Source: Candidatus Methanomethylicia archaeon (GTDB taxonomy: Archaea > Thermoproteota > Methanomethylicia > CALHIW01). Taken from it: a stretch of DNA of 64,000 nucleotides. Shown here one piece after another: positions 1 through 64,000 of the stretch; within the stretch, counting starts at the first letter, position 1; each line of letters begins with the position of its first letter. The DNA lies in contig JAWBQF010000010.1 in the NCBI GenBank assembly GCA_038845975.1, positions 1-64,000 of the forward strand. The letters run 5' to 3'. The notes under the pieces were generated by a model, which ran no database searches, had not been told where the DNA came from, and saw nothing but the letters and a program-made list of their open reading frames with translations. The translations under genes were made by a program, and so were the position numbers.

Positions 1-167
1 ACTTCTAGTAACGATAAAGCTTAGAATATCTGAAGCCATTCTAGATGAATGGAAATATATAAGCACCATAACAACTAAAGTAAATGAAACCCTCTCCCTA
101 CAAACTTAACAAATTTAACCATAAACAAGGGAGAGAACTCCCAAATAAATCTAAAGTTAACAAAGCC
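1..167 (-). mobile_element. Partial decayed IS6-family element (one end, cut by window edge)
   Basis: Aligns by eye with 33716-33905 and 46620-46794; ends in the TIR AAGTTAACAAAGCC at 154-167. Confidence 0.85.
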
Positions 168-261
168 TAAAGATGTTAGATAAAATTTATTTAAGTATAC
201 TATTAAGATAAATAGGGGACACCATAAAATATTAGAACAAAAATTCAATTGCAAGATTTAG

Positions 262-374
262 TGGGGCCGCGGGGATTTGAACCCCGGACCATGCGGGCCC
301 TAGCTAATATAAGTTCAAGCCGCACATTCTAAACCAAGCTGAACTACGGCTTAGTGTACAGTTAACTGTACCCC
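262..374 (-). tRNA. tRNA-Pro(UGG) with two non-canonical introns: 3/4 (351-371, 21 nt) and 35/36 (300-315, 16 nt)
   Basis: Spliced form is GGG|GCCG UA GUUC AGCUUGGUUUA GAAU G UGCGG CUUG|GGC CCGCA UGGUC CGGGG UUCAAAU CCCCG CGGCCCC A. Intron 1 has a full BHB (GG-GGUG-GGG / CACU-AAG-CC). Intron 2 has a central helix GGCU/AGCU. Short variable arm; CCA not encoded. Confidence 0.85.
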
Positions 375-1227
375 ACCCCTTCAGCCCCTAAAATTAATTA
401 AAACTGGATTTATATATTTTATTCCAATGATGCTATGTCCAATTTTGTTTACTATAAATCATTTTGAAAACTTTCATTTCTATACCTCTTCTAATAACCT
501 TAGTTATTAAACGTTTTTCTATGAATCTATTTGAAAACTCTTAAGTGATTTGACTGATTGACTTAAATAGTAAGGTTTCAGGCGAGTTCAGAAATAGCAA
601 AGTAGGACATAGAGTATTCTTCGGGAGGAAACTATGATTTCAACATAATAGCAGAAAACTTAGCTACATGAAACATAATATACAAAGCTTCACTAATGTT
701 TTGAAAGTTTTCTATATGCTCTTTATATTACTCAGTATGATTAGACGTTTACATAAATGATCTATATAGCCTTAATATTCTAGTTAAATAATATACTTAA
801 ACTCTTAGGATTACTAGCAAACTACTACTGCTAACTTTGGATGCTAGATGGAGTTCCGATTTAATTAAGCATCATTATTATAATCTCTTCTTTAATTAGT
901 TATAGGTCTAATTGTAGTGTTTCTTTAAGCTCATCTCTTCACTTCATAATCTTAATATATAGTTTTAGGTCTATAAATACTGTTTAAGTTTCCTATTTTA
1001 GCGACTTGGTTTATCATGCTCTCTAAAATTGTGAAGTGTTGATAGGGACTTAGGATAGTATTTAAATTAAGGTAATTGTATACAATGTAGGAAGCTATAA
1101 AGCAATGATTGAATGTTGTTTAAACTGCTTTTATTCTATATTCATCGAAATCTTTAAGGAAAGAAATATATAATGGCTTCAAGTAGTAGTTTTCTAACTT
1201 ATAGGGATATTGATTAAGTTATAAGTA

Positions 1228-2004
1228 TTAATTTTCAGGTATCTTTATGAGGGAAATGTTGCTATCTACAGTTACTCCATAGCCTATTGGTGTTTTAACT
1301 ATTGGTAAAGTTCTCCATCCACCGCAATTGGCAGTTTTACTTTTATAATCTATTTTTGGTATGTGTGTATGGCCGCATATAAGCCAAACATCATTTTCAA
1401 TTCCAGCTAGTTTCCTCCAAACTTCTTCTAGAAATGGCTTTCTAGTAATGTAAGATAGGATGAAGGATAGTGCTCCAATTCTTGAGAAGTCATTTCCATG
1501 ATAGGCTACAATAGTTAAATTATCCATTTTAAATTTTGCTATATATCCAACAACATATACTTCAACATCTTTAAAACTGAATTTTTCAGTAGGTATTTTT
1601 GGATCATGTACTGGAGAACCTAAAACATAGTATACATTTACATTAGATATATTTAATACATTAATAGCTTTAACTATGAGTTCGCTGTAGCTTGTATATC
1701 TGTAGGCATTAGGAGAATCAAATAAGTCACCAACTATAATTATGCTTGAAATATTGTTTTCCCTGGTAAATCTACCAATTCTACTGTAAGTTTCAGCTTC
1801 TAGATTCTTTGATAAATGTAGATCTGATATAAATAGTGAGGACCCTGATAAACTATATGACTTTACATTTACATATGGATTTAAACTAGGAATTAATGGG
1901 TAAAGTATACATGGAATATTTACAAGTAGAAATAGTGTAGCAATTATTAGAATTATTATTGAATAAATAGTTACGTTACGGATTAATGCATTTACTCTAG
2001 ACAT
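1228..2004 (-). CDS. Calcineurin-like metallophosphoesterase with N-terminal membrane anchor
   Basis: SDLH, VGDLFD, YHG and GHTH motifs; hydrophobic N-terminus. Confidence 0.8.
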   Translation of the reverse strand: MSRVNALIRNVTIYSIIILIIATLFLLVNIPCILYPLIPSLNPYVNVKSYSLSGSSLFISDLHLSKNLEAETYSRIGRFTRENNISSIIIVGDLFDSPNAYRYTSYSELIVKAINVLNISNVNVYYVLGSPVHDPKIPTEKFSFKDVEVYVVGYIAKFKMDNLTIVAYHGNDFSRIGALSFILSYITRKPFLEEVWRKLAGIENDVWLICGHTHIPKIDYKSKTANCGGWRTLPIVKTPIGYGVTVDSNISLIKIPEN

Positions 2005-2203
2005 CCATTACTAAATAGCCTATTAAACTTAAGGTTTTCGATGAAGCTGAAATGCTTTAAATCATTTTATTCACTATCTTTAAACCTTTATGGATTAGGA
2101 GTGGTTTAAAATAAGGTTAATAAGAAAAATATTATTGAGCTACTATGAAACTTGGTAGTTGATAGATATTAGGAACTATGTAGATTAGAATTATGCTATC
2201 TCA

Positions 2204-3073
2204 TTATAGGTAGTTTGATGTATAGTGGTTAGATGATTGTTTGTATGATCCTAAAACCTTAATATATGTTGTTTTTTTGGAGAGTTCTTTTAGGGCATTT
2301 TTTACTATGTTATTTTCTATACTTCCCTCAAAATCCAGGTAGAAGTAGTACTCCCATGGTCTTCCAATAACAGGTCTTGATTCAATTTTAGTTAAATTGA
2401 TTCCTCTACTAGCAAATACTTTAAGAGCTTTATAAAGGGAGCCGGGTACATGCTTAACCGTAAATACAATTGATGTTTTAACCTTGCCTATTGGTTTAAT
2501 CATGTTTCTAGATATTATTAGAAATCTTGTATAGTTGTTTTTATCATCTTCAATTCCCTCTGCAAGAATCTTTAATCCGTAAATTTCAGCAGCCTTATTA
2601 CTGGCAATTGCGGCAGCATACTTTATCCTCCTTCTACTAAGCATCTTAACACTTCCAGCAGTATCATATGTTGGATAGGTAGCTAGCTTTTGCTTTCTAA
2701 TGAAGTTTTTACACTGTCCAAGAGCTTGTGGATGAGAGTAAACCTTTTTAATATCTTTAATCTCATAGTCATGATATGATATTAGACAATGTGAGATTCT
2801 AATAACAATTTCACCGGTAATTTTAAGGTTTGATTCTCTCATTAAATCGTAGGATCTTGTAACGCTACCTTCAATCGAGTTTTCAACGGGAATAATTCCA
2901 TAGTCTACATAGGAGGCTTCAACAATTTTAAATACATCCTCAAGATCCTTGCAGGGTATAAATTTAATATTACAGTTAAAAAACTTCTCAGCAGCAATCT
3001 CACTATATGCTCCACGTTCACCTTGAAAAGCTATAGAAATTGGCTCATAAATCCACCAGAACATACTTAACAT
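2204..3073 (-). CDS. pheA: Prephenate dehydratase with ACT domain
   Basis: AFQGERGAYSE, PVENSIEGSV, SHPQALGQC, NYTRF, INLTKIESRP motifs. Confidence 0.95.
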   Translation of the reverse strand: MLSMFWWIYEPISIAFQGERGAYSEIAAEKFFNCNIKFIPCKDLEDVFKIVEASYVDYGIIPVENSIEGSVTRSYDLMRESNLKITGEIVIRISHCLISYHDYEIKDIKKVYSHPQALGQCKNFIRKQKLATYPTYDTAGSVKMLSRRRIKYAAAIASNKAAEIYGLKILAEGIEDDKNNYTRFLIISRNMIKPIGKVKTSIVFTVKHVPGSLYKALKVFASRGINLTKIESRPVIGRPWEYYFYLDFEGSIENNIVKNALKELSKKTTYIKVLGSYKQSSNHYTSNYL

Positions 3074-3281
3074 TCTAATTAATAAGCATTGTGGCTAAAA
3101 ACTCCTAACTATCTGATGGAAAGCTTTATAGCTGTAATTCATAGTTCTACTTTAAACTTAACAATATATTTTTGGAACATTTTCTTAGTTGTATTATGCA
3201 GTATGTTTGGTATTGATAATAGCTGGAAATAGCTTAATTCTTATGTGGAGAAAATGAATTGTTAGCTAATTAATATTGCCT

Positions 3282-3848
3282 TTATGGAGATAATATGTAT
3301 TGTGGGGATATTGAGACTCCATAGTGTAGAAGCTGATCATTACATTTAGAACATAGCATAGCCTTCTTAAAGTCAGTATCATATATACTATTACTGAACC
3401 TCATTACACATCTTGGATTACTACAGTGTTGAAGATATAGTAAATGACCTATTTCATGTAGAACCTCCTTCTTAACTCTTTCAGTAAAAATTTCAAAATT
3501 ATTGATTAAACCATAGAAGCTTTGTTTCAGCCTTGCAAGATATACAATACATGTTCTGATAGTAGGTATAGCCTCGCCGAAAATAAAGTTTAAACCTTTA
3601 ACATAGGCATCAACATCAGCAAGTCCTATAACAAATCCATTTTTGAAATTAAGCTCACTTCTTAACCACTTAATAACGCCATCACTATCATACTGTTTTC
3701 TCCTAGTATTATAGAAACTGTTTGGTATTGACATATTCTTAGCACTAATTTCAACATTTAGTTTAAAAACGTCATTTAGAAAGTTTCTAACGGTTTCTAC
3801 GATGTTTTCTTCAACAACACCCAATGGTTGAATAAGTATTTTCAACAT
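3282..3848 (-). CDS. amzA: Archaemetzincin family Zn metalloprotease
   Basis: HEIGHLLYLQHC..CVM..S, C-terminal CxxC, LNFIFGEA. Confidence 0.9.
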   Translation of the reverse strand: MLKILIQPLGVVEENIVETVRNFLNDVFKLNVEISAKNMSIPNSFYNTRRKQYDSDGVIKWLRSELNFKNGFVIGLADVDAYVKGLNFIFGEAIPTIRTCIVYLARLKQSFYGLINNFEIFTERVKKEVLHEIGHLLYLQHCSNPRCVMRFSNSIYDTDFKKAMLCSKCNDQLLHYGVSISPQYILSP

Positions 3849-3855
3849 TACAGTT

Positions 3856-4599
3856 TCACTTAGTAAGTTTAAGAATAATATTGTAGAGATCTTTAGGCTT
3901 TTTAGAATATAGTCTTAGCTTTGTAGCTCCTATAGGATTTGAGGCAATACTTGCTATAATATCTACAAATTTCCTCTTTTCATCATAACTTATACTTTTA
4001 GCCTCAATAGGAGCTGGAAGAACAGTCATATCATTAATTACTATACCCTTATCAGTAACTTTATACCGTTTAGCAATCATAAGTGCAGCATAGCCTCTCT
4101 TAGATGCTGATATTCTATTTACTATTTGGTTTAGGGAGGATATTGAGAACAGTAGAGCATAAAGTATAAGCCAGCCAAGAAATCTTCCGAAATGCTCATC
4201 GCAATAGCCAAGCTCTGAAACCCTGCTAGCAATTATAGATTGGAATCTGAAACTATTTAATAAATAGAATAGAATTAATACCAGAAGTGGAAGTGTAAAC
4301 ATCGTAAGCATTGTTAATCCTTGAGCCTTCAAATCAACATTTAAAAGAGGATCTTTAGACATTAGGGGCTTTACATCATCATCATCAGCCTTAACAATGA
4401 TTTTCCCACTTAAAACATCTCTAATACTCATTGAAGTCTTCTTAAAACCACGTCCACTAATAATAGCCATAATAGCCATAATAAATATGAAGTATCCTAA
4501 AAATACATAGCTAGTATATTCTGGTGGAGCATATGAGGATATATATGCAAATACAAACATAGCTATAATGCTTAACATGTAGTTGATCCAAAGCTTCAT
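3856..4599 (-). CDS. Conserved archaeal membrane protein (DUF2208-like)
   Basis: About four TM segments, LMSKDPLL motif, C-terminal beta domain ending RLYSKKP. Confidence 0.6.
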   Translation of the reverse strand: MKLWINYMLSIIAMFVFAYISSYAPPEYTSYVFLGYFIFIMAIMAIISGRGFKKTSMSIRDVLSGKIIVKADDDDVKPLMSKDPLLNVDLKAQGLTMLTMFTLPLLVLILFYLLNSFRFQSIIASRVSELGYCDEHFGRFLGWLILYALLFSISSLNQIVNRISASKRGYAALMIAKRYKVTDKGIVINDMTVLPAPIEAKSISYDEKRKFVDIIASIASNPIGATKLRLYSKKPKDLYNIILKLTK

Positions 4600-4649
4600 A
4601 GAATCATAGTAGTATTAAGGATATTTAAATATTTTGAATATTATGGAAT

Positions 4650-6206
4650 TTATGTTAGAGATGATTTTAGTAATTCGCTTATATCCTTTACTGTAATCTT
4701 ATCCTCTAAACCTAAAGCCTTCACAGCATCTGTAAGCATAATAACACAGAATGGGCATGCTGTAGCAATAATATCTACATTAAGCTCTAATGCCTCTTTA
4801 ACTCTCTCAACTGATGGCCTCCTATCGTAGGGTGCTTCCTCAGTCCAAACTCTTCCACCACCTCCACCACAGCAGAAGCTATTCTCCCTATTTCTATTCA
4901 TCTCAACAAGCCTAACTCCAGGTATGGATTGAAGTATTTCTCTAGGTTCTTCAAATATATTGTTTCTCTTACCTAGAAAACATGGATCATGATAGGCTAC
5001 TCTAGCATTAATATTTCTTAGAGGCCTAATTAAACCATTTCTTAAAGCTTCAATGAATACTTGAGTGTAGTGTTTAACGTTAACAGTTAAGCTACTGTAT
5101 GGCTGTTCATTCCTGAATACATTGAAGCAGTGAGGAGAATTTGTTATTATGTTTTTAATGTTATGATCACGGAATACTTGAATATTATGCTCAGCAAGAA
5201 ATTCAAATAGTCCTCTTTCACCAAGTCTTAACATATGGTCACCACAACACCATTCATCAACTCCAAGAATACCATAGTTTAATCCTATTAGATTTAAAAT
5301 ATAGGCTGTTGATCTTGCTATTTCATGACATCTAATATCATATGCTGGACCACAGCATACAAAGTATAGGTTTTCATACTGCTCATTAGGCTTCAATAAT
5401 TTAATATTTAAATCCTTAATCCAGTCAATTCTCTTCTCAGAGGGCATACCCCACGGATTATATGTTAGAAACGTATTTGATAAAACATCCCTAACAGTTT
5501 TAGGAACAAAACCCTCCTCAACAATAACTCTTCTCAACTCAGTAACTGAATAGGAAGAATTTACTTCTTTAGGACAGTGTAAAGTGCATGAGTGACATGC
5601 AGTACATAGCCATATATTATCTTCAGATATCTTAATTCTCTCTTTAATACCTTCATCTCTTGAATCTATGTTAAACCTATACATTGTAGATAGAGCTGTT
5701 GGACCGAGGAATTTATCATCAATAGATGCTGGACAAGCAGCATAGCATATTGCACATTTAATACATAAAGTATAGTTCCAATACTTCCAGTGATCCTCAG
5801 GTTTTTGAAGTATTTCATTCTGTGGATATGTAGATCTGATAAGATATGGCTTAATATACCTATACTTATTGAAGAAGTTGTTAACGTCAACTACAAGATC
5901 TCTAATAGTAGGCATGTTTGGAAGAGGCTCAATGAAAATGGAGTCCACATTTAAATGAAGTATTTGAGTATAACATGCAAGCATTGGTTTTCCATTTACA
6001 AGCACACCACAGCTTCCACATATACCCATACGGCAAGAATATCTAAAATTAAGAGAGCCGTCAACATTATCCTTAATGTATAGTAGAGCATCAAGAAGAG
6101 TCATACCCCTATAGACTGGAACAGTATATGTTGATATTAATACTTTACCGGATTCAGGATCATATCTTTTAACTTTTATTTCAATGTTTTTAACAAATTC
6201 AGCCAT
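4650..6206 (-). CDS. Fumarate reductase/SDH Fe-S subunit fused to two CCG (HdrD/GlpC-like) domains; TfrB-like architecture
   Basis: SCRMGICGSC..LAC 2Fe-2S site, CIKCAICYAACP, CTACHSCTLHCP, then WCCGD and YHDPC..FCCGGGG..TACPFC; start moved to ATG 6206 behind a GGTGGTG SD. Confidence 0.85.
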   Translation of the reverse strand: MAEFVKNIEIKVKRYDPESGKVLISTYTVPVYRGMTLLDALLYIKDNVDGSLNFRYSCRMGICGSCGVLVNGKPMLACYTQILHLNVDSIFIEPLPNMPTIRDLVVDVNNFFNKYRYIKPYLIRSTYPQNEILQKPEDHWKYWNYTLCIKCAICYAACPASIDDKFLGPTALSTMYRFNIDSRDEGIKERIKISEDNIWLCTACHSCTLHCPKEVNSSYSVTELRRVIVEEGFVPKTVRDVLSNTFLTYNPWGMPSEKRIDWIKDLNIKLLKPNEQYENLYFVCCGPAYDIRCHEIARSTAYILNLIGLNYGILGVDEWCCGDHMLRLGERGLFEFLAEHNIQVFRDHNIKNIITNSPHCFNVFRNEQPYSSLTVNVKHYTQVFIEALRNGLIRPLRNINARVAYHDPCFLGKRNNIFEEPREILQSIPGVRLVEMNRNRENSFCCGGGGGRVWTEEAPYDRRPSVERVKEALELNVDIIATACPFCVIMLTDAVKALGLEDKITVKDISELLKSSLT

Positions 6207-6214
6207 AACACCAC

Positions 6215-7915
6215 CTAGTATGCACGTACTTGTGGAGCCCACTTTGTAATAGTTACAGGAATATATTCTAGACGTGGACCATCAACAGTATAGTAGGCTA
6301 ATGTATGTACAAGCCAGTTTTCATCATCTCTATTCGGATAGTCAATTCTTGAATGAGCCCCACGAGATTCTCTTCTATTTAAAGCAGATAGTAAAGTTAC
6401 CTCTGCAAGATCAAGCATAAAGTCAAGTTCTAATGCAGCTATAAAGCCTGTATTAAAAACTTTTCCTCTATCCTCAACTCTAGCACTCTTAAATCTTTCT
6501 TTTAAATCCTTAATCCTCCTAAGCCCTTCTAGAAGCTTATCGCCATGCCTGAAAATCCATGCACAATCATCCATTATACGCCTCATTTCATTTCTAATTT
6601 CTGGAATTCTCTCACCACCTTCATGTTTAAGAACACTATCATAAACTCTCTTCTCCTCCATTAATAGAAGGTCTTGAGGTATATCCGGTAGAGAGGATAA
6701 TTGAGCGTTTTTAGCAGCTTCAACACCTGCAATAGCTCCGAAAACTAAACATTCAGCTGTTGAATTTGTTCCAAGCCTATTTGCACCATGAAGGCTTAAA
6801 CATGAACATTCACCAGCAGCATAGAGTCTAGGTACTGGGGTTTCAGTTTTAATGTTTGCATGTATACCACCCATGGAGTAATGGGCTGCTGGCCTTATTG
6901 GTATTAGCTCATCTACAGGATCAATACCGGCAAGCTTAATACATACATCCCTTATTAATGGTAATCTCTCATTTATTTTCTCCTCGCCAAGATGTCTAAG
7001 ATCCAAAGCAATATATGGGCCGAAGGGACCTTTAAATCCTCTACCTTCAAGGATTTCAGTATGTTCAGCTCTTGAAACAACATCTCTAGGAGCTGTTTCC
7101 ATATATTTAGGAGCATAACGCTTCATAAAACGTTCACCATTAACATTTATTAAGTATCCGCCTTCACCACGAGCTCCCTCAGTAATAAGAATACCTGATG
7201 GAACAAGACCTGTTGGGTGAAACTGCACCATCTCCATATCCTTTAAAGGAACGCCTGCACGGTAAGCTATAGCTACACCATCACCTGTAGCTGAATGAGA
7301 ATATGTTGTGAAGTTATATATTCTCATATAGCCTCCAGTAGCCATTATTATTGATTTAGCCCTAAATACACTCATTCTACCAGTCTTTATTTCGATAGCT
7401 GTAACACCCCTAGCAATATTATCATCAACTATAAGAGATGTAACAAACCATTCATAGTAGAAGTTAATATTATCGTAAGCTAGTGAACGGCCATATAACG
7501 TATGCATTTCATGAAGACCAGTATAGTCAGCAGCAAAACATGCCCTCGGGAAGCTATGTCCTCCAAACGGTCTTTGAGATAGCTTTCCATTTTCATCTCT
7601 ACTCCATGGACAACCCCAATGATCAAGCTTAACTATTTCTACAGGTATTCTATTAACAAAAAGCTCTACAACATCCTGATCAGCGAGAAAATCAGATCCT
7701 TTAACAGTATCCCATGCATGAAGCTCTAATGAATCTCCTTCTCTCAATACCGCAGCAGTACCTCCCTGTGCACATATGGAGTGGGATCTAGTAGGGTAAA
7801 CCTTACTTATTACACCAATACTAAGCTTAGGGTCATATTCAGCAGCTGCTATAGCAGCTCTTAAACCAGCGATACCAGCGCCAACTATTACAATATCATG
7901 ACTTATAACTTCCAT
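6215..7915 (-). CDS. sdhA: Succinate dehydrogenase/fumarate reductase flavoprotein subunit (SdhA/FrdA/TfrA family)
   Basis: [16 protein letters not shown] (covalent FAD His), [34 protein letters not shown]. Confidence 0.9.
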
Positions 7916-7970
7916 ATAACCGCCAATAGGCTATGGTAGAGAAACCTATAAATCTTTCCATAAAGTAAGT

Positions 7971-8020
7971 GGAATTGACAACTTAAGAAGGAAGCTACAA
8001 TATATTAAGTTGTAACGTTT
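7971..8020. mobile_element. Degenerate copy of 50-bp mini-TIR element (family A)
   Basis: 40/50 identical to 33118-33167; flanks AAGTAAGT / AAGTAGGC (decayed 8-bp TSD). Confidence 0.7.
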
Positions 8021-8981
8021 AAGTAGGCAACCTTGTAGATTTAGACATGTTTATCATCTCTAGCTACATTCCCATTAAGTCTCAATTTAGGGTTTAAATT
8101 GAATAGCATTTGTAAAATATCAACCCTTCTCTAACCGCCAATAACCTTCACGAGTTTAAGCCATTAACAATATATGTTCTTAGATTTAAAATTTACAAGA
8201 CAAAGTAAAACCAACATGATAACCTAGAGGCATTTAAATTCGGCTATCTAGAACTTAAAGCTCTGAAATAACTTTAAGCTACATGTTAAGTTGTTATATC
8301 TAGGGAAACATAATATCTATCAGGATTGCTGATATGTTCTATTAAGAACTCATCGTGGAACTTCAGTATATTGTTATGTATGATGTTTGTATGAGTGTTA
8401 GGAATGTTGATGTAAGCTGCTCATATCTTACTATTGAATACTACTATATGCAAAGAATCTTTCAGTAGTGCTTCTCATTTTCTTATATACCTTTTATTGA
8501 GTCTATAAGGCTTTCTACGTTTAAGCTTAATCCTCAGATTAACATTTATGTTATTTTGTTTCCTTAATACTTAAGGTAAGCTCTTATGTCTTAGTGTTAC
8601 ATGAATCTCCATAATCTACTTAGGTCAAATATTCTCATATCCATTATAGCCAATCAGCTCTTCTTCCTAACCTAATGCTATGCTATCAATAGTGATTTAC
8701 TTCTAAGCCTCTTAAAGCTTAAGTAATATCTATACTTACAGGTATCCATTTACAGTTAGCAACAAGCACATACAAATAACATTCAATACAGTCATTATTA
8801 ATTATAGCTTAGAGAGAAAGAATTTTAGTAAGCGTTCACCCAATTATTATTAAACTCATAAACTTTATATATAAACACAGGAATAAAATCTAAATATTTT
8901 TACAATGACTTCTAACAATCTGAAGTTAATACATATCATTATTTAGCGTGAAGTTTTTAAATGTTAAATTTTAAATATATT

Positions 8982-10247
8982 ATGGAAACATCTAGGATAC
9001 CGGGTTTCTATAAGCTTTCAGTTACAGAAAGATTAAAAATTATTGCTGAATATGCATCGTTAACTAACGAAGAGGTTGAAGCTCTCAGTAATTTTGGAAA
9101 TTTAGGTGCTGAACTAGCTGATAGAATGATTGAAAACGTTATTGGAGGAATAACGTACCCATTTGCAGTTGCTGTAAACTTTCTTATCAATAATCGTGAT
9201 TATATAGTTCCAATGGTTATAGAAGAACCTTCAGTTGTTGCTGCTGCAAGTAATGCTGCTAGAATTACGAGAAGTAAGGGAGGTATACAGACAAGCAGTA
9301 CAGATCCATTAATGATTGGACAGATTCAGTTAGTTAATGTTAAGGATCCTTGGGGTAAGAGAGCATTAATACTTGAACATAAAGATGAATTGTTAAAAAT
9401 CGCTAATGAGCAGGATCCAGTACTTGTAAGCCTTGGTGGTGGAGCTAGAGATCTTGAGGTTAGGGTATTGGATACTTTAAAGGGCCCAATGGTTATTACC
9501 CATCTCATCGTTGATGTCAGAGATGCTATGGGCGCAAATACTGTTAATACTATGGTTGAGGCAATAGCACCATACATAGAGGAGCTTACTAATGGGAAGG
9601 TATATCTCCGAATAATATCAAATCTTCCTGATAAACGAATTGTTAGAGCTAAAGTTATTGTTGATAAGAAGGAGCTTGGTGGAGAAGATATCGTTGATAG
9701 GATAGTTTCAGCATGGGCTTTTGCAGCTGTAGATCCTTATAGAGCTGTAACGCACAATAAGGGAATTATGAATGGAATAATAGCTGTAGCTCTTGCTACG
9801 GCTCAGGATCATAGAGCTATTGAAGCAGGAGCACATGCATATGCTGCTAGAAACGGGAAATACACTACATTAACTACATGGGAGAAAAATGAAGACGGTG
9901 ATCTTGTAGGTGTTCTTGAACTACCTATTCCTGTTGGAATTGTTGGTGGAGCTATTAAAACACACCCAATTGCAAGAATAGCTTTAAAAATACTTAAAGT
10001 TAAAACTGCAAGAGAGCTTGGAGAAGTTATGGGGGCTGTAGGACTAGTCCAAAATCTTGCAGCACTAAGAGCACTAGTAACAGAGGGGATTCAGAAAGGC
10101 CATATGAAGCTTCATGCTAGAAATCTTGCAATTATGGCTGGTGCTAAGGGTGAAATGATAGATAGAGTTGTTGAAGCAATGATTGGAGAGGGAAAAATTA
10201 GATTTGATAGAGCTAAGGAAATTGTTAGAAAGCTTAGTGGAAAATAA
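8982..10247 (+). CDS. mvaA: Class II (MvaA-type) HMG-CoA reductase
   Basis: MIENVIG, EEPSVVAAAS, DAMGANTVN, THNKGIMNG, EGIQKGHMKLH; start probably METSR at 8982. Confidence 0.92.
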   Translation: METSRIPGFYKLSVTERLKIIAEYASLTNEEVEALSNFGNLGAELADRMIENVIGGITYPFAVAVNFLINNRDYIVPMVIEEPSVVAAASNAARITRSKGGIQTSSTDPLMIGQIQLVNVKDPWGKRALILEHKDELLKIANEQDPVLVSLGGGARDLEVRVLDTLKGPMVITHLIVDVRDAMGANTVNTMVEAIAPYIEELTNGKVYLRIISNLPDKRIVRAKVIVDKKELGGEDIVDRIVSAWAFAAVDPYRAVTHNKGIMNGIIAVALATAQDHRAIEAGAHAYAARNGKYTTLTTWEKNEDGDLVGVLELPIPVGIVGGAIKTHPIARIALKILKVKTARELGEVMGAVGLVQNLAALRALVTEGIQKGHMKLHARNLAIMAGAKGEMIDRVVEAMIGEGKIRFDRAKEIVRKLSGK

Positions 10248-10426
10248 GAGTTCTATTTACTTACTAGATAGGTAAATAGATTCTCATTTACATCATGGCT
10301 AACATTTATTATAAAGCTAATTAACTAACTCAACACTTTCATACATCATATAGACTGGAATAGTAATCACTAGAAATTAGGAGTGTAAAAGTTTATTAAG
10401 TTCTTCTCAATATAACATTGATTTAT

Positions 10427-10819
10427 ATGTTTTTACCATGCGAAGTAGCTGTAAAAGCAGTAATTCCAGCTATTAGATCTGCAATTGTGAAGGTAATGTA
10501 TAATGAATTTGGATTTAAACAAATAAGCATAGCGGAGTCTCTAAACATAACTCAAGCTGCTGTAAGCCAATATATTAGAGGAGTAAGAGGAACAGCTATA
10601 AGTATTGATAGTATTCCTGAAATACATAGTGAAATCATTAATTTCATTAACAAAGTCATAATGGAAAATATTAGTAGAGATGAGCAAATAATTCACTATT
10701 GTAAACTCTGCAATACTATTAGGGCTAAGGGACTTATGTGTGAGATACATAAGCAATACGACTTAACGATAAGAAAACTTAACTGCAGTATCTGTAAATC
10801 CTTTAAATGTGGATTATAG
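10427..10819 (+). CDS. HTH transcriptional regulator (LPCE / COG2522-like) with C-terminal Cys cluster
   Basis: FLPCEV..VIPAIR, IAESLNITQAAVSQY..GVRG, CKLC..CEIH..CSIC. Confidence 0.8.
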   Translation: MFLPCEVAVKAVIPAIRSAIVKVMYNEFGFKQISIAESLNITQAAVSQYIRGVRGTAISIDSIPEIHSEIINFINKVIMENISRDEQIIHYCKLCNTIRAKGLMCEIHKQYDLTIRKLNCSICKSFKCGL

Positions 10820-10970
10820 CATAACAGCAATACATAACCATGTATGAGCTAGTTACATACAATGTAATACTACAGCTTAACATAATGGATGCTGATAAAA
10901 TATTTAATTTCTAAAAGAAGATAAAATTATTAGGAAACCTAAATAGATTTCCATATTTTAAGCTGCAATA

Positions 10971-11789
10971 TTAGTTAGGCAGTATCCTTGTACATTTAGT
11001 ATTTTCCCCATCTAGAAGAAGACATAGGTTTTCATATTTAAGTACATTACCAATAACTACTTGAATACCCCTTTCTGCAAGTATTAGTGCCTCCTTAAGT
11101 TTTCCAAGCATTCCTTGAGTAACATCATTATGTGTTGAGTAACCAACAAACTTAATAACTTCACTAAAATTTGATGGGGTTATAGTATTTATAAGCTTGG
11201 CATTTATTGACCTTTTAGGGTCAGATGTATAGACTCCATCAACATCTGTTCCGAAAACAACTTTATCAGCACCAATTTCAAGAGCTATTTTTGAAGTAAT
11301 TTGATCGCCTGAAAGTATACCAAATCCATGTTTTGTATCTAGAACTGTATCACCACATATTACAGGCATTATGTTGAGGTCTAAGAGCATTTTAATGGGC
11401 TCTATAAAGATCTTACTAATTCTGAAATCCGTCATAACTATGAAGTCCATAGGATACATGGGTACAGCTGGAACACCATGCTTAATTAGAGATTCAACTA
11501 TGATTTCACTTAGCCTAATCATACTAAGCTTTGTTTCAGCAACACCAATAATTTGGCTCTTATCTCTAAGTCCGAGATGTAAACCATACTTGTATGCTAA
11601 TGGATGTCCAAAGGAGCCTGCTCCATGAATGAGTATTATTCTCCACCGATTTAAAGCATTTGATATTTCATGTGCAATACCGTTTATAACATCTATTCTA
11701 GGGGTAAAAATTCTCTCCTTATCCGTAATAACGGACCCGCCGATCTTAATGATCGCTAATCTTCTAGGTAAACAACTCATCTTAAACAT
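10971..11789 (-). CDS. ipk: Isopentenyl phosphate kinase
   Basis: IKIGGSVITDK, IHGAGSFGH, SGDQ, DVTQGMLGK. Confidence 0.9.
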   Translation of the reverse strand: MFKMSCLPRRLAIIKIGGSVITDKERIFTPRIDVINGIAHEISNALNRWRIILIHGAGSFGHPLAYKYGLHLGLRDKSQIIGVAETKLSMIRLSEIIVESLIKHGVPAVPMYPMDFIVMTDFRISKIFIEPIKMLLDLNIMPVICGDTVLDTKHGFGILSGDQITSKIALEIGADKVVFGTDVDGVYTSDPKRSINAKLINTITPSNFSEVIKFVGYSTHNDVTQGMLGKLKEALILAERGIQVVIGNVLKYENLCLLLDGENTKCTRILPN

Positions 11790-11839
11790 ACTTACTTATC
11801 ATAGTGAGAGTATTTAAGTTTGCTGTAGAGGAAATTATT

Positions 11840-12706
11840 ATGAAGCAGGTTTTTGTATGTGGGGTATTTAGTGAAAACTCCGGTAAGACAACGTTATGTA
11901 GAGCATTAATAGAATATTTAGCCTCAATAGGAGTTAGGGTTTCAGCTTTTAAACCGTTATCTGGACATAGCTTCTGGGAACAATATGATTGTTACCTAGA
12001 ATGTTTAAGAATAGGAAGTATTTTCTGTGAGGATGCCTATGAACTGTGGAAACTAGTAAATGTTAAGGTGCCAATTGAGGTTTTAAATCCAGCTGATATA
12101 CTAACAACAATACCGGACATTATAAAGCTAATAGATAAAAACAGTATTAATAACATTTTTAACTCAACAATCTATAATTGGATGTATATTGGAAGATTTA
12201 CAATTGCTCATAAAGGGAAACTGGAGCATATAGTATACTATAATGTTAATGAGGAAATAATACATCTCGATGAAATTATTAGAAAGCTAAAAATTAAAAT
12301 CAGTAAGCTTATACCAATAAATGAATTCAATGACTTCATGAAAGTTCATGAGGAATTCTACTACAATGCTGTTAACTCCTGTTATGAACTAATATCTAAA
12401 AATGTTGATTTAATAGTTGTTGAGGGATTTAATGATTCAATATATCCTTGGAGTGGAGTGGAAAACTCAACAATAGTTCTTGCAGTATCTCCAGGACATA
12501 TTATAATTTACAATGCTAAAGAATTTTATAAAGCCATAAATAATCAAAAAACCATAAAGGTATTTTATGATGTTGCTAGTAAAGTTAAACCTATAAAAAT
12601 ACTTAGAATACCACCACTTACAAAACACGATATTAAGGATACTACTATACTAGTCAGGAAATATAGTAATGCGCTAGCTGAAATAGTAAATATCCTTAAG
12701 CTCTAA
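11840..12706 (+). CDS. Predicted archaeal P-loop ATPase/GTPase (COG4028-like)
   Basis: ENSGKTT, FKPLSGH, NP and VVEGFND motifs. Confidence 0.7.
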   Translation: MKQVFVCGVFSENSGKTTLCRALIEYLASIGVRVSAFKPLSGHSFWEQYDCYLECLRIGSIFCEDAYELWKLVNVKVPIEVLNPADILTTIPDIIKLIDKNSINNIFNSTIYNWMYIGRFTIAHKGKLEHIVYYNVNEEIIHLDEIIRKLKIKISKLIPINEFNDFMKVHEEFYYNAVNSCYELISKNVDLIVVEGFNDSIYPWSGVENSTIVLAVSPGHIIIYNAKEFYKAINNQKTIKVFYDVASKVKPIKILRIPPLTKHDIKDTTILVRKYSNALAEIVNILKL

Positions 12707-13146
12707 TTAATCTATCAACTTTACCGGTACTTCATATCTAAATCTTTACAGTTTAAACACTATGAATATATTTAAACATGTTTAAATTCATCTCTAAACT
12801 CTAGAACCTAGGCTACTTTATCCAAGAGGTCATTAGGAAAACATATACGGTGGAGCTTCATAGATTTAAACATGTTTTATATCTCTCCTTTAGTGCTGTT
12901 TTGTCATAAAGTAGACTTTTATCATTAATCTAAAATCTTAGTTACTGAATGTTTCATGTGAATTCTTAACATTCATTTTCTATTAAGCACTATAGTATTT
13001 TGAATAGTTTTGGTGGCATATAATCATTAGAATGTGTTAAAAACCAAGACTACAGTCCAGCAATACTGCACAAACACTATAGACACATCTGAACTAAGCT
13101 TCGTTAAACTTATAAGATTGATAAAGTATGGCTAACTGGTGGTTTC

Positions 13147-13947
13147 ATGAATATTGTAGTCTGCGTAAAGGCAATACCATATATTGAGGAAAGGATAAGA
13201 ATAGATCAAAACTGTAAGGACATTGTTAAAACAGGATTAAAATTTAAAATAAATGATAGCGATGAAAATGCATTAGAGGAGGCACTTATACTAAAGGAGA
13301 AATATGGTGGAGCTGTAACCGTTGTTTCTCTATGTAGTGATAAAGAACTTACATATGCTGAGCAGGTTATATGGGAATGCTACGCTAAGGGGACTGACCA
13401 TGCAATACTTATATGTGATAAAATATTTGAAAATCTAGATCCATACATCACATCAAGGACCCTAGCTGAGGTTTTAAGAGGTATAAAGTATGATCTTATA
13501 TTAACTGGATGTCAAGCAGTTGATGATAGTTACATGCAGATTGGACCGATGATAGCGGAAATTCTTGGAATACCGTATACAACACTAGCTGTAAAGATGC
13601 AGGTTCTAGATAATGAAAGAATTCTTGTACATAGAGAGCTTGAAGAGGGATATAGACAGGCTGTTGAGATTAAACTACCAGCATTAATTACTATTCAGAC
13701 AGGTATTAACCTACCAAGATATGCAGCTCTCATAAAGGTTCTAGCCGCGAAGAAGAAGCCTATAAGGAAAATTACAGCTCAAGAGTTAAAGCTGAATATG
13801 GAGATGATAAATTCATGGAGAAGCATATTTATTGAAGAAATGTATATACCAAAGGCTGAAAGAGCTGCTCAAATAATTACTGGATCTCCAGCAGAGGCTG
13901 CAGCTAAACTCGCCTTAATTGTTAATAATATATTAAAAAGCGGGTGA
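13147..13947 (+). CDS. etfB: Electron transfer flavoprotein beta subunit
   Basis: MNIVVCVK, DENALEEA, GCQAVD, INLPRYA. Confidence 0.93.
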   Translation: MNIVVCVKAIPYIEERIRIDQNCKDIVKTGLKFKINDSDENALEEALILKEKYGGAVTVVSLCSDKELTYAEQVIWECYAKGTDHAILICDKIFENLDPYITSRTLAEVLRGIKYDLILTGCQAVDDSYMQIGPMIAEILGIPYTTLAVKMQVLDNERILVHRELEEGYRQAVEIKLPALITIQTGINLPRYAALIKVLAAKKKPIRKITAQELKLNMEMINSWRSIFIEEMYIPKAERAAQIITGSPAEAAAKLALIVNNILKSG

Positions 13948-13951
13948 AAAC

Positions 13952-14920
13952 ATGAAGGAAGTTCTAGTTATAGCTGAGCATAGAGAAGGAGAACTGAGAA
14001 GTTCCTGCCTTGAAACTATATCGAAAGCCCACGAGGTCGCAGGTAAGGGGGGATTAGAGGTTACATCGGTAATCATAGGTTCAAACATTAAGCCATTAGC
14101 AGAAAAACTACGGGAATATGTTGGTAGGGTTTATCTAGCTGAAAATCCTGAAATTAAGTATTATGATTTTGAAACTTACAAGCACATAGTATCTAAGCTT
14201 ATAAGAGAAGTTAAGCCATTAATGGTTTTAATGGGTCATACATCATACGGTATGGACTTAATGCCCGGCTTATCATCCTATCTAAATCTACCCCTGGTAA
14301 CAGACTGTATAGATATTGAATTAAATAATGGAAGATTTAATGCTATTAGACAGGCATATGGTGGTAGAGTTAATGTGAAAGTAAGCCTAAAACCATCAGA
14401 AACATATCTAGCAACGCTTAGAGCTGGAATATTCCAGCCAGCTAAACCAATTCAAACTAAGGGAGAAATAGTTGAAGTTGGTACCCCACCATTAGAGCTA
14501 AAAGTTAAACATCTTGAAGTAATTAAGCCAGAAATTGAAGATATAGATATTTCAAAGGCAGATATTGTTATAGGAGTTGGATTAGGTATAGGAGCTAAAG
14601 AGAAAATACCTGTTGTTGAAGAACTTGCTAAAACGCTTGGAGGAGTTTTAGGATGTTCAAGACCAATAGTTGATAGGGGATGGCTACCACAAACTAGACA
14701 AATAGGATTTTCAGGCAAATCTATTAAGCCGAAAATATACATTGCTGTAGGAATTAGCGGAGCTGCGAATCATGTAGCTGGGATTAAGGGGGCTAAAACA
14801 ATAGTAGCAATAAACAAAGATCCTGGAGCACCAATATTTAATGTTTCGGATTACGGTATTGTTGGAGATTTATTCCAAGTTATACCAATATTTATACAGG
14901 AATTGAAAAAATTTAAGTAA
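13952..14920 (+). CDS. etfA: Electron transfer flavoprotein alpha subunit
   Basis: GCSRPIVD, QIGFSG, YIAVGISGA, AINKDPGAPIF. Confidence 0.93.
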   Translation: MKEVLVIAEHREGELRSSCLETISKAHEVAGKGGLEVTSVIIGSNIKPLAEKLREYVGRVYLAENPEIKYYDFETYKHIVSKLIREVKPLMVLMGHTSYGMDLMPGLSSYLNLPLVTDCIDIELNNGRFNAIRQAYGGRVNVKVSLKPSETYLATLRAGIFQPAKPIQTKGEIVEVGTPPLELKVKHLEVIKPEIEDIDISKADIVIGVGLGIGAKEKIPVVEELAKTLGGVLGCSRPIVDRGWLPQTRQIGFSGKSIKPKIYIAVGISGAANHVAGIKGAKTIVAINKDPGAPIFNVSDYGIVGDLFQVIPIFIQELKKFK

Positions 14921-15505
14921 TTATTTAAGAATAAAACTCATTTTTTCATATGCTCTTTTATTTATATTCTCATGAATATTAGCACCATAAGAATCAATAA
15001 CTACAGTTAGAGGACCGAAGTTTTCAACTTCAAGTATCCATAATGCTTCAGGCATTCCTAAATCAAGCCATTCAACGCCTTTAACCTTTATAATAGATTG
15101 AGCTGCAAGAACAGCAGCACCGCCAGTAAATTCAGTATATACTGCACCATAGGCTTTACAGGCTTCAGCTGTTTTAAAGCCCATACCTCCCTTACCAACA
15201 ATCATTCTAACTCCAAGAGCTCTTATTACATCATATTCGTAAAGCTCCATTCTAGTACTTGTTGTTGGTCCAGCAGCTATAACAATCCACTCCTCATTAA
15301 CCTTCTTAACTATTGGCCCGCAGTGATATATAGCCATTCCTCTAAAATCTACAGGCAATGCACCACCCTTACTGACTATTTCAAGAATTCTCCTATGAGC
15401 TTGATCTCTGGCTGTATATATAGTACCTGAAAGATATACTATATCGCCAATTCTAAGAGTTCGAACATCAGATTCTGAAAGAGGAGTTTTAAGCTTGTAC
15501 TCCAC
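14921..15505 (-). CDS. Class I fumarate/tartrate hydratase beta subunit
   Basis: LSGTIYTARDQAH, YHCGP, AGPTTSTRM, GKGGM, LGMPEA. Confidence 0.9.
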   Translation of the reverse strand: MEYKLKTPLSESDVRTLRIGDIVYLSGTIYTARDQAHRRILEIVSKGGALPVDFRGMAIYHCGPIVKKVNEEWIVIAAGPTTSTRMELYEYDVIRALGVRMIVGKGGMGFKTAEACKAYGAVYTEFTGGAAVLAAQSIIKVKGVEWLDLGMPEALWILEVENFGPLTVVIDSYGANIHENINKRAYEKMSFILK

Positions 15506-15511
15506 TATAAA

Positions 15512-16387
15512 TCACCCTAACACCTTATAAGTTCCATTACTATACACTACTGCAGAAGCTCTTCTTGCAGCCCAACAGTTAAAAGCTATAGCAACGGGAA
15601 GACTTGCTACATGTCTATGAGCATACTCAATATTGACACCAAGAACTGTTGTTCTACCTCCTAAACCCATAGGCCCAATACCAGTTTCATTCAATAGATT
15701 ATAAAGCTCCATTTCCATTTCTGCTATCTGAGGCTCTGGGCTTCTCTTATTTAATGGACGTAGTAATGCTTTCTTAGCTAAAACCATAGATATATCAGCA
15801 CCACCGCCAATACCAACACCTACAATTGTAGGGGGGCAAGGCATACCGTTAGCTTCAAGAACTGAATTAATAATGAATTTTTTCACACCCTCAATTCCAT
15901 CAGCAGGTGTTAACATCTTAAACTTACAAACATTCTCCGACCCTCCACCTTTAGGCATAACTGTAAGTTCTAGTGAATCACCATCAACAATGCTCCAGTG
16001 AATATATGGTATGAAATGCCCAGTATTATCACCTGAGTTTTTATTTGTAAATGGATGAACAGCATTAGGTCTTAAAGGTACTTTACTAGTTGCTATACGT
16101 GTAGCATTAATAATTGATTCTTCAATATACTTAATACCTGGAAATGAAGCACCAACCTTAGCAAAGAAGATTATAGTGCCAGTATCTTGACATACTGGTG
16201 CCTCAATGCTTTCTGCAAGCTTAACATTATCAAGAATAGCCTTAAGTTGAGCTTTAGCTATATCGCTAACCTCATTATCATAAGCTGTTTTCAAAGCATT
16301 TTTAACATCATCTGGCAAGTATATAACAGCTTTTCTAATAATTTCAATACAGACATTTTCAATAACTTTAGGATCAATCATTTCCAT
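15512..16387 (-). CDS. Class I fumarate/tartrate hydratase alpha subunit
   Basis: PVCQDTG, PKGGGSEN, PCPP, GIGPMGLGG, CWAARR. Confidence 0.9.
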   Translation of the reverse strand: MEMIDPKVIENVCIEIIRKAVIYLPDDVKNALKTAYDNEVSDIAKAQLKAILDNVKLAESIEAPVCQDTGTIIFFAKVGASFPGIKYIEESIINATRIATSKVPLRPNAVHPFTNKNSGDNTGHFIPYIHWSIVDGDSLELTVMPKGGGSENVCKFKMLTPADGIEGVKKFIINSVLEANGMPCPPTIVGVGIGGGADISMVLAKKALLRPLNKRSPEPQIAEMEMELYNLLNETGIGPMGLGGRTTVLGVNIEYAHRHVASLPVAIAFNCWAARRASAVVYSNGTYKVLG

Positions 16388-16435
16388 CCATAGCTAAATT
16401 GGAAAGATTCTTAAAAGCTTTTTCACATCATGAAA

Positions 16436-16495
16436 GATTCTGTGAGCTTTAAATATGGAAGATGTGCATAGTTAATAGCTTAAGTTTACAAGGGC
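16436..16495. mobile_element. Degenerate ~60-bp mini-derivative of the IS6 element (family B)
   Basis: GATTCTGTGAGCTTTAA ... CTTAAGTTTACAAGGGC resembles both IS6 TIRs; interior resembles 39028-39083. Confidence 0.45.
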
Positions 16496-16580
16496 ATTGA
16501 AACCGCAGACAAACTCTATAACTGCTAGATATGTAGGCTATTAGCTATATATGATGTTTATGGAAATTAAGCTTTAACAC

Positions 16581-17945
16581 TTATTGAACCATACTATTTT
16601 TAAGTTCACTACTTACTCTTATAAGGATATTTACAGCTTCTCTTGCATTTTCGGCAAAAACAACTATCATAGGCTCCTTACCTATATCTCCAGTATGGTA
16701 TATAACGTCTGGTACAGATCCATATTTAGATATTGCCTGCTCAACACCCCAGGGAATTGTAGCTCCCTCAATATCCTTAATTTCTTTAGGTTCAAGTTTC
16801 CTATTGTATGATGATACTTTAAGACCTAAACTATTAAGAGCTTTTAAAACTTCAGGATCATACTTAATATTCAATGCAGCCCTTAAATCGACATTGTACT
16901 CCATAATTTTTAAAATATATCTTGCTAGATGTGATGATGCACCAAACTTAACGCATTCAGGAATTCTAACACCATCAATCGACTTTACAATTCTTCCAGG
17001 AACTGCAGCTACATCATTTATATCTGTAGCATATGGTATTGCCATAGCAATATTCATTCCAACCTCAGGTATAAAATACTCCAAGTTACGTATATGTCTT
17101 AATAGCTTTAGAGCTTCCTCAACTTCTCTGATAATATGATGTCTTGAGGATTCACGATATAACATCACCATGGGATTTACTGGTCCATATCCTCTACCAA
17201 TATTTAAACCATATTTCACAGCTAATACTACAAGTTCTTTAGCTTTTCTTACTGAATCTATTATACTTAAGCCCTTAGCAATTCCAGCAGCTATAGCTGC
17301 TGAAAAAATGCAACCTGTTCCATGTGTTGTTTTAGACTCTATACGTGGTGATGAAAGAATTTCAACTTTTCCCTCATGTACTAAAACATCAGGAGACTCC
17401 TTATCCTTAAGATGACCTCCCTTAACAACAACCGCCTTAACACCATACTCACATATTTTTCTAGCAGCCTTAATCATATCATTAACACTTTTAATTTCAA
17501 ATCCGGAAAGAAATTCAGCTTCAGATATGTTTGGTGTTAAAACAGTCGTGAGTGGTAAGAGCTCTTTAACCATAGATTTTATGGCATCCTCTCTTAGAAG
17601 CTGAGCACCGCTCTTAGAAATCATTACTGGATCAACAACAACTGGGAAGCCATATCTTCTAACTCTACTAGACACTACATTAACGATTTCCTGTGAATAA
17701 AGCATACCTGTTTTAGCAGCATCTATTCCAAGATCTTCAGCAACAGCGTCAATCTGTTTACCAACAAAATCTGCAGGTATATTGAAAATTCCGGTGACAG
17801 AAAAGGTATTTTGAGCTGTAACAGCTGTTAATGCAACTACTCCATGAACGTTTAAAGCGGCGAAAACCTTTAAATCAGCTTCAATACCAGCACCACCACA
17901 GGAATCGCTACCGGCAATAGTTAGTACAATAGGTATTTTAGCCAT
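16581..17945 (-). CDS. thiD: Bifunctional HMP/HMP-P kinase - thiamine-phosphate synthase (ThiDN)
   Basis: TIAGSDSCGGAGIEAD, VVDPVM, KGGH, THGTGC, then ThiN domain (IPEVGMN, FGASSHLA, GKEPM). Confidence 0.93.
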   Translation of the reverse strand: MAKIPIVLTIAGSDSCGGAGIEADLKVFAALNVHGVVALTAVTAQNTFSVTGIFNIPADFVGKQIDAVAEDLGIDAAKTGMLYSQEIVNVVSSRVRRYGFPVVVDPVMISKSGAQLLREDAIKSMVKELLPLTTVLTPNISEAEFLSGFEIKSVNDMIKAARKICEYGVKAVVVKGGHLKDKESPDVLVHEGKVEILSSPRIESKTTHGTGCIFSAAIAAGIAKGLSIIDSVRKAKELVVLAVKYGLNIGRGYGPVNPMVMLYRESSRHHIIREVEEALKLLRHIRNLEYFIPEVGMNIAMAIPYATDINDVAAVPGRIVKSIDGVRIPECVKFGASSHLARYILKIMEYNVDLRAALNIKYDPEVLKALNSLGLKVSSYNRKLEPKEIKDIEGATIPWGVEQAISKYGSVPDVIYHTGDIGKEPMIVVFAENAREAVNILIRVSSELKNSMVQ

Positions 17946-18317
17946 AGATACATAGGTTAATCTAGATATTTAAACTTAGTTAAAATAACTGTTAACAGAA
18001 TGATTTAGGTAAGCTTAGAATATACAATTTCCTTCAGCATTAAAAATAACTACATTAACGCTATGTAGCTCCAGCTTAACTTTAACTCTAATGTTTACAG
18101 ATAATTAACTACTAGTTTTTATAGCTTAGAAGATTGTTTACAAGTAGTAGAATGGAGATTCCTACTTAATTATTTACCTAAGTATATTTCCTGAAATTAA
18201 CATCATCTAACATTCTCTCTAACACTAGATCCATATTCCTTAGCTATTAATAAGGTTTAGATAAATAACATTCAATAATTCATCCTGAAACTAAGCTTTC
18301 AACTTATTACTGGATCA

Positions 18318-19301
18318 TTAATCATCTTCTTCAACGATTTTCCTAGATGTTACTGTTTCCCCGATAATCCATCCAAACTCCTCTCTTAATATTAAAATTG
18401 ATGCTTGAGGGGGAATTACACCTTTCTCAGTAATTAATAAATCAATATATTCTGGAGGAGTAACATCAAAAACAGGATTTTTAACTTTAACATTTATATT
18501 CTCTCTTAGAAAGGAATTATCTACCACCTCTAATGGTGATCTCTCCTCAATTTCTATAAGCTCACCAAGTATTGTTTCTGGACTGAATTTGTATGTTTCA
18601 GCAGCTACGAAGAATCTTACTCTTGCCTCATGAGCTGCTAAAGCTATTAAAGATGTACCGATCTTATTAACAACAGCTCCATTAGCAGCAACAGCATCAG
18701 CACCTACAATAACCTTATCTATATCCTTCATAAAGTGTCTTACAGCTGAATCGATAATTAAGGTAACCTTAACACCAATACTACTAAGTGTCTTTGCTGT
18801 TAAATATCCTTGAAATCTAGGTCTTGTCTCAGTAACATAGACTTCTATTTTCTTACCATGTTTATAGGCTGTTTTAATAACTGATATTGCAGCTGAGCTA
18901 TTACAATGTGTTAAAAGTACATCACCATCCTTAATTCTTCTAGCTCCAAGCTCACCAATCACATCAAGTGCTTTAAGTGAATTCTCTATAAATAAATTAG
19001 CTGATGTTATAGTAATATCCTTAAGAATTTTTAACTCAATACCTTTCCTATAGGCCTCCATAACCCTATACGTAATGAATCTAATACTATTTGGTAATGA
19101 GACGGCTGTAGGTCTTGTATTTAGTAGGATTTTTGAAACCTCATTCAACCCATCCATATAATCATCAACATTCCTAGCAGTTGAAGACTCTGCAAATATA
19201 ATGAATGCTTTAGCAGCTGATCTAGCTATTTCAGTTGCACCTCTTATTCTCATAGTTCTTATATCATCAGCTATTCTTAAAATCTCATTAGAATACTTCA
19301 T
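18318..19301 (-). CDS. Ribose 1,5-bisphosphate isomerase (eIF2B-like family)
   Basis: MRIRGA, TRPTAVSLPN, LTHCNS, ETRPRFQG, VGADAV, NKIGT, FDVTP. Confidence 0.88.
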   Translation of the reverse strand: MKYSNEILRIADDIRTMRIRGATEIARSAAKAFIIFAESSTARNVDDYMDGLNEVSKILLNTRPTAVSLPNSIRFITYRVMEAYRKGIELKILKDITITSANLFIENSLKALDVIGELGARRIKDGDVLLTHCNSSAAISVIKTAYKHGKKIEVYVTETRPRFQGYLTAKTLSSIGVKVTLIIDSAVRHFMKDIDKVIVGADAVAANGAVVNKIGTSLIALAAHEARVRFFVAAETYKFSPETILGELIEIEERSPLEVVDNSFLRENINVKVKNPVFDVTPPEYIDLLITEKGVIPPQASILILREEFGWIIGETVTSRKIVEEDD

Positions 19302-20187
19302 TAAACATCCTCCTTAGAAACTCAGCAATAACTGATTTAACTGAAACATAGCTTACCGGGCTTGGAACAGTATCAGTTCCAATAACAGCTTCAGCACCAG
19401 CTTCTAATATTTTCGATAATGCTTGATTAACAAGAATTGGATGTGTACATGCTGTAATGATTTTTCTAGCACCATAACTCCTTAATGCTTTAATAGCTTC
19501 AACCATAGTCACACCAGTACTTATAATATCGTCAACTAAAATTACATCCTTACCATCAACATTAAGTCTTTTAGGCTTAACAGTAACTCTGTGAGAATCG
19601 TATCTAATCTTTTCCAGAACATCATATTCAATATTTGCTCTTTTAGCAGCTATTTCAGCCCATTGCTTAGACTCTTCATCAGGTCCAATAACAATGGGAA
19701 ACTCAGGCTTAAAACTTAGCATTACATAATCCATGAGAAGCCCCATTGCTGATAAATTATAAACAGGAATTTTAAATAGTTCTGATGGATTACTAATTCT
19801 ATGAAGATGCATATCTATGGTAACTATGGAGTCAATATTTAAACTTTTAAAAATGGAGGCAATAGTTTTAATACTTAATGCTTCACCAGGTTTAAATCTA
19901 TCATCCTGACGAGTATAGGCAAAATACGGTATAACAGCTATAATCTTACTTGCACCGAGATCTCTTACTAAATCAGAAAGTAATATAAACTCCATAAGGT
20001 AATCATTAGGTTTTAAAGCAAAACTTTGAAATATAGCTACAGGCTTACCTGAAACATCACCATTAATCCTTACATAAACTTCACCGTCAGGAAAAACTTT
20101 ATATTCACTAGGAACTATTGGAGTACTAATTAGCTTTGATACATTTACTGCGAGATATCTACATGAAGATCCGGATACTATTAGCAT
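19288..20187 (-). CDS. prs: Ribose-phosphate pyrophosphokinase
   Basis: FPDGEVYVR, IPYFAYTRQD, VDDIISTG, CTH. Confidence 0.93.
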   Translation of the reverse strand: MLIVSGSSCRYLAVNVSKLISTPIVPSEYKVFPDGEVYVRINGDVSGKPVAIFQSFALKPNDYLMEFILLSDLVRDLGASKIIAVIPYFAYTRQDDRFKPGEALSIKTIASIFKSLNIDSIVTIDMHLHRISNPSELFKIPVYNLSAMGLLMDYVMLSFKPEFPIVIGPDEESKQWAEIAAKRANIEYDVLEKIRYDSHRVTVKPKRLNVDGKDVILVDDIISTGVTMVEAIKALRSYGARKIITACTHPILVNQALSKILEAGAEAVIGTDTVPSPVSYVSVKSVIAEFLRRMFNEVF

Positions 20188-20319
20188 AAAGATCTACCTA
20201 AACTAAGTACTTAAATATTATTGTAACTAGTGTATAGCCTGCCGTTCGAATATTAAGACAAGATTTACACTCTTTAAGGAAGCTAATAATTCTAGTTACC
20301 CATAGAATAGAAGTGTAGA

Positions 20320-20375
20320 ATGATGATGTACTTTTCGCTTGAAGCATGAGCTATGAGGAGCAGTAGAGCAGCTGA
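20320..20375 (+). ncRNA. Candidate C/D box sRNA
   Basis: C box ATGATGA, 12-nt guide, D' TTGA, C' ATGAGGA, 12-nt guide, D box CTGA; 56 nt; intergenic. Confidence 0.65.
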
Positions 20376-20935
20376 TGAAGTGCTAATCCATAAGCTATAA
20401 CTAGAAGTGGAAAATTCCAGGCCTTGGAGGCGCTAACAATATCAATTCGTAACATTCATAGTTTAACTATCTCTAGACTCTCCTAAATTATAGATTTAAG
20501 ACTTAATAGTTAAAATAATCTATAGATTTGTTTCTAGAAATACTAAGTAGAACTTCATTTCTTCTACAGGTCCTAAGCTTACAAACTGCAGATTAAGCCA
20601 AAGAACTTAGAATGTAGAATCACTATAGAGGTAAATTTAAAACTTTATTATTCTTCCAATAATCTTTGATTGTTAACTTTAGGGATATTTTTAAGGGTAG
20701 TTTCATAATAAATGTTGATGAGCATAATAGTTAAGATAGGACAAGAATTTGAAAACAAATTAAAGCCATGTAGATTAAGTATCTATAAAACCTATAAGTA
20801 TCTACTTGTAAGCGGGGAAGTAGGGATCTGAGAAGACTAATGAGAAAGTTGAAAAGTGAAAATGTAGAGTTTGAAGTAATTATACAATCTCCTTAACAAG
20901 TTAAGTTTTTATATTTTAAATAACTAAATTAATAG

Positions 20936-21658
20936 GTGCACATTTTGAGAAAGGTAGAAAGCATACAGTTTAGAATTTCAGTTGTTGATTGTTTAAAAAG
21001 ACTTAAAACAATGTATTCTTACAGTAAACTTGAGGAGATAACGGGAATACCTAAAACTTTACTATGCAGATACATTAAGGGCGACGTTCTTCCAAGCGAG
21101 AAATCAGCTCGTGAACTATTAAGATCCCTGAGAAAATATGATGATGTTGGAATGCTTATTAAAAGTAGACTTAGAATAAATGAGGATGGACTATTTGACC
21201 TAAGCAGTATTGCCTATGATATTTCAATATTAAGAAGAGCATCTCAAGAAGCATTTATAAAGTTTTCAGATAAGGGGGTAACAAAAGTTTTAACAGCAGC
21301 GATTGACGGTATACCACTTGCAACCTCAATAGCAACGATGCTGAACGTACCAATAGCAGTAGCAAAAACCCATAAGGATCCGTCAACAGATAGCTTCATA
21401 GAGGAAAGCTATGTTCTTGTAAGCCCTACTATGAGGATTACATTATATCTACCACGAAGATTAATTAAAAGGGAAGATAGGGTTCTTATAGTTGATGACG
21501 TTATTAGAACAGGAAGAACAGTTTCAAAACTTATTAGAATGGTTGATAAATGCAAAGCAAGCGTTGTGGGTATATTTGTTCTGATAGCTGTAGGAAAAGC
21601 TTGGAAGGAAACGTTTTCAAGTTTTGAATCACCAGTTGCCATTCTATATGAGATATAG
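20936..21658 (+). CDS. HTH plus phosphoribosyltransferase domain protein (archaeal PurR/APT-like)
   Basis: N-terminal HTH (LEEITGIPKTLLCRY..G.VLPS); VLTAAIDGIPLA; VLIVDDVIRTG. Confidence 0.85.
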   Translation: MHILRKVESIQFRISVVDCLKRLKTMYSYSKLEEITGIPKTLLCRYIKGDVLPSEKSARELLRSLRKYDDVGMLIKSRLRINEDGLFDLSSIAYDISILRRASQEAFIKFSDKGVTKVLTAAIDGIPLATSIATMLNVPIAVAKTHKDPSTDSFIEESYVLVSPTMRITLYLPRRLIKREDRVLIVDDVIRTGRTVSKLIRMVDKCKASVVGIFVLIAVGKAWKETFSSFESPVAILYEI

Positions 21659-21665
21659 CATTACC

Positions 21666-21715
21666 AGACGTGGCAACTTAGCATATTGTAGCTTTCTTCT
21701 TAAGTTGCCAGGCCC
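21666..21715. mobile_element. 50-bp mini-TIR element (family A) with perfect 8-bp TSD
   Basis: AGACGTGGCAACTTAG...CTTAAGTTGCCAGGCCC flanked by GCATTACC at 21658-21665 and 21716-21723; reverse complement is 48/50 identical to 33118-33167. Confidence 0.9.
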
Positions 21716-22003
21716 GCATTACCTATAATAATATTCAATAATGGGAATACATTATTTAATCAGATGGTTTACTATGTAGAGTATTAAAGATTTCAAACTT
21801 AGTATAGATTCACATAAAGCATTAAGATAAGCATTTCTCAGAAATATGCTATACCCTATAGAAGTTTTACTTCTTCTATTACTTTAAGTTTTAGAATTTC
21901 CATCAGCAGTAAAACAATGGTTTCTTTTAACCTCAGATAAGTTCTCTAGAGGAATGCCTAAAGGGATGTTAATGTAGAGCTAGCTAAATAAATACTTAAA
22001 AAT

Positions 22004-22133
22004 GGCTCTGTGGCTTAATACTTGTTTCCCATATTTTTATCCATTAAATACTACGATTATAGAATCCATATTAAAATTTCTCGTATTTTATGTAAATTTA
22101 GATCTACGAATTTCAGAATTAAGCTACAAAACG
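22004..22133. mobile_element. 130-bp MITE with IS6-type TIR
   Basis: GGCTCTGTGGCTTAAT ... ATTAAGCTACAAAACG; flanks TTAAAAAT / TTAAAATT (7/8). Confidence 0.6.
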
Positions 22134-22287
22134 TTAAAATTTTCAAATATGCTTATAGTTATATAGATTTAGGAAGAAATATTTGGCTGCTAGTTTAATA
22201 TTTCAGATTAGCTTATACAATCTAACTATTAAAATCTTTAATTAGTAAAAGTATATTTAGAGTAATTCCTAGTATTATAAGGTTAAA

Positions 22288-22701
22288 ATGCCGAGAAGGC
22301 CGAAAACGAGGAAACGTAAATCTGGATATATGTACTTTATAGCTGATGGTATAAGTTCAAGAATGAACATAGAGGAAATTGTAAAGGTAGTGTTTTCAAA
22401 GGGCGAATCATACAGGAGAGCGGCATACATAATACTTGAGGAGGTTAAAAGATTAGCGGCAATGAGTGGAAGAACTACACCAACATATAACATTACATCT
22501 GATGAAATGTCAGAATTTATTAAAAGAAAGTTTGGAAGAAGACGTAGAAGCTTAGCCTATAAAGTCTTATTCGAATTTCTTATACCTTTAGGAATGATGA
22601 AGTATAGTCCAGATGAAAAAAGATACTTTTTAAGTAGAGAGTTTGCATTAGCACTTAAAAGAATAGGGGATTCATATCTTCGATGGCTGGAAACAGCTTA
22701 A
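22288..22701 (+). CDS. Basic hypothetical protein, possible winged-helix nucleic-acid binder
   Basis: 137-aa Arg/Lys-rich ORF; LIPLGMMKY..RYFLS resembles a wHTH wing. Confidence 0.6.
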   Translation: MPRRPKTRKRKSGYMYFIADGISSRMNIEEIVKVVFSKGESYRRAAYIILEEVKRLAAMSGRTTPTYNITSDEMSEFIKRKFGRRRRSLAYKVLFEFLIPLGMMKYSPDEKRYFLSREFALALKRIGDSYLRWLETA

Positions 22702-22889
22702 ACACTAATTAATGTTTTAAATGAATATTATCAGTTTACTCCATTATATAAATGTATATTTCAGTTAAGCATTTTAAAAGCTGTTAAATAACTACGTTAA
22801 AAAACATTGACCAAAAAATCAAATTTTTCATTTAAAACTTTCAAACAAGAAATTAAGATATACAGAATACATATATTAGGGATTCTGCG

Positions 22890-23108
22890 ATGCGAGGGCA
22901 TTTAGCCTCAAGAAAGAGTAAAAGTATAAAATTTAAATGTAGTAAGTGTGGAAGAAAACTTACAAGAAACGACTTAATTAAATTCAGCTCAAATTTAAAA
23001 CCATTATACTCACTTAATAATGGTGGGGAATATAAACCATTATGTGTTACATGTTATCATGAACTCATAGGCTTATATGTAACTCGACAATTAAAAACAG
23101 CTAAATGA
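22890..23108 (+). CDS. Small zinc-finger protein
   Basis: KCSKCGR ... PLCVTCY paired CxxC motifs. Confidence 0.65.
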   Translation: MRGHLASRKSKSIKFKCSKCGRKLTRNDLIKFSSNLKPLYSLNNGGEYKPLCVTCYHELIGLYVTRQLKTAK

Positions 23109-23229
23109 AACTTATTACTTAAATTATTCTATTCTTTTATTTAACCTTAAAACTCTAAGTTAATATATGGTTTAAAAGGGAAAATAAGTAGTAGATATGA
23201 TAGCTGTAAATCGTAATGTAAAGATAAGT

Positions 23230-23281
23230 TCAGAAAACGGCTTTAAATCATCTTATAGTCTACTCACCTCCTTTTCATCAT
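23230..23281 (-). ncRNA. Candidate C/D box sRNA with guide complementary to the 16S rRNA 3' tail
   Basis: Minus strand reads ATGATGA AAAGGAGGTGAG TAGA CTAT AAGATGA TTTAAAGCCGTTTT CTGA; perfect C and D boxes; 52 nt; TATA-like TTTTAAG about 25 nt upstream. Confidence 0.6.
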
Positions 23282-23363
23282 CCCATATAGAAATTAGGGA
23301 AAACTTAAAAGCTTTATGTGATTATCATGGTTTAAAACCTTAAATAATACTGGTGGAAAGCTG

Positions 23364-25250
23364 TTGAACATTGATGTATTGATCATAACTGAAAAACCAT
23401 CAGTTGCAAGAGTATTTGCTGAAATACTCTCTAAGAGTAAATATCGAATTATGTATAGTCATAACATTGAATACTATGTTTTTAATTTAAATAGTGAAGT
23501 ATGGGCTTCAATAGGTCTTAAAGGACATATTTTAAACTACGATTTTCCAAGTAAGTTTAATAAATGGACAGAAGTAAATCCACGTGATCTATTCTTCATA
23601 GACCCACTGCACGTCATCGAGAAAGGATGCTATAGATATGTTGAAGTCCTAAAAGATATTGGTAGAAACATACGTTACGCTCTACTAGCTCTTGATGCTG
23701 ATTCTGAAGGGGAAAGTATAGCGTTTGAAGTTCTTGAAATATTGAAGCAAATCAATAAGTACTTTGAAGCTAAAAGATTATGGTTTTCAGCAGTTACAGA
23801 AAGGGATATTTTGCATGCATTAAACAATCCTCAAGAGCCTAATAGACTTCTAGCTGAGAAATGCTTTACAAGAATGATTATTGACTTAACAATAGGATCA
23901 GCATTTACAAGACTTCTTACATTAAGCGTTAGAAAAACACTTCGTAACGCTCTTCCTAAAGGACATTTTCTAAGCTTTGGACCATGTCAAACGCCTACAT
24001 TATGGTTTGTAGTTCAAAGGGAAATTCAAAGAGAGAAATTTAAAGCTAGAAAGTTCTATAGGATTACATGTACGCTTAAAGCTAATGGATTAGTATTTGA
24101 AGCTGAACATTATAAAGGAAAAATAGATAGTAAAGAGGAAGCTGAGAAAATATATAGTAAAATTAAGAATGCATTGAAAGCCTATACTAGAAGCTTTAAA
24201 TCAAACATAAAAACTAAGAATCCTCCAACACCATTAAACACCATAGAGTTTGAAAGTAGAGTAAGTAAATTTCTAAACATTAGATCTAAAACAGCCCTAG
24301 ACATAGCAGAGAAACTCTACCAGTATGGATATATTAGCTATCCTAGAACAGAAACCGAAATATATGGACCAACAATAAACTTAAAAGAAATCGTTCAAAT
24401 GCTTTCAAAAAATATAAACTACAGTAAGTATGCTGAAAACCTAATTCTTAAAGGATTTAAGCCTACGAGAGGGGGGAGAGATGATAAAGCCCATCCGCCA
24501 ATACATCCAACAAGAATAGCTTATGAACAAGTTATTACTGAAGAATTTTCAAGAAATGCTTGGAGAATATATGACTTCATAGCTAGACATTTCCTAGCAA
24601 CACTAAGCAAACCAGCTTTAATTGAATCTCAACGTTTAGAGCTGGAAATTGAAGAGGAGAAATTTATAGCTGAAGGATTAAAAATTATTGAGGAAAACTA
24701 TCTCGAAATATACTTCTACGAGAAAATCAGTGAGAAAAAAATACCAAAACTAAACACTGGAGAGGAAGTTGAAGTATTGAAAATAGAATTGAAAGAAGGA
24801 GAAACATCACCACCACCATATCTCTCAGAGGCAGAACTGATAAAGCTAATGGAAGCTAAAGGAATTGGAACTGATGCAACAATTCAAGACCACATATATA
24901 CAAACATTAAGAGAGGATACTTCTACATTGAAAATAAACGATGTATACCAACACCTTTAGGCATACAGTTAATAAAGGCATTAGACAGCATAATACCTGA
25001 AGCCATTAGACCGGAAGTAAGAGCCTTTATTGAAACACAGATATTACAAGTTGCAAAGGGAATTAAGACAAGAAGCGAAGTAGTGGAGTTTGCTAGAAAA
25101 ACATTTCTAAACTACTATGATAGACTTGAAAAGAACATAAGTGAAATATCGAAAGCTCTAGCTCCACTAGTAAGGAAAAGCATACTTCTTACAAATATTA
25201 AGAGGAAAACTAGAAAATTTAAACGGGCCCGAGGGGATTTGAACCCCTGA
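23364..25250 (+). CDS. topA: Type IA DNA topoisomerase (archaeal topo I/III)
   Basis: ITEKPSVA, GLKGHI, DADSEGE, SFGPCQTPTL, GYISYPRTET, AHPPIHPT, GIGTDAT. Confidence 0.95.
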   Translation: MNIDVLIITEKPSVARVFAEILSKSKYRIMYSHNIEYYVFNLNSEVWASIGLKGHILNYDFPSKFNKWTEVNPRDLFFIDPLHVIEKGCYRYVEVLKDIGRNIRYALLALDADSEGESIAFEVLEILKQINKYFEAKRLWFSAVTERDILHALNNPQEPNRLLAEKCFTRMIIDLTIGSAFTRLLTLSVRKTLRNALPKGHFLSFGPCQTPTLWFVVQREIQREKFKARKFYRITCTLKANGLVFEAEHYKGKIDSKEEAEKIYSKIKNALKAYTRSFKSNIKTKNPPTPLNTIEFESRVSKFLNIRSKTALDIAEKLYQYGYISYPRTETEIYGPTINLKEIVQMLSKNINYSKYAENLILKGFKPTRGGRDDKAHPPIHPTRIAYEQVITEEFSRNAWRIYDFIARHFLATLSKPALIESQRLELEIEEEKFIAEGLKIIEENYLEIYFYEKISEKKIPKLNTGEEVEVLKIELKEGETSPPPYLSEAELIKLMEAKGIGTDATIQDHIYTNIKRGYFYIENKRCIPTPLGIQLIKALDSIIPEAIRPEVRAFIETQILQVAKGIKTRSEVVEFARKTFLNYYDRLEKNISEISKALAPLVRKSILLTNIKRKTRKFKRARGDLNP

Positions 25251-25319
25251 CCACCGGCTTTCTTCCTCATCCGCTAGCCAACCTGAGGCCGGCGCGCTTC
25301 CATACTACGCTACGGGCCC
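25224..25319 (-). tRNA. tRNA-Arg, most likely CCG, with two 11-nt introns (25274-25284 at 34/35; 25260-25270 at 37/38)
   Basis: GGGCCCG acceptor stem, A20, G73, short variable arm. The 29-nt anticodon-loop region gives an Arg anticodon only if two segments are removed. The first intron has helix GGCC/GGCU with 3-nt bulges. Confidence 0.75.
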
Positions 25320-25407
25320 AATATATTATCGCTTAAATACTTAAAAGCATTTAGAAAAGTTAATACATTTAGAGTTAAATTTATTAGTTCTTATATTGTG
25401 ATGACTT

Positions 25408-26199
25408 ATGGAAAATATTGTTAACAGCTTAATACAGCTTGGCTTAAGTAGAGGAGAGGCTGAAACCTACCTACTAATCATTAAAGAATATAGAGTTTCT
25501 ACTGATTTCTTAAAACTGAAGTTAGGGGTTAGGAGTCAGGACGTTGAGGAAATTCTAAAATTACTAACAGTAAAGGGATTTATTAAGCCAGTATCTGAAC
25601 TATCTAATACCTATGAGGCTACAGAACCTGAAACTGCTATATCAAGACTAGTATTAAATCGTATTAAAGATCTTGAAGATAAAATCAGTCAGATTAGAAA
25701 TCTCGGATTGAAAATTAAGGATGATATCCTTAAAACGTATAAGGAGGCTAAATACGGTATTAGAGCTGAACAACTTATACAACCTCTAGCCAGTCTTAGT
25801 GAAATGGAGATTCACACATTTAAAATTATTTCTGAAGCTGAAAGAAATATTGATATTTTTACTTTAACTTTTGGATGGTATGATAAAGTTCGTGAAGCAT
25901 TAATCTCATGTCTTGAGAGAAGAGTTACCATTAGAGTTTTAATGAAAATAGCTGATGAAACTTCAAGAAGAATAGCTCTAGAACTTAAAGAATTAGGAGC
26001 TAGCGTTAAAATACTAGCTGAAGAATGGCATCCATTAAGAGGAACAATAGCTGACAATAAGAGAATGGTATTTTTAATATGGGCTTCTAAAGGTGAGAAA
26101 CCTATATACTATTTACCACACTACTCAACTAATGAGGGAATTCTTGAAATATTTAAAGAATTCTTTAATAAAAAGTGGAATGAAGCAAAGCCATTATAG
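25408..26199 (+). CDS. TrmB-family transcriptional regulator
   Basis: LGLSRGEAETY wHTH, coiled linker, PLD-like C-terminal domain (VTIRVL, IADNK). Confidence 0.85.
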   Translation: MENIVNSLIQLGLSRGEAETYLLIIKEYRVSTDFLKLKLGVRSQDVEEILKLLTVKGFIKPVSELSNTYEATEPETAISRLVLNRIKDLEDKISQIRNLGLKIKDDILKTYKEAKYGIRAEQLIQPLASLSEMEIHTFKIISEAERNIDIFTLTFGWYDKVREALISCLERRVTIRVLMKIADETSRRIALELKELGASVKILAEEWHPLRGTIADNKRMVFLIWASKGEKPIYYLPHYSTNEGILEIFKEFFNKKWNEAKPL

Positions 26200-26871
26200 A
26201 TTAAATATAAACGAAGTAATGTTGAGTATAATTAAATTACAAAGCAGACCTCCATAAACCACTATGACTTTAATAAAGAGTCCTTAGCATATTTCCAGCA
26301 CTTAATATATCCTAGACCAGATCAGTGAATATACTTATAATGTGTAGTATGAATGTGATTCCACTGTTTCTTAAACTGGTCTACTTCACATATAATTTTT
26401 AAGGCTACTTTATTACTCAGTTTATCATCTCTTGCAACATTTACTATTCAAGCTATTGCTTTATGTGTAAGTCCCAGACATGAAATAAATGCTTTAACCT
26501 CCTCCTTCAAACGCTCTACATATATCTAATAGTTTCATCATTGTCCTTAACTAATACACTTATGAGCACTACAAAGATGCTTAAATAACATATCTATGCC
26601 TTATTGGATCAGTATGTAGAACATGAACTATAAAAGCAGCTTTAAACTTTCTATATAACTTACCGTCATGTTAACTTTAAAAGTTTAAGCGAGGGTTTTC
26701 TTACCATATACTAGTAAGATTAGCAATTATAGATTCTTAATAGGATAAGACTGCACATTAATAATTAAAACATGTAGAAAATGGAAATTCAAAGATATAA
26801 TAAAATTAAGATTCTAACAATAGAGATGATAAAAATGATATAAAACTTCTAAAGTTAACAAACATTCTAAC

Positions 26872-27122
26872 CGACGTGATAACTTAAGAAGTATACTCTG
26901 TTACTAATATTTCATATGGTATTAGAGGTTTGTAGAGGTCTGGATTCTTTGATGGAAATAAGATTCCATTGAGGTTAAGTACAGGTATAGCTTTATATTT
27001 AGATGTTTGAGAGAATTTCTAGAATTTATTTACGTATAGTCTACGATCAACAACTAAATCTTACTTGTTTCCATCAAACTACATTCAAATAATGTAAATT
27101 ATTAAAGCTTACAGTGGCTGTG
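26872..27122. mobile_element. Old diverged copy of the ~230-bp family-A MITE (ends approximate)
   Basis: Starts CGACGTGATAACTTAAG; patchy similarity to the reverse complement of 45404-45635, including TAAAGCTTA near the far end. Confidence 0.4.
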
Positions 27123-27318
27123 GCATAATTTTCACCTCTAATATTTTGAATAACTCTATTCCCCTTATGATCTCATGTTTTCCTATTTTTAAAGCTCTTG
27201 GCCATGAAGGACGTGAAGACTAGAAGAACATATGCGGCTATATTTGCCAAGCCTTTCACATACAGCCTTCCTATAGCATAAATGTTATAAAAATCAATAA
27301 ATACCTAAATAGTGGTAT

Positions 27319-28443
27319 TTAAGTAATATTGTAATAGCTTCTAAGTCTTTTAAGAGAATACATTCTTTCACTATTATTTATCTCAGCTTTTTCAATGATT
27401 TCTACTAAAAACTTTATAGCTTCATCCATTGCTTCTCTATTTACTGGAAATGGAACACCATCCTTACCTCCAAAAGCAAATGAGTACTTTACAGGATCCC
27501 TCCAGCTTGGAGGAGTACCGTAAATAACTTCTGAAATTAGAGCAAGCCCACGTATTGTAGCCGGTCCAATACCTTTAATGGTTAAAAGCTCCTCAAAATT
27601 CTTAGGCTGAGTTTCATATGCATTTCTTAAAGCATCCCAATTAATACTACGAGGCATATATAGCACATCTATAGTATAGCTTGTACTTGAATTGGAAAAC
27701 CACTTATCTAGGCTCTCTTGGCATATTGGTCTTATAGATTTTAATGCATTTAAAATCTTATGTGGACCATCTTTAACTATATCTACGCATATTTTTCTAC
27801 AATCTTCACTATTACTTGAAGTCATATCTAAAACTCTTCTTCTCACAACATTACCAACTATGGCTGTATGGGGTTCATTAACATAGTCTTTAAGAGCCGT
27901 AGATAACCAATGATATCTACGAGCTGTTTTATCATGAATATTCATGCCTTGCTGTATAACGGCCCAATCTCCATCTTCAGAAACTATGAAGACATGATGA
28001 TAAAGAGGATATCCTGCTTGAATGGCAGCATTATCAATCTTAGCTGTAATTCTACTAGCATATTTTAAGCTTTCAATTTTAGATGTTGATAAATTAAACA
28101 AGGCACCTGTGATCTCAATATCATTTAGAGTTTGAATTGAACGTTTACCTTTACCACCACAAACAGCAAGACCATGTCTCTCATGTTTTAAAGCGGTTCT
28201 TAAAACACCAGAAACCACTGTTGTAACCCCTGAGGAATGCCAATCATATCCTAATATACAGCCAAAGCTTTGAAACCAGAATGGATTTGAAACTCTTCTT
28301 AAAAACTCATGTACTCCATATTCATCTATAATGATTTTAACAATAACATCTGCAAGTTTAATCATTCTTCTAACAAGCCAACTTGGTGCCTTCCCGCCGT
28401 GGAGGGGAAGGTAGGCTACTCCAGACCTTTCCAAAGTTATCAT
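27319..28443 (-). CDS. DUF763 family protein
   Basis: LPLHGGKAPSWL, DWHSSGVTT, GGKG, QQGMN, RRYHW, FAFGGKDGVPFPV. Confidence 0.9.
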   Translation of the reverse strand: MITLERSGVAYLPLHGGKAPSWLVRRMIKLADVIVKIIIDEYGVHEFLRRVSNPFWFQSFGCILGYDWHSSGVTTVVSGVLRTALKHERHGLAVCGGKGKRSIQTLNDIEITGALFNLSTSKIESLKYASRITAKIDNAAIQAGYPLYHHVFIVSEDGDWAVIQQGMNIHDKTARRYHWLSTALKDYVNEPHTAIVGNVVRRRVLDMTSSNSEDCRKICVDIVKDGPHKILNALKSIRPICQESLDKWFSNSSTSYTIDVLYMPRSINWDALRNAYETQPKNFEELLTIKGIGPATIRGLALISEVIYGTPPSWRDPVKYSFAFGGKDGVPFPVNREAMDEAIKFLVEIIEKAEINNSERMYSLKRLRSYYNIT

Positions 28444-29075
28444 TAACTAGTTTAAACTAGGAAATTTAAACTTATCTCATGGCAAAAATTGAATAATACA
28501 TAATTTAAGATGAAACCATAAGTTATGCATATACTAATGGAACTATAGGAATACACTCTTACTCAAATGTTTTGTTTATGTGATTCCTCATATTCTTCTG
28601 AATGATGGCTATTCCGCTGTCTTCTAAGCTTACTAGTGTTAATGATGTTAGTGTTCTTACTATGAGTCATACAATGTTATTAGGTTGACATAGAGATATT
28701 ATCATAGATGTTGCCGTAAATCTGTATTAAAACTTAATGTAAGACTAAACAATATTTACATATTCAAAATTTTTCTAAGAATAACCTAACCTATTCAAAC
28801 TCCAAAAGAAACAAGAAAAGTATAGGAACTGATAGCAATAATAAGCTAACCACTAACAAATACCTAAGTAAATAGTTGGTAGCTAAGAGTTATTAGAAGA
28901 ATGATAGAGATAGAGCTTTTAAAGATCTGTCTTTATGACAAGAATGAGATAACACTATGGGAGCTTTACTTATATGTGATTTAGAGTAATACTAAATAGA
29001 TAGTGTAGCTTTATATAGCTTAAGATAATCAGTATTAAGAACATTGAGAACTACTAGATAATTAATGGTGAGCTT

Positions 29076-30527
29076 ATGGCTAGAAGTATTTTACTACATC
29101 ATACACTTACACCTGCTCTTGGAGTGGTTTTCATGATTGTATCATTTACACTTATTGTTCCAGGTATTCTAGGATTTGCTTTTACATTGAGTGGGAAACA
29201 TGATGAAGCAAATATTGCAACAGCATTTATACATATTGGACTCGTATCCTTTGCCTTAGGATTTTTTACTTTTAGAAAGTTTAGAATTGAGAGTGTAAGA
29301 TTAAGTTATGGGGAGGCTATTCAAATAGCGGTTATTTCATGGATTCTTATACCAATAGTTAATGGAGTAGCAATAAGTATTTCAGGGTTAATGAGTCCTA
29401 TAGATGCCTTATTTGAATCTATAAGTGGCTTTACAACAACAGGGCTAACAGTTTTAAAACCACCAATTGAGAGCCAACCATTAACTCTACTGTTTTGGAG
29501 AAGTGTTTCCCAATGGGTTGGAGGACTTGGAATAATCTACATATCAATTTTAGTAATTGCACCTCCAAGCTTATTAACAATGAGAATATTTACTGTAGAG
29601 GGACATTTAGAAAAAGTTGAAGCAAGCGCTGTTGAAACAGCTCATAAAATAATTAGAGTATATCTATTACTAACAGGTTTAAGTATTATCTTATTCTTAA
29701 TCGTAGGTATGAATCCCTTTGATGCATTAAATCATGCATTAACAGCAATAGCAACCGGTGGATTTAGTACAAGAACTGAAAGTATTGGATACTACAAGTC
29801 AATCCAAGTATATATTGCTGCAATCATATTAATTATACTGGGAGCTTTAAACTTTCCATCTTATACGAAACTTATGAAGGGAAAAATTAGGGATTTCATA
29901 AAGTATGAGGAAAATAAAACGTTTCTAGCTCTAGCATTTTCAATATCTATACTTCTAACCTCTATACTCGCCTCAAAAAGCAGTATTGAAAATCCTATTA
30001 TGTTCGGAATCTTCCATACAGTTTCAGCTATTGGTGGATGCGGATTTCAAATTGGAAACTTAAATATACTTAATGAGACTTCAAAAGCATTAATCATAAT
30101 TTCCATGATTCTTGGAGGATGTACAGATTCGACAGCTGGAGGTATTAAGACTTTAAGAACAATAATGATGTTTAAAGCTTTAAAATGGGAGCTTAAATTA
30201 GCATTATCACCAAAAGGAACTAGAATAATTAGAAAGATCGGAGATAGAGAAGTTACTGATGAAGTACTGATAAGAACAGCTTTATTTATGTTAATATATG
30301 TACTCTTAGTATTTATAGGTGGAGTAGCAATTAGTATTGAGGGATATTCATTAGTAGACTCAATGTTTGAAGCTGCTTCCGCCATAGGTAATGTAGGATT
30401 AACAATGAATATAACCTCGCATTTAGCCCCTACATGGATTAAACTAATTCTAATGATATACATGCTTCTAGGAAGATTAGAGATTCTACCATATCTACTG
30501 CTAATTTACAGATTCATTAAAAAATAA
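29076..30527 (+). CDS. trkH: TrkH potassium uptake permease
   Basis: FESISGFTTTG, QWVGGLGI, IATGGFS, STAGGIK, SAIGNVG, GRLEI. Confidence 0.93.
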   Translation: MARSILLHHTLTPALGVVFMIVSFTLIVPGILGFAFTLSGKHDEANIATAFIHIGLVSFALGFFTFRKFRIESVRLSYGEAIQIAVISWILIPIVNGVAISISGLMSPIDALFESISGFTTTGLTVLKPPIESQPLTLLFWRSVSQWVGGLGIIYISILVIAPPSLLTMRIFTVEGHLEKVEASAVETAHKIIRVYLLLTGLSIILFLIVGMNPFDALNHALTAIATGGFSTRTESIGYYKSIQVYIAAIILIILGALNFPSYTKLMKGKIRDFIKYEENKTFLALAFSISILLTSILASKSSIENPIMFGIFHTVSAIGGCGFQIGNLNILNETSKALIIISMILGGCTDSTAGGIKTLRTIMMFKALKWELKLALSPKGTRIIRKIGDREVTDEVLIRTALFMLIYVLLVFIGGVAISIEGYSLVDSMFEAASAIGNVGLTMNITSHLAPTWIKLILMIYMLLGRLEILPYLLLIYRFIKK

Positions 30528-31564
30528 TGTTTATAGTCTAATTTAAATTCATAATCTAGAGGCGGATAAATGTTGAAGTTCTACATTTTGTTAGTATTTA
30601 AAGCACTTGACTGATTATCAATTCTTTCTTAGCTTGTTTATATTTGTGATATATAGTGTTTTATGCGTTAATCTATTACTCTAGCATAGTTTCCTATGGT
30701 TTGATATGTAGGTTGTATATGTGTTAGCTACTCTAGGAGTATATGCTAATAATACCGGCTACTAGCGTCTATTGATGGTTTTAATCTTAACATATAACCT
30801 TATTAGAATTGCTTAACATTCTTATAAACTCTCTATCTTATACTTAATTGCTTAAATAGTACTCCTACATAGATATCATGAATTCATTAAGATTAATCTT
30901 TAGCCCTCTGCGAGCAGCTTAAATAACAGTATTAATCCAATATACTAGTTTAACTCGACTTGAACCATACATGACCTTAAGACATGCTTACTAATAACAT
31001 AAGAGCTTAAGCATACTAAGTATTCTTCACTTGAAAGCTAGCATAACCTAACTACGTAACATAAAATGGTTTATTATGTTTAAGCTACATTGATAGCTTA
31101 CAAGCTTTTATTCTTCTAATAAATTGTTTCGATACTTCAAGCTTAGGATTTACTATTTAGCAACGATAAGCTCTGTCAAGTATTTTGGAGCGATGAAATT
31201 AGAATCTTAAAATCAGTCGTCATTCATGAAGACTTTCCTACCAGATTTGAAATCCGCATGCTTAAGTTATCTCATAGACAAGGAAAATTTAGGAAGAAAA
31301 ATTAGTAAGTTCAACATGAAGATGAAGAACCTAACACAAATAAGTTAAAACAGAAAGGTTTAAACCCTGTTAACTAAGTACTACTTATTACATAAATATT
31401 GAAGACTTAACTGTGAGCTTGATCTTTAAGAATTTTAAACTTGAAATTCCACTAAATATAGAGTTAATGTAAAGTTTGATAGGGTATTTAAAATGCTTAG
31501 AATCATTATGGAATTCATATTTTAAATAGTAAAGTTTAATTAGGATTGGGATTATTGATTTTTA

Positions 31565-32212
31565 ATGAGGATCTTAATTGTTGGAGCTGGAGATGTTGGA
31601 AAAAGACTTACAAAGATATTGACCAAAGGCGGTAATGAAGTAGTAGTCATTGATAGGGATAAGAGAGCATGCGATATTGTTGCTGGTGAAACTGACGCCT
31701 TAGTGTTAAATAGGGAGGCTACCGATTTGAATGTATATGAGGAGATAGAGATAGATAAGTTCGATATTGTACTTGCATTAACAAACAGAGATGAAGTTAA
31801 TCTTTTTGTATGTATGGTTGCTAAGAACTATGGAGTACCGAGAATTATAAGTCTTGTAGAGGATGAAAAAATAGCTGAGTTTATGAGTGGGTTAGGTGTT
31901 GAAAAACCACTATGTAAACCTAAGCTAGTTGCAAACACATTAAGTAACATTATTGAAGGAAGAAGGGGAGTAGCGGAAATTTTTGAGGTGGAGAAGGGAA
32001 GCTTCAAAATAGTAGCAGTAGATATTGGTGAGCATATAGTAGGTAAAACATTAAGGGAACTTAATATACCTTTAAGAGCAAAAATAATATCAGTATTTAA
32101 TGGTGAGGAATTTATTGACCCGGATCCGGATTATACTTTAAAATATGGAGATATGGTTATAGCATTAGTCCATGTAGACGATATTAGAAGGCTAGAGGAC
32201 ACATTAAGGTGA
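31565..32212 (+). CDS. trkA: TrkA RCK-domain potassium uptake regulator
   Basis: IVGAGDVG Rossmann fold, DEVNL, TrkA-C domain. Confidence 0.9.
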   Translation: MRILIVGAGDVGKRLTKILTKGGNEVVVIDRDKRACDIVAGETDALVLNREATDLNVYEEIEIDKFDIVLALTNRDEVNLFVCMVAKNYGVPRIISLVEDEKIAEFMSGLGVEKPLCKPKLVANTLSNIIEGRRGVAEIFEVEKGSFKIVAVDIGEHIVGKTLRELNIPLRAKIISVFNGEEFIDPDPDYTLKYGDMVIALVHVDDIRRLEDTLR

Positions 32213-32219
32213 AGATAGA

Positions 32220-33002
32220 ATGGCTGAGGCTTGGCAGTGGATAATTGATCAGACAACACTTTTAATGATTTTAAGAATAATTATTACAATTGTATTGGCC
32301 TATTTAATAGTTAAATTTTTAGAATTTATTCTTTCAAGACTCTCACATAAACATATTATAAGCTATGAGGATGCTAAAAGGATAGATGCTATAACTACAG
32401 TATTTGTATATGTAGTTACAGCCATAACTATAATTTCAATAGTTACATGGTCTGAAACCATAATATATACTCTAGTAGGATTGTTGTTAATAGCTAGTGG
32501 TATAGCATTATATTCAATTAAAGACATCATTGGAAACTTAATAGCGTATTATGGCATAATATCAGTTAAAAATGTAAGAATTGGAAACATCATAGAAATA
32601 AACAATGAGAGGGGAGTTATTAAGGGAATAACTCCAACACATATTGAGGTATATATAAATGAGGATAAAACCATACAAGTTCCAAATATTGAAATATTTC
32701 AAAAACCAATACTGATATATAAGGCACCCCATACAGTTAAACTTAAAGTTAAAATGAATAGACTAATTGAATTTGCAAATATTGAGGAGAATTTGAGAGA
32801 CATATTATCAAACTATAAGGAAATAGTTAAGACAAAGAGTCCAATAGTACATGTTAGGGAAGTTAATGATAAAAGCTTTGAATGCATATTAACAGTTTAT
32901 GTTGAAAACCCAATGAAAAAGGAGAAGGTATTTTCAGATATTGCAAAAATTCTAACCGAGAAATTGCAAAATTCAATAATAAACATTGAAAACATAGAGT
33001 AG
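32220..33002 (+). CDS. MscS-family mechanosensitive channel
   Basis: Three TM helices, KDIIGNLIA, IGNIIEI, VPN. Confidence 0.8.
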   Translation: MAEAWQWIIDQTTLLMILRIIITIVLAYLIVKFLEFILSRLSHKHIISYEDAKRIDAITTVFVYVVTAITIISIVTWSETIIYTLVGLLLIASGIALYSIKDIIGNLIAYYGIISVKNVRIGNIIEINNERGVIKGITPTHIEVYINEDKTIQVPNIEIFQKPILIYKAPHTVKLKVKMNRLIEFANIEENLRDILSNYKEIVKTKSPIVHVREVNDKSFECILTVYVENPMKKEKVFSDIAKILTEKLQNSIINIENIE

Positions 33003-33117
33003 CTAGACAATTTAAGGATCATAGCTAGCATTATGATAGCTATAGTAAGGTACTATGAACTTTAAATATTGAAATGGAAATTGTAGTTAATGGCTTACGT
33101 TTATAAGACAATAATAG

Positions 33118-33167
33118 GGACCTGGCAACTTAAGAATAAAGCTACAATATGCTAAGTTGCCACGTCT
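33118..33167. mobile_element. 50-bp mini-TIR element (family A)
   Basis: GGACCTGGCAACTTAAG...CTAAGTTGCCACGTCT; flanks AATAATAG / GATAATAA. Confidence 0.85.
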
Positions 33168-33175
33168 GATAATAA

Positions 33176-33905
33176 GGCTTTGTTAACTTAAGCATGTTTT
33201 ATCACCTCTATTTTTGGTATTATGTTTTCTATGAATTCTTAGCTTTTATTTCCTATTAATCCATGTTTGTTCAGTATGTATATTATTGATTTTAAGCATT
33301 AATGCATGCTTACAATCACATCTATCCTTCATGCACGGTATGTAGTTATCGAATAGCTTAGTTCTATCCTATATACTGTATTATTCTCTCCATTAGATTC
33401 TTAACCTCTAAACTATACAATTCATGTTTTAATTTTAATATTCTACTGCTTTATAATAATGAGCCCCATCACTTAATACAACTATATTAGAACCATAAAT
33501 AGCTCTAATCTTTTTAAGGAATGTTAGAGATGTAAGCATGTTGCAACATCACAAACCCATACATATAGAATCCTTCTTAATAATGGCTCGAATGCAACAT
33601 AAACAACCTTACTCTTAAAACCTACTTATAATAGTATCATCAACCATAACAATTCTAACATCCCTCCTATCAAAATCAATAGAAGATTAAGATAAACCAC
33701 GATAATATAGATACATAACTCCTAACAATAATGAAGCTTAGAATATCTGAAGCCATTCTAGAAGAACATGAACGAAAATATATATAAGCACCATAAACAA
33801 CTAGAATAAATGGAGTTCTCTCCCTAACAAACTTAACAACTTTAACCATAGATTCACCATAAATAAGGGAGAGAACTCCCAAATAAATCTAAAGTTAACA
33901 AAGCC
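33176..33905 (-). mobile_element. Full-length IS6-family element with inactivated transposase
   Basis: Perfect 14-bp TIR GGCTTTGTTAACTT; perfect 8-bp TSD GATAATAA. Frameshifted minus-strand fragments YGAYIYFRS..S.R, IVMVDDT, VLSDGAHYY, NLMER..DRTKLFDNYIPC match the archaeal IS6 DDE pattern. Confidence 0.9.
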
Positions 33906-33961
33906 GATAATAATATAGTTAGGTTTAAATACTACATTTTCGATATAAAGCAGGTGATACT

Positions 33962-34111
33962 GTGAAGGGATTACTTGTATGTCCGAATTGTGGTTTTCAA
34001 TTTGAGATAAGTTATGGAAGAACATTTGCATGTGGTGGGTGTAGATATTCAGTAACTGGAAGCTGTAATATGGCTAAGTGTCCTAAATGTGGATATGAGT
34101 TTAATATATAG
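33962..34111 (+). CDS. 49-aa Cys-rich zinc-ribbon protein (absent from ORF track)
   Basis: AGGTGA SD plus GTG start; MKGLLVCPNCGFQFEISYGRTFACGGCRYSVTGSCNMAKCPKCGYEFNI. Confidence 0.8.
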   Translation: MKGLLVCPNCGFQFEISYGRTFACGGCRYSVTGSCNMAKCPKCGYEFNI

Positions 34112-34118
34112 TATCATT

Positions 34119-36347
34119 TTAGGAGATATGTGGTGGTAGTATTTTTGCTTCAGCTGCTGTTCTTGAGTATCTTCTTGCAAACGATTCGTAGAAGGCTACT
34201 TCTTGCTGTGATAATGGTCTAATTCCCTTAAGAGCTTCTTCAAAATGCTTCATACGTATCTTAAGCTCACTAAGACTATTCTTTAAATCCTTCTGATTAC
34301 CATACTCTAATAGAAACTCTCTTATTGCAAGCATAGCAGCATTACTACATACAGAAGCTATATCAGCACCCGTTGCTCCTTTAAGCCTACTTATAAGAGC
34401 ATCTATACTAACATCTTCAGCAAGAGGTTTACCCCTTAGATGTATTGAAAGTATTTCCTTAATTGCTTCAGTATCTGGTAGAGGTACATAAATTAGCTTA
34501 TCGAACCTTCCAGGTCTTAAAAGTGCTGGATCAATTATATCTGGTCTATTAGTTGCAGCTATTACAACAACATTCCGAAGATCTTCAATACCATCAAGCT
34601 CAGTAAGCAACTGACTTACTATTCTCTCAGTAACATGAGAATCCCCTAGTCCTGAACCGCGCATTGGAGCTATAGCATCAATCTCATCAATAAATACCAC
34701 ACAAGGAGCTGCCTGTCTAGCTTTTCTAAATATTTCTCTTACTGCTTTCTCGCTTTCACCAACCCATTTACTAAGTATTTCAGGCCCTTTAATAGATATG
34801 AAGTTTGATTCGCTTTCATTAGCTACTGCTTTAGCTAGTAATGTTTTACCAGTACCCGGAGGACCATAGAGAAGAATACCCTTAGGAGGTTTTGTATTCA
34901 TATGTTGAAATACTTCAGGATATTTTAGAGGCCACTCAACAGTTTCCCTAAGTATCTGTTTAACATCCTCTAATCCACCTATATCACTCCATTTTACATT
35001 TGGAATCTCAACCATTACCTCACGTAGTGCTGATGGTTCAACATCCTTTAATGCTTCAAGAAAGTCATTCATTGTAACCTTCATCTGATTAAGAATTTCC
35101 GCCGGTATAACTTCTGCTTCAAGATTTATTTTTGGTAGGAATCTTCTAATAACTCTCATAGCAGCCTCCTTACATAGATGAGCTAAATCCGCTCCAACAA
35201 AACCATGAGTTAAATCTGCAAGTTTCCCAAGATCAACATCGTCTGCTAAAGGCATATTCCTAGTATGTACGTGTAGTATTTCTAATCTAGACTGTCTATC
35301 AGGTACTGGAAACTCTATCTCCCTATCAAATCTTCCAGGTCTACGTAGTGCTGGATCTATAGCGTTAGGTCTATTAGTTGCTCCTATAACGACAACTTTA
35401 CCACGTGGCTGAAGACCATCCATTAATGCAAGAAGCTGAGCAACAACTCTTTTCTCAACTTCACCGGTAACTTCCTCTCTTTTAGGAGCTATAGCATCGA
35501 TTTCATCAATAAATATTATGCTTGGAGCTGTTTCCTGAGCCTTCCTAAATATTTCTCTTAATCTCTCCTCACTTTCACCATAGAACTTACTCATAATTTC
35601 AGGTCCACTAATACTATAGAAGTTAGCATTTGTTTCATTAGCTACTGCTTTAGCTAGTAATGTTTTACCAGTACCCGGAGGACCATAGAGAAGAACGCCC
35701 TTAGGTGCTTCTACACCAAGTCTTTCAAACAATTCAGGATGTCTTAGAGGAAGCTCAACCATTTCCCTAATCTTCTGTATTTGCTCTTTTAAGCCTCCAA
35801 TATCCTCATATGTTATTCTGGGTAATCCTTCAGGTAAGGCTTTAACAGGCTCCTCACTAATGACTATTTCAGTACTTGAGGTAACAACTACAGCATCCGC
35901 GTAGGGTTTAACGTTTACTACCATAAGCTCAACCTTCCTACCCATAATCCCTACAGGTATGTAGTCGCCTCGAGTAACAACTCTTCCTTCAAGAAGCTGA
36001 GCTAAATACTCCTCACCACCAACAATTCTTAAAGGTTCTGTTGGTGCAAGTACTACTCTCTCAGCTTGCTTAGCTACCGCCTTTCTCACAGTAACCTTCT
36101 CATCAAGACTCACATTAGCGTTCCTCCTAGTATAGCCATCAATTCTAATAATTCCCTTACCATAGTCTTCACTGTATCCAGGCCAATTTATTGCAAATGT
36201 TCTTCTCTTGCCAATAATTTCTATGACGTCGCCAGCAGATAGTTTAAGCTCCTCTACAACCATCGGATCTAATCTTGCAATGCCTCTTCCAACATCTCTT
36301 GGATGAGCATTCTCCACTCTCAAAACAACATGCTTCCTCTCACTCAT
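34119..36347 (-). CDS. cdc48: CDC48/VAT family AAA+ ATPase
   Basis: N domain ([10 protein letters not shown]) and two AAA domains with [25 protein letters not shown]. Confidence 0.97.
34814..35695. repeat. Perfect 63-bp direct repeat (34814-34876 and 35633-35695) within cdc48
   Basis: TTTCATTAGCTACTGCTTTAGCTAGTAATGTTTTACCAGTACCCGGAGGACCATAGAGAAGAA is identical in both Walker A regions. Confidence 0.9.
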
Positions 36348-36355
36348 ATAGACAC

Positions 36356-36862
36356 CTAATCTATTTTTATTTCAAATCCTTTAGGTTTAGGAATACTTTT
36401 AAGCTTGAACTTAACTTCAAGAATACCATTATTATATGAAGCTTTAGCTGTTGATGGATCTATATCATAGGGGAGATCTATATCAATACTATACCTTCTA
36501 AGTTTACCGTCAGCACTTATAGATAGTAGATTCTCTGTAGAGCTTACTTTAATCTCCTCCTTTGAAACACCAGGCATTTCAACTAGAACCGTTAATATGC
36601 CTTCCTTTTCATCAATGGCTGTTTCATAGTACGGTGTTCTAATATTGGATTCTGAAACTGGTAGTTTAACATTACCGAAACGTCTAATAACTGGATATCC
36701 TTCAGGAGTGAAGGATATACTTAAGCCATACATGTATGGCCTTTTAAACGTTGTAAATGCTGCTTTACCTATACGACGTATCCTCCGCTCAATAGCATTC
36801 TCAATTTCATCAATCATTCTAAATATAGAGTTAAAGATCCTTTCAAAATCTTCACTAAACAC
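36356..36862 (-). CDS. hsp20: Archaeal small heat shock protein Hsp20
   Basis: PYMYGLSI..PEG.P.IRRFGNV, EMPGV, AKASYNNGILEV, C-terminal IKI. Confidence 0.92.
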   Translation of the reverse strand: MFSEDFERIFNSIFRMIDEIENAIERRIRRIGKAAFTTFKRPYMYGLSISFTPEGYPVIRRFGNVKLPVSESNIRTPYYETAIDEKEGILTVLVEMPGVSKEEIKVSSTENLLSISADGKLRRYSIDIDLPYDIDPSTAKASYNNGILEVKFKLKSIPKPKGFEIKID

Positions 36863-36984
36863 TATCTCACCTAACTAGAGATAGAAAAATAGGTATATAT
36901 AAATTTTTTCCCTTAACAATTCATGAATGCTATCTCAAAATTTTAGAGTAAGATTTATATATAGCTTTTTATGATAGTACCAAT

Positions 36985-37635
36985 ATGGAGGATATAATAT
37001 CGATAATTGCGAACCCGGAAAGAAGAAAAATAATTAGATTACTTACAGAAAAGCCTAGATATTTTCTTGAATTAGCTAGGGAGCTTAAAATTTCGCAGCA
37101 ATCACTACATATACACTTAAATAAACTAGTATCTATAGGTGTAATTAAAAGCTATATTGTTAAAAGCCCTTACGGTCCATATAGAAAATACTATGCTTTA
37201 AACAGTGATTTCTGTATTGAACTTAATGTTTTAAATGGATTATATCATATTAATATATGGAATCCCATTAAGGAGTTCAATGGTGTTAATGATTTAAAAG
37301 ATCTTGAACAGCTTATTGATAACATAGAGAAGGAAAGCGATCTAATTAAATCATTAAGGTTAACTAATACCGTATTAAGAGAAATAAATAGAAGACTTAA
37401 TGAATTAAATATGAGGAGACTTTACTTAATAAATTTAATGGCTAAGGCTAGACGTAAAGCCCTCGAGATAATTGATAAGCTTAACGTTAATTATGTTGAG
37501 AGGAAAATTCTAAAAGATACTTTAGGTTCAGACCCAGAAAAAATTGATGAGTTAATTGATAAAATATTTACTGAGGAAATTGAACTTATAACTAGAGAAT
37601 TAAAGAGTAAAATTTGTAAAATATTTGGCTTATAA
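36985..37635 (+). CDS. ArsR-type heat-shock regulator (Phr/HSR1-like)
   Basis: IANPERRKIIRLL..P.Y..EL HTH, GPYRKYY, coiled C-terminus; divergent from hsp20-cdc48. Confidence 0.8.
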   Translation: MEDIISIIANPERRKIIRLLTEKPRYFLELARELKISQQSLHIHLNKLVSIGVIKSYIVKSPYGPYRKYYALNSDFCIELNVLNGLYHINIWNPIKEFNGVNDLKDLEQLIDNIEKESDLIKSLRLTNTVLREINRRLNELNMRRLYLINLMAKARRKALEIIDKLNVNYVERKILKDTLGSDPEKIDELIDKIFTEEIELITRELKSKICKIFGL

Positions 37636-37946
37636 CATTAAATCTAATAATTGTTTACTTCAACTTAGTAGATAATAATTTTGCTATAAAGAAAATTACT
37701 ACAGAAGATAACGATTTTATTTCTCTTCTATTGGTTACTGGCCATTTGTTTACATCGATGGTTAAATATTTATTGTAAAGTTAACTAGCTATCCTAATAA
37801 CACTTTCATATATTGTAGATTAAGACAGTAAATATTATTCACCAGGATAAATGAGCTGGGATAATAAAAGTTTAATCAGTACCTTAAAAATTAAGTCTTC
37901 TTTGCCTTCTTTTAAACGTATGGGAACCCATAGAGAGATTAATATG

Positions 37947-38207
37947 CTAAGTAGATTGCTTACTCCATATAACTTCACCAGAAATTTTAGCTATTCTCAC
38001 TATTCTATGATGGGGTATATATTTCTCCTCATGATTTTTCCTTATTATAATGCTTCCTGGTCTTAGCTCTGAAATATCTGTAAAAAGTACTTTCTCAACA
38101 TTGTTTCTATGATCTCTACTTATAAAGTAGATTTCGATATCGCTAATTCTATATTTCCCTGACCATTTAATCTCATTAAGTATGTCTCTTATTCTTAGCC
38201 TCCCCAT
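37947..38207 (-). CDS. DUF504 / MJ1316-like small protein
   Basis: IRDILNEIKW, YIPHHRIVRI..GEVIW. Confidence 0.8.
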   Translation of the reverse strand: MGRLRIRDILNEIKWSGKYRISDIEIYFISRDHRNNVEKVLFTDISELRPGSIIIRKNHEEKYIPHHRIVRIAKISGEVIWSKQST

Positions 38208-38974
38208 TATAACACCGAGAAAATAAATAGAACTAATGATAGCAAGAATAGAAGTAGCCAGATCCTTAAATTCGATTGGAACAATTTCCCACCATCAAAC
38301 ATCGGTAGTGGAAGTAAATTAAATAGTGCAAGAAACGAATTTATTGTGAGAATATAGAATCCATATACACTTAATGCTTTAATAAAATTCATTATGATTA
38401 AACCTATAAATGCAATAACTATGTTTGTTAATGGACCTGCTGAAGATATTTTAGCTTCAATTCTCCTCGTAATATATGGACCCCAAATCACTACAGCTCC
38501 GGGAGCTACAAATCTAATAGGTAAAGCTACTGATAATAAAGATATTAAAGCCAACATAGGATTAATACGGAATTCAGCTTGTAAGCCGTGCTTCTGAGCA
38601 GCTAGCTTATGAGCTACTTCATGAACTATAAATCCTAAAAGTACAGCTACAACTATGGGTGGAACTACAGTTAAATTTTTACCCCATGAAAAAATCAAGC
38701 TGACTATAAGCATAGCAACTCCTAAATGTTTAAGCTCTGTCTTTGAGAAATGGAAAGTTATTAGTTGCCTAATAATTGATGGCCTCTCATAAATTAATGG
38801 TTTAAACTCAACCCTAAACTCAGGTACTCCTCTTCTCAACCCAGGACATTGATGATTCTCCGGTAAACGATGAGTAGAACAGAAAACTCCACCACAATAC
38901 GAACATGTGAAAGGAAAAGATTCAATAGCCCCACATACTTGACACTCCCTACGTTTCTCCACACTAAACACCAA
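38207..38974 (-). CDS. AN1-type zinc finger fused to M50 (site-2) intramembrane metalloprotease
   Basis: [28 protein letters not shown]; HEVAH; AGPLTN; FNLLP.P.FDG. Confidence 0.88.
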
Positions 38975-39027
38975 TTAAACAGTAAGATATTCAATAGTAA
39001 ACATATATATACTTTACTTAATAACTA

Positions 39028-39083
39028 TGCTTTGTGAACTTTAGATGTGAAAGCTATGTAATTGATGTCTTAAGTTAACAAAC
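39028..39083. mobile_element. ~56-bp mini-derivative of the IS6 element (family B)
   Basis: GCTTTGTGAACTTTAG and CTTAAGTTAACAAA match the two ends of the IS6 copies; flanks ATAACTAT / ACAACTAC. Confidence 0.65.
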
Positions 39084-39591
39084 ACAACTACCAAATCAAT
39101 CAACTCAGCATGAACGCTACCTTACTTCCTACAGCATTAGCTAGTGACCGCTAAGCCACGCTATTTCACAACATACTGTAGTATCCTTAACTTTTAATGT
39201 TAAAAGTAAGAACTTATCTGAGAGAAATTAGTATAAAATCCTAAACATAACCAATATAGAGCCTTGTAGATTCCATTTCTACAATAGAGATTCGTTGAAA
39301 CCTTTTTACCAACATTCATAAATATCGAGTACATCTACATAACCTTAACAACATAATCCTAATAGTGAAGCCCAGGTTTCTAGATATAATGTAATACTTA
39401 TGAAACTATGTTCGGAATATATAGCTTTACTAATAGATTTAGGTTGTTGAAACTCTATGAGAGATAAAAGATAGCAGGTCATAGAATTGCAAGGAACACG
39501 AACAGTATTAATTTCAGATTATTAATACCGGATAGTAATACACTACAGGAAAAAGGTAACTTATTTATATTCTATAGGATAAATCTTAAGG

Positions 39592-40110
39592 GTGAATATG
39601 GTTACACTTCATGAGGTAATTAGGGAAGCCATATTGTCTTTTGGCGGTGTAGCATCCTCTAACGAAATAGCTAAATACATTAATGAGAAGTATCCTAATA
39701 CTTGGAAGAGGAATTCAATAAAGACATGTTTATATTCATGTAGTGTAAATAATCCTTCAGCATATGCTCACCATGCTTCAACACCTAAATTCCTATTTAA
39801 TCATGGCCAGGGAGTTTATGAAATCTATGATCCTAAAAAACATGGAGTATGGAGTAATGGAGTAAAGATTGATGAAACACAGCCTATTCAAGTAAGAGAA
39901 GTATTAGACGCATCTCCTAAAGAAGAAGCTATTGAAACAGAATTAAGTCAAAGTCATGCTGCAAATGAAGTTAGAATTAACCCTGCCGAAACATTAAAAC
40001 CTACAAGAAACGAAGTAGAAAATACAAGTAATAAATTTAGCTTCTTCGATGCTATTAAATCACTTATTGCAAAAATAAAGCTTATAATATTTCTAATATT
40101 TAGAATATAA
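39592..40110 (+). CDS. Hypothetical protein: N-terminal wHTH-like domain, linker, hydrophobic C-terminal helix
   Basis: EIAKYINEKYP..W..CSVN.PS..H..FLF..GQGVYEIYDP..HG; C-terminus FFDAIKSLIAKIKLIIFLIFRI. Confidence 0.65.
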   Translation: MNMVTLHEVIREAILSFGGVASSNEIAKYINEKYPNTWKRNSIKTCLYSCSVNNPSAYAHHASTPKFLFNHGQGVYEIYDPKKHGVWSNGVKIDETQPIQVREVLDASPKEEAIETELSQSHAANEVRINPAETLKPTRNEVENTSNKFSFFDAIKSLIAKIKLIIFLIFRI

Positions 40111-40112
40111 CA

Positions 40113-42062
40113 TTAGGAATAATTGTAAACTAATAGAGAAATATTAATAATAAGAGAGACTGTAATTGCAAGTATTATATTTGCAGCTGTAATTACTAAT
40201 GTTTTTTTAACTCCATATTCTTTTACTAGTGCAGCTAAGGTTGCTATGCATGGAATATAAAGCATTGTGAATATAGTGAAGACAATCATTTGTCTTGGTG
40301 TAAGAACAAGTGAGAAATTCATAGTTCCTGAAGCTTCAGCAAGCATAGCTATTACTAGTTCTTTTCTAAGTATTCCTAGAATTAGTGGTACAACAGTTAC
40401 AGTAGGTAAACCCAGTAAACTACTAACTATTGGTTCAAATTCTTTCTCAATAACATTTAGTAATCCCGTTTCCTCCAAATAGTTTACAAAACCGCTTCCA
40501 ATGATAAGAAGTGGAAATGCAATATATAGAAATTCCTTAATTCTAATGTAGGTTTTTAATAAGATAATCTTAATACTTGGAATTCTAAACGGAGGCATCT
40601 CCATAATTAAACCTATAGCTTCACCAGTAAGCCATAGATTAGCAAGCTTTCCAATAGCGAATACTAAAGCTAGATTCATAATGTATAGGATTAGAGCTAC
40701 ATGTACTCCAATATAGTTACCAACCAAATTTAGGATGATAATTGTTCTTGCTGCACATGGTACAATCGTTATCAGGAAACCTAATATAAGCTTCTCCCTC
40801 CATGACTCCATAATTCTACATCCTATACATGCAGGTACATTACATCCATAACCAAGCAGTAATGGTATGAGTGCCTTACCATGCAGTCCAATTTTATGCA
40901 TTAATCCATCCACTAGGAATGCAGCTCTAGGAAGATAGCCGCTATCCTCCATTATGTATAGTAGTATGTAAAACGGAACAACGTAAGGTATTACGAGAAC
41001 CAGACCAGCTACAAACCCATCTATAAATCCACGTATAACCCTAAACCTCAATGCAGGCAATTCATTAATTAGTACATATAGAAGTTCTTCAAGTAGCCCA
41101 CTTAGATAGCCACCAATGAAAAATATTAGTGAAAACATAGAGGTTAAAACTAATATTAGAATCAAGTAGCCCCAAATCTTATGTGTTGTAATAAGGGATA
41201 GATTTTCAATTAGTGAGGAGGTTGGTGGAGTCTTAACTTTTAAAACTTCATTTGCAATTTTACTTGCTAAGGCGTATCTCTCCGCAGCTATAATGATGTG
41301 TGACGGTTCACCGTGAACTTCTTCAAGCCTGCAAGCTAGAGACTCAGCTAATAGTAATATCTCTCTACCTTCACTAATAGAGTTAAACTTACTAATAACT
41401 TCATTATCTCTTTCTAATAGTTTGACTGCAAGCCATCTTGGAGGATAAGTTCTACATAGGAAGGATGCTTTCTCAGTAATTATATGTCTTAGCTTTTCAA
41501 TAGAATCCTCAACTTCTTTACCATACCTAATTTTTAATGGGTTTAATTTAATTTCTCCTAAAGCCGCTTTAACAGCTATAGATAATGCCTCATCAACACC
41601 TTGCCCGCTTATAGCAATCATCGGTATTACTGGAACACCTAAAATTTCAGAAAGTCTATTAATAGCTATATTTAATCCTCTTTTAGTAGCAATATCTATT
41701 AGGTTTAAGGCTACGACTACTGGAGCTTCAAGCTCCAAGATCTGAATTGTTAGGTAGAGATTTCTTTCAAGTGATGAGGCATCAATAACATTAAGTATAA
41801 TATCCGGTTTTTCAGTAGCAATATATTCTCTAGCAATAACCTCTTCTTCACTATATGCTGAGAGTGAATATGTTCCAGGAAGATCAAGAACTTCAACTAT
41901 ATATGAACCGTATTTAACAATACCTTCAGCTTTCTCAACAGTTTTACCTGGCCAGTTACCGACATGTTGGGCTAAGCCCGTTATTTGGTTAAATATTGTT
42001 GATTTACCAACGTTAGCATTACCTGCAAGAGCAATTTTAATAGTTCTACTTCGATTAGTCAT
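40113..42062 (-). CDS. feoB: Ferrous iron transporter FeoB
   Basis: GNANVGKS, VGNWPGKTVE, DLPG, GYGCNVPA, LYIPCIA. Confidence 0.95.
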   Translation of the reverse strand: MTNRSRTIKIALAGNANVGKSTIFNQITGLAQHVGNWPGKTVEKAEGIVKYGSYIVEVLDLPGTYSLSAYSEEEVIAREYIATEKPDIILNVIDASSLERNLYLTIQILELEAPVVVALNLIDIATKRGLNIAINRLSEILGVPVIPMIAISGQGVDEALSIAVKAALGEIKLNPLKIRYGKEVEDSIEKLRHIITEKASFLCRTYPPRWLAVKLLERDNEVISKFNSISEGREILLLAESLACRLEEVHGEPSHIIIAAERYALASKIANEVLKVKTPPTSSLIENLSLITTHKIWGYLILILVLTSMFSLIFFIGGYLSGLLEELLYVLINELPALRFRVIRGFIDGFVAGLVLVIPYVVPFYILLYIMEDSGYLPRAAFLVDGLMHKIGLHGKALIPLLLGYGCNVPACIGCRIMESWREKLILGFLITIVPCAARTIIILNLVGNYIGVHVALILYIMNLALVFAIGKLANLWLTGEAIGLIMEMPPFRIPSIKIILLKTYIRIKEFLYIAFPLLIIGSGFVNYLEETGLLNVIEKEFEPIVSSLLGLPTVTVVPLILGILRKELVIAMLAEASGTMNFSLVLTPRQMIVFTIFTMLYIPCIATLAALVKEYGVKKTLVITAANIILAITVSLIINISLLVYNYS

Positions 42063-42066
42063 GGGG

Positions 42067-42678
42067 TTAAACCCTTCTTACAAATACTCTTTTAGCAACA
42101 CCATAACCAAGTGCAAGACTAGTACCTCTAACAAGTATTTCAATTGGCCCCCTCATAGGTCCCTTCCTAATAATTCTTACTTCAACATTTGGGGTTAAAC
42201 CCATCTCAGCAAGTCTTAATGTTAATCCTCTACCACCTAGAATATAGGCTACTAAAGCTCTATCACCCTCCCTTAAATCTACTAGTGGTACTGTATCCTC
42301 AATTCTCCAAGGCATTTGTTGAAGATCTCTAGTTAAGTCCCTAACAGAATCTTTATCTAGGCCATGAGATCTAGATATATGAGAGTACCAATTATGAACT
42401 TTACCTTCAAACCTTCTCCTTAATAAGTCTAAAATAGAGAGTTTATGAATTGAATTGTGTAAATGATTACCTCTATGGTTTAAAACAGCTTTCTCACCTT
42501 TATCTGTAAGCAGATAGCCGTAGGAGTTCTTAACTATATAGCCGTTATTTAACGCATTGCCTAACACTTCACTAATTGCTTGTTCAGATTGATTAAGTCT
42601 ACGTGAGGCATCACTAATACTGAACTTATATTTAAGCTCCTTAATCAGTTCAAGAACTTCAATAAGTAGATCCTTCAT
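42067..42678 (-). CDS. feoA: FeoA domain protein with N-terminal wHTH and His-rich linker
   Basis: RLAEMGLTP..GP..VRGTSLALG at the C-terminus; GYLLTDKG wing at the N-terminus. Confidence 0.8.
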   Translation of the reverse strand: MKDLLIEVLELIKELKYKFSISDASRRLNQSEQAISEVLGNALNNGYIVKNSYGYLLTDKGEKAVLNHRGNHLHNSIHKLSILDLLRRRFEGKVHNWYSHISRSHGLDKDSVRDLTRDLQQMPWRIEDTVPLVDLREGDRALVAYILGGRGLTLRLAEMGLTPNVEVRIIRKGPMRGPIEILVRGTSLALGYGVAKRVFVRRV

Positions 42679-43337
42679 GTAATCATCTTCCTAACATTTA
42701 TAGATGAAGTAATAGTAGGGCCTAGAGTTCTTGTAATTCCATTAATATCTATGATTAATAGGTTATCAAACGGTATCTTATCTATAACTTTAAGAATACT
42801 ACCTGGAGTAAGCCCTATATCTTTAGCATATTTAAGTATATTAAAGCTTTCATCTGTAATATTTACAATAACACCAGTATCACCTAAACTTAGATTTGAA
42901 AGCTGTATACATGGGATTTCATCAAGCTCACCATTAGGTTTAGGAATAGGATTACCATGAGGGCATGTATTAGGGTTTTTTAAAGCTTTTTCAATTAAAT
43001 CTGTAACATATTTTGAAAGACCATGCTCAAGCCTACAGGCTTCATCATGGGCTTTACACCAATCAACTTGAAGAAGATCTGTAAGAAGTCTTTCTGAAAG
43101 TCTATGTCTTCTCACAACATCAATAGCTACCTCCACTCCTTTACTAGTTAGCTTAACACCCTTATGATATTCATGAATTATAAATTTCTTTTTCTCAAGT
43201 ATTTTAACCATTTTAGAAACAGTACCTAAAGTAACATTTAGCATCTTAGCTAAATCAGTAGTCTTAGCTAAACCATACTTCCTCTCAAGCTTCCATATGG
43301 ATTCAAGATATTCCTCTTCAACAATAGATATATGCAT
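42675..43337 (-). CDS. DtxR/MntR metal-dependent regulator
   Basis: EEYLESI, RRHRLSERLL, EACRLEH, CPHGNPIP, FeoA-like tail. Confidence 0.92.
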   Translation of the reverse strand: MHISIVEEEYLESIWKLERKYGLAKTTDLAKMLNVTLGTVSKMVKILEKKKFIIHEYHKGVKLTSKGVEVAIDVVRRHRLSERLLTDLLQVDWCKAHDEACRLEHGLSKYVTDLIEKALKNPNTCPHGNPIPKPNGELDEIPCIQLSNLSLGDTGVIVNITDESFNILKYAKDIGLTPGSILKVIDKIPFDNLLIIDINGITRTLGPTITSSINVRKMIT

Positions 43338-43485
43338 AATATTAACTACGAATAATACAATATATATTTTTCTATAATCTAATTTTTAATTAAGAAATTT
43401 CTTATTCACATTGAATATATTACATAAAATTTATATTCAAATTTTGAATAGACTGTTAGCAATAGCTATATATAAAGGTGATTTA

Positions 43486-45024
43486 ATGAGTTACGATATC
43501 ATTATAACTAGCGATAGAACAATGATAAGTAACCATCACAGTAACGAGTTTTTGGGATTTTTAACTACAAGCCCATCAATGGGGTTACCCGAACCTATCT
43601 GGATGTGGCTTGCAGCTCCTAAAGTTAAAGTTGATAAGATAGGTAGACCTATTCAAGCACCATACGGTCTAAGAAAAATCGAAGCAGCACTTCAAAACGC
43701 TGGATTTAAAGCAGCTATTATAGATCCAGACCATATTTACAAGCATCTAGATAAAGCTAAAATAGTCATGATAGGACATCACGACTACTTCGCATTAGGA
43801 CCACCAAGCTGTGAATGGATGATGATTACAGGTAGAGAGCCTGTAAATGCTAGAAGCTTCCGTAGATTTATGGAGAGGTTTACACAAGCAGCAAGAAATA
43901 AAGATATTAAAATTGTTGTTGGAGGGCCTGCAGCATGGCAATGGCTATACATGCCTAAACTAATAGAGAAGTATAGAATTTCAACAATTATTGACGGAGA
44001 GGCTGATAAGATTATAACTTATATAGCTCAAAAAATATTGCGTGGAGATTCTTTACCTAAATATATACAAGTTAGTTTAAACGATACACCTAGACTTGAT
44101 GAAATACCATTAATAAAATATCCGTCGGTTAATGGATTTATTGAGGTTATGAGGGGGTGCCCACGTAAATGTAGATTTTGCAGTGTAACTCTTAGACCAC
44201 TTAGAATATATACTTTTAACATGATAGAAAGAGAGCTTAAAGTAAATAGTTTAGCAGGTATAAGAAAAGGAATACTTCATGCAGAGGATTTACTACTATA
44301 TGGTAGTGATGGAGTAAAACCTAAACCGGAACCGCTAATAAAACTCCATGAACTTGTTAAAAAATACTATATGAACATTGCTTGGAGTCATGTAAGCCTA
44401 TCAACTGTAAAGTATGGTCAAGAAAACTTTAAACTTATCTCGAAGCTAACTGAAATAATATATGGTAGTGGACAAAGCTGGATTGGAGTAGAGGTTGGAG
44501 TAGAAACAGGATCAGTAAGGCTTGCTAGAAGAATTATGCCTATGAAGGCTTTACCATATCCGCCTGAAACATGGCCTGAAGTCGTTGAGGATGCATTCAT
44601 GATAATGCATGAACATAGAATTATACCGGCTGCAACCATTATAATAGGTCTCCCAGACGAAACTGAAGATGACGTTTTAGAAACAATAGAGCTTATGGAT
44701 AAGCTGAAGAAATATCGAAGCCTTATAGTTCCAATGTTTTTCGTACCAATGGGAACATTAAAAGATAAAAATTGGTTTAAAATATTAAATATTAGAGAAG
44801 CGCATGAAGAACTTCTGGTTAAATGCTTTAGACATAGCATATACTGGGCTGAAGATATACTTTCAAAATTCTATCTAAGAGAACCACATCAAGCACCACT
44901 AAATATTCTTCTAAAAACGGTAATAAACTACTTTAAGATCAAAACAAGAAGTTTTCTAAAGTATTACGAAAATAGAAGTTTAACAACTAAACTTAAAATA
45001 TGCTGTACAGCAAGGGTCCAATAA
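43486..45024 (+). CDS. Archaeal radical SAM protein with B12-binding-like N-terminal domain
   Basis: APYGLRKIEA, VGGP.AWQ, RGCPRKCRFC, GVETGS; AGGTGA SD before ATG 43486. Confidence 0.85.
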   Translation: MSYDIIITSDRTMISNHHSNEFLGFLTTSPSMGLPEPIWMWLAAPKVKVDKIGRPIQAPYGLRKIEAALQNAGFKAAIIDPDHIYKHLDKAKIVMIGHHDYFALGPPSCEWMMITGREPVNARSFRRFMERFTQAARNKDIKIVVGGPAAWQWLYMPKLIEKYRISTIIDGEADKIITYIAQKILRGDSLPKYIQVSLNDTPRLDEIPLIKYPSVNGFIEVMRGCPRKCRFCSVTLRPLRIYTFNMIERELKVNSLAGIRKGILHAEDLLLYGSDGVKPKPEPLIKLHELVKKYYMNIAWSHVSLSTVKYGQENFKLISKLTEIIYGSGQSWIGVEVGVETGSVRLARRIMPMKALPYPPETWPEVVEDAFMIMHEHRIIPAATIIIGLPDETEDDVLETIELMDKLKKYRSLIVPMFFVPMGTLKDKNWFKILNIREAHEELLVKCFRHSIYWAEDILSKFYLREPHQAPLNILLKTVINYFKIKTRSFLKYYENRSLTTKLKICCTARVQ

Positions 45025-45403
45025 CAATATCTAATAAAAGCTAACTGAATTTATAGATTGTCCTTCTCCACTCTTATAATTAGAAGCTAATTAAAAACCT
45101 CATAATCATCCTAAATAGGAAAATTACATAGAAATTTACAGCTATGTATCAGAATATCTATCATCTCTACGAATATCTAAATACTTATTAGTCCTGAAAG
45201 TTATCAATGAAGCTGGAATCCAACTTAACCGATTGCTTACATTATTATTGCATCTATTATTTGTAGTATAATTAATCAGTAGATTGATGTTTTCCAACAT
45301 CATATATGAGGAAATACATAATTTCTCTACCATTCCATTCCCTGTAAACTTTAAGTTTATGTATTAGTGACTTAAGTTGACAAGATACAGTACCCTAGCA
45401 TCA

Positions 45404-45635
45404 GGACCTGGCAACTTAAGCTTTAAGATTTCCTTATTCATTATGCTTATTGATGTGACATGATTGATTTATTATTGTTAAGCCTACATATCAAATATTA
45501 AAATTCATAGGTGGAGGAAATGGTTTAATGAATTCCCATATGCCATTACCTAATTCTCTAAACTCCACGATAGAACCTATAATCAGCACGACTTAAATAA
45601 TTTTTAGGCGAGTTCAATCTTAAGTTGCCACGTCC
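45404..45635. mobile_element. 232-bp MITE sharing family-A TIRs
   Basis: GGACCTGGCAACTTAAG ... CTTAAGTTGCCACGTCC (16/17); flanks TAGCATCA / TAGCACCA. Confidence 0.85.
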
Positions 45636-45682
45636 TAGCACCAAGTAGAAACATTTAAATTGATTAGAGAACATTTAAAGTT

Positions 45683-46078
45683 ATGGTTTCAACAGTTATA
45701 ATTAGCTTAATTGCCGGATGGATTACAGCTGCATTTGCAATGTGGATGGCTGCAAGAATAGTTGCTGGAAGTAAAGCTACATTTATTGGGTCATTACTTA
45801 TAGCAGTTATTGGGCCAATTCTAGTATTTACCTCACTTATACTTTCTACTCCACTACTGGGTTCATTAAGTATTTTATTAGCATTAATACTTTGGCTATG
45901 GGCTGTAAAATCAATATTTGGAGTAGGATGGATTTCAGCATTTGCAATAACCATACTTTCAACATTCACATTTCTAGTAGCAATAATAATTGTGAGTATA
46001 GTTCTAGGTATAAGTGAGTTTATGCTTTCAATATTGAGAAGACTTATAGAGGGATATCCACATATTGTTAGATTTTAA
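45683..46078 (+). CDS. Small integral membrane protein
   Basis: About four hydrophobic helices; KSIFGVGWISA motif. Confidence 0.75.
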   Translation: MVSTVIISLIAGWITAAFAMWMAARIVAGSKATFIGSLLIAVIGPILVFTSLILSTPLLGSLSILLALILWLWAVKSIFGVGWISAFAITILSTFTFLVAIIIVSIVLGISEFMLSILRRLIEGYPHIVRF

Positions 46079-46095
46079 CGAATGCTCTTTAATAA

Positions 46096-47615
46096 GATTT
46101 TGTGGTTAGTTTCAGCTTGCTAACTTAAGCATGTTGATTATTCTATTTTGGTGTTTTGTTTCTATGAATTCTTAGCTTTCATTTTTTCATTAATTTATGT
46201 TTATTAGCTATACTATTGATCTCATAAGCATTGATACATGTTCATTATCGCATTTATCCTTCATGCATGGTATATAATTATCGAACAGCTTAGCTCTATC
46301 CTTAACATACCGTATTATCCTCTCCATTAAATTCCTAACTTCTAAAATATATCATGTTTAAACTCAATATTCTTCATGCTATAATATTGAGCACCATCAC
46401 TCAATACAATTATATTAGAACTGTAAATGGCTCTGATCTTCTAATGTTAAAATGTAAGTATGTTCACATCATCATAAACAATGTGAGAATCCTCCTCAAT
46501 AATGGCTTAGCAACACAAACAATCTTATTTTAGAACTTACATTAATGATTGCACCATCAGCCATAAATCCCAATATCCCTCCTATCAAATAGAAATCTTA
46601 AGATAAACCATAACATAGATACAACTCCTACAAAAATAAAACTTAAAATATCAGAAGCCATCCTAAATGAATGAAAATATAAGCAATAAACAAATAGAAT
46701 AAATGAAGACCTCTCCCAACAAATCTAACAACTTTAACCATACTAACACCATAAATAAGGTAAACTCCAAAATAAAGCTAAAGTTCACAAAGCCTTGTTT
46801 TCTGATTTTTCTATGAGTGTTTTGATCTTTTCTAGTGGGTTTGTTCTAGTTTAGGATTGTTTGAGTGATTAGTGGTGTTCGATGTTCTGGATGTGGTTCT
46901 ATGAAGATTAAGAGTTATGGGAATTGTAGGCTTGATTTAAGAGTATTTCTGTTTGTAAGGGATATTTAATAGTTAGGGCTGTATGATATTCTATTATTCT
47001 AGATTTAGGGAATGTTATTCTCATAATGTTCTAGGCTTACGTAATTCATATATGGTTTAATGCTTCTAATAGGAGTCTAATGACTGTATTTAGGTTTTTG
47101 GGAAACTTATGTTGAGGATTAGAGATGGAATTGGTAAGATTGAGTTTAATGGTGTTCTTGAGTTGATGAACTATACGTTAGTACTGATTGGAGAGTAGAG
47201 TAATAGTATATTATTAACATCTAGGTAGAGTACATAGACATAGATCTTTAGGAAGTATGGATTATGGAGTTACAATAAGCTAGTTATACTCATACTTTAG
47301 TATGAATATGTTTCATCAAGTATTGTTGAGTCTAAATAGTCCTCAAGATAATAGGTAGAGAATTGAGAATAACTCAACAACATATACTGATAGCTTCAAC
47401 AAACTTACTAAGTAAGCTAAATATACTCATGAATATATAAACAACATTCAGAATGAATCAAGAAGAATACCAGATAACAACCTCAAGAATAAACATCAAC
47501 AACTAAGCCATAATTAACAATTCAACACAAGAAATACAACAATATAAACCTAACCCAACAACATCCAAGCATGTAAAAAACAAAAAGACAAACCAACAAA
47601 GGCAACCATAAAATC
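46096..47615 (+). pseudogene. Decayed IS1595-like element interrupted by an IS6 copy
   Basis: Ends GATTTTGTGGTT / AACCATAAAATC. Plus-strand fragments RCSGCGSMKIKSYG (Zn ribbon), FNGVLE(V)DELYV, IENNSTTYTDSF, THEYIN. Confidence 0.55.
46114..46794 (-). mobile_element. Decayed IS6-family copy
   Basis: Colinear with 33176-33905; right TIR AAGTTCACAAAGCC; flanks TTAGTTTC / TTGTTTTC. Confidence 0.85.
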
Positions 47616-47694
47616 ATAAATAACTTATATATCAATAATCCCAAAACCTTATTAAAGAGCGTTAACAAAAACTTTATACGTTTTCCGAATATTA

Positions 47695-49134
47695 ATGTTT
47701 GTGCCTGATATTGATACTATAGGCTATATTGGAGGATTAAGTAAGCTAAGTAATATTCGATTCATACTTAAATACTTAACTGGACGATGCCTAAGAGATA
47801 AAGAGAGACGAGTAGAAGTAGCTTTACAACTTTACACAAATACTAGAAGTAATGCCTGCTTTACATGTAAGCATATTGTCTATCCAGTAATTAGTAAAAT
47901 TATTAAAAGAGGAGCTGAAAGCTTTGGAGTACCTGAATGGAAAATGAAGGAGAAATTTAAAGACCCATATTGGAGGAGAGGGCTTGCCTGTGTTCTTATA
48001 GGGGTTGCTAAGTACGGCATACAAAGACCATTTACACCAGGAGTACCATTTCTAATCGTATGGGATTATACTTATGCATGTAATCTTAAGTGTAAACACT
48101 GCTATAGTAGTGCTGGTAAACCTTTAAAAGATGAGATGGGAAGAAAAGAAGCTTTGAAAGTTGTTAGCATTCTTGGAGACATCGGTGTACCATCAGTGGC
48201 ATTTTCAGGTGGGGAGCCACTAGTAAGAAACGATATATTTGACGTTTTAAAGCTATGTAAGGAATACCGTATATTTACTGCAATAGCTACAAACGGTACT
48301 ACTTTAACCAGGGAAAATGTTGAGAAACTTAAAAGTAGTGGAGTTGGATATTTACAGATTAGTCTTGATGGAGTAAGTCCTAAAACACATGATAGCTTTA
48401 GGGGAATAAATGGAGTTTTTAATAGAGTTATTGAGGGAATAAAAAATGCTGTTGAATCAGGAATATTTGTTGAAGTAGCAACAACAGTAACCAAGTTAAA
48501 CATTCATGAAATTAGTGACATTATAGATTTATGTAGAAGGCTTAAAGTCAACTGGTTTATGGCATATAACTTCATACCTACGGGAAGAGGAAGAGAAGTA
48601 GTCAATCTTGATCTTTCACCAAGTGAAAGGGAGGAATTGCTTAAAAACCTATGGATTGAGGCTTTAAAAGGAGGCTTAACTGTTTTAACTACAGCTCCAC
48701 AATTTGCACGAGTTGCACTAATAAATTCAAAGAATATTAATGAAGCTATAGTACCAACGCATTTCTACTCAATGAAGCTACCAGGTAAACTTGCGGAGTT
48801 AAGCGAATTTGTTGGTGGATGTGGAGCTGGAAGAAGCTACTGTGCAATAGAGCCTGATGGAACTATTCAGCCATGTGTGTTTTTACCAGTAAGAGTTGGA
48901 AACATCCTCATTGATAATTTTGAGTATTTATGGGATAATAGTGAATTACTTATAAAATTAAGAAATAAAGACCTACTGAAAGGAAACTGTGGAGTATGTA
49001 AGTATAGATATGTTTGTGGTGGATGTAGAGCAAGAGCATATGCATACTTTAACGACTACATGGCTCCTGATCCCGGCTGTATATATAATGCTCAATACAT
49101 ACCTGAATTAAAAACAAGAATATATTCAAAATAG
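47695..49134 (+). CDS. Radical SAM/SPASM domain protein
   Basis: CNLKCKHCY, FSGGEP, GCGAG..PC, C..C....CGGCRARA, DPGC. Confidence 0.9.
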   Translation: MFVPDIDTIGYIGGLSKLSNIRFILKYLTGRCLRDKERRVEVALQLYTNTRSNACFTCKHIVYPVISKIIKRGAESFGVPEWKMKEKFKDPYWRRGLACVLIGVAKYGIQRPFTPGVPFLIVWDYTYACNLKCKHCYSSAGKPLKDEMGRKEALKVVSILGDIGVPSVAFSGGEPLVRNDIFDVLKLCKEYRIFTAIATNGTTLTRENVEKLKSSGVGYLQISLDGVSPKTHDSFRGINGVFNRVIEGIKNAVESGIFVEVATTVTKLNIHEISDIIDLCRRLKVNWFMAYNFIPTGRGREVVNLDLSPSEREELLKNLWIEALKGGLTVLTTAPQFARVALINSKNINEAIVPTHFYSMKLPGKLAELSEFVGGCGAGRSYCAIEPDGTIQPCVFLPVRVGNILIDNFEYLWDNSELLIKLRNKDLLKGNCGVCKYRYVCGGCRARAYAYFNDYMAPDPGCIYNAQYIPELKTRIYSK

Positions 49135-49142
49135 TCAATTTG

Positions 49143-49400
49143 CTATGTTGAAACATGCTCTAAAACTTCTCTAATAACATCTCCAACCCCAATATCTGAA
49201 ATATTAGAAGATATAAATACACTTAAAGAGTTTAAATCATCTAGCCCGAACATGTTTCTAAAAGCAGTTATGATAAGTCTCCTAAAATCACTTAGAAGCT
49301 CAAGTGAAGCTATAAGCTTATATGTTTCAACAATTACCTTTCTCGCTTCAGCCATAAGCTTTCTATTTTCCTCACAAACGGTCTTAACATCATCTACCAT
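49143..49400 (-). CDS. Hypothetical protein
   Basis: 85-aa helical ORF, non-overlapping, convergent with the radical SAM gene. Confidence 0.6.
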   Translation of the reverse strand: MVDDVKTVCEENRKLMAEARKVIVETYKLIASLELLSDFRRLIITAFRNMFGLDDLNSLSVFISSNISDIGVGDVIREVLEHVST

Positions 49401-49569
49401 CTTAATCAGAATATATATCCACTAATATCTTTAACAATTACGATATATTTAACAATTAAACACAACTTATTTTTCCTAGAAATACATTTATAATACTGTC
49501 TTCCACCTATAGAAACTATAATTAGATTTAAAAATTTAAGTAAGAACTCTTTAAAATCTAGGTGTTTAA

Positions 49570-50946
49570 ATGTTTAATGTTAGAGTTAGAGGAATTTACG
49601 CTACTGCTATAACTAGGCTTTGCATGGATTGGGGGTTTAGGATTGTTCAGCCAACCGAGACTATTATCGATAGGTTTAGACTTACAGATTTAAAGGAACC
49701 GCCTGACATCACCATTAAAGATTTGGAAAGCAAAGATGGAATTATAATTATTGGTTTACGTAGAGCTGTAGAGGAAGTATTAAAAAAGCTAGAAATATAT
49801 TTTCCAGAAGTTATTGTTTTAAAGTGTTTAATGCCTATACGCTCTATTGTTAAGGGTATTGTTAAAGATTTTAGAAATGGTGAATACATAGTTGAGGTTA
49901 AACCAAATATATATGGTGTTTTAAAGGGAAACTTTAGGATAGGAGATGTTATTACAGTATCTGTTGCTAAAACATCTTTCACGCGTAACAACTACTTAAA
50001 ACTTTCAAGTAGTCTATGGATTAAGGGGAGATATGCATATTTAATTCAAGATAGTAAGGTTATTGTAAGCAGACACATTAGAGACCGTAACATTAGAAGG
50101 GAATTGTCTTCATTAGGGCTTCTCTTTAAAGAGAAGGGATGGGGTGTTAAGTGGAGAAGTTCAGCACAGTATGCTAATATACCCTCCTTAATGGAGGAAT
50201 TAAAGAAACTCTATGAAAAAGCTAGAGAAATACTTAAAAGCTCTGAAAAAACACCATATGTGGAGCTGATTGATGGAGAATATATTGCTAAAGTTATTTT
50301 CCCGTCAACTACTAAAATAGAGCTAGATAAAATTAGAAGTAAAACTATTCCAACAGTATATAAGCATCATATCTACAAGTCGAGTGGAAAAATAGGATCA
50401 GTACTTGTTGATTTTGCTGAAAAAATACTTAACGAATTTAATGTAGATGTAGTATCAGGAGATCTACATGAATTCATGATTGAACTACTAAGGCAAAGGA
50501 GTAAAGTAGAAATACTACATATTAAACCTTCAGGAGAAATTATAAGTTTAACTCCAGGCTCAATCATAGAAATAAATAAGGAAAAACTAATTCTGAAAAG
50601 AAGATTAACTGCCGGTGGCAGATATGATGGATTAAACATTCCTAAAGAAGAAGGAGATTATGACATAATGGAGGTTAAACCAAATGAATGGACTATTACA
50701 CATAGCTACTACTCAAAAAATAGAGTATTAAAGGGCAGATATATCAATATAAATACACCACCAGAAATAACATACAAATATATTAAGTATATAGATTTAA
50801 TCGTAGATATTGTCATACTACCAAATGGAGAAGTTAAAATTCTAGATTTGGAGGAATTTGATAAGCTATGTAGTGAGGGAGTAGTATCTAGTTATATTAG
50901 AACTAAGGTCAACAATATTATTAGCTCCTTTAATACTGCTCAATAA
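49570..50946 (+). CDS. FAU-1 family RNA-binding ribonuclease (RNase E/G-like plus DUF402)
   Basis: VRVRGIYATA, IVQPT..I..RF, YDGLNIPKE.GD, YININTP, YIDLIVD. Confidence 0.88.
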   Translation: MFNVRVRGIYATAITRLCMDWGFRIVQPTETIIDRFRLTDLKEPPDITIKDLESKDGIIIIGLRRAVEEVLKKLEIYFPEVIVLKCLMPIRSIVKGIVKDFRNGEYIVEVKPNIYGVLKGNFRIGDVITVSVAKTSFTRNNYLKLSSSLWIKGRYAYLIQDSKVIVSRHIRDRNIRRELSSLGLLFKEKGWGVKWRSSAQYANIPSLMEELKKLYEKAREILKSSEKTPYVELIDGEYIAKVIFPSTTKIELDKIRSKTIPTVYKHHIYKSSGKIGSVLVDFAEKILNEFNVDVVSGDLHEFMIELLRQRSKVEILHIKPSGEIISLTPGSIIEINKEKLILKRRLTAGGRYDGLNIPKEEGDYDIMEVKPNEWTITHSYYSKNRVLKGRYININTPPEITYKYIKYIDLIVDIVILPNGEVKILDLEEFDKLCSEGVVSSYIRTKVNNIISSFNTAQ

Positions 50947-51756
50947 AACATCATAAAATGCAGTTGTATTAAGTCTATAAAGTACTTAAGTGTTTAAGTT
51001 ATGTTCTAAGCTTACTTCTAAACAGGGTATATCGAAATATTATTTTGTTGTATTTTATGCTTGTAAGGTGGGAATATAGGGTTTATGATGTTAGATGCTA
51101 AATGATTCTAATTTTTCAGTTTCGATTCGGTTGGCGGAGGTTTAAGAAGTTTAGCTTATGCTTGAAGTATTGGTTTAGAGAGCTGTTTAAGGTTTATATA
51201 TGCTAGGTTTATTTGATGGAAGAATTCTACTACTTTAGCTATTAGGATTGAGCATCTTCCTAGTTAAATTGTTATAAATGTATACTCTTCATCATGTAAA
51301 GTAAGTTATGACTACATAGTTTCGATTTAACAGTTTCACTAACTGTATAGAATCTACATGAGCTTCTTATGTATAAGAGCTTAATGGAATCATGCTAGTT
51401 CATACTAATACAACATTAGAGTTCGTAAAAAGTATTCTGATTAGTATTTGATGATAGAGTACTTAATGCCAACTAAATAATTTAGCTAAGGAATATATTT
51501 TAATCGTCCTAGAGGCATAAGTAGAATTAGAATAGATATAGATTCTTTAACACGAACTCTACAACTAGATATACTGGCGGGAAGACTTCGAAATTCTAAA
51601 AGTAAAGTTTAGGGATAGACTAAACCAGAAAGAAGAATCAATAACAGGATGAATCTAAGGATCATATATCAACTAAAATACTCATGAGGGACTATAGATG
51701 AACAATTAAGCACTATTGTTAAGGCTAAAATTTATAAATTCTTTAGGAGGTTATAA

Positions 51757-52698
51757 GTGGTTAATATGAGTTCATGGGATGAATCTATAGCTAAAGCTGT
51801 TGAGAAGGTAAGTCCGTCTGTTGTTGCTGTAGGAAGTTTAAGGATTGCTCATGATTACTTCCTTCAACCCATACCAATAACAGGTTTAGGTTCAGGAGTT
51901 ATTATAGATGGGAATGGATACATATTAACCAACTATCATGTTGTTGAGGGTGTGGAACGTATAGAAGTAGCATTAAGTGGTGGTAGAGTGTTAAGAGGTG
52001 AAATTGTAGGTGTTGATCGGAGAACAGATCTAGCATTATTGAAAGTCAATATGAAGAACTTACCAGCAGCGATACTTGGAGATTCGTTAAAACTAAAAGT
52101 TGGACATATTGTTTTAGCTATAGGTAACCCATTTGGTCTATTAGGGGAGCCTACAGTTACTATTGGTGTTGTAAGCGCATTGAAAAGAACAATAAAGTCT
52201 GAAAGAGGAGTTTTTGAGGATATGATTCAAACAGATGCTCATATTAATCCTGGAAATTCAGGTGGACCTCTTATAAACCTTAATGGGGAAGTTGTTGGCA
52301 TAAACACAGCTATAATTCCATTTGCTCAAGGAATTGGATTTGCAATACCAATAAACACAGCTAAGAAAGTTGTTAACGATCTTATAAATTATGGAAGAGT
52401 ATTAAGACCCTGGATTGGTATTCAAGGTGTTGATATAAATGAAAAAATGGCTGAATATTATGGATTACCGATAAGTAAAGGATGCTTAGTCATAGATGTT
52501 GCTCCTAATGGACCTGCAGGCTATTACGGTATTCAACCTGGTGATATTATAACTGCAATTAGTGGTAGGGAAGTAGACTGTACGGAGAAGTTAAAGTCAA
52601 TAATTGAGAGAATGAATATTGGAGACATAATTGAGATAACTATTATTAGAGGAGATAAAATAGTAAACATACCTATAGAGCTAGGCTATTTAGAATAG
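51757..52698 (+). CDS. HtrA/DegP-family serine protease with PDZ domain
   Basis: GSGVII, TNYHVV, DLALLK, INPGNSGGPL. Confidence 0.93.
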   Translation: MVNMSSWDESIAKAVEKVSPSVVAVGSLRIAHDYFLQPIPITGLGSGVIIDGNGYILTNYHVVEGVERIEVALSGGRVLRGEIVGVDRRTDLALLKVNMKNLPAAILGDSLKLKVGHIVLAIGNPFGLLGEPTVTIGVVSALKRTIKSERGVFEDMIQTDAHINPGNSGGPLINLNGEVVGINTAIIPFAQGIGFAIPINTAKKVVNDLINYGRVLRPWIGIQGVDINEKMAEYYGLPISKGCLVIDVAPNGPAGYYGIQPGDIITAISGREVDCTEKLKSIIERMNIGDIIEITIIRGDKIVNIPIELGYLE

Positions 52699-52701
52699 CT
52701 T

Positions 52702-53397
52702 ATGGAGAAAATAATAGTAGATAGAGAATTAACGAATAAGTATTACGTATTTAAAGATAGGGAGGAAGCAGCAGTAAGGCTTGCTAAAATGATTAAAACG
52801 AAAGAATTAGTAGATCCAGTAGTGTTAGCAATACCTTCAGGAGGAGTACCGGTAGGTGCTACATTAGCTTTAATACTTAAATGCGAGTTTAACCTATTAA
52901 TTTGTAGAAAACTCCACTTTCCAAACAATCCAGAAGCAGGATTTGGAGCTGTAAATCCTGATGGTGACATAGTGCTTAATAGAGAACTTATAAATTACCT
53001 CAACATTAACAGGGAACTTATAAATATGGTTATAAAGCTGGAAATTGAAGAGATAAAGAAACGTTTTGAAGTTTTCAGATTGATAGAAACATCAATTAAC
53101 AATAGGAGCACTATAATAACTGATGATGGACTTGCATCAGGTTACACTATGCTTTCAGCTGTTAAATACGTTAAAAAGAGAAAACCGGAGAAAATCATTG
53201 TGGCAATACCAACAGCATCTATAAGTGCATTAAATTTAGTAGCTCCACACGTAGATGTTATTTATTGTGTTAATGTTAGGGATGATACATATGGTTTTGC
53301 CGTTGCAGATGCTTATAAAAACTGGTATGATGTAAATGATGTTGAAGTATTATCATATATTAATAAATTTAAAAGTGAAAAACTTAACATGAAATGA
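52702..53397 (+). CDS. Phosphoribosyltransferase family protein (COG1926-like)
   Basis: FKDREEA, LAIPSGGVPV, NPEAGFGAV, DDGLASG. Confidence 0.85.
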   Translation: MEKIIVDRELTNKYYVFKDREEAAVRLAKMIKTKELVDPVVLAIPSGGVPVGATLALILKCEFNLLICRKLHFPNNPEAGFGAVNPDGDIVLNRELINYLNINRELINMVIKLEIEEIKKRFEVFRLIETSINNRSTIITDDGLASGYTMLSAVKYVKKRKPEKIIVAIPTASISALNLVAPHVDVIYCVNVRDDTYGFAVADAYKNWYDVNDVEVLSYINKFKSEKLNMK

Positions 53398-53753
53398 CTA
53401 TAGAAACAATATGTTCCTTATATCTTACTATTGTAAATTAATACGTTACTTAATTGAATTTAATAATTCATAATGTTAAACTGTTGATTTTGTATAGAAA
53501 TAGTTTCAAAATATTTAAGCTTTTCATATTTAATGTGTATTATTATGCACGTGAAGTATTACTAGTTATTAACTAGTTAAACATTAATTCAATGAGAACT
53601 ATTGTTTAAATATATTAACATTACTATAGTTAATATATTTCAAGAATCATGTTTAAACTTCATTAAGTAGGGTGAATCATGTTTAATAGGGACTTAGATT
53701 TCAAAGTTTAAAATCAAAGAAAGATTTTTAAAAGGATATAGGGTAAATACATT

Positions 53754-54638
53754 ATGGCTAAAATATTGAGATACATAAGGCCTGATGGTTTAGAATCTTA
53801 TGGATTAATAGTTAATAATCTTGTTATAGATCGTAGGGATATAGAAAGAATATTGAATCTAAAACTGCCTGAAGATATTGTATCCTTTATATCTAGTACA
53901 TATTTAAACATGATTCTTGAAAAAATTGAGAACCTCAATTTTAAGCAGGGATTTAAACTAGAAAATTTAAGATTACTTGCACCAATTCCAAACCCGCCGA
54001 AAATACTATGTTTAGGGTTAAATTATATAGATCATGCTGAGGAGCAGAAGAAAACTCCTCCTGATGAGCCTATGATATTTATTAAGCCTAAAACATCAAT
54101 AGCAGGACCCTTTGATGATATTTATGTTCCATCTGACTATGTTCAACAACTAGACTATGAGGGTGAGCTTGCAGTTATTATTGGAAAGCTAGGTAAAAGG
54201 ATAAGTGCATCTAGAGCTTTAGACTATGTATTTGGATATATGGTGTTTAATGACTTATCAGCTAGAGATATACAAGCTAAAGATAAACAATGGACACGCG
54301 GGAAAAGTCTAGATCAGTTTGCTCCAATAGGTCCATGGATAGTTACAAGAGATGATATTGAAAACCCATATAATCTTAAAATAATAACTAAAGTTAATGA
54401 TGAGATAAGACAGAATTCATCAACTTCAAAAATGGTGCATAAAATAGATAAAGTAATAGAAGTATTAAGTAAGGGAATGACACTTGAACCAGGAGACATA
54501 ATAGCTACTGGTACACCTTCAGGTGTAGGTGTTTTCATGAAACCCGAACCTAAATTCTTAAAGCACGGAGATATAGTTGAGATAACAATTGAAAAAATAG
54601 GAACAATAAGAAATCGAATAATATTCACCAGACCTTAA
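53754..54638 (+). CDS. Fumarylacetoacetate hydrolase family protein
   Basis: GLNYIDH, DYEGEL, NDLSARD, GKS.D, TGTPSGVG. Confidence 0.92.
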   Translation: MAKILRYIRPDGLESYGLIVNNLVIDRRDIERILNLKLPEDIVSFISSTYLNMILEKIENLNFKQGFKLENLRLLAPIPNPPKILCLGLNYIDHAEEQKKTPPDEPMIFIKPKTSIAGPFDDIYVPSDYVQQLDYEGELAVIIGKLGKRISASRALDYVFGYMVFNDLSARDIQAKDKQWTRGKSLDQFAPIGPWIVTRDDIENPYNLKIITKVNDEIRQNSSTSKMVHKIDKVIEVLSKGMTLEPGDIIATGTPSGVGVFMKPEPKFLKHGDIVEITIEKIGTIRNRIIFTRP

Positions 54639-55032
54639 AATACGTAATTGATATTAGTTGAAAACTATCCATTTTATCAACGTTTATAGGGTTAATTTCT
54701 CAACACAAAATTTATAATTTATTCATAAAAATTGAATAATTTTTCACTCTCTGCTAATTGCACATAAGATTTACCTAATCATTTCCGAAGCATAAAGTCT
54801 TAGTTGAATCATCATTCTTCATGACTTATTATATTTTGTCAATTTGGTCTTAATTTTAACATGCAGATAAATAGCAATAGTATTATATTGCACCTCAAAG
54901 CTTCAATAAATTAGGTTTATTTCAATATGTTCTAAATTGCTACTATGCTCTTAAGCCTATATAATTTTTAGAAGTATTAATTTTAGTTAGACTTATAGAA
55001 TATGGAGTTTCAGCTGTAATATAGTGTTTACA

Positions 55033-56052
55033 TTAAAGCTGCGGAATTATGGAAATGCCAATAATGTACATTAACCCACATAAAACAGCAGTTACAGGTA
55101 CTGTTAAAATCCAGAAGATAGCTATACTAATTGTAACAGTCTTATTGATGAGTTTTCTATTTTTAGCAATTCCAGCTCCAATAATTGATCCAACAGTAGC
55201 ATAGGATGTAGATATTGGTAAGCCATATCCTATAAACATGTAGGGTATAGTTGTAAAGAGATAAACAACAAAAGCATTACTTATCTCTGCTGCAAAACCA
55301 GTTAATACGTCAAGTCTATAAACTTCAAATGCAACTGTTTTTAAGACTCGGGGACCAATAACTAGTCCCCCAATAACGATTCCAATAGCACCATAAGTAG
55401 CTAGTAGAATCATAGTATTATAGTCAGGTAAACGACCTAACTTCGATGCAATAGTAACATAAACACCAGTAGCATTACCAACATCATTAGCTCCGAAAGA
55501 ATAGGCTGAAAAACAGAGAGAAAATATAAGAAGAACCTTAATTAGCTTCTCAAAAACTAGTGATTCCCAAATTTTACTTCTCTTAATGAATGTTTCAAGC
55601 ATTTTATAAACTGTAAATGCAAGAATAAGACTACATAGAGGGGAAGAAATCCAGCTTAAGGCAATCATTGCTAAAACTTGAATATTAATGTTTAAGCCAT
55701 ATTTAACAAGACCATATCCTAAAATAGCGCCAATAACTGAATGTGTTGTTGATATTGGTTTACCTAGAAGAGAGCTGATTAAGATCCATATGTTAGCTGA
55801 TAGAATAATAATAAAAGCTCCAAGAACATCAATTTCAGGTACTATACCTACCCCTATGGTTTTCATAACCATAAATCCTTGAAGTAAAGAGCCAATAAAA
55901 GTAAATACTGAGAAAAGTATTAGAGCTTTGCTAATTGATAATACTCCAGACCCTACAGCACAATCAGTAGGATTAACAGCATCATTCCCACCCATGTTAA
56001 ATGCCATTATGAAGGACAATACTAAGCCACAGGCAAGCAGCACTATATCCAA
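55033..56052 (-). CDS. PiT-family inorganic phosphate transporter
   Basis: GGNDAVN, PISTTH, GANDVGNA, PISTS. Confidence 0.9.
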   Translation of the reverse strand: MDIVLLACGLVLSFIMAFNMGGNDAVNPTDCAVGSGVLSISKALILFSVFTFIGSLLQGFMVMKTIGVGIVPEIDVLGAFIIILSANIWILISSLLGKPISTTHSVIGAILGYGLVKYGLNINIQVLAMIALSWISSPLCSLILAFTVYKMLETFIKRSKIWESLVFEKLIKVLLIFSLCFSAYSFGANDVGNATGVYVTIASKLGRLPDYNTMILLATYGAIGIVIGGLVIGPRVLKTVAFEVYRLDVLTGFAAEISNAFVVYLFTTIPYMFIGYGLPISTSYATVGSIIGAGIAKNRKLINKTVTISIAIFWILTVPVTAVLCGLMYIIGISIIPQL

Positions 56053-56138
56053 CTAAGCCACCACTACAACATTATGAGAAATATTTATATAGTTTCTCTA
56101 TATAATAATCATAGTCTATATATAATATATAGATCTAT

Positions 56139-57191
56139 ATGGAGACAAGAAAACTCGTTAAAACAGGAGGGGCAACTTACATAATTTCTCTACCTAAGGA
56201 ATGGATTAGAAGACATGAATTAAGTAAGGGAGCATCTATAGGCATATATGAACAGGCAGACGGGTCACTTATACTAAGACCTTTAACATTCAACTTAAAA
56301 CAAAACAATAAAGTAATGAATTTAAAAATTATAAGTGAGAACGAGGAAGTTACATTAAGAAGCATTATTGCAGCATATATTTCAGGATATGATGTCATAA
56401 ATATATTATCAAACAAGATCCCATTAAACTTTAGGCGTAAAATCAAAGAGGTTATTACTAGAAAGCTTACAGGTGTTGAAGTGATTGAGGATTCTTCAAC
56501 AAAAATAACGCTTCAAGTCCTATCACATTATGCTAGCTTCCCACTAAGAAGAGTTATAGATAGAATGGGTGCTTTAACATCATGTATGTATGATGATATT
56601 TCAAGAGCACTTACAGAAAGAGATAGAGATCTTCTCCGTGATATTATTGAGAGAGATGATGACGTTGATAGACTCTACTTCTTATCAATAAGACAGTTAA
56701 CAGCAGCCATTAGGGAGCCGAATATACTAAGTAGTTTAGAAATTAAGGATCTTCGAGAATGCTTAGAGTATCGTGTTATAGTTAGACATATCGAAAGAGC
56801 AGCTGACCATGCTACAATAGCATCTACAAATCTATATGAAATCCTAGATTTAATTGATAAAGATATAGTTTCAAAACTAATTGAAATGGAGAATGAAGCC
56901 TGTAAGTCATTTAGGAACTCTATATACTCTATAGTGAATACAAGTAGTAAAAGAGCAAACATAGCTTTGAGTTTAAGAGGCTTAGTGCGTGATTATGAAG
57001 TTGACTTAATAGAGAAAATACTAACTGAAACCTCTAATGTTAAGGTAGTAGCTTACTTACGCTTAACTATTGAAAGTCTAAGAAGACTTGCAGAATATGC
57101 AGCTGGAATTGCTGAAATACTACTTGATCTAGACATAGATACAAGAAATGAAGCAAATATACATGAACAGATTGAAGACACATTTAGTTAA
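56139..57191 (+). CDS. phoU: AbrB-PhoU phosphate regulator
   Basis: RKLVKTGGATYIISLPKEW; RDDDVDRLY; ERAADH. Confidence 0.88.
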   Translation: METRKLVKTGGATYIISLPKEWIRRHELSKGASIGIYEQADGSLILRPLTFNLKQNNKVMNLKIISENEEVTLRSIIAAYISGYDVINILSNKIPLNFRRKIKEVITRKLTGVEVIEDSSTKITLQVLSHYASFPLRRVIDRMGALTSCMYDDISRALTERDRDLLRDIIERDDDVDRLYFLSIRQLTAAIREPNILSSLEIKDLRECLEYRVIVRHIERAADHATIASTNLYEILDLIDKDIVSKLIEMENEACKSFRNSIYSIVNTSSKRANIALSLRGLVRDYEVDLIEKILTETSNVKVVAYLRLTIESLRRLAEYAAGIAEILLDLDIDTRNEANIHEQIEDTFS

Positions 57192-57230
57192 GTTTATATT
57201 TAACTGTAATACTATATACAAGATGAATTC

Positions 57231-57908
57231 ATGTCTAAATCCGGTCATGTTGCTGTATGGTTTGGTAGAAAAAGAGAGAAAGCAGTACTAGCAACTTGTG
57301 AAAAACACTATAGTAAAGTTTTAAGTGTTATTATGGAGATGAAGAAATTCATCGAGGCATACTATAGTGGCAACTTCGATGAGGTGAAGAAAAGTTTTGA
57401 AGAAATATTTAAGTTTGAAAGAGAAGCTGATGAAGTTAAGAAGAGTATAGTTACTGAACTTATGAAGGGGCCCTTTCATCCTCTAGATAGAGAGGAAATA
57501 ATGAAACTTGTATTAACTGTTGATGATATAGCTGCCTATGTTAAAGCATCATCAAGAAGACTGCTTTACGTTAACCCTAAAGAAGTACCGGAAAACATTA
57601 GAAATGGATTGAAAATAATAACATATAAGATGTGTGATGCAGCTACAATATTGAGAGATGGGCTTAATAAACTCGTATCTAAATCAGATGATGCATTAGA
57701 CGCAGCTGAAAAAACTGAGAGGATTGAAGAGGAAGTTGATGATTTAAGAGTTGATCTTATAGCTGAAATACTTAAATGGGGAGATATGGTTAAAAGTATA
57801 GGTAACTGGCTAATGATTAAGGACGCTGTAGAATTCATAGAGAATGCTGTAGATAGACTTGAAGATACAGCTGATGTGATTAGAGCAATAGTAATACTAA
57901 GTACTTAA
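57231..57908 (+). CDS. DUF47 / TIGR00153 PhoU-like Pit accessory protein
   Basis: EREAD, PLDREEI, DDIA, IEEEVD, DRLED. Confidence 0.85.
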   Translation: MSKSGHVAVWFGRKREKAVLATCEKHYSKVLSVIMEMKKFIEAYYSGNFDEVKKSFEEIFKFEREADEVKKSIVTELMKGPFHPLDREEIMKLVLTVDDIAAYVKASSRRLLYVNPKEVPENIRNGLKIITYKMCDAATILRDGLNKLVSKSDDALDAAEKTERIEEEVDDLRVDLIAEILKWGDMVKSIGNWLMIKDAVEFIENAVDRLEDTADVIRAIVILST

Positions 57909-58679
57909 ACTAAACAGATCTTTAACTAGCAGTTCAACACTTCTACAATCACCATCAAGGTTTAACCTTATTGGAGTTATTGAAATTACATTTTCATACT
58001 TTATAGCATAAACATCGGTTCCAGGCTCAGCATCTTTATAGTTATCTATAAGCCATGATACGATTCTATATCCATTATTAGTCTCACAATGTATATCGCA
58101 GTAGCTTACATGAGCAATTCTAGTTACTTTAACTTTAATATTATCTAGTTTTTCAGGGATATTTATAGATAATACTTGAACACCATTGGGCATGCCATTC
58201 TCTAAAATATATCTAACAATTCTTCTAGAAACATCCATTGCAACTCTAAGCTCATCAATACTAACATGATTCTTTCTACGAATATCCCTAATACAGTAGG
58301 AAATAGCAATAGCTGGAACGCCATGTATCGCAGCTTCTAAAGCAACGCCAATAGTTCCAGAGTTTAAAATATCTTCAAGCCCTATATTAGGCCCTAAATT
58401 AATACCAGCAACAACAATACTTGGTTTCCTCTTAAGAATTTTATTGGTAGCTATAAAGTATGCATCAGCAGGTGTTCCATTAATTGAGTAAGCTTTAAAA
58501 CCATTAATCTCAATACTGGATGTACGTATTAATCCTATAGATAATGCTTTACCAATACCACTACGTTCATATTCGGGAGCGACAATGACTATTTCACCAA
58601 GTTCTCTAAGAGCTTGACTTAAAGCCAATAGCCCTATACTATTAATACCATCATCATTAACTATCAGAATTGTATTCAT
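57897..58679 (-). CDS. surE: 5'/3'-nucleotidase SurE
   Basis: ILIVNDDG, VAP..ERSG, GTPAD, GINLGPN, SGT, SITP. Confidence 0.93.
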   Translation of the reverse strand: MNTILIVNDDGINSIGLLALSQALRELGEIVIVAPEYERSGIGKALSIGLIRTSSIEINGFKAYSINGTPADAYFIATNKILKRKPSIVVAGINLGPNIGLEDILNSGTIGVALEAAIHGVPAIAISYCIRDIRRKNHVSIDELRVAMDVSRRIVRYILENGMPNGVQVLSINIPEKLDNIKVKVTRIAHVSYCDIHCETNNGYRIVSWLIDNYKDAEPGTDVYAIKYENVISITPIRLNLDGDCRSVELLVKDLFSLST

Positions 58680-58923
58680 AAGAATCATAGAGTCATAAGA
58701 TTTATAAAAATTTATATCTGTGGTAATAAAAATCAAGTGTCTTGAAGTATGTGAAGAATATTAATTCTATTTTCATATTTTAGTGAATGACATTATATAG
58801 CCTTAATTAAAAATAGAATTAGTAATTTTAATGAGGATAATAAGGAATATGATTATATACTTAATATTGTTGATGCAAGAGCTTAAATAGTAAAATGTTT
58901 AAGTCCTTTAGATTAGAAGACTT

Positions 58924-59574
58924 ATGAAGCCTTACGTCATCTTATGTGCTGCTGAAACAATTGATGGTAAGATTGCTAGTAAAACAGGTTTTTCTAAGTT
59001 TTCATGTTTACAAGATCTTAAAAGGCTTCATATATTAAGGGCTAATGTCGATGCTGTACTTGTAGGGGCAAATACAATTATTAATGATAACCCCTTATTA
59101 ACAGTAAGACTTATTGATGGAAGAAATCCTATAAGAATCGTTATAGATGAATTACTGAGAATACCGTTAAACGCAAATGTAATCATTGATAGATCAGCTA
59201 AAACAATAGTTGTTACCTCAAATAAAGCCTTAAAAGAAAAAATAAGTAAAATACGTAGTATGGATGTCGAAGTATTAATCATGGGAGAAAGCATTAACCT
59301 TAAGAACTTAATGGAAAAACTGTATGAGAATGGGATAAGAAAAATACTTCTTGAAGGTGGGGGCATATTGAACTGGTATATGCTTTATCATAAACTTGTT
59401 GATGAACTTCACATAACTATAACTCCATACATTCTAGGTGGAGATAATGCAATATCGCTAGTAAGAGGGGAGGGATTTAGCAATCTAGATGACTGTATAA
59501 AAGCTAAATTAATAGACTATAAGATATGTAGTTGTGGAGGGGAAATAGTATTAATTTATAAAGTTATGTATTAG
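58924..59574 (+). CDS. 2,5-diamino-6-ribosylamino-pyrimidinone 5'-phosphate reductase (RibD C-terminal type)
   Basis: IDGKIA, VGANT..DNPLLTVR, LEGGG. Confidence 0.88.
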   Translation: MKPYVILCAAETIDGKIASKTGFSKFSCLQDLKRLHILRANVDAVLVGANTIINDNPLLTVRLIDGRNPIRIVIDELLRIPLNANVIIDRSAKTIVVTSNKALKEKISKIRSMDVEVLIMGESINLKNLMEKLYENGIRKILLEGGGILNWYMLYHKLVDELHITITPYILGGDNAISLVRGEGFSNLDDCIKAKLIDYKICSCGGEIVLIYKVMY

Positions 59575-60485
59575 AAAGCCATGGGTTCACCATCCAAGAA
59601 TACTAGTGGTTTATTTATATCATTAATGAAATGAAACTTAATTACTAAATTGATATCTTTATACAATCTTGATATTTCTAATAGTAAATCCTCATAAAAT
59701 TTAACATAATTAACTGTGAAACATTTAGGTAAACATACGTTAACAACAACATTTGGATGCTTATTACTAATATTGTAGAGAATATTAGAATACTTTAATG
59801 CATATAATTTAGATGCTAAAACAACCTCTTTAGATGTTAGCGGTGTCTTAATAAGCTTAACATTAAATACTCTAGAAAACCAATAAATAATTTCTTTCTT
59901 AAACATATCTATATCTAACCATTCTCCAGCTAAACTGGAGATATTAACTACTGGATATTTAATATTAATGAGGGATTTATATAAATTACTTAAGTTTGCA
60001 TCAAATAAAATTGAACTATGAACTAATAATGTATTCTGTGACCGGTACTGAGCAAAGCCAGCAATCTTGAAGTTATCAGTAAAGACACTATTAGAAGCCT
60101 TAAACTCCACATTAATACCTAGATCTCTAAGCAAATTTACCAATGGCTTAGCAGCAACTTTATATGCATATTCAACATTCATAAACTCTTTATATTTCTC
60201 AATATTAACAACTAGACTGATATTAATTACCCCCATATCATGATATACTGCACCACCGCCTGAAAGTCTTCTAACAATCTCTATACCCGTGATTTTACAG
60301 AACTCTAAATTAACCTCACGCATAACATTCTGTGAATAGCTAATAATAACTGATGGATTGTTACGCCATAACCATAAAACACCGTCATAACCACCATTTT
60401 TAAATAATCTAAAAACTGATTCCTCAATACTAAGATTAAGCCTAGGATTAAAGCATTCATAATTTAATAATCTCCATAAAACCAT
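59571..60485 (-). CDS. Lipoate-protein ligase A family protein
   Basis: WRNNPSVII, VRRLSGGGAVYHD, KIAG.AQ, H.SIL. Confidence 0.85.
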   Translation of the reverse strand: MVLWRLLNYECFNPRLNLSIEESVFRLFKNGGYDGVLWLWRNNPSVIISYSQNVMREVNLEFCKITGIEIVRRLSGGGAVYHDMGVINISLVVNIEKYKEFMNVEYAYKVAAKPLVNLLRDLGINVEFKASNSVFTDNFKIAGFAQYRSQNTLLVHSSILFDANLSNLYKSLINIKYPVVNISSLAGEWLDIDMFKKEIIYWFSRVFNVKLIKTPLTSKEVVLASKLYALKYSNILYNISNKHPNVVVNVCLPKCFTVNYVKFYEDLLLEISRLYKDINLVIKFHFINDINKPLVFLDGEPMAF

Positions 60486-60981
60486 ATTTACCCTACAAGT
60501 CTAATCAAACCCCCAATAATATATTATACTAATAATTTAAGGCTTAACTTAATTCTTAAAAGTGTAAAAGCATTACTAAATATTCTCCGGAAATTGGTTT
60601 AAGTTTACTTGTTCTGAGAACTTACTTTAATAAATCTAGCAGCCATGTCTATGTATAGCTTTAGCTAAATACTATATAAGTATTAAATTCATCTAAGCTT
60701 AAAGGCCTCTACTAAATACTTAATTATACCGTAAAGACTTGTGAAGAGCGTAAAATTAATCCTATTAAACCGTTATAAACTTAGGCCTTTTATTGTCTTT
60801 CGAATTGTTAATAGCTGAAAATGTAACTTGAAGAATAGATAAAATTCATATTCTTTAAAATATTGATCAGCATCTTTCCTTACGGAGTCTTCCAGCTCCA
60901 TCTATGATGATATTAATTAGCGTAACTTATAAGTGATATATTATAATAAGCTTTATTAAGGAAATTAATAATATTTTTAGT

Positions 60982-61482
60982 ATGTGGAATATTCTTAGTG
61001 AACGATTCCAAAATGATCCGGCGAAAATGAGGGTTGCAAGACTTGTTATTGAGCTTGGATTAAGAGTTTATGGTGGGGAAGTTTATATTGGTCCATTAAA
61101 GGTTACCTTAACATCAATAGCTAAAGCATTAAATGTTGATCGAAAAACTGTAAGAGAAGCTGTGAAAATACTTTCAACTGATGAAAAACTTGGACCAATA
61201 CTTAGTAAAATTAGATCAGCAGGCGCATTCCTAAATGAAGCTTCAAAAATTTTAGGGTATACACTAGTTATAGTTGAGGCGGATTCGCATATGCCGGGTA
61301 TTATTGCAGGAATCACTAAGATTATTGCTGATGCAGGTAGAAGCATAAGACAGATTATGGCTGAGGATCCTGATTTATTTCCTGAACCTAAACTTTACAT
61401 AGTCATAGATGGAAAGATTCAGGAGGATCTAATTTCAGAGATGCTTAAAGTTCGAGGGGTGAAGAAGGTATCTATTTCATAA
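60982..61482 (+). CDS. ACT-domain regulator of amino acid metabolism (COG2150-like)
   Basis: MW..F..P, IAKALNVDRKTV, PGIIA..SIRQ..EDP. Confidence 0.85.
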   Translation: MWNILSERFQNDPAKMRVARLVIELGLRVYGGEVYIGPLKVTLTSIAKALNVDRKTVREAVKILSTDEKLGPILSKIRSAGAFLNEASKILGYTLVIVEADSHMPGIIAGITKIIADAGRSIRQIMAEDPDLFPEPKLYIVIDGKIQEDLISEMLKVRGVKKVSIS

Positions 61483-61580
61483 TATCTAGCCTTAATTCAA
61501 ATTTAAGAAACTAATATAGAACTCTCTAGGCTTTAAGTAAACTTTTTATTATTTTAGATCAAGTATATTGTGGTGATTAT

Positions 61581-62018
61581 ATGAGGTTCTATGAGGATTT
61601 TAATATTGGCGATTTCTTTGAAACCCCTAGAAGAACCATTACTGAGGCAGATATAGTAAACTTTGCAGGAATTAGTGGTGATTTTAACCCACTTCATATT
61701 GATGAGGTATTTGCTAAACAAACAATATTTGGGAGAAGAGTTGCTCATGGATTACTAACTCTAGCTGTTACTTCAGGACTTTGGATGAGACTTGGCTTTT
61801 TTGAGGGAAGCGTTATAGCTTTTTACGGTATTGATAATCTTAGATTTGTAAAACCTGTATTTGCAGGAGACACTATTATGGCTAGGATTAAGGTTATTGA
61901 GAAAATTGAAAAGGGAAATTATGGTATTGTAACTTTTAGTAATGAAGTTTATAATCAACGTGAAGAACTGGTACTTACATTTCAAGCAAAACTTTTATTG
62001 AAGAAAAAACAATTATAA
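61581..62018 (+). CDS. MaoC-family dehydratase
   Basis: RTITEAD..FA..SGDFNPLH, F..PVF.GDT. Confidence 0.9.
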   Translation: MRFYEDFNIGDFFETPRRTITEADIVNFAGISGDFNPLHIDEVFAKQTIFGRRVAHGLLTLAVTSGLWMRLGFFEGSVIAFYGIDNLRFVKPVFAGDTIMARIKVIEKIEKGNYGIVTFSNEVYNQREELVLTFQAKLLLKKKQL

Positions 62019-62067
62019 GTACTGTATGGCTGTGAGCTTAAGCCTTATTAAGGTCTTCTCATCTTAT

Positions 62068-62241
62068 TTATGATGACGATATATGCTGTAAAGAATTGAG
62101 CTTCATAAGGATTTTAGCACATTTCAAACATAATCCATGATGAAAATAACACTTTACACATACTTTTCTCCCACATCGTCTACAAGTATAGCTTGCTGTT
62201 TTAAGCATGCATATAGAGCAGATACTTAATAAATTTGCCAT
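62068..62241 (-). CDS. 57-aa zinc-finger protein with four CxxC pairs (absent from ORF track)
   Basis: MANLLSICSICMLKTASYTCRRCGRKVCVKCYFHHGLCLKCAKILMKLNSLQHISSS; starts 1 nt after the thi4 stop. Confidence 0.75.
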   Translation of the reverse strand: MANLLSICSICMLKTASYTCRRCGRKVCVKCYFHHGLCLKCAKILMKLNSLQHISSS

Positions 62242-62242
62242 G

Positions 62243-63040
62243 TTAGCTGGTTTTTAATCTACTTATTATTTCCTCAGCCACCTTCCTTCCTGAAAGCAAC
62301 ATAGATCCAAATATTGGACCCATACGCGGAGCTTGTTTTAAAGCTGCTACAGCCATACCTGCAACGTATAGTCCAGGAGCAACCATTCCGGTATTGTATA
62401 GTACTTGACGCTCACCTTCACTAGCCCACATAGACTTTTCACCTTTAATTTCAAGTTCAAGTTCAGGTATTTTCCTTGAAACAATAGCTAATACTTCAGC
62501 ATCATGTCCTGTTGCATCCACAACCGCTCTACATCGTATAGCTAGAGGATCAACATGTAATCCAGACATTGTTACAGCAGTCCATTGGAGCACAACTCCA
62601 ACTATTTGTGCTCCATATCCACTATGTCTATACACTACATCATCTACAGTTACTCCAAGAAGTATTTTAGCTCCGGCATCTATAGCTGCTGATGCGAGTT
62701 TTGCTATGAGTTCAGCAGAGTCAACAACATAAATACCGTTTTCAACCTCCTCATAGTGACATTTTATCTCTTTAATTATTTCGTCAGCTGGACTTTCAAC
62801 GATGACCTTATGGAAAAGCATTCCTCCACCTCCTATTCCACCTCCGAAGGATAATTTCCTCTCTATAAGGAGTGTTTTTAAGCCTGCCTGCGCAAGATAT
62901 TTTGCAGCTGATAATCCAGCAGGTCCAGCTCCAACAATCACTACATCCCGCTCAGTAAAATCTATCCAGTCTTCAATAGATTTCCTTAAGATATATCTTG
63001 TAACAACCTCTTCAGTAACTTCTTTTACACCCATAATCAC
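62243..63040 (-). CDS. thi4: Sulfide-dependent thiazole synthase (non-Cys Thi4)
   Basis: GAGPAGL, GGG..GGGM, LHVDPL (His at the position of the suicide Cys), [15 protein letters not shown]. Confidence 0.93.
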
Positions 63041-63093
63041 TGCTATAAGATTAAAAATATTTAAACTTTAAGTTTTATATTAGATGTTTAAGT

Positions 63094-64000
63094 ATGGATT
63101 TATTTATTAAAACTCAGAAAGGACTTGAGGAAGTAGCCGCATCCCATATTATTGATGTTTTAGGTAATGTTAAAGTAGTTACTAAGCCAAATGGATTTTT
63201 AGGTATTATATTAGCGGATGATGTAGATGATAAATATAATGCTGTAAAAATCATTAATGAAAACATTCCAGAAGTAGAGTATGCTTATCCTATTGAGGCT
63301 GAAGTAAAATCAGTACTTGAAGAAATAGTTAATACATCAGTTAGAATAGCTAAGGAAAGAATTGTTAAGAATGAAAGCTTTGCTATAAGAACAACTCGAA
63401 GAGGTAAACATAATTTTTCAAGTATAGATGTTAATATAAAAGCTGGAGCTTTAATAAGAGAAGCTGTAGGATCCGATGTTGACCTTACAAGTCCAGATAA
63501 GATAGTATACATTGAGATATTGGGAGACAAAACCTATATAATGATTGGAAGTGGAAGAGAGTTTGAGGAGTTTAAGAAGAGAAAACATGGAAAGAAACCT
63601 ATATTGGAATTTCTACGTAGATTATCCATTGTTCAAATACCCTATACAGGACCTCTTAACGCTGTATATGCAATGGGAGTTAGAATTGGAAGAGCTGTAC
63701 AAACATTTGAAGTTAATGAATTAGTAGTATCACCTAAGGAAAAGATATCGGCAGATGAAGTGGATACATTTATTAAGGGAGTATTTGAAGGTATAAAATC
63801 CCGTTATGAAGTACAGCAGAGAACTTATAGAAGAGAAGTACATAAAGTACCAGTATATATTCAGGATCTATATCAGTTAGTTAGAGAACGACGTAATGAA
63901 TATCTAATTTCAACCTCAACAAGAGGATATGTAATAAGTAGGATTTCAAACATAATTGATGAGGCAGTAAAAAGCGGTAAGAAAATAAGCATTCTCATAG
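63094..64000 (+). CDS. THUMP plus SPOUT RNA methyltransferase (truncated by window end; absent from ORF track)
   Basis: IKTQKGLE, FAIRTTRRGKHNFSSIDVN, VDL..PDK, VQIPY.G, G.RIGRAVQTFEV, QDLYQ; open to the window end. Confidence 0.85.
   Translation, partial: MDLFIKTQKGLEEVAASHIIDVLGNVKVVTKPNGFLGIILADDVDDKYNAVKIINENIPEVEYAYPIEAEVKSVLEEIVNTSVRIAKERIVKNESFAIRTTRRGKHNFSSIDVNIKAGALIREAVGSDVDLTSPDKIVYIEILGDKTYIMIGSGREFEEFKKRKHGKKPILEFLRRLSIVQIPYTGPLNAVYAMGVRIGRAVQTFEVNELVVSPKEKISADEVDTFIKGVFEGIKSRYEVQQRTYRREVHKVPVYIQDLYQLVRERRNEYLISTSTRGYVISRISNIIDEAVKSGKKISILI

Follow-up and report, generated by a model that had tools for sequence, protein, structure and literature searches.

A probable three-exon tRNA-Pro(UGG) gene with a leader-dependent acceptor-stem intron in a Methanomethylicia-like archaeon

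The window, that is, the whole 64,000-nucleotide stretch of DNA analysed here, carries a tRNA-Pro-like gene on its minus strand, with G1 at position 374 and the discriminator A73 at position 262. All features described below for this gene lie on the same strand and are given in window coordinates, read 5' to 3' along the gene. The 5' acceptor strand is interrupted. GGG (374–372), which makes up exon 1 (nucleotides 1–3) as delimited by the sequence and by a scan for bulge-helix-bulge (BHB) motifs, is separated from GCCG (350–347) by a 21-nt intron at site 3/4 (intron 1, 371–351). This intron contains a hairpin, UACAG-UUAA-CUGUA, followed by CACU, which is a strand of the central helix of the splice motif, and by the AA of the 3' bulge. 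Exon 2 (nucleotides 4–35, 350–316) holds acceptor nucleotides 4–7, the D arm (GUUC/GAAU), the anticodon-stem strand UGCGG (324–320), and C32, U33, U34, and G35. Between UGCGG and the opposite strand CCGCA (296–292) lie 23 nt, corresponding to 7 loop nucleotides plus 16 extra. In the favoured parse, the 16-nt intron 2 occupies 315–300 and interrupts the loop at 35/36; the alternative, canonical parse excises 313–298. Exon 3 (nucleotides 36–73, 299–262) begins with G36, G37, and C38 and continues through CCGCA, the variable loop UGGUC, the T arm CGGGG-UUCAAAU-CCCCG (286–270), and the 3' acceptor strand CGGCCCC (269–263) to A73. CCA is not encoded. With both introns removed, the gene gives a 76-nt cloverleaf in which the acceptor (7/7), D (4/4), anticodon (5/5), and T (5/5) stems are fully paired.

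A preliminary description of this DNA had reported the split acceptor strand and the 16 additional nucleotides in the anticodon loop, and both are present, with every element at the position that it gave. It had also foreseen that the gene would be mislabelled as Ser(UGA). In agreement, ARAGORN labels the locus tRNA-Ser(tga) (261–353), and the match of the Rfam tRNA model is partial, covering model positions 4–67 only (36.7 bits).

The flanks contain putative transcription signals. A run of five U (243–239), 19 nt past A73, is a likely transcription stop; oligo-U acts as a terminator in archaea. On the other side, an A/T-rich, TATA-like box, AUAUAUAAA (417–409), lies about 21 nt upstream of the heptamer GGGGCUG (388–382) and is identical in all five orthologues described below. 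The position of the box, read by the spacing rule that relates such boxes to the start site in archaeal promoters, predicts a transcript start at or adjoining G388. From 5' to 3', the leader consists of GGGGCUG (388–382), AA, and GGGGU (379–375). The heptamer is almost identical to GGGGCCG, the mature 5' acceptor strand; we refer to it as the surrogate acceptor strand.

We searched the region with a scanner in which a BHB has a central helix of 4 bp, helices outside and inside it, and one 3-nt bulge per strand, with the cut placed after the second bulge base; this geometry matches the description in a review (Yoshihisa 2014, PMC4090602). Intron 1 (cut after 372, exon resuming at 350) forms such a motif. 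The central helix is paired at 4/4 positions (GGUG 377–374 with CACU 356–353), the outer helix has 2 bp (G379 and G378 with C348 and C349), the inner helix has 5 bp (UACAG 370–366 with CUGUA 361–357, closed by the loop UUAA), and the bulges are G373 G372|G371 and A352 A351|G350. With two 3-nt bulges, a 4-bp helix between them, and flanking helices of 2 and 5 bp, the motif is of the strict hBHBh' type. Of the bases on its 5' side, three of the four in the central helix and both in the outer helix lie upstream of G1, so that five bases of the motif, GGGGU (379–375), belong to the leader. When the letters of leader and intron are shuffled, an equally good motif arises at the same place in 9 of 200,000 trials. 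The unconstrained minimum free energy (MFE) structure of the precursor (-52.4) is not the BHB fold, and neither of the two BHBs of this gene is returned by unconstrained MFE folding.

Two other readings of the region were rejected. The best-scoring BHB-like motif (cut after 381, exon resuming at 334; H4 A8 B3) would delete nucleotides 1–17. If the leader heptamer is instead taken as the true nucleotides 1–7, followed by a 35-nt intron at 7/8, only one of the four central pairs forms, as counted by hand.

Orthologues were sought in 61 genomes, where a full-length match was found only in the window genome itself (G000) and in a genome of the same genus (G001, 95% identity). An exact-pattern scan of metagenome contigs yielded three further copies, giving a five-way alignment (A1). 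The window sequence by itself leaves a choice between 3/4 and 4/5, since G occupies both 371 and 350; in three of the five orthologues the intron starts with A, which fixes the junction at 3/4. Exon sequence differs at a single D-loop base; the remaining variation is found in the two inserts, the flanks, and the leader spacer. All 55 of the 55 cells of the intron 1 motif pair, and the inner helix shows one change from A-U to G-C along with changes from C-G to U.G. The central and outer helices, including the leader GGGGU, are invariant among the five and are thus uninformative either way in that set. The covariation in these helices comes from the tRNA-Trp genes described next, which are relatives rather than independent sequences.

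Among 21 listed sequencing runs, 18 contain at least part of a 3-kb stretch around the gene; all of these come from hot-spring metagenomes or coded organisms, and none of the runs listed is an RNA run. Four DNA runs over positions 120–560 show no junction across either intron and no intron-free allele, with 315–389 covered by one run only.

The tRNA-Trp gene of the window genome (C21:19521-19409) has the same leader–intron core, with an intron of 14 nt. A search of the same 61 genomes with this gene returned 30 loci. Ten of them carry the 3/4 signature (G000, G001, five genomes of family f2, one of f8, and two of f6), and it is absent from the four other Trp genes that we read, from f3, f4, f5, and f7. 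All 15 Pro-like and Trp sequences have a central helix paired at 4/4 positions, through six different combinations of its two strands. In the alignment of these genes (A2), 97.6% of 84 cells pair, and the share falls to 27–48% when the partners are slid by 1–3 columns. Leader position -2 and its intron partner are GC in six sequences, CG in five, and UA in three; leader position -1 and its partner are UA in nine and CG in five. None of 500 shuffles reaches the observed paired share or covariation score, a count that is not a probability since the sequences are kin.

The compensatory change at these two leader positions is the strongest evidence here, drawn from sequence comparison, that the leader lies within the splice site. 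If so, the leader would still be attached when the endonuclease acts. The proposal that the 3/4 intron needs leader bases for its motif is borne out by the strict BHB, by the compensatory change among the five orthologues, and by the covariation of leader positions -2 and -1 over 15 genes; that splicing precedes cleavage by RNase P, as was also proposed, would follow from the leader–intron pairing, and we infer this order from it. A scan of a contig database with the leader–intron pattern returned at least 118 stretches; among the 80 listed, all but one carry bacterial titles and are taken as chance matches, and only L129, which is identical to the Trp locus of G001, is relevant.

The leader heptamer (388–382) is complementary to the 3' acceptor strand (269–263) at 7/7 positions, with one G.U pair, and the 7/7 match is kept in all five orthologues. 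Of 37 T-arm candidates in the genome, a BHB-guided parser resolves 24 and leaves 13 unparsed; manual reading covered eight of the leftovers (Trp, Met, Ser UGA and CGA, Arg CCG, GCG and CCU, and a Pro UGG on contig C43). The test of the heptamer comprises 22 genes in which +1 can be set, with a threshold chosen after the data had been seen. Six of the seven genes with an intron at or before nucleotide 10 have a 7/7 heptamer 9–17 nt upstream of +1 (the Pro-like gene, Pro(GGG), two Gln genes, Lys(UUU), and Met), and the seventh, Trp, matches at 5 of 7 bases. None of the 15 other parsed genes has one (Fisher p = 9e-5, for a post hoc rule and genes that are kin and not independent); a 6-of-7 match at -37 of Lys(CUU) is the 3' end of a neighbouring tRNA. 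Among Trp genes with a 3/4 intron across the class, eight of ten match at 7 of 7 positions and two at 5 of 7. Of the four Trp genes without this intron, three have no match and one (L217) has 6 of 7 at -26.

MFE folding of the five Pro-like precursors pairs the heptamer with the 3' strand in four, both at 37 °C and at 75 °C. In model folds, the surrogate pairing together with the BHB has an energy of -28.2 kcal/mol, compared with -18.1 for the split real acceptor and -13.2 for the BHB alone. The likely role of the heptamer is to hold the 3' strand while the real 5' strand builds the BHB. In doing so it would keep a tRNA-like fold in the primary transcript and prevent the RNase P site from forming before exon joining. 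More broadly, we tentatively suggest, while granting the idea somewhat less than an even chance, that in this lineage, and perhaps in all archaea with tRNA introns near the 5' end, a surrogate strand in the leader enforces splicing first and trimming later.

A competing explanation, which we consider doubtful, gives the heptamer no part in processing. It might be left over from a duplication or recombination event that introduced the intron, and the leader of Pro(GGG) indeed repeats nucleotides 1–9 of the spliced tRNA, like a copy of an uninterrupted gene. It could instead lengthen the outer helix by pairing with the D arm (GCUGAA/UUCAGC): in the window gene, leader positions 387–380 can pair with nucleotides 11–17a, both in the fold and as the top BHB-like match. 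Such pairing is, however, impossible in the f2 Trp genes and in Pro(GGG). A relic, for its part, has to be reconciled with the conservation of the heptamer in families f1, f2, f6, and f8 beside a spacer that changes, and with its fit, in each gene, to that gene's own acceptor type (Gln, Lys, Met, Pro, or Trp). Where the heptamer differs from the real strand, the difference is C to U, so pairing is retained through G.U. These observations argue for the surrogate-strand role.

The site of intron 2 determines the identity of the tRNA. Excision of 315–300 at 35/36 gives the loop CUUGGGC with anticodon UGG, and excision of 313–298 at 37/38 gives CUUGAAC with anticodon UGA. In the 35/36 motif, the central helix pairs at 4/4 positions (G30 G31 C32 U33 with AGCU) in all five orthologues, the bulges are UG|A and AG|G, and the outer helix has 2 bp in a shifted register. 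The inner helix has 1 bp in the window gene and 3 bp in orthologues L175–L177; the window gene thus shows a relaxed hBH form with flanks of 2 bp and 1 bp. The pair i2:i10 is AU, GU, or GC among the orthologues, and additional pair types number six under the 35/36 model against one under the canonical model, although for the 35/36 model the pair statistics on just five sequences lack significance, the observed value being reached by 303 of 500 shuffles.

The body of the tRNA is of class I, with a variable loop of 5 nt, A73 (A262), and G374-C263 as the first pair. A class I body, A73, and G1-C72 make up the identity set of tRNA-Pro. Among the mature tRNAs of the genome, Pro(GGG) comes closest, with identity at 62 of 76 positions, and under the 35/36 parse the window gene has the loop pattern N-U-NGG-G-C in common with Pro(GGG) and Pro(CGG). 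Both of these genes are encoded elsewhere in the genome, and UGG completes the set. A class II Ser(UGA) gene, read by hand, lies at C28:11945-12053. In addition, Arg(CCG) (window 25319–25224) and Arg(GCG) have sister introns at 34/35 with a central helix of the GGCU/AGCU type (H4 A2 B0 and H4 A2 B4; H 3/4 in G001), and judging from their sequences the two genes would be readable as Arg only with an anticodon-splitting 34/35 intron of the same build. Because of the Pro-like body, the Ser(UGA) gene elsewhere, the pair changes, and the sister introns at 34/35, we favour, with reasonable though not conclusive confidence, an intron at 35/36 that yields tRNA-Pro(UGG).

Splicing at the canonical 37/38 site, giving a Pro-like class I tRNA with anticodon UGA as the sole or a second product, appears improbable, although the motif itself is well formed. 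It has the full anticodon stem (5-bp-plus) as its outer helix, a central helix paired at 3/4 positions with a U.U mismatch, and an inner helix of 3 bp. It is seen in all five orthologues, and its quality is matched by shuffled introns in just 2,794 of 200,000 trials. Nearest-neighbour energies favour the canonical fold over the 35/36 fold in three of the five orthologues (for the window genome, +3.9 against -1.3). Nor is the canonical parse disqualified by its mismatch, because Arg(CCU) has a central helix with the same third-position mismatch as its sole option. The comparison across orthologues and the identity of the product nevertheless speak against it: U34:i14 pairs in none of the five, no compensatory change is found, one pair breaks in L177, and mature position 37 would vary between A and G. 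The UGA product would be without a plausible charging enzyme, as it lacks both the long variable arm of this genome's Ser genes and G36, and a proper Ser(UGA) gene is already present. ProRS requires G36. The earlier claim of a 35/36 intron splitting a UGG anticodon is thus favoured but not proven: comparative evidence leans its way, whereas the canonical motif at 37/38 is available too and has the lower energy in three of the five orthologues.

The window gene is not the sole Pro(UGG) gene of the assembly. A second, conventional one lies on contig C43 at about 383–506. It is of the f4 family type, with the acceptor GGGGCUG/CAGCCCC, an encoded CCA, a D-loop insert, and a canonical intron (H4 A7 B3). 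The preliminary description had proposed a check that the genome has no other Pro(UGG), and among its grounds for refutation it named an intact one elsewhere together with an untranscribed window locus; the first half of that pair is what the assembly contains. In composition, C43 stands out for a contig of its size, its bin is 93% complete with 4.3% contamination, and the contig may belong to another organism. Its Pro(UGG) gene was not found in G001 (62% complete), where C43 flanks match at just 71–74%. In principle, the C43 gene would make the window gene dispensable. It is nonetheless very unlikely that the window locus is a redundant or decaying paralogue, little or not expressed and assembled from a 3' half like that of Pro(GGG) and a leader and 3/4 intron like those of Trp: it agrees exactly with the Pro(GGG) gene on C24 over its last 34 nt and the trailer, its leader–intron core is identical to that of Trp, and C43 offers a class-typical Pro(UGG) with a perfect canonical BHB, but the five orthologues keep every stem, with differences confined to loops, introns, and leader spacer or preserving pairs, the TATA-like box stays identical in 5/5 while the 3' flank diverges, and the C43 gene is absent from the G001 search and possibly foreign. 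In any case, this pattern of conservation argues that the window gene is under selection.

The genome encodes candidates for the enzymes of a splicing pathway. Two paralogues of the splicing endonuclease EndA are found by PF01974 (C1:60193-60450, 99.6 bits; C30:24213-24473, 60.5 bits). The first aligns with the catalytic subunit of the A. pernix enzyme (3P1Z_B; E 5e-51), with the Crenarchaea-specific loop ungapped and K39/K41 opposite K44/R46 of 3P1Z_B, residues of that loop which Hirata et al. (PMC3241643) tie to broad specificity. The best solved relatives of the second are the EndA proteins of M. kandleri and M. jannaschii, with a weak match to the A. pernix beta chain (E 8.5e-4). Homology thus supports a two-paralogue, crenarchaeal-type EndA of predicted broad specificity. 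The relaxed-specificity EndA that had been postulated for the host finds its counterpart in these two paralogues, one of them with the Crenarchaea-specific loop and its lysine. RtcB and the RNase P protein Rpp29 are also encoded. Neither RF00373 nor RF02357 detected an RNase P RNA in this 93% complete assembly; RF02357 matched no control genome, so its blank is uninformative.

Together, the sequence anatomy, the conservation, and the leader–intron covariation directly support the locus as described, and we regard it as probably a working three-exon tRNA-Pro(UGG) gene (nucleotides 1–3, 4–35, and 36–73) with leader-dependent splicing. We infer the following route, in which the succession of steps, what the surrogate strand does, the 35/36 cut, and the expression of the gene are all conditional. 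Transcription would probably start at the leader heptamer GGGGCUG, which would pair with the 3' acceptor strand in the precursor. The real 5' pieces, thereby left free, would fold with the next five leader bases and the intron into the strict BHB. The splicing endonuclease would cut after G3 and before G4, and it would also cut the second BHB, splitting the anticodon between G35 and G36. RtcB would then ligate the exons. Only after ligation would the contiguous real 5' strand displace the surrogate, allowing the 5' end-trimming activity (RNase P) to cut at G1.

Standard tRNA finders mislabel or miss the window gene and many others in this genome, so that its codon-reading capacity would be misjudged: ARAGORN calls the window gene Ser, Arg(CCG) Pro or Leu, and Leu(UAG) Ser, and both ARAGORN and the Rfam tRNA model miss Pro(CGG). 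The leader–intron covariation is direct comparative evidence that bases outside the tRNA take part in an archaeal splice site of an ordinary, unsplit gene, and with two leader positions covarying with the intron, the order of the processing steps would therefore be fixed. The copy of the acceptor strand in the leader, if its proposed role is true, would be a simple RNA device that orders maturation, and a surrogate strand of this kind would help to explain the persistence of acceptor-stem introns.

Several features of the window gene have known parallels. As the preliminary description had stated, introns at 3/4 are known from Thermoproteales, and the review treats them as an extreme case (PMC4090602, citing Sugahara et al. 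2008). The window gene resembles those genes in its BHB-type acceptor intron between nucleotides 3 and 4 and in belonging to an organism with many non-canonical and multiple tRNA introns and, as predicted here, a two-subunit EndA; as far as the review describes them, by intron position, it differs in its host lineage, which is Methanomethylicia-like. Split and permuted tRNA genes (Randau 2005; Soma 2007; PMC4090602, PMC4033280) likewise have a BHB that includes bases outside the mature tRNA, and in them as here splicing would precede end trimming because those outside bases form the splice motif. Unlike the split and permuted genes as described in these sources, the window gene is one co-linear transcript, contributes just five leader bases, and does not lose its leader through the splicing cut. 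The Pyrobaculum islandicum tRNA-Pro(UGG) (PMC4090602) is the same isoacceptor and also has several BHB introns in one gene; in contrast to those of the window gene, the introns given for it in the review (25/26, 37/38, and 56/57) include none in the acceptor stem or inside the anticodon.

Against this background, what is new is the lineage, the assignment of leader bases to the splice motif by comparison, the occurrence in a single gene of both a 3/4 intron and an intron that probably splits the anticodon, and the copy of the acceptor strand in the leader. For the last, our literature searches found no title or abstract, which is not proof of absence. In Thermoproteales, intron families common to several tRNA types are attributed to intron transposition (Fujishima 2010, as cited in PMC4090602 and in the preprint 10.64898/2026.10.13.758758). 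Similarly, the leader–intron core of the window gene, GGGGUGGG...CACUAAGCCG, is common to tRNA-Trp of the same genome, and two Arg genes have 34/35 introns that the 3' end of its anticodon intron (AGCUAG) resembles. Unlike the moved introns described in those accounts, however, the stretch in common with tRNA-Trp includes leader and exon bases. The common core may have arisen by recombination between genes that share an acceptor stem, rather than by intron movement alone.

A majority of the tRNA genes in the genome are interrupted, many of them two or three times, as judged from 37 candidates with a T arm; the Met tRNA gene on contig C50 (8063-8215), for example, carries three inserts. The parser guided by the bulge-helix-bulge (BHB) splice motif left 13 of these 37 candidates unparsed. 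ARAGORN misnames several of the genes, such as Leu(UAG) on contig C34, which it calls Ser. The second tRNA of the window (25224-25319, minus strand), labeled Pro(agg) or Leu(caa) by ARAGORN, is best interpreted as an Arg(CCG) gene whose anticodon loop holds two 11-nt introns. The intron at 34/35 has a BHB with all four central-helix pairs, an outer helix of 2 bp, and an inner helix of 0 bp. The motif at 37/38 has three of the four central-helix pairs, and it takes its proper form only once the 34/35 intron is gone. The same two-intron layout is present in Arg(GCG) on contig C21 (2801-2904).

The assembly has further Pro genes besides the doubly interrupted, probable Pro(UGG) near the contig start. 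A conventional Pro(UGG) is located on contig C43 (about 383-506, plus strand). It has a D-loop insert, an encoded CCA, and a canonical, perfect 16-nt intron, and it is similar to the Pro(UGG) of the family f4 genomes, which belong to the same class. Pro(GGG) on contig C24 (18463-18579, plus strand) has a 12-nt intron after nucleotide 7 and a 15-nt intron at 28/29, within the anticodon stem. Its leader repeats nucleotides 1-9 of the spliced tRNA. Therefore, either copy could act as the 5' splice partner, yielding an identical product. On contig C57, whose tetranucleotide composition is the most deviant in the assembly, a Pro-like gene (547-656, minus strand) has the acceptor strand GGGGCCG, A73, and the anticodon loop CUAGGGA. 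The apparent anticodon is AGG, which is unusual for archaea. The variable region is longer by ~35 nt, and fitting a BHB to this extra stretch gave no clean motif.

About 90 nt past the 3' end of the doubly interrupted Pro gene, near the contig start, lies a dispersed repeat (window 120-169) that recurs at about 33867. The repeat is ~60 nt long and combines the hairpin core GGGAGAGAACTCCC with a tail that is conserved. There are 21 copies of it in the genome, and its summed contig depth is very high in each of the four hot-spring runs. The repeat probably represents an insertion sequence end or a miniature mobile element.

In searches of the whole genome with RF00373 and RF02357, RNase P RNA was not found; it may be unassembled or divergent. 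The protein Rpp29 is encoded on contig C28 (24062-24304). A second EndA paralogue is encoded on contig C30 (24213-24473; positions 1246-1788 of locus L032). Crenarchaeal beta subunits are more distant from it than the EndA of M. kandleri and M. jannaschii. By eye, Tyr, His, and Lys are still seen in the usual regions, so the role of the paralogue may go beyond a structural one.

Follow-up and report, generated by a model that had tools for sequence, protein, structure and literature searches.

The window, meaning the whole 64,000-nucleotide stretch of DNA that was analysed, comes from an uncultivated Methanomethylicia archaeon of a hot spring and very probably carries a stand-alone C/D box sRNA gene on its minus strand. 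Judging from the complementarity of its D' guide, we put the probability that this RNA directs 2'-O-methylation of C1535 (E. coli numbering), in 16S rRNA's anti-Shine-Dalgarno (anti-SD) tail, at about 0.6. The predicted Cm1535 would add to the few sugar methylations known from the anti-SD tail of archaea. The gene sits in a 255-nt gap separating two plus-strand genes and reads, from position 23281 down to 23230, AUGAUGA / AAAGGAGGUGAG / UAGA / CUAUA / AGAUGA / UUUAAAGCCGUUUU / CUGA, which amounts to 52 nt from the C box to the D box. Its parts and neighbors are listed below in order of position; the copies referred to are the six orthologous ones compared further on.

22890..23108, plus strand: ORF of 72 aa, Cys-rich and convergent with the sRNA; best Pfam match DUF7685, sub-threshold (E = 0.0076)
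23230..23281, minus strand: candidate C/D box sRNA gene, 52 nt, recognized from sequence and conservation
23230..23233, minus strand: D box CUGA, perfect; identical in 6/6 copies, with similarity stopping right after it
23234..23247, minus strand: D guide UUUAAAGCCGUUUU, 14 nt; its core UAAAGCCGUUU is identical in the copies
23248..23253, minus strand: C' box AGAUGA, which is UGAUGA with the first base altered; identical in 6/6 copies
23254..23258, minus strand: D'-C' loop CUAUA, the sole internal segment varying among the copies
23259..23262, minus strand: D' box UAGA, degenerate, with the GA of CUGA retained; identical in 6/6 copies
23263..23274, minus strand: D' guide AAAGGAGGUGAG, 12 nt; identical in 6/6 copies
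23275..23281, minus strand: C box AUGAUGA, a perfect RUGAUGA; identical in 6/6 copies
23304..23317 (−36 to −23), minus strand: putative BRE/TATA promoter AUAAAGCUUUUAAG, identical where present in the six copies
23364..25250, plus strand: gene of a type IA DNA topoisomerase in divergent orientation to the sRNA, with Pfam matches to Topoisom_bac (E = 4.4e-111) and to Toprim (E = 2.1e-09)

The sequence-only reading had described this locus as a C/D box RNA candidate. Its boxes, guides, and length of 52 nt were confirmed on the minus strand, and the anatomy, conservation, and promoter are those of an archaeal C/D box sRNA. Generic members of this class, represented by the Pyrococcus sR families of Rfam and the 489 sRNAs of Dennis et al. 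(2015; PMC4644070), share with it a length of ~50 to 60 nt, the C/D'/C'/D order, a 12-nt guide (the D' guide in the window RNA), the N+5 rule, and an own promoter or gene-proximal location. UAGA is the sole xxGA sequence that lies the canonical 12 nt from the C box; GUGA within the guide was rejected as a D' box, as it lies 7 nt from the C box and leaves no room for a guide. Guide spacers in archaeal C/D box sRNAs are usually 12 ± 1 nt long. The C-D' spacer of the present RNA is 12 nt, while the C'-D spacer is 14 nt, and thus outside this range, if C' is AGAUGA, or 11 nt if C' is the overlapping UGAUUU at 23250-23245; we infer that AGAUGA is the C' box. Both D' UAGA and C' AGAUGA retain their GA steps, and their other positions would give U-A and G-U where U-U and G-C are standard in the predicted k-loop. 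These two boxes are fixed in the copies, and the loop between them is variable.

The 52-nt RNA has no stable fold (minimum free energy of −7 kcal/mol; z = +1.0), in keeping with guides that are expected to be open. Beside the C and D boxes, no terminal stem that was convincing or consistent across the aligned copies was found. Rfam gave only below-threshold matches at the locus, all to Pyrococcus sR families and at 10 to 17 bits against gathering cut-offs of 39 to 55 (sR20, 16.8 versus 44; sR11, 14.8 versus 39; sR52, 13.3 versus 50; sR36, 10.2 versus 55), and the RNA is outside every curated Rfam family. At gathering thresholds, the Rfam search over the window returned two tRNAs and nothing else. 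As had been noted earlier, no ORF follows the Shine-Dalgarno (SD)-like string of the guide: the AUG in the C' box opens only AUG AUU UAA (23251-23243), that is, two codons, and no minus-strand ORF of at least 30 aa starts at this AUG.

To weigh the box motifs against chance, we scanned the 2.77-Mb genome for perfect C and D boxes with spacers of 10 to 14 nt, counted C'/D' mismatches, and used three block-shuffled genomes as a control. The scan yielded 2, 1, 3, 7, and 11 candidates with 0, 1, 2, 3, and 4 mismatches, respectively. The shuffled genomes gave no candidates with up to two mismatches, compared to six in the real genome, and 2, 1, and 3 candidates with three mismatches, compared to seven. 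The window sRNA belongs to the three-mismatch class, and the case from box motifs alone is moderate.

Conservation was evaluated in related genomes and metagenomes. A DNA search of 41 related genomes located the region in two, namely its own genome (G000; 76 contigs, 2.77 Mb, 93% complete) and the congener G001, and four further copies (L105, L117, L120, and L131) came from scanning metagenome contigs with a pattern. The N-terminal coding sequence of the topoisomerase also aligns in these four metagenome copies, so that synteny is kept. In the six-way alignment, 46 of the 52 sRNA columns are invariant, compared to 8 of 52 over an equal length immediately downstream; in the promoter stretch of 35 nt upstream, 24 of 35 columns are invariant. 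All four boxes, the entire D' guide, and D guide positions 2 to 12 are unchanged in every copy. The substitutions seen are U to C at D guide position 13 upstream of the D box in G001 and U to C at position 1, adjoining the D box, in L117, and the D'-C' loop, CUAUA in the other five copies, is replaced in L117 by UCCA, which is 1 nt shorter. Because conservation tracks the box-to-box unit and collapses directly after CUGA, chance is a very unlikely account of the locus, and a genuine C/D sRNA gene is highly likely. The boxes had been proposed from a single sequence and proved identical in 6/6 copies; the decayed 5' end of a gene, which had been named as a finding that would overturn the proposal, is excluded, since conservation ends after CUGA and no ORF follows.

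A BRE/TATA promoter of its own probably drives the sRNA, and transcription would start no more than a few bases from the C box. An upstream TATA-like motif had been claimed earlier. The nearest one, CUAUAU at −9 to −4 and probably the motif intended, was rejected as a TATA box because it is too near the C box; what stands is the conserved element AUAAAGCUUUUAAG further upstream, within which TTTTAA occupies −29 to −24 from the first C-box base. Of the genome's six strongest sRNA candidates, five have a TTTAAA-like box upstream, at about −25 to −34, and none was evident upstream of the sixth, the candidate on contig C15.

In the largest survey of archaeal guides (PMC4644070), the criterion for a target was a run of at least nine consecutive Watson-Crick pairs to rRNA or tRNA that covers N+5. 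Positions 2 to 10 upstream of the D' box (GGAGGUGA plus one A) are complementary to UCACCUCCU of 16S rRNA over nine consecutive Watson-Crick base pairs. This stretch corresponds to 16S positions 1532 to 1540 in E. coli numbering, which we cross-checked against the 16S fragments named in PMC5389701. The N+5 partner is C1535, the C after A1534 and the first C of CCUCC, just where the sequence-only reading had placed it (on the first C of ACCUCC), and the N+5 pair is G-C. The 16S ends used here are those of class relatives within Methanomethylicia rather than of the host itself: 23 of 23 end in GGAUCACCUCCU and carry UCACCUCCU, and the proposed complementarity of the guide to the anti-SD tail held up, with 9 bp in all 23. 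The base that follows CCUCCU is A in 18 relatives and U (as UA) in 5; UU at this place, which pairing past the mature end (UCACCUCCUUU) needs, occurs in 0 of the 23. Three 5' A's and the 3' G of the D' guide are unpaired with the relatives' tail, and all 12 guide bases are invariant nonetheless. The reason may be that the copies have diverged little, or that the guide has a target to which it is more fully complementary.

We looked for the host's own 16S rRNA in assemblies and sequencing runs. Rfam gave no match to 16S, 23S, or 5S rRNA in the own assembly, despite its 93% completeness, no SSU match in the congener G001, and no match to RNase P RNA in the own genome; string searches for the 16S tail in the own genome matched at non-rRNA sites only. 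The runs containing the DNA are hot-spring metagenomes. Contigs of four runs were compared with the 16S end, ITS, and 23S start of a relative. The two single-organism runs, X2 and X10, had no contigs matching these regions; the two hot-spring metagenomes contained many archaeal 16S ends, which are not attributable to the host organism, and no variants in the last 12 bases of 16S were present among the matches listed for them. In one hot-spring metagenome (run X9, L003:3002), some 16S-bearing contigs continue with TT after CCUCCU (three contigs, agreement 0.71, not attributable to the host). A TT at this place would lengthen the pairing with the 5' A's of the sRNA to 11 bp. If C1535 targeting is true, the 16S tail of the genus would contain UCACCUCC and end in ...GAUCACCUCCU.

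A second tail-directed sRNA is encoded in the same genome outside the window, at C1:174072-174119 (plus strand), where it is intergenic and has a similar promoter; its G001 ortholog is at C101:2436-2483. This companion reads AUGAUGA / AAGAGGUGAUCG / CGGA / ACU / AGAUGA / AGAAAUCUAAUU / CUGA. Positions 2 to 10 of its D' guide pair with GAUCACCUC, and C1533, two bases upstream of C1535, is selected. In the G001 ortholog, guide and D' box are GGGAGGUGAUCA / CAGA; the core GAGGUGAUC is kept, only the non-pairing flanks differ, and the pairing is lengthened.

To search for the family, we used the pattern TGATGA-N(1-5)-GAGGTGA-N(22-45)-CTGA. It was found in 4 of the 62 genomes of the class and, in a 401-genome sample of the phylum, in 41 genomes (48 rows), compared to 3 matches in 2 genomes for the reversed-pattern control. 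The 32 stored loci were parsed into 33 rows. Sixteen of these rows have a pairing run of at least 9 and select C1533, typically with xGGAGGUGAUCU followed by CUGA, and three more select C1533 with a run of 8. C1535 is selected, among the 33 parsed rows from the 401 phylum genomes, only by the window sRNA and its G001 ortholog, i.e., in this genus. The C1533 guide family, as predicted from these pairings, is widespread in the phylum. Within Additional file 1 of PMC4644070, where the guide strings of the 489 sRNAs were the part searched, tail-complementary guides occur in Neq sR13, Neq sR20, Tte sR141, and Iho sR305. By our own reading, and not by any statement of the papers themselves, Tte sR141 and Iho sR305 (guide GGGAGGUGAUCA) would be of the C1533 register. 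Cm1533 has been measured in Ignicoccus hospitalis, where it was ascribed to a 'presently unknown sRNA' (PMC5389701). The C1533-register sRNAs (C1:174072-174119, Tte sR141, Iho sR305, and the phylum copies) share with the window sRNA the machinery and the target region, and in most copies the D' guide directly follows the C box, as it does in the window. They pair over 9 to 11 bp with GAUCACCUC(CU), whereas the window sRNA is shifted by 2 nt, to C1535.

The C1535 register was then sought in a 185,579-species collection with a stricter pattern, GGAGGTGAG immediately before xxGA. Of 23 places found, 21 are bacterial by title and chance-like, one is the G001 ortholog, and one is in a Thermoplasmata MAG. 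The last of these, at L080:600-655 (plus strand), reads GUGAUGA / CUAGGAGGUGAG / CUGA / GCAUUUGCAA / UGAUGA / UGGUUUCAGCAUG / CUGA and has fully canonical boxes; its D' guide ends in GGAGGUGAG directly before the box, with CUGA as D' and UGAUGA as C'. Metagenome contigs L101 and L114 carry variants of the Thermoplasmata sRNA, and L111 carries another archaeal-looking sRNA of the C1535 register (CAAGGAGGUGAG / AUGA), which is preceded by a TATA-like box. In a string search of the 489 sRNAs of PMC4644070, GGAGGTGAG occurred four times, never in the C1535 register. The register is rare and, as far as the predicted guides tell, arose more than once. Its recurrence supports C1535 as a real target and makes the degenerate UAGA credible as a D' box. 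Together with the companion C1533 guide, the presence of both registers in unrelated archaea suggests that the 16S tail is a regular C/D sRNP target in thermophiles and not a peculiarity of Nanoarchaeum.

There is an independent precedent for such a guide. Seistrup et al. (2017; PMC5389701) reported, using MALDI-MS and RiboMeth-seq, that Neq sR13 pairs with 16S positions 1531 to 1540 and guides Am1534, and N. equitans also has Gm1530 (sR20) and Um1528 (sR25). For anti-SD guides of the Neq sR13 type, measurements of the predicted methyl group exist only for N. equitans Am1534 and I. hospitalis Cm1533. The novelty implied earlier for an anti-SD guide was therefore overstated, since sRNA-guided 2'-O-methylation within the anti-SD was shown in that 2017 study. 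The window sRNA is very probably a new example of a known principle, that of the anti-SD tail guides of two other heat-loving archaea. Like the window sRNA, Neq sR13 is a C/D box RNA one of whose guides is complementary to the tail of 16S, and that guide contains GGAGGUGA. The tail guide, however, adjoins the terminal D box in Neq sR13 and is the D' guide in the window sRNA; the target is A1534 (measured) in the former and C1535 (predicted) in the latter; the partner guide is directed to A1408 in helix 44 in the former, whereas that of the window sRNA has no match in helix 44 or in the relatives' rRNA. Outside the boxes and the guide core, the two RNAs have no homology. In the literature searched, neither Cm1535 nor any C/D sRNA from Methanomethylicia is reported, and among these texts PMC5389701 alone treats anti-SD methylation.

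The modification machinery is encoded in the genome: fibrillarin at C1:9584-10264 (E = 1.6e-96), Nop5 in the adjacent gene at C1:10403-11080 (E = 2.5e-68), and an L7Ae family protein at C28:8146-8421 (E = 4.5e-18). With these three genes present, and by analogy with the family, the RNA would be bound by L7Ae at its C/D k-turn and its C'/D' k-loop and would recruit Nop5 and fibrillarin. The D' guide would pair with the single-stranded 16S 3' tail over UCACCUCCU (1532-1540), and fibrillarin, following the N+5 rule, would 2'-O-methylate C1535; the companion sRNA at C1:174072-174119 would add Cm1533. The two methyl groups could stiffen and chemically protect the exposed tail and stabilize the SD/anti-SD helix at hot-spring temperature, and the sRNA might also hold the tail during late 30S maturation. 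This raises the question of whether anti-SD methylation alters SD-dependent initiation or 16S 3'-end maturation. A bolder extension, which we regard as a long shot, is that the two tail-directed sRNAs (C1533 and C1535) form a late RNA checkpoint, in which 3'-end cleavage and SD recognition at pre-16S positions 1530 to 1540 would be blocked until release and the double methylation would tune the competition between SD-led and leaderless initiation at high temperature.

A genuine C/D sRNA could also bind the tail without productive methylation, acting at the 3' end of pre-16S as a chaperone or placeholder, or have its main target elsewhere; we consider this unlikely. As a chaperone, it would bridge the tail to the site of the D guide or delay 3'-end cleavage and translation entry, as proposed for Neq sR13, which has been suggested to time the folding of helices 44 and 45 (PMC5389701). 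With another main target, the D' guide would serve an RNA carrying the full 12-nt complement CUCACCUCCUUU, which would fit the invariance of all 12 guide bases when only 9 pair with the relatives' tail; however, this complement has no exact occurrence in the own genome besides the gene, and seven with one mismatch. Double guides make up roughly half of archaeal sRNAs, and a chaperone function has been suggested for these (PMC4644070). A second target is indeed suggested here. The 11-nt core of the D guide, UAAAGCCGUUU (positions 2 to 12 upstream of the D box), is unchanged in the copies, and because of this invariance the D guide is expected to have a target of its own. The core implies the target AAACGGCUUUA, with the C of AAAAC in AAAACGGCUUUA as the N+5 partner.

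Searches for this second target covered rRNA, tRNA, SRP RNA, and the own genome. The site AAAACGGCUUUAAA was absent from the relatives' rRNA operons and their 1.5-kb flanks, and no convincing site appeared in the relatives' 32 rRNA loci, ITS and 1.5-kb flanks included, whether or not G-U pairs were allowed; the best matches were 10/12 and lay at non-conserved places. Besides the gene itself, the own genome has no exact copy of the 12-mer target; it has 37 one-mismatch sites, none of them on the SRP RNA contig. No D-guide site was found on that contig or in the 26 tRNAs found by ARAGORN. On the side of methylation, the D' guide duplex has a standard G-C pair at N+5 and the nine consecutive base pairs of the published criterion, and nothing speaks against modification; moreover, the comparable N. 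equitans duplex is productive, as Am1534 was measured (PMC5389701).

The sequence-only reading had also suggested that the RNA masks the anti-SD and favors leaderless translation. In such a scheme, the sRNP or the free RNA would act as a regulator, an SD mimic on the anti-SD of the mature 30S subunit that shifts initiation to leaderless mRNAs. Apart from the complementarity itself, we found no support for this idea, and we judge it very unlikely. The genome does seem to use both initiation modes: GAGGUGA is followed within 3 to 10 nt by an ORF of at least 80 aa in 44 of 302 cases, compared to 11 of 292 for a scrambled control, so that SD sequences seem to be used for some genes, and the topoisomerase gene looks leaderless. 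The locus, however, is without any sign of regulation, and a pair of sRNAs whose registers differ by exactly 2 nt, each with a C at N+5, fits a methylation design better than masking. Furthermore, full-text literature searches returned no report of an archaeal C/D sRNA masking the anti-SD.

That the locus is no RNA gene at all, but either box-like motifs lying by chance around an SD string or what is left of the leader of a vanished gene, is extremely unlikely: SD-like strings are common (GGAGGTGA occurs 89 times in the genome), three-mismatch box sets arise one to three times per shuffled genome, and an AUG lies 11 nt after the SD-like string, but the ORF it opens has just two codons, a remnant should decay evenly instead of keeping 46/52 columns inside the unit versus 8/52 after it with an indel in the loop only, the promoter is conserved and correctly spaced, and unrelated sRNAs of the same guide register have fully canonical boxes.

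Several further observations were made in the window and beyond. On the same contig beyond the window, C10:71276-71329 (plus strand) is a strong C/D sRNA candidate with one box mismatch (GUGAUGA ... CUGA ... UGAGGA ... CUGA) and a TTTAAA box upstream; a comparison with the relatives' rRNA resolved no target for it. The SRP RNA of the genome is at C50:8470-8787, and the GC content is about 30 to 39%. The topoisomerase ORF starts at a TTG located 26 nt past a TTTAAAA box (window positions 23330-23366, plus strand), and its mRNA looks leaderless from this spacing. The promoters of the sRNA and the topoisomerase are back to back within ~60 nt. Two tRNA genes of the window are long, one of 93 nt at 261-353 (minus strand) and one of 98 nt at 25223-25320 (minus strand), and, given their lengths, both probably carry introns. 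ARAGORN assigned them the anticodons Ser-tga and Pro-agg, both of which introns may distort. The tRNA at 25223-25320 extends into the final codons of the topoisomerase ORF, whose listed end is 25250.

Follow-up and report, generated by a model that had tools for sequence, protein, structure and literature searches.

Two 11-nt introns and a 3-nt internal exon in the anticodon loop of a predicted tRNA-Arg(CCG) from a Methanomethylicia archaeon

The tRNA-Arg gene at positions 25224..25319 (minus strand, 96 nt) of the window, which is the whole 64,000-nt stretch of contig JAWBQF010000010.1 that was analysed, very probably encodes a tRNA-Arg(CCG) with two protein-spliced introns of 11 nt each. One is placed between tRNA positions 34 and 35 and the other between positions 37 and 38, leaving exons of 35, 3, and 36 nt. 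The sequence, the motif geometry, the paralogues, the isoacceptor inventory, the conservation, and the presence of the splicing enzymes were observed directly, and from them we infer the cleavage at the predicted bonds and the order of the two cuts. Among the 20 sequencing runs listed as holding the locus, all were DNA or presumed DNA and none was RNA.

Gene structure and tRNA identity

The tRNA model of Rfam (RF00005) matches the gene with 57.4 bits over model positions 1–71 (gathering score, 29), and the alignment contains a 25-nt insertion in the anticodon loop. The strands of the anticodon stem, CCGGC and GCCGG, are separated by 29 nt, compared with the 7 nt of a normal anticodon loop, and these 29 nt are identical to the loop region written out in the preliminary description. 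The body carries A at position 20 in the D loop (numbered by hand), the variable loop UGGUC, and G as its last base; CCA is not encoded at the 3′ end. A20, a short variable loop, and the discriminator base G73 are the identity rules of tRNA-Arg. The preliminary description had assigned the body to Arg on these three features, and all of them are read in the sequence; the body is also paralogous to four Arg tRNAs.

Exon 1 (25285..25319, minus strand, 35 nt) comprises the 5′ strand of the acceptor stem, the D arm, the stem strand CCGGC, and C32, U33, and C34. Its 3′ end is the first base of the anticodon (C34), as placed by the Rfam alignment, by the enumeration of parses, and by the 94% identity of the 5′ half to an intron-less Arg(UCG) gene. 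It is followed by intron 1 (25274..25284, minus strand, 11 nt, AGGUUGGCUAG) between positions 34 and 35. Exon 2 (25271..25273, minus strand) consists of the 3 nt CGG, which are anticodon positions 35 and 36 and G37. Intron 2 (25260..25270, minus strand, 11 nt, AUGAGGAAGAA) occupies the canonical 37/38 position. Exon 3 (25224..25259, minus strand, 36 nt), delimited by the Rfam alignment and the sequence, contains A38, the stem strand GCCGG, the 5-nt variable loop, the T arm, the 3′ strand of the acceptor stem, and G73.

Arginine isoacceptors of the genome

The genome (G000) has five Arg paralogues, namely the intronless UCG gene, the UCU and CCU genes with one 12-nt canonical intron each, the CCG gene of the window, and a GCG-type gene. 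All five have the D loop AGUAUGGAA in common. BLAST identities to the window gene over the full length are 80% for UCU, 78% for CCU, and 86% for the GCG-type gene, while the UCG gene (contig C3) matches over the 5′ half. The GCG-type paralogue lies on another contig (C21) and has the same double-insert layout, with the loop CUGCGGA as the product. Its intron 1 is homologous to that of the window gene and has an additional inner helix of 4 pairs, which gives the full helix-bulge-helix-bulge-helix motif. The UCU and CCU paralogues share the end of intron 2, GAAGAA before the final A of the loop, in their canonical introns.

Five Arg anticodons are expected in archaea, and the CCG and GCG genes, if read as proposed, would complete this set together with the UCG, UCU, and CCU genes. 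The question raised in the preliminary description, whether CCG is otherwise missing, is answered in the affirmative by the inventory: no contiguous CCG, GCG, or ACG Arg loop was found elsewhere in G000, and matches of the class pattern for a contiguous loop in G000 and its congener G001 occurred only in a Pro(CGG)-like stem. The completeness of the genome is 93%; therefore, the remainder could contain an uninterrupted CCG gene. ARAGORN reports 25 tRNA genes in G000 and Rfam 29 above the cut-off, and multi-intron genes were missed by both. On spliced forms generated by script, ARAGORN placed the introns arbitrarily, and those calls were given no weight.

Codon usage in 895 long ORFs bears differently on the two genes. 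CGU and CGC make up 8.7% of the Arg codons; therefore, the GCG gene with its double-insert layout must be spliced. CGG accounts for 1.2% of the Arg codons (238 of all 397,552 codons), and the UCG tRNA might also read CGG by wobble. Because of this rarity and the possible wobble, the CCG gene could be dispensable.

Assignment of the anticodon

We enumerated 148 parses of the insert (8 with a single intron and 140 with two introns) and ranked them by an ad hoc geometry score devised for this analysis. The parse CUC–AGGUUGGCUAG–CGG–AUGAGGAAGAA–A, which gives the loop CUCCGGA with the anticodon CCG, ranked first, in agreement with the two excisions originally proposed. The same parse ranked first among 372 in the GCG paralogue. 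For a chance control, the 29-nt insert was shuffled 3000 times and the two-intron parses were rescored. The observed score was reached by some two-intron parse in 72 of the 3000 shuffles, and in only one of them together with an Arg anticodon, U33, and a purine at position 37.

Removal of the whole insert as a single 22-nt intron, which would produce a Leu (CAG or CAA) or Ser (CGA or AGA) anticodon, appears to us very improbable. ARAGORN does name the gene Leu-caa when introns are allowed (Pro-agg when they are not), and the canonical single-intron parse has an outer helix of 7 pairs. However, the central helices of the eight single excisions have only 0–3 of 4 pairs (2/4 in the canonical one). 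Leu and Ser tRNAs have a long variable arm, to which the 5-nt variable loop is a poor fit, and the paralogy of the body to four Arg tRNAs also argues against a Leu or Ser tRNA. All eight single excisions yield Ser or Leu anticodons and none yields an Arg anticodon, as the preliminary description had stated; only the predicted double splice leads to a 7-nt loop that combines an Arg anticodon with U33 and a purine at position 37. It is similarly hard to credit a placement of intron 1 one base upstream (33/34), although this register yields a legal Arg anticodon, GCG, with U33 and G37. The central helix then has 0/4 pairs and the outer helix is absent, which bears out the earlier judgement that the shifted register fits the motif worse. 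An equal shift in the GCG paralogue would give ACG and leave CCG unserved, and the full motif of that paralogue fixes the register at 34/35. Shifts of intron 1 by −1, +1, or +2 leave 0–1 central pairs; a shift of −2 gives 4 central pairs, but without the outer helix, and the resulting loop lacks U33.

Conservation among relatives

Seven distinct double-insert variants, three of the CCG type and four of the GCG type, were drawn from G000, the congener G001, and loci of hot-spring metagenomes. The top parse is identical in all seven, and the CGG of exon 2 is invariant. The exons of the window gene are identical to those of the CCG orthologues L046 and L048 at 73 of 74 positions, while the flanks are 81–83% identical. 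Between the same genes, the introns differ in 5–6 columns, with GGCUAG and GA(A/G)GAA retained immediately before the respective 3′ cuts. The motif parts of both introns are retained in 3/3 CCG-type variants. No motif pair of either intron has changed on both sides among the seven variants; that is, covariation was not found in this set.

In other genomes of the class, the CCG and GCG genes are intronless or contain the 37/38 intron alone, which probably represents the ancestral state judging from these sequences. An Arg gene of genome G010, for example, reads CUCCGG–13 nt–A with a helix of 4/4 pairs (read by eye). A search of 62 class genomes with a 34/35-intron pattern made from the intron of this lineage, which differing 34/35 introns would escape, matched true tRNA genes in G000 and G001 only; the 8 further matches are not tRNA genes and equal in number the 8 matches of a reversed-pattern control.

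Geometry of the splice motifs

The central helix of intron 1, GGCC/GGCU, has 4/4 pairs and is formed by the intronic GGCU (25276–25279) with G29–C32 (25287–25290). The 3′ site of intron 1 falls within a 3-nt bulge (A and G before the cut, C after it), followed by the outer CC/GG helix with two pairs between C27, C28 and G36, G37. The helix and the outer pairs are as described previously; the 5′ site, for which a 3-nt bulge had been proposed, is instead located 2 nt into a 7-nt hairpin loop.

In intron 2, GAAG (25262–25265) pairs with C32, U33, C34, and C35 at 3 of 4 positions after the removal of intron 1, with one C·A mismatch, which corresponds to the CUCC/GAAG helix with one mismatch recognized in the preliminary description. 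The 3′ bulge consists of two A residues before the cut and A38 after it, and adjoins the anticodon stem, so that the outer helix has 7 pairs once intron 1 is gone. An inner helix, which would form the 5′ bulge of the strict motif, was looked for in both introns of the window gene and is absent; both 5′ sites are in 7-nt loops. Therefore, both introns represent the relaxed bulge-helix-loop form and not the strict motif. The two are built alike: exon and intron pair in a 4-bp helix, the predicted 3′ cut falls in a 3-nt bulge, and the predicted 5′ cut falls in a 7-nt loop, two nucleotides beyond the helix. A further helix seen by eye, CCUCA/UGAGG, in which the loop would pair with intron 2, was rejected; it is lost in the GCG-type variants and its cut-site spacing is wrong.

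The intron-1 motif was not recovered in the minimum-energy folds, and in the isolated arm it has −5.8 kcal/mol, compared with −11.8 kcal/mol for a competing 7-bp hairpin. Four arms folded no better than their own shuffles (z from −0.5 to +0.9). For the intermediate without intron 1, the minimum-energy fold contains the stem, the 3-nt bulge, and the helix of intron 2.

Order of splicing

Nucleotides 27–32, as read from the sequence, are used by both motifs; therefore, the two motifs cannot coexist in one molecule. The central helix of intron 2 has 2/4 pairs in the precursor and 3/4 once intron 1 is gone, and the ordered splicing proposed in the preliminary description is reasonable. Since this helix is complete only with C35 beside C34, intron 1 would have to be out and its ends ligated first. 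We thus consider it reasonably likely that excision of intron 1 and ligation come first and that intron 2 follows.

An order that is not fixed, with the two introns as parsed but either of them removed first, or with intron 2 always first, is the less expected course but has a structural basis. The score of intron 1 is unchanged with or without intron 2 (4/4 central and 2 outer pairs). In the precursor, six pairs can form between UUGGC of intron 1 and the 3′ stem strand, GCCGG; the intron-2 sites then come to lie in a frame that resembles the motif but has only 2/4 central pairs. In the GCG paralogue on C21, this substitute outer helix has 5 pairs instead of 6, whereas the canonical helix of intron 2 is better without intron 1, and it is the intron-1-less intermediate whose minimum-energy fold shows the canonical stem, bulge, and helix. 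Another alternative is that the gene is a decaying copy, in which the insert is not removed to give a functional tRNA and the reading of CGG falls to the UCG tRNA. The rarity of CGG and the predicted folds that do not favor the motif count for such a pseudogene. However, the exons have remained nearly unchanged beside diverging flanks, and the motif parts of both introns have been kept in every CCG-type variant. The GCG paralogue with the same layout is also the only source of a GCG anticodon, and CGU and CGC make up 8.7% of the Arg codons. Decay is therefore quite unlikely, and the two-intron tRNA-Arg(CCG) with intron 1 leaving first is the reading that we adopt.

Splicing enzymes

Two EndA paralogues and an RtcB ligase are encoded in G000. 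The EndA on contig C1 (183 aa) matches the catalytic subunit of the Aeropyrum pernix endonuclease (3p1z_B) with an E value of 4.9e-51. The specificity loop is aligned without gaps, and K39 and K41 stand opposite K44 and R46, respectively. K44 is needed for loop-type introns in the A. pernix enzyme, and the role of R46 is taken from the same source, as far as its available text goes (PMC3241643). By homology, the C1 protein is a catalytic subunit of the crenarchaeal type with the specificity-loop lysine. The second paralogue (contig C30, 180 aa), a candidate for the other subunit of a heterotetramer, has both Pfam domains. Its best structural relatives are the enzymes of M. kandleri and M. jannaschii, and it resembles the A. 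pernix beta subunit weakly (E value, 8.5e-4). EndA would cut the intron ends of the tRNA-Arg(CCG) precursor, and RtcB would join them.

Discussion

The tRNA-Arg(CCG) described here joins the known multi-intron archaeal tRNAs, among which the 34/35 position and the 3-nt exon are unusual. Multi-intron tRNA genes are described from Thermoproteales and other Crenarchaeota, such as tRNA-Pro(UGG) of Pyrobaculum islandicum with introns at 25/26, 37/38, and 56/57 (available text of PMC4090602). Protein-spliced introns with strict or relaxed motifs, and the combination of a canonical and a non-canonical intron, are common to those tRNAs, as they are portrayed there, and to the window gene. In contrast, the additional intron of the window gene lies inside the anticodon, the middle exon has 3 nt, and the host belongs to the class Methanomethylicia and not to Thermoproteales. 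Introns so close that the second motif needs the prior removal of the first are mentioned in the accessible part of the tRNAscan-SE 2.0 paper (PMC8450103), and this dependence of one motif on the other intron is shared by the window gene.

The pre-tRNA-Pro(GGG) of ARMAN-2, according to the available sections of its report (PMC3239211), has adjacent introns at 53/54 and 59/60. It likewise has two introns only nucleotides apart in one loop with a very short middle exon, but these are in the T loop, with a 6-nt exon, strict motifs, and an epsilon2 endonuclease. A pre-tRNA-Tyr mini-helix of Cenarchaeum symbiosum is an hBH (bulge-helix-loop) substrate of the A. pernix endonuclease, in which a 3-nt bulge holds one splice site and a loop the other, as in the window gene; its cleavage requires the specificity-loop lysine, a residue also present in the G000 enzyme (PMC3241643, in part). 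That substrate has one intron with demonstrated cleavage, whereas the window gene has two with sites predicted from the sequence. In the tri-split tRNA-Gly of Caldivirga maquilingensis, the anticodon region is also a short separate piece and is processed through the same motif and enzyme; its pieces are separate genes and transcripts, while all parts of the window gene are in one 96-nt gene (excerpts of PMC4390854). The CCG and GCG Arg genes of the class (e.g., in G010 and L004) have the orthologous function, the stem, and the loop CUSCGGA, and many of them have a canonical 37/38 intron ending in GAGAA before the final A of the loop. They differ in their contiguous anticodon without a 34/35 intron. 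In the literature text available for searching, we found no intron inside an anticodon and no 3-nt tRNA exon, and a text search of the tRNAscan-SE 2.0 supplement archive gave no match either; the slash notation of positions is unsearchable, and absence from print is not established.

If the reading is true, no tRNA would have a shorter reported internal exon than C35-G36-G37. The endonuclease would then have to act twice with ligation between, in a natural case, because the motifs are mutually exclusive and because cutting both introns together would set free the 3-nt piece, which only two base pairs hold in place, and it would be lost. The intron family with the 3′ end (U)UGGCUAG or AGCUAG occurs in Arg(CCG) and Arg(GCG), and a Pro-like tRNA in the same window may carry it also at 35/36. 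Such a shared family would point to a recent spread into anticodons in this uncultured hot-spring lineage of Methanomethylicia. That all three hold jointly, the shortest reported exon, the two cuts with ligation between, and the recent spread, is a tentative proposal about which we are rather doubtful.

ARAGORN misnames the gene as Pro(agg) or Leu(caa), and the genome would seem to be without tRNA-Arg(CCG) and tRNA-Arg(GCG). Such misannotation distorts inferences on decoding and completeness for metagenome-assembled genomes. With its 96 nt, the gene is a compact natural substrate on which to study how EndA and RtcB deal with a 3-nt exon and with two motifs that exclude each other. Heavy loads of non-canonical tRNA introns have been treated mainly for Thermoproteales in the available portions of the literature, and the present case adds a lineage of the class Methanomethylicia. 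One intron gain is also dated, as the 34/35 intron was matched in this genus only among the 62 class genomes, with a lineage-specific pattern, and in its metagenomic relatives.

Structure of the tRNA-Arg gene and parsing of its insert

The tRNA-Arg gene is located on the minus strand at positions 25224–25319 of the window. It was detected with the Rfam tRNA model at 57.4 bits (gathering threshold, 29) over model positions 1–71; in the alignment, 25 nt are inserted downstream of the anticodon-loop start. The acceptor, D, and T arms are regular, and the variable loop has 5 nt. The strands of the anticodon stem (CCGGC/GCCGG) flank 29 nt instead of the normal 7. ARAGORN assigned the gene to Pro(agg) without introns and to Leu(caa) with a 22-nt intron, and both identities are mismatched to the tRNA body. 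The 3' end of the gene is overlapped by 27 nt, before the first stop, by a 628-aa topoisomerase ORF on the plus strand (23364–25250; Pfam Topoisom_bac, E = 4e-111, and Toprim domains). On its other side, a divergent 263-aa ORF with a weak match to a TrmB-type regulator domain (25408–26199, plus strand; 27.4 bits, cut-off 25.6) is separated by an A+T-rich spacer of 88 nt, in which TATA-like strings are present upstream of the tRNA gene.

All splits of the 29 nt with two introns, each 9 nt or longer (n = 140), were enumerated and ranked by an ad hoc motif score of our own. The score looks for a 4-bp helix whose strands stop 2 nt short of the 5' and 3' cuts, respectively, and also counts outer and inner helices. 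The top-scoring parse by this geometry was CUC-AGGUUGGCUAG-CGG-AUGAGGAAGAA-A, the same split into two 11-nt introns as proposed in the preliminary description. It predicts intron 1 at 34/35, intron 2 at the canonical 37/38 position, and the anticodon CCG. The central helix of intron 1, GGCC (29–32) with GGCU, has 4/4 pairs; its 3' bulge consists of A and G before the cut and C after it, and C27 and C28 form outer pairs with G36 and G37. After removal of intron 1, the central helix of intron 2 (CUCC/GAAG) has 3/4 pairs, in agreement with the single mismatch described earlier, and is followed by a bulge (A and A before the cut, A38 after it) and the anticodon stem. Each intron consists of 5 nt in the loop, 4 in the helix, and 2 in the bulge, and the 5' cut site of each lies in a 7-nt loop, not in a 3-nt bulge. 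The helix and outer pairs previously described for intron 1 are thus retained, while the 3-nt bulge at its 5' cut is replaced by this loop. The relaxed form with the 5' cut in a loop is named hBH or BHL in passages of PMC3239211 and PMC3241643.

The eight possible single 22-nt excisions all lead to Ser or Leu anticodons, with only 0–3 of 4 pairs in the central helix required by the archaeal splicing motif, and the earlier claim that none of them yields an Arg anticodon holds. A one-base shift of intron 1, which would give GCG, leaves 0/4 central pairs, a poorer geometry as had been stated. In 3000 shuffles of the 29 nt, the observed score was reached in 72, and one of these also combined an Arg anticodon with U33 and a purine at position 37.

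Proposed order of intron removal

In the intron 1 motif, positions 27–28 pair with 36–37 and 29–32 pair with the intron. In the intron 2 motif, positions 27–31 pair with 39–43 and 32–35 pair with the intron. As read from the sequence, the two motifs cannot coexist because both use positions 27–32. Intron 1 interrupts the intron 2 helix between its third and fourth positions, and the central pairs increase from 2/4 to 3/4 upon its removal, which is consistent with the dependence proposed in the preliminary description. The score of intron 1 is unchanged by the presence or absence of intron 2, and the minimum-energy fold of the arm lacking intron 1 comprises a stem, a 3-nt bulge, and a helix. 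This geometry points to two rounds of cutting and ligation, in which intron 1 would probably leave first; a simultaneous double cut would set free a 3-nt exon anchored by two pairs. Against the two-intron reading stands the minimum-energy fold of the precursor arm, a 7-bp hairpin (−11.8 kcal/mol) preferred over the intron motif (−5.8). The stability of four arms in minimum-energy folding was no better than that of shuffled sequences. According to the tRNAscan-SE 2.0 paper (PMC8450103), introns in some archaeal tRNAs are so close that the second motif can form only once one of them is gone; the principle of ordered removal is therefore already known.

Arginine isoacceptors

The genome containing the window (G000; 2.77 Mb, 33.7% G+C, 76 contigs, 93% complete; the window is contig C10) has five genes with this tRNA body, on C3, C50, C30, C10, and C21. 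The paralogs are an intron-less UCG gene (C3), UCU (C50) and CCU (C30:25302–25387) genes with 12-nt canonical introns, and a gene at C21:2801–2904 with a predicted GCG. The last is read as CUG-19 nt-CGG-AUGAGGAAGAA-A, the top of 372 parses, and in its intron 1 the GGCC/GGCU helix and outer pairs seen in the window gene are joined by a 4-pair inner helix, forming a complete strict motif. Five Arg anticodons are expected in archaea, and CCG and GCG, by predicted splicing, would complete this set. For the isoacceptor inventory suggested previously, a scan of G000 for 5-bp stems enclosing a contiguous Arg loop, followed by a T loop, returned the UCG gene alone, with no uninterrupted CCG or GCG. 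Among 895 ORFs with 300 or more codons, CGU plus CGC account for 8.7% of Arg codons and CGG for 1.2%. Because of the former share, the GCG gene, at least, must splice correctly with its double-insert layout. Two points count against the Arg(CCG) reading of the window gene: a UCG tRNA may also read CGG, and the genome is incomplete.

Other interrupted tRNA genes

The tRNA set of G000 is very intron-rich (contigs C21, C24, C28, C34, C43, C50, and C55). A second tRNA in the window (255–400, minus strand), called Ser(tga) by ARAGORN, has a Pro-like body, with the acceptor, T arm, and variable loop as in a Pro(GGG)-type gene on C24. Its 16-nt anticodon-loop insert can be parsed in two competing ways: with an intron at 35/36 (GGCU/AGCU, 4/4 pairs) giving UGG, or with a canonical 37/38 intron (3/4 pairs, 7 outer, 3 inner) giving UGA. 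Both remain compatible with the 95% identical ortholog in the congener genome G001. At its 3' end (UUAGCUAG; UUGGCUAG in G001), the anticodon-loop insert is similar to the 3' end of Arg intron 1, and the acceptor stem is interrupted near 3/4 by a further insert of ~35 nt. A CAU tRNA (C21:27367–27477) has inserts on either side of the anticodon, with a middle exon of ~5–7 nt by eye. Inserts are also found near 45/46 in both Ala genes, in the D arm of three Val genes, and near 29/30 in Ser(UGA) (C28:11945), which has a canonical intron as well. Four genes found by a T-loop scan alone (C24:18426–18584, C43:353–511, C21:28437–28595, and C50:8066–8224) were missed by ARAGORN, which called 25 genes, and by Rfam, with 29 above the cut-off. 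A tRNA-like gene at C57:547–656, called Pro(agg) by ARAGORN, has an uninterrupted 7-nt loop (CUAGGGA) with the anticodon AGG (A at 34) and a long insert after the anticodon stem.

Splicing enzymes

RtcB and two splicing-endonuclease paralogs, each with both Pfam domains, are present in G000. The C1 endonuclease matches the catalytic subunit of the Aeropyrum pernix heterotetramer (E = 4.9e-51) and the S. tokodaii and P. aerophilum enzymes (E = 1e-42 to 1e-40). Its alignment with A. pernix has no gaps across the Crenarchaea-specific loop, where K39 and K41 align with K44 and R46, respectively, of the A. pernix subunit; as shown in PMC3241643, this loop and K44 enable the enzyme to cut introns of the non-canonical and loop types. 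The second paralog (C30:24213–24473) is closer to the M. kandleri and M. jannaschii enzymes and is encoded on the same strand as the tRNA-Arg(CCU) gene, ~830 nt upstream of it.

Relatives and origin of the 34/35 intron

A 25-nt pattern drawn from the sequence of the D arm and stem matched two loci in a Candidatus Methanomethylicia MAG (contigs C43 and C90 of G001) and 28 metagenome loci. Together with G000, these gave seven distinct double-insert sequences, three of the CCG type (window, L046, and L048) and four of the GCG type (C21/L060, G001/L034, L043/L055, and L047/L057), with an identical top parse in all seven. The introns of the CCG-type relatives have 13 and 12 nt; the 11 + 11 layout is therefore peculiar to G000. 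Between the window gene and L046 and L048, the exons are identical at 73/74 positions and the flanks at 81–83%; the introns differ in 5–6 columns but keep the ends ...GGCUAG and ...GA(A/G)GAA at the cuts. No pair changed on both sides among the seven variants, so the comparison gives no covariation signal. In one relative (L043 and L048, contig identifiers with one metagenome prefix), the GCG-type and CCG-type exons are identical except at position 34, and another GCG-type variant (L047) has a different T stem. This comparison suggests that the two isoacceptor genes were recently duplicated or underwent gene conversion with each other.

Among 62 genomes of the class, tRNA-gene matches to the 34/35-intron pattern were confined to G000 and G001. 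The other eight matches were in non-tRNA sequence, lacking a T loop or tRNA features in the vicinity, and the reversed control also gave eight. A contiguous-loop pattern (CUSCGG followed by a T loop), which requires one T-loop form and so lets some genes escape, matched in 48 of the 62 genomes (control matches, 1). The matches are genes without an intron or with an insert directly after CGG (37/38), such as CUCCGG-13 nt-A in G010; in G000 and G001, the pattern matched only within a stem belonging to a Pro(CGG)-like gene. Because tRNA matches to the 34/35 pattern occur only in these two genomes and contiguous loops occur in others of the class, the 34/35 intron looks like a gain within this lineage, as judged from pattern scans that miss some genes.

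The closest known cases are the multi-intron tRNAs of Thermoproteales (PMC4090602, PMC4033280) and the ARMAN-2 tRNA-Pro with introns at 53/54 and 59/60 (PMC3239211). The predicted mechanism and motif of the window gene are of the same kind as in these multi-intron archaeal tRNAs; it is unusual in that an intron is predicted inside the anticodon, in its predicted 3-nt exon, and in its host lineage.
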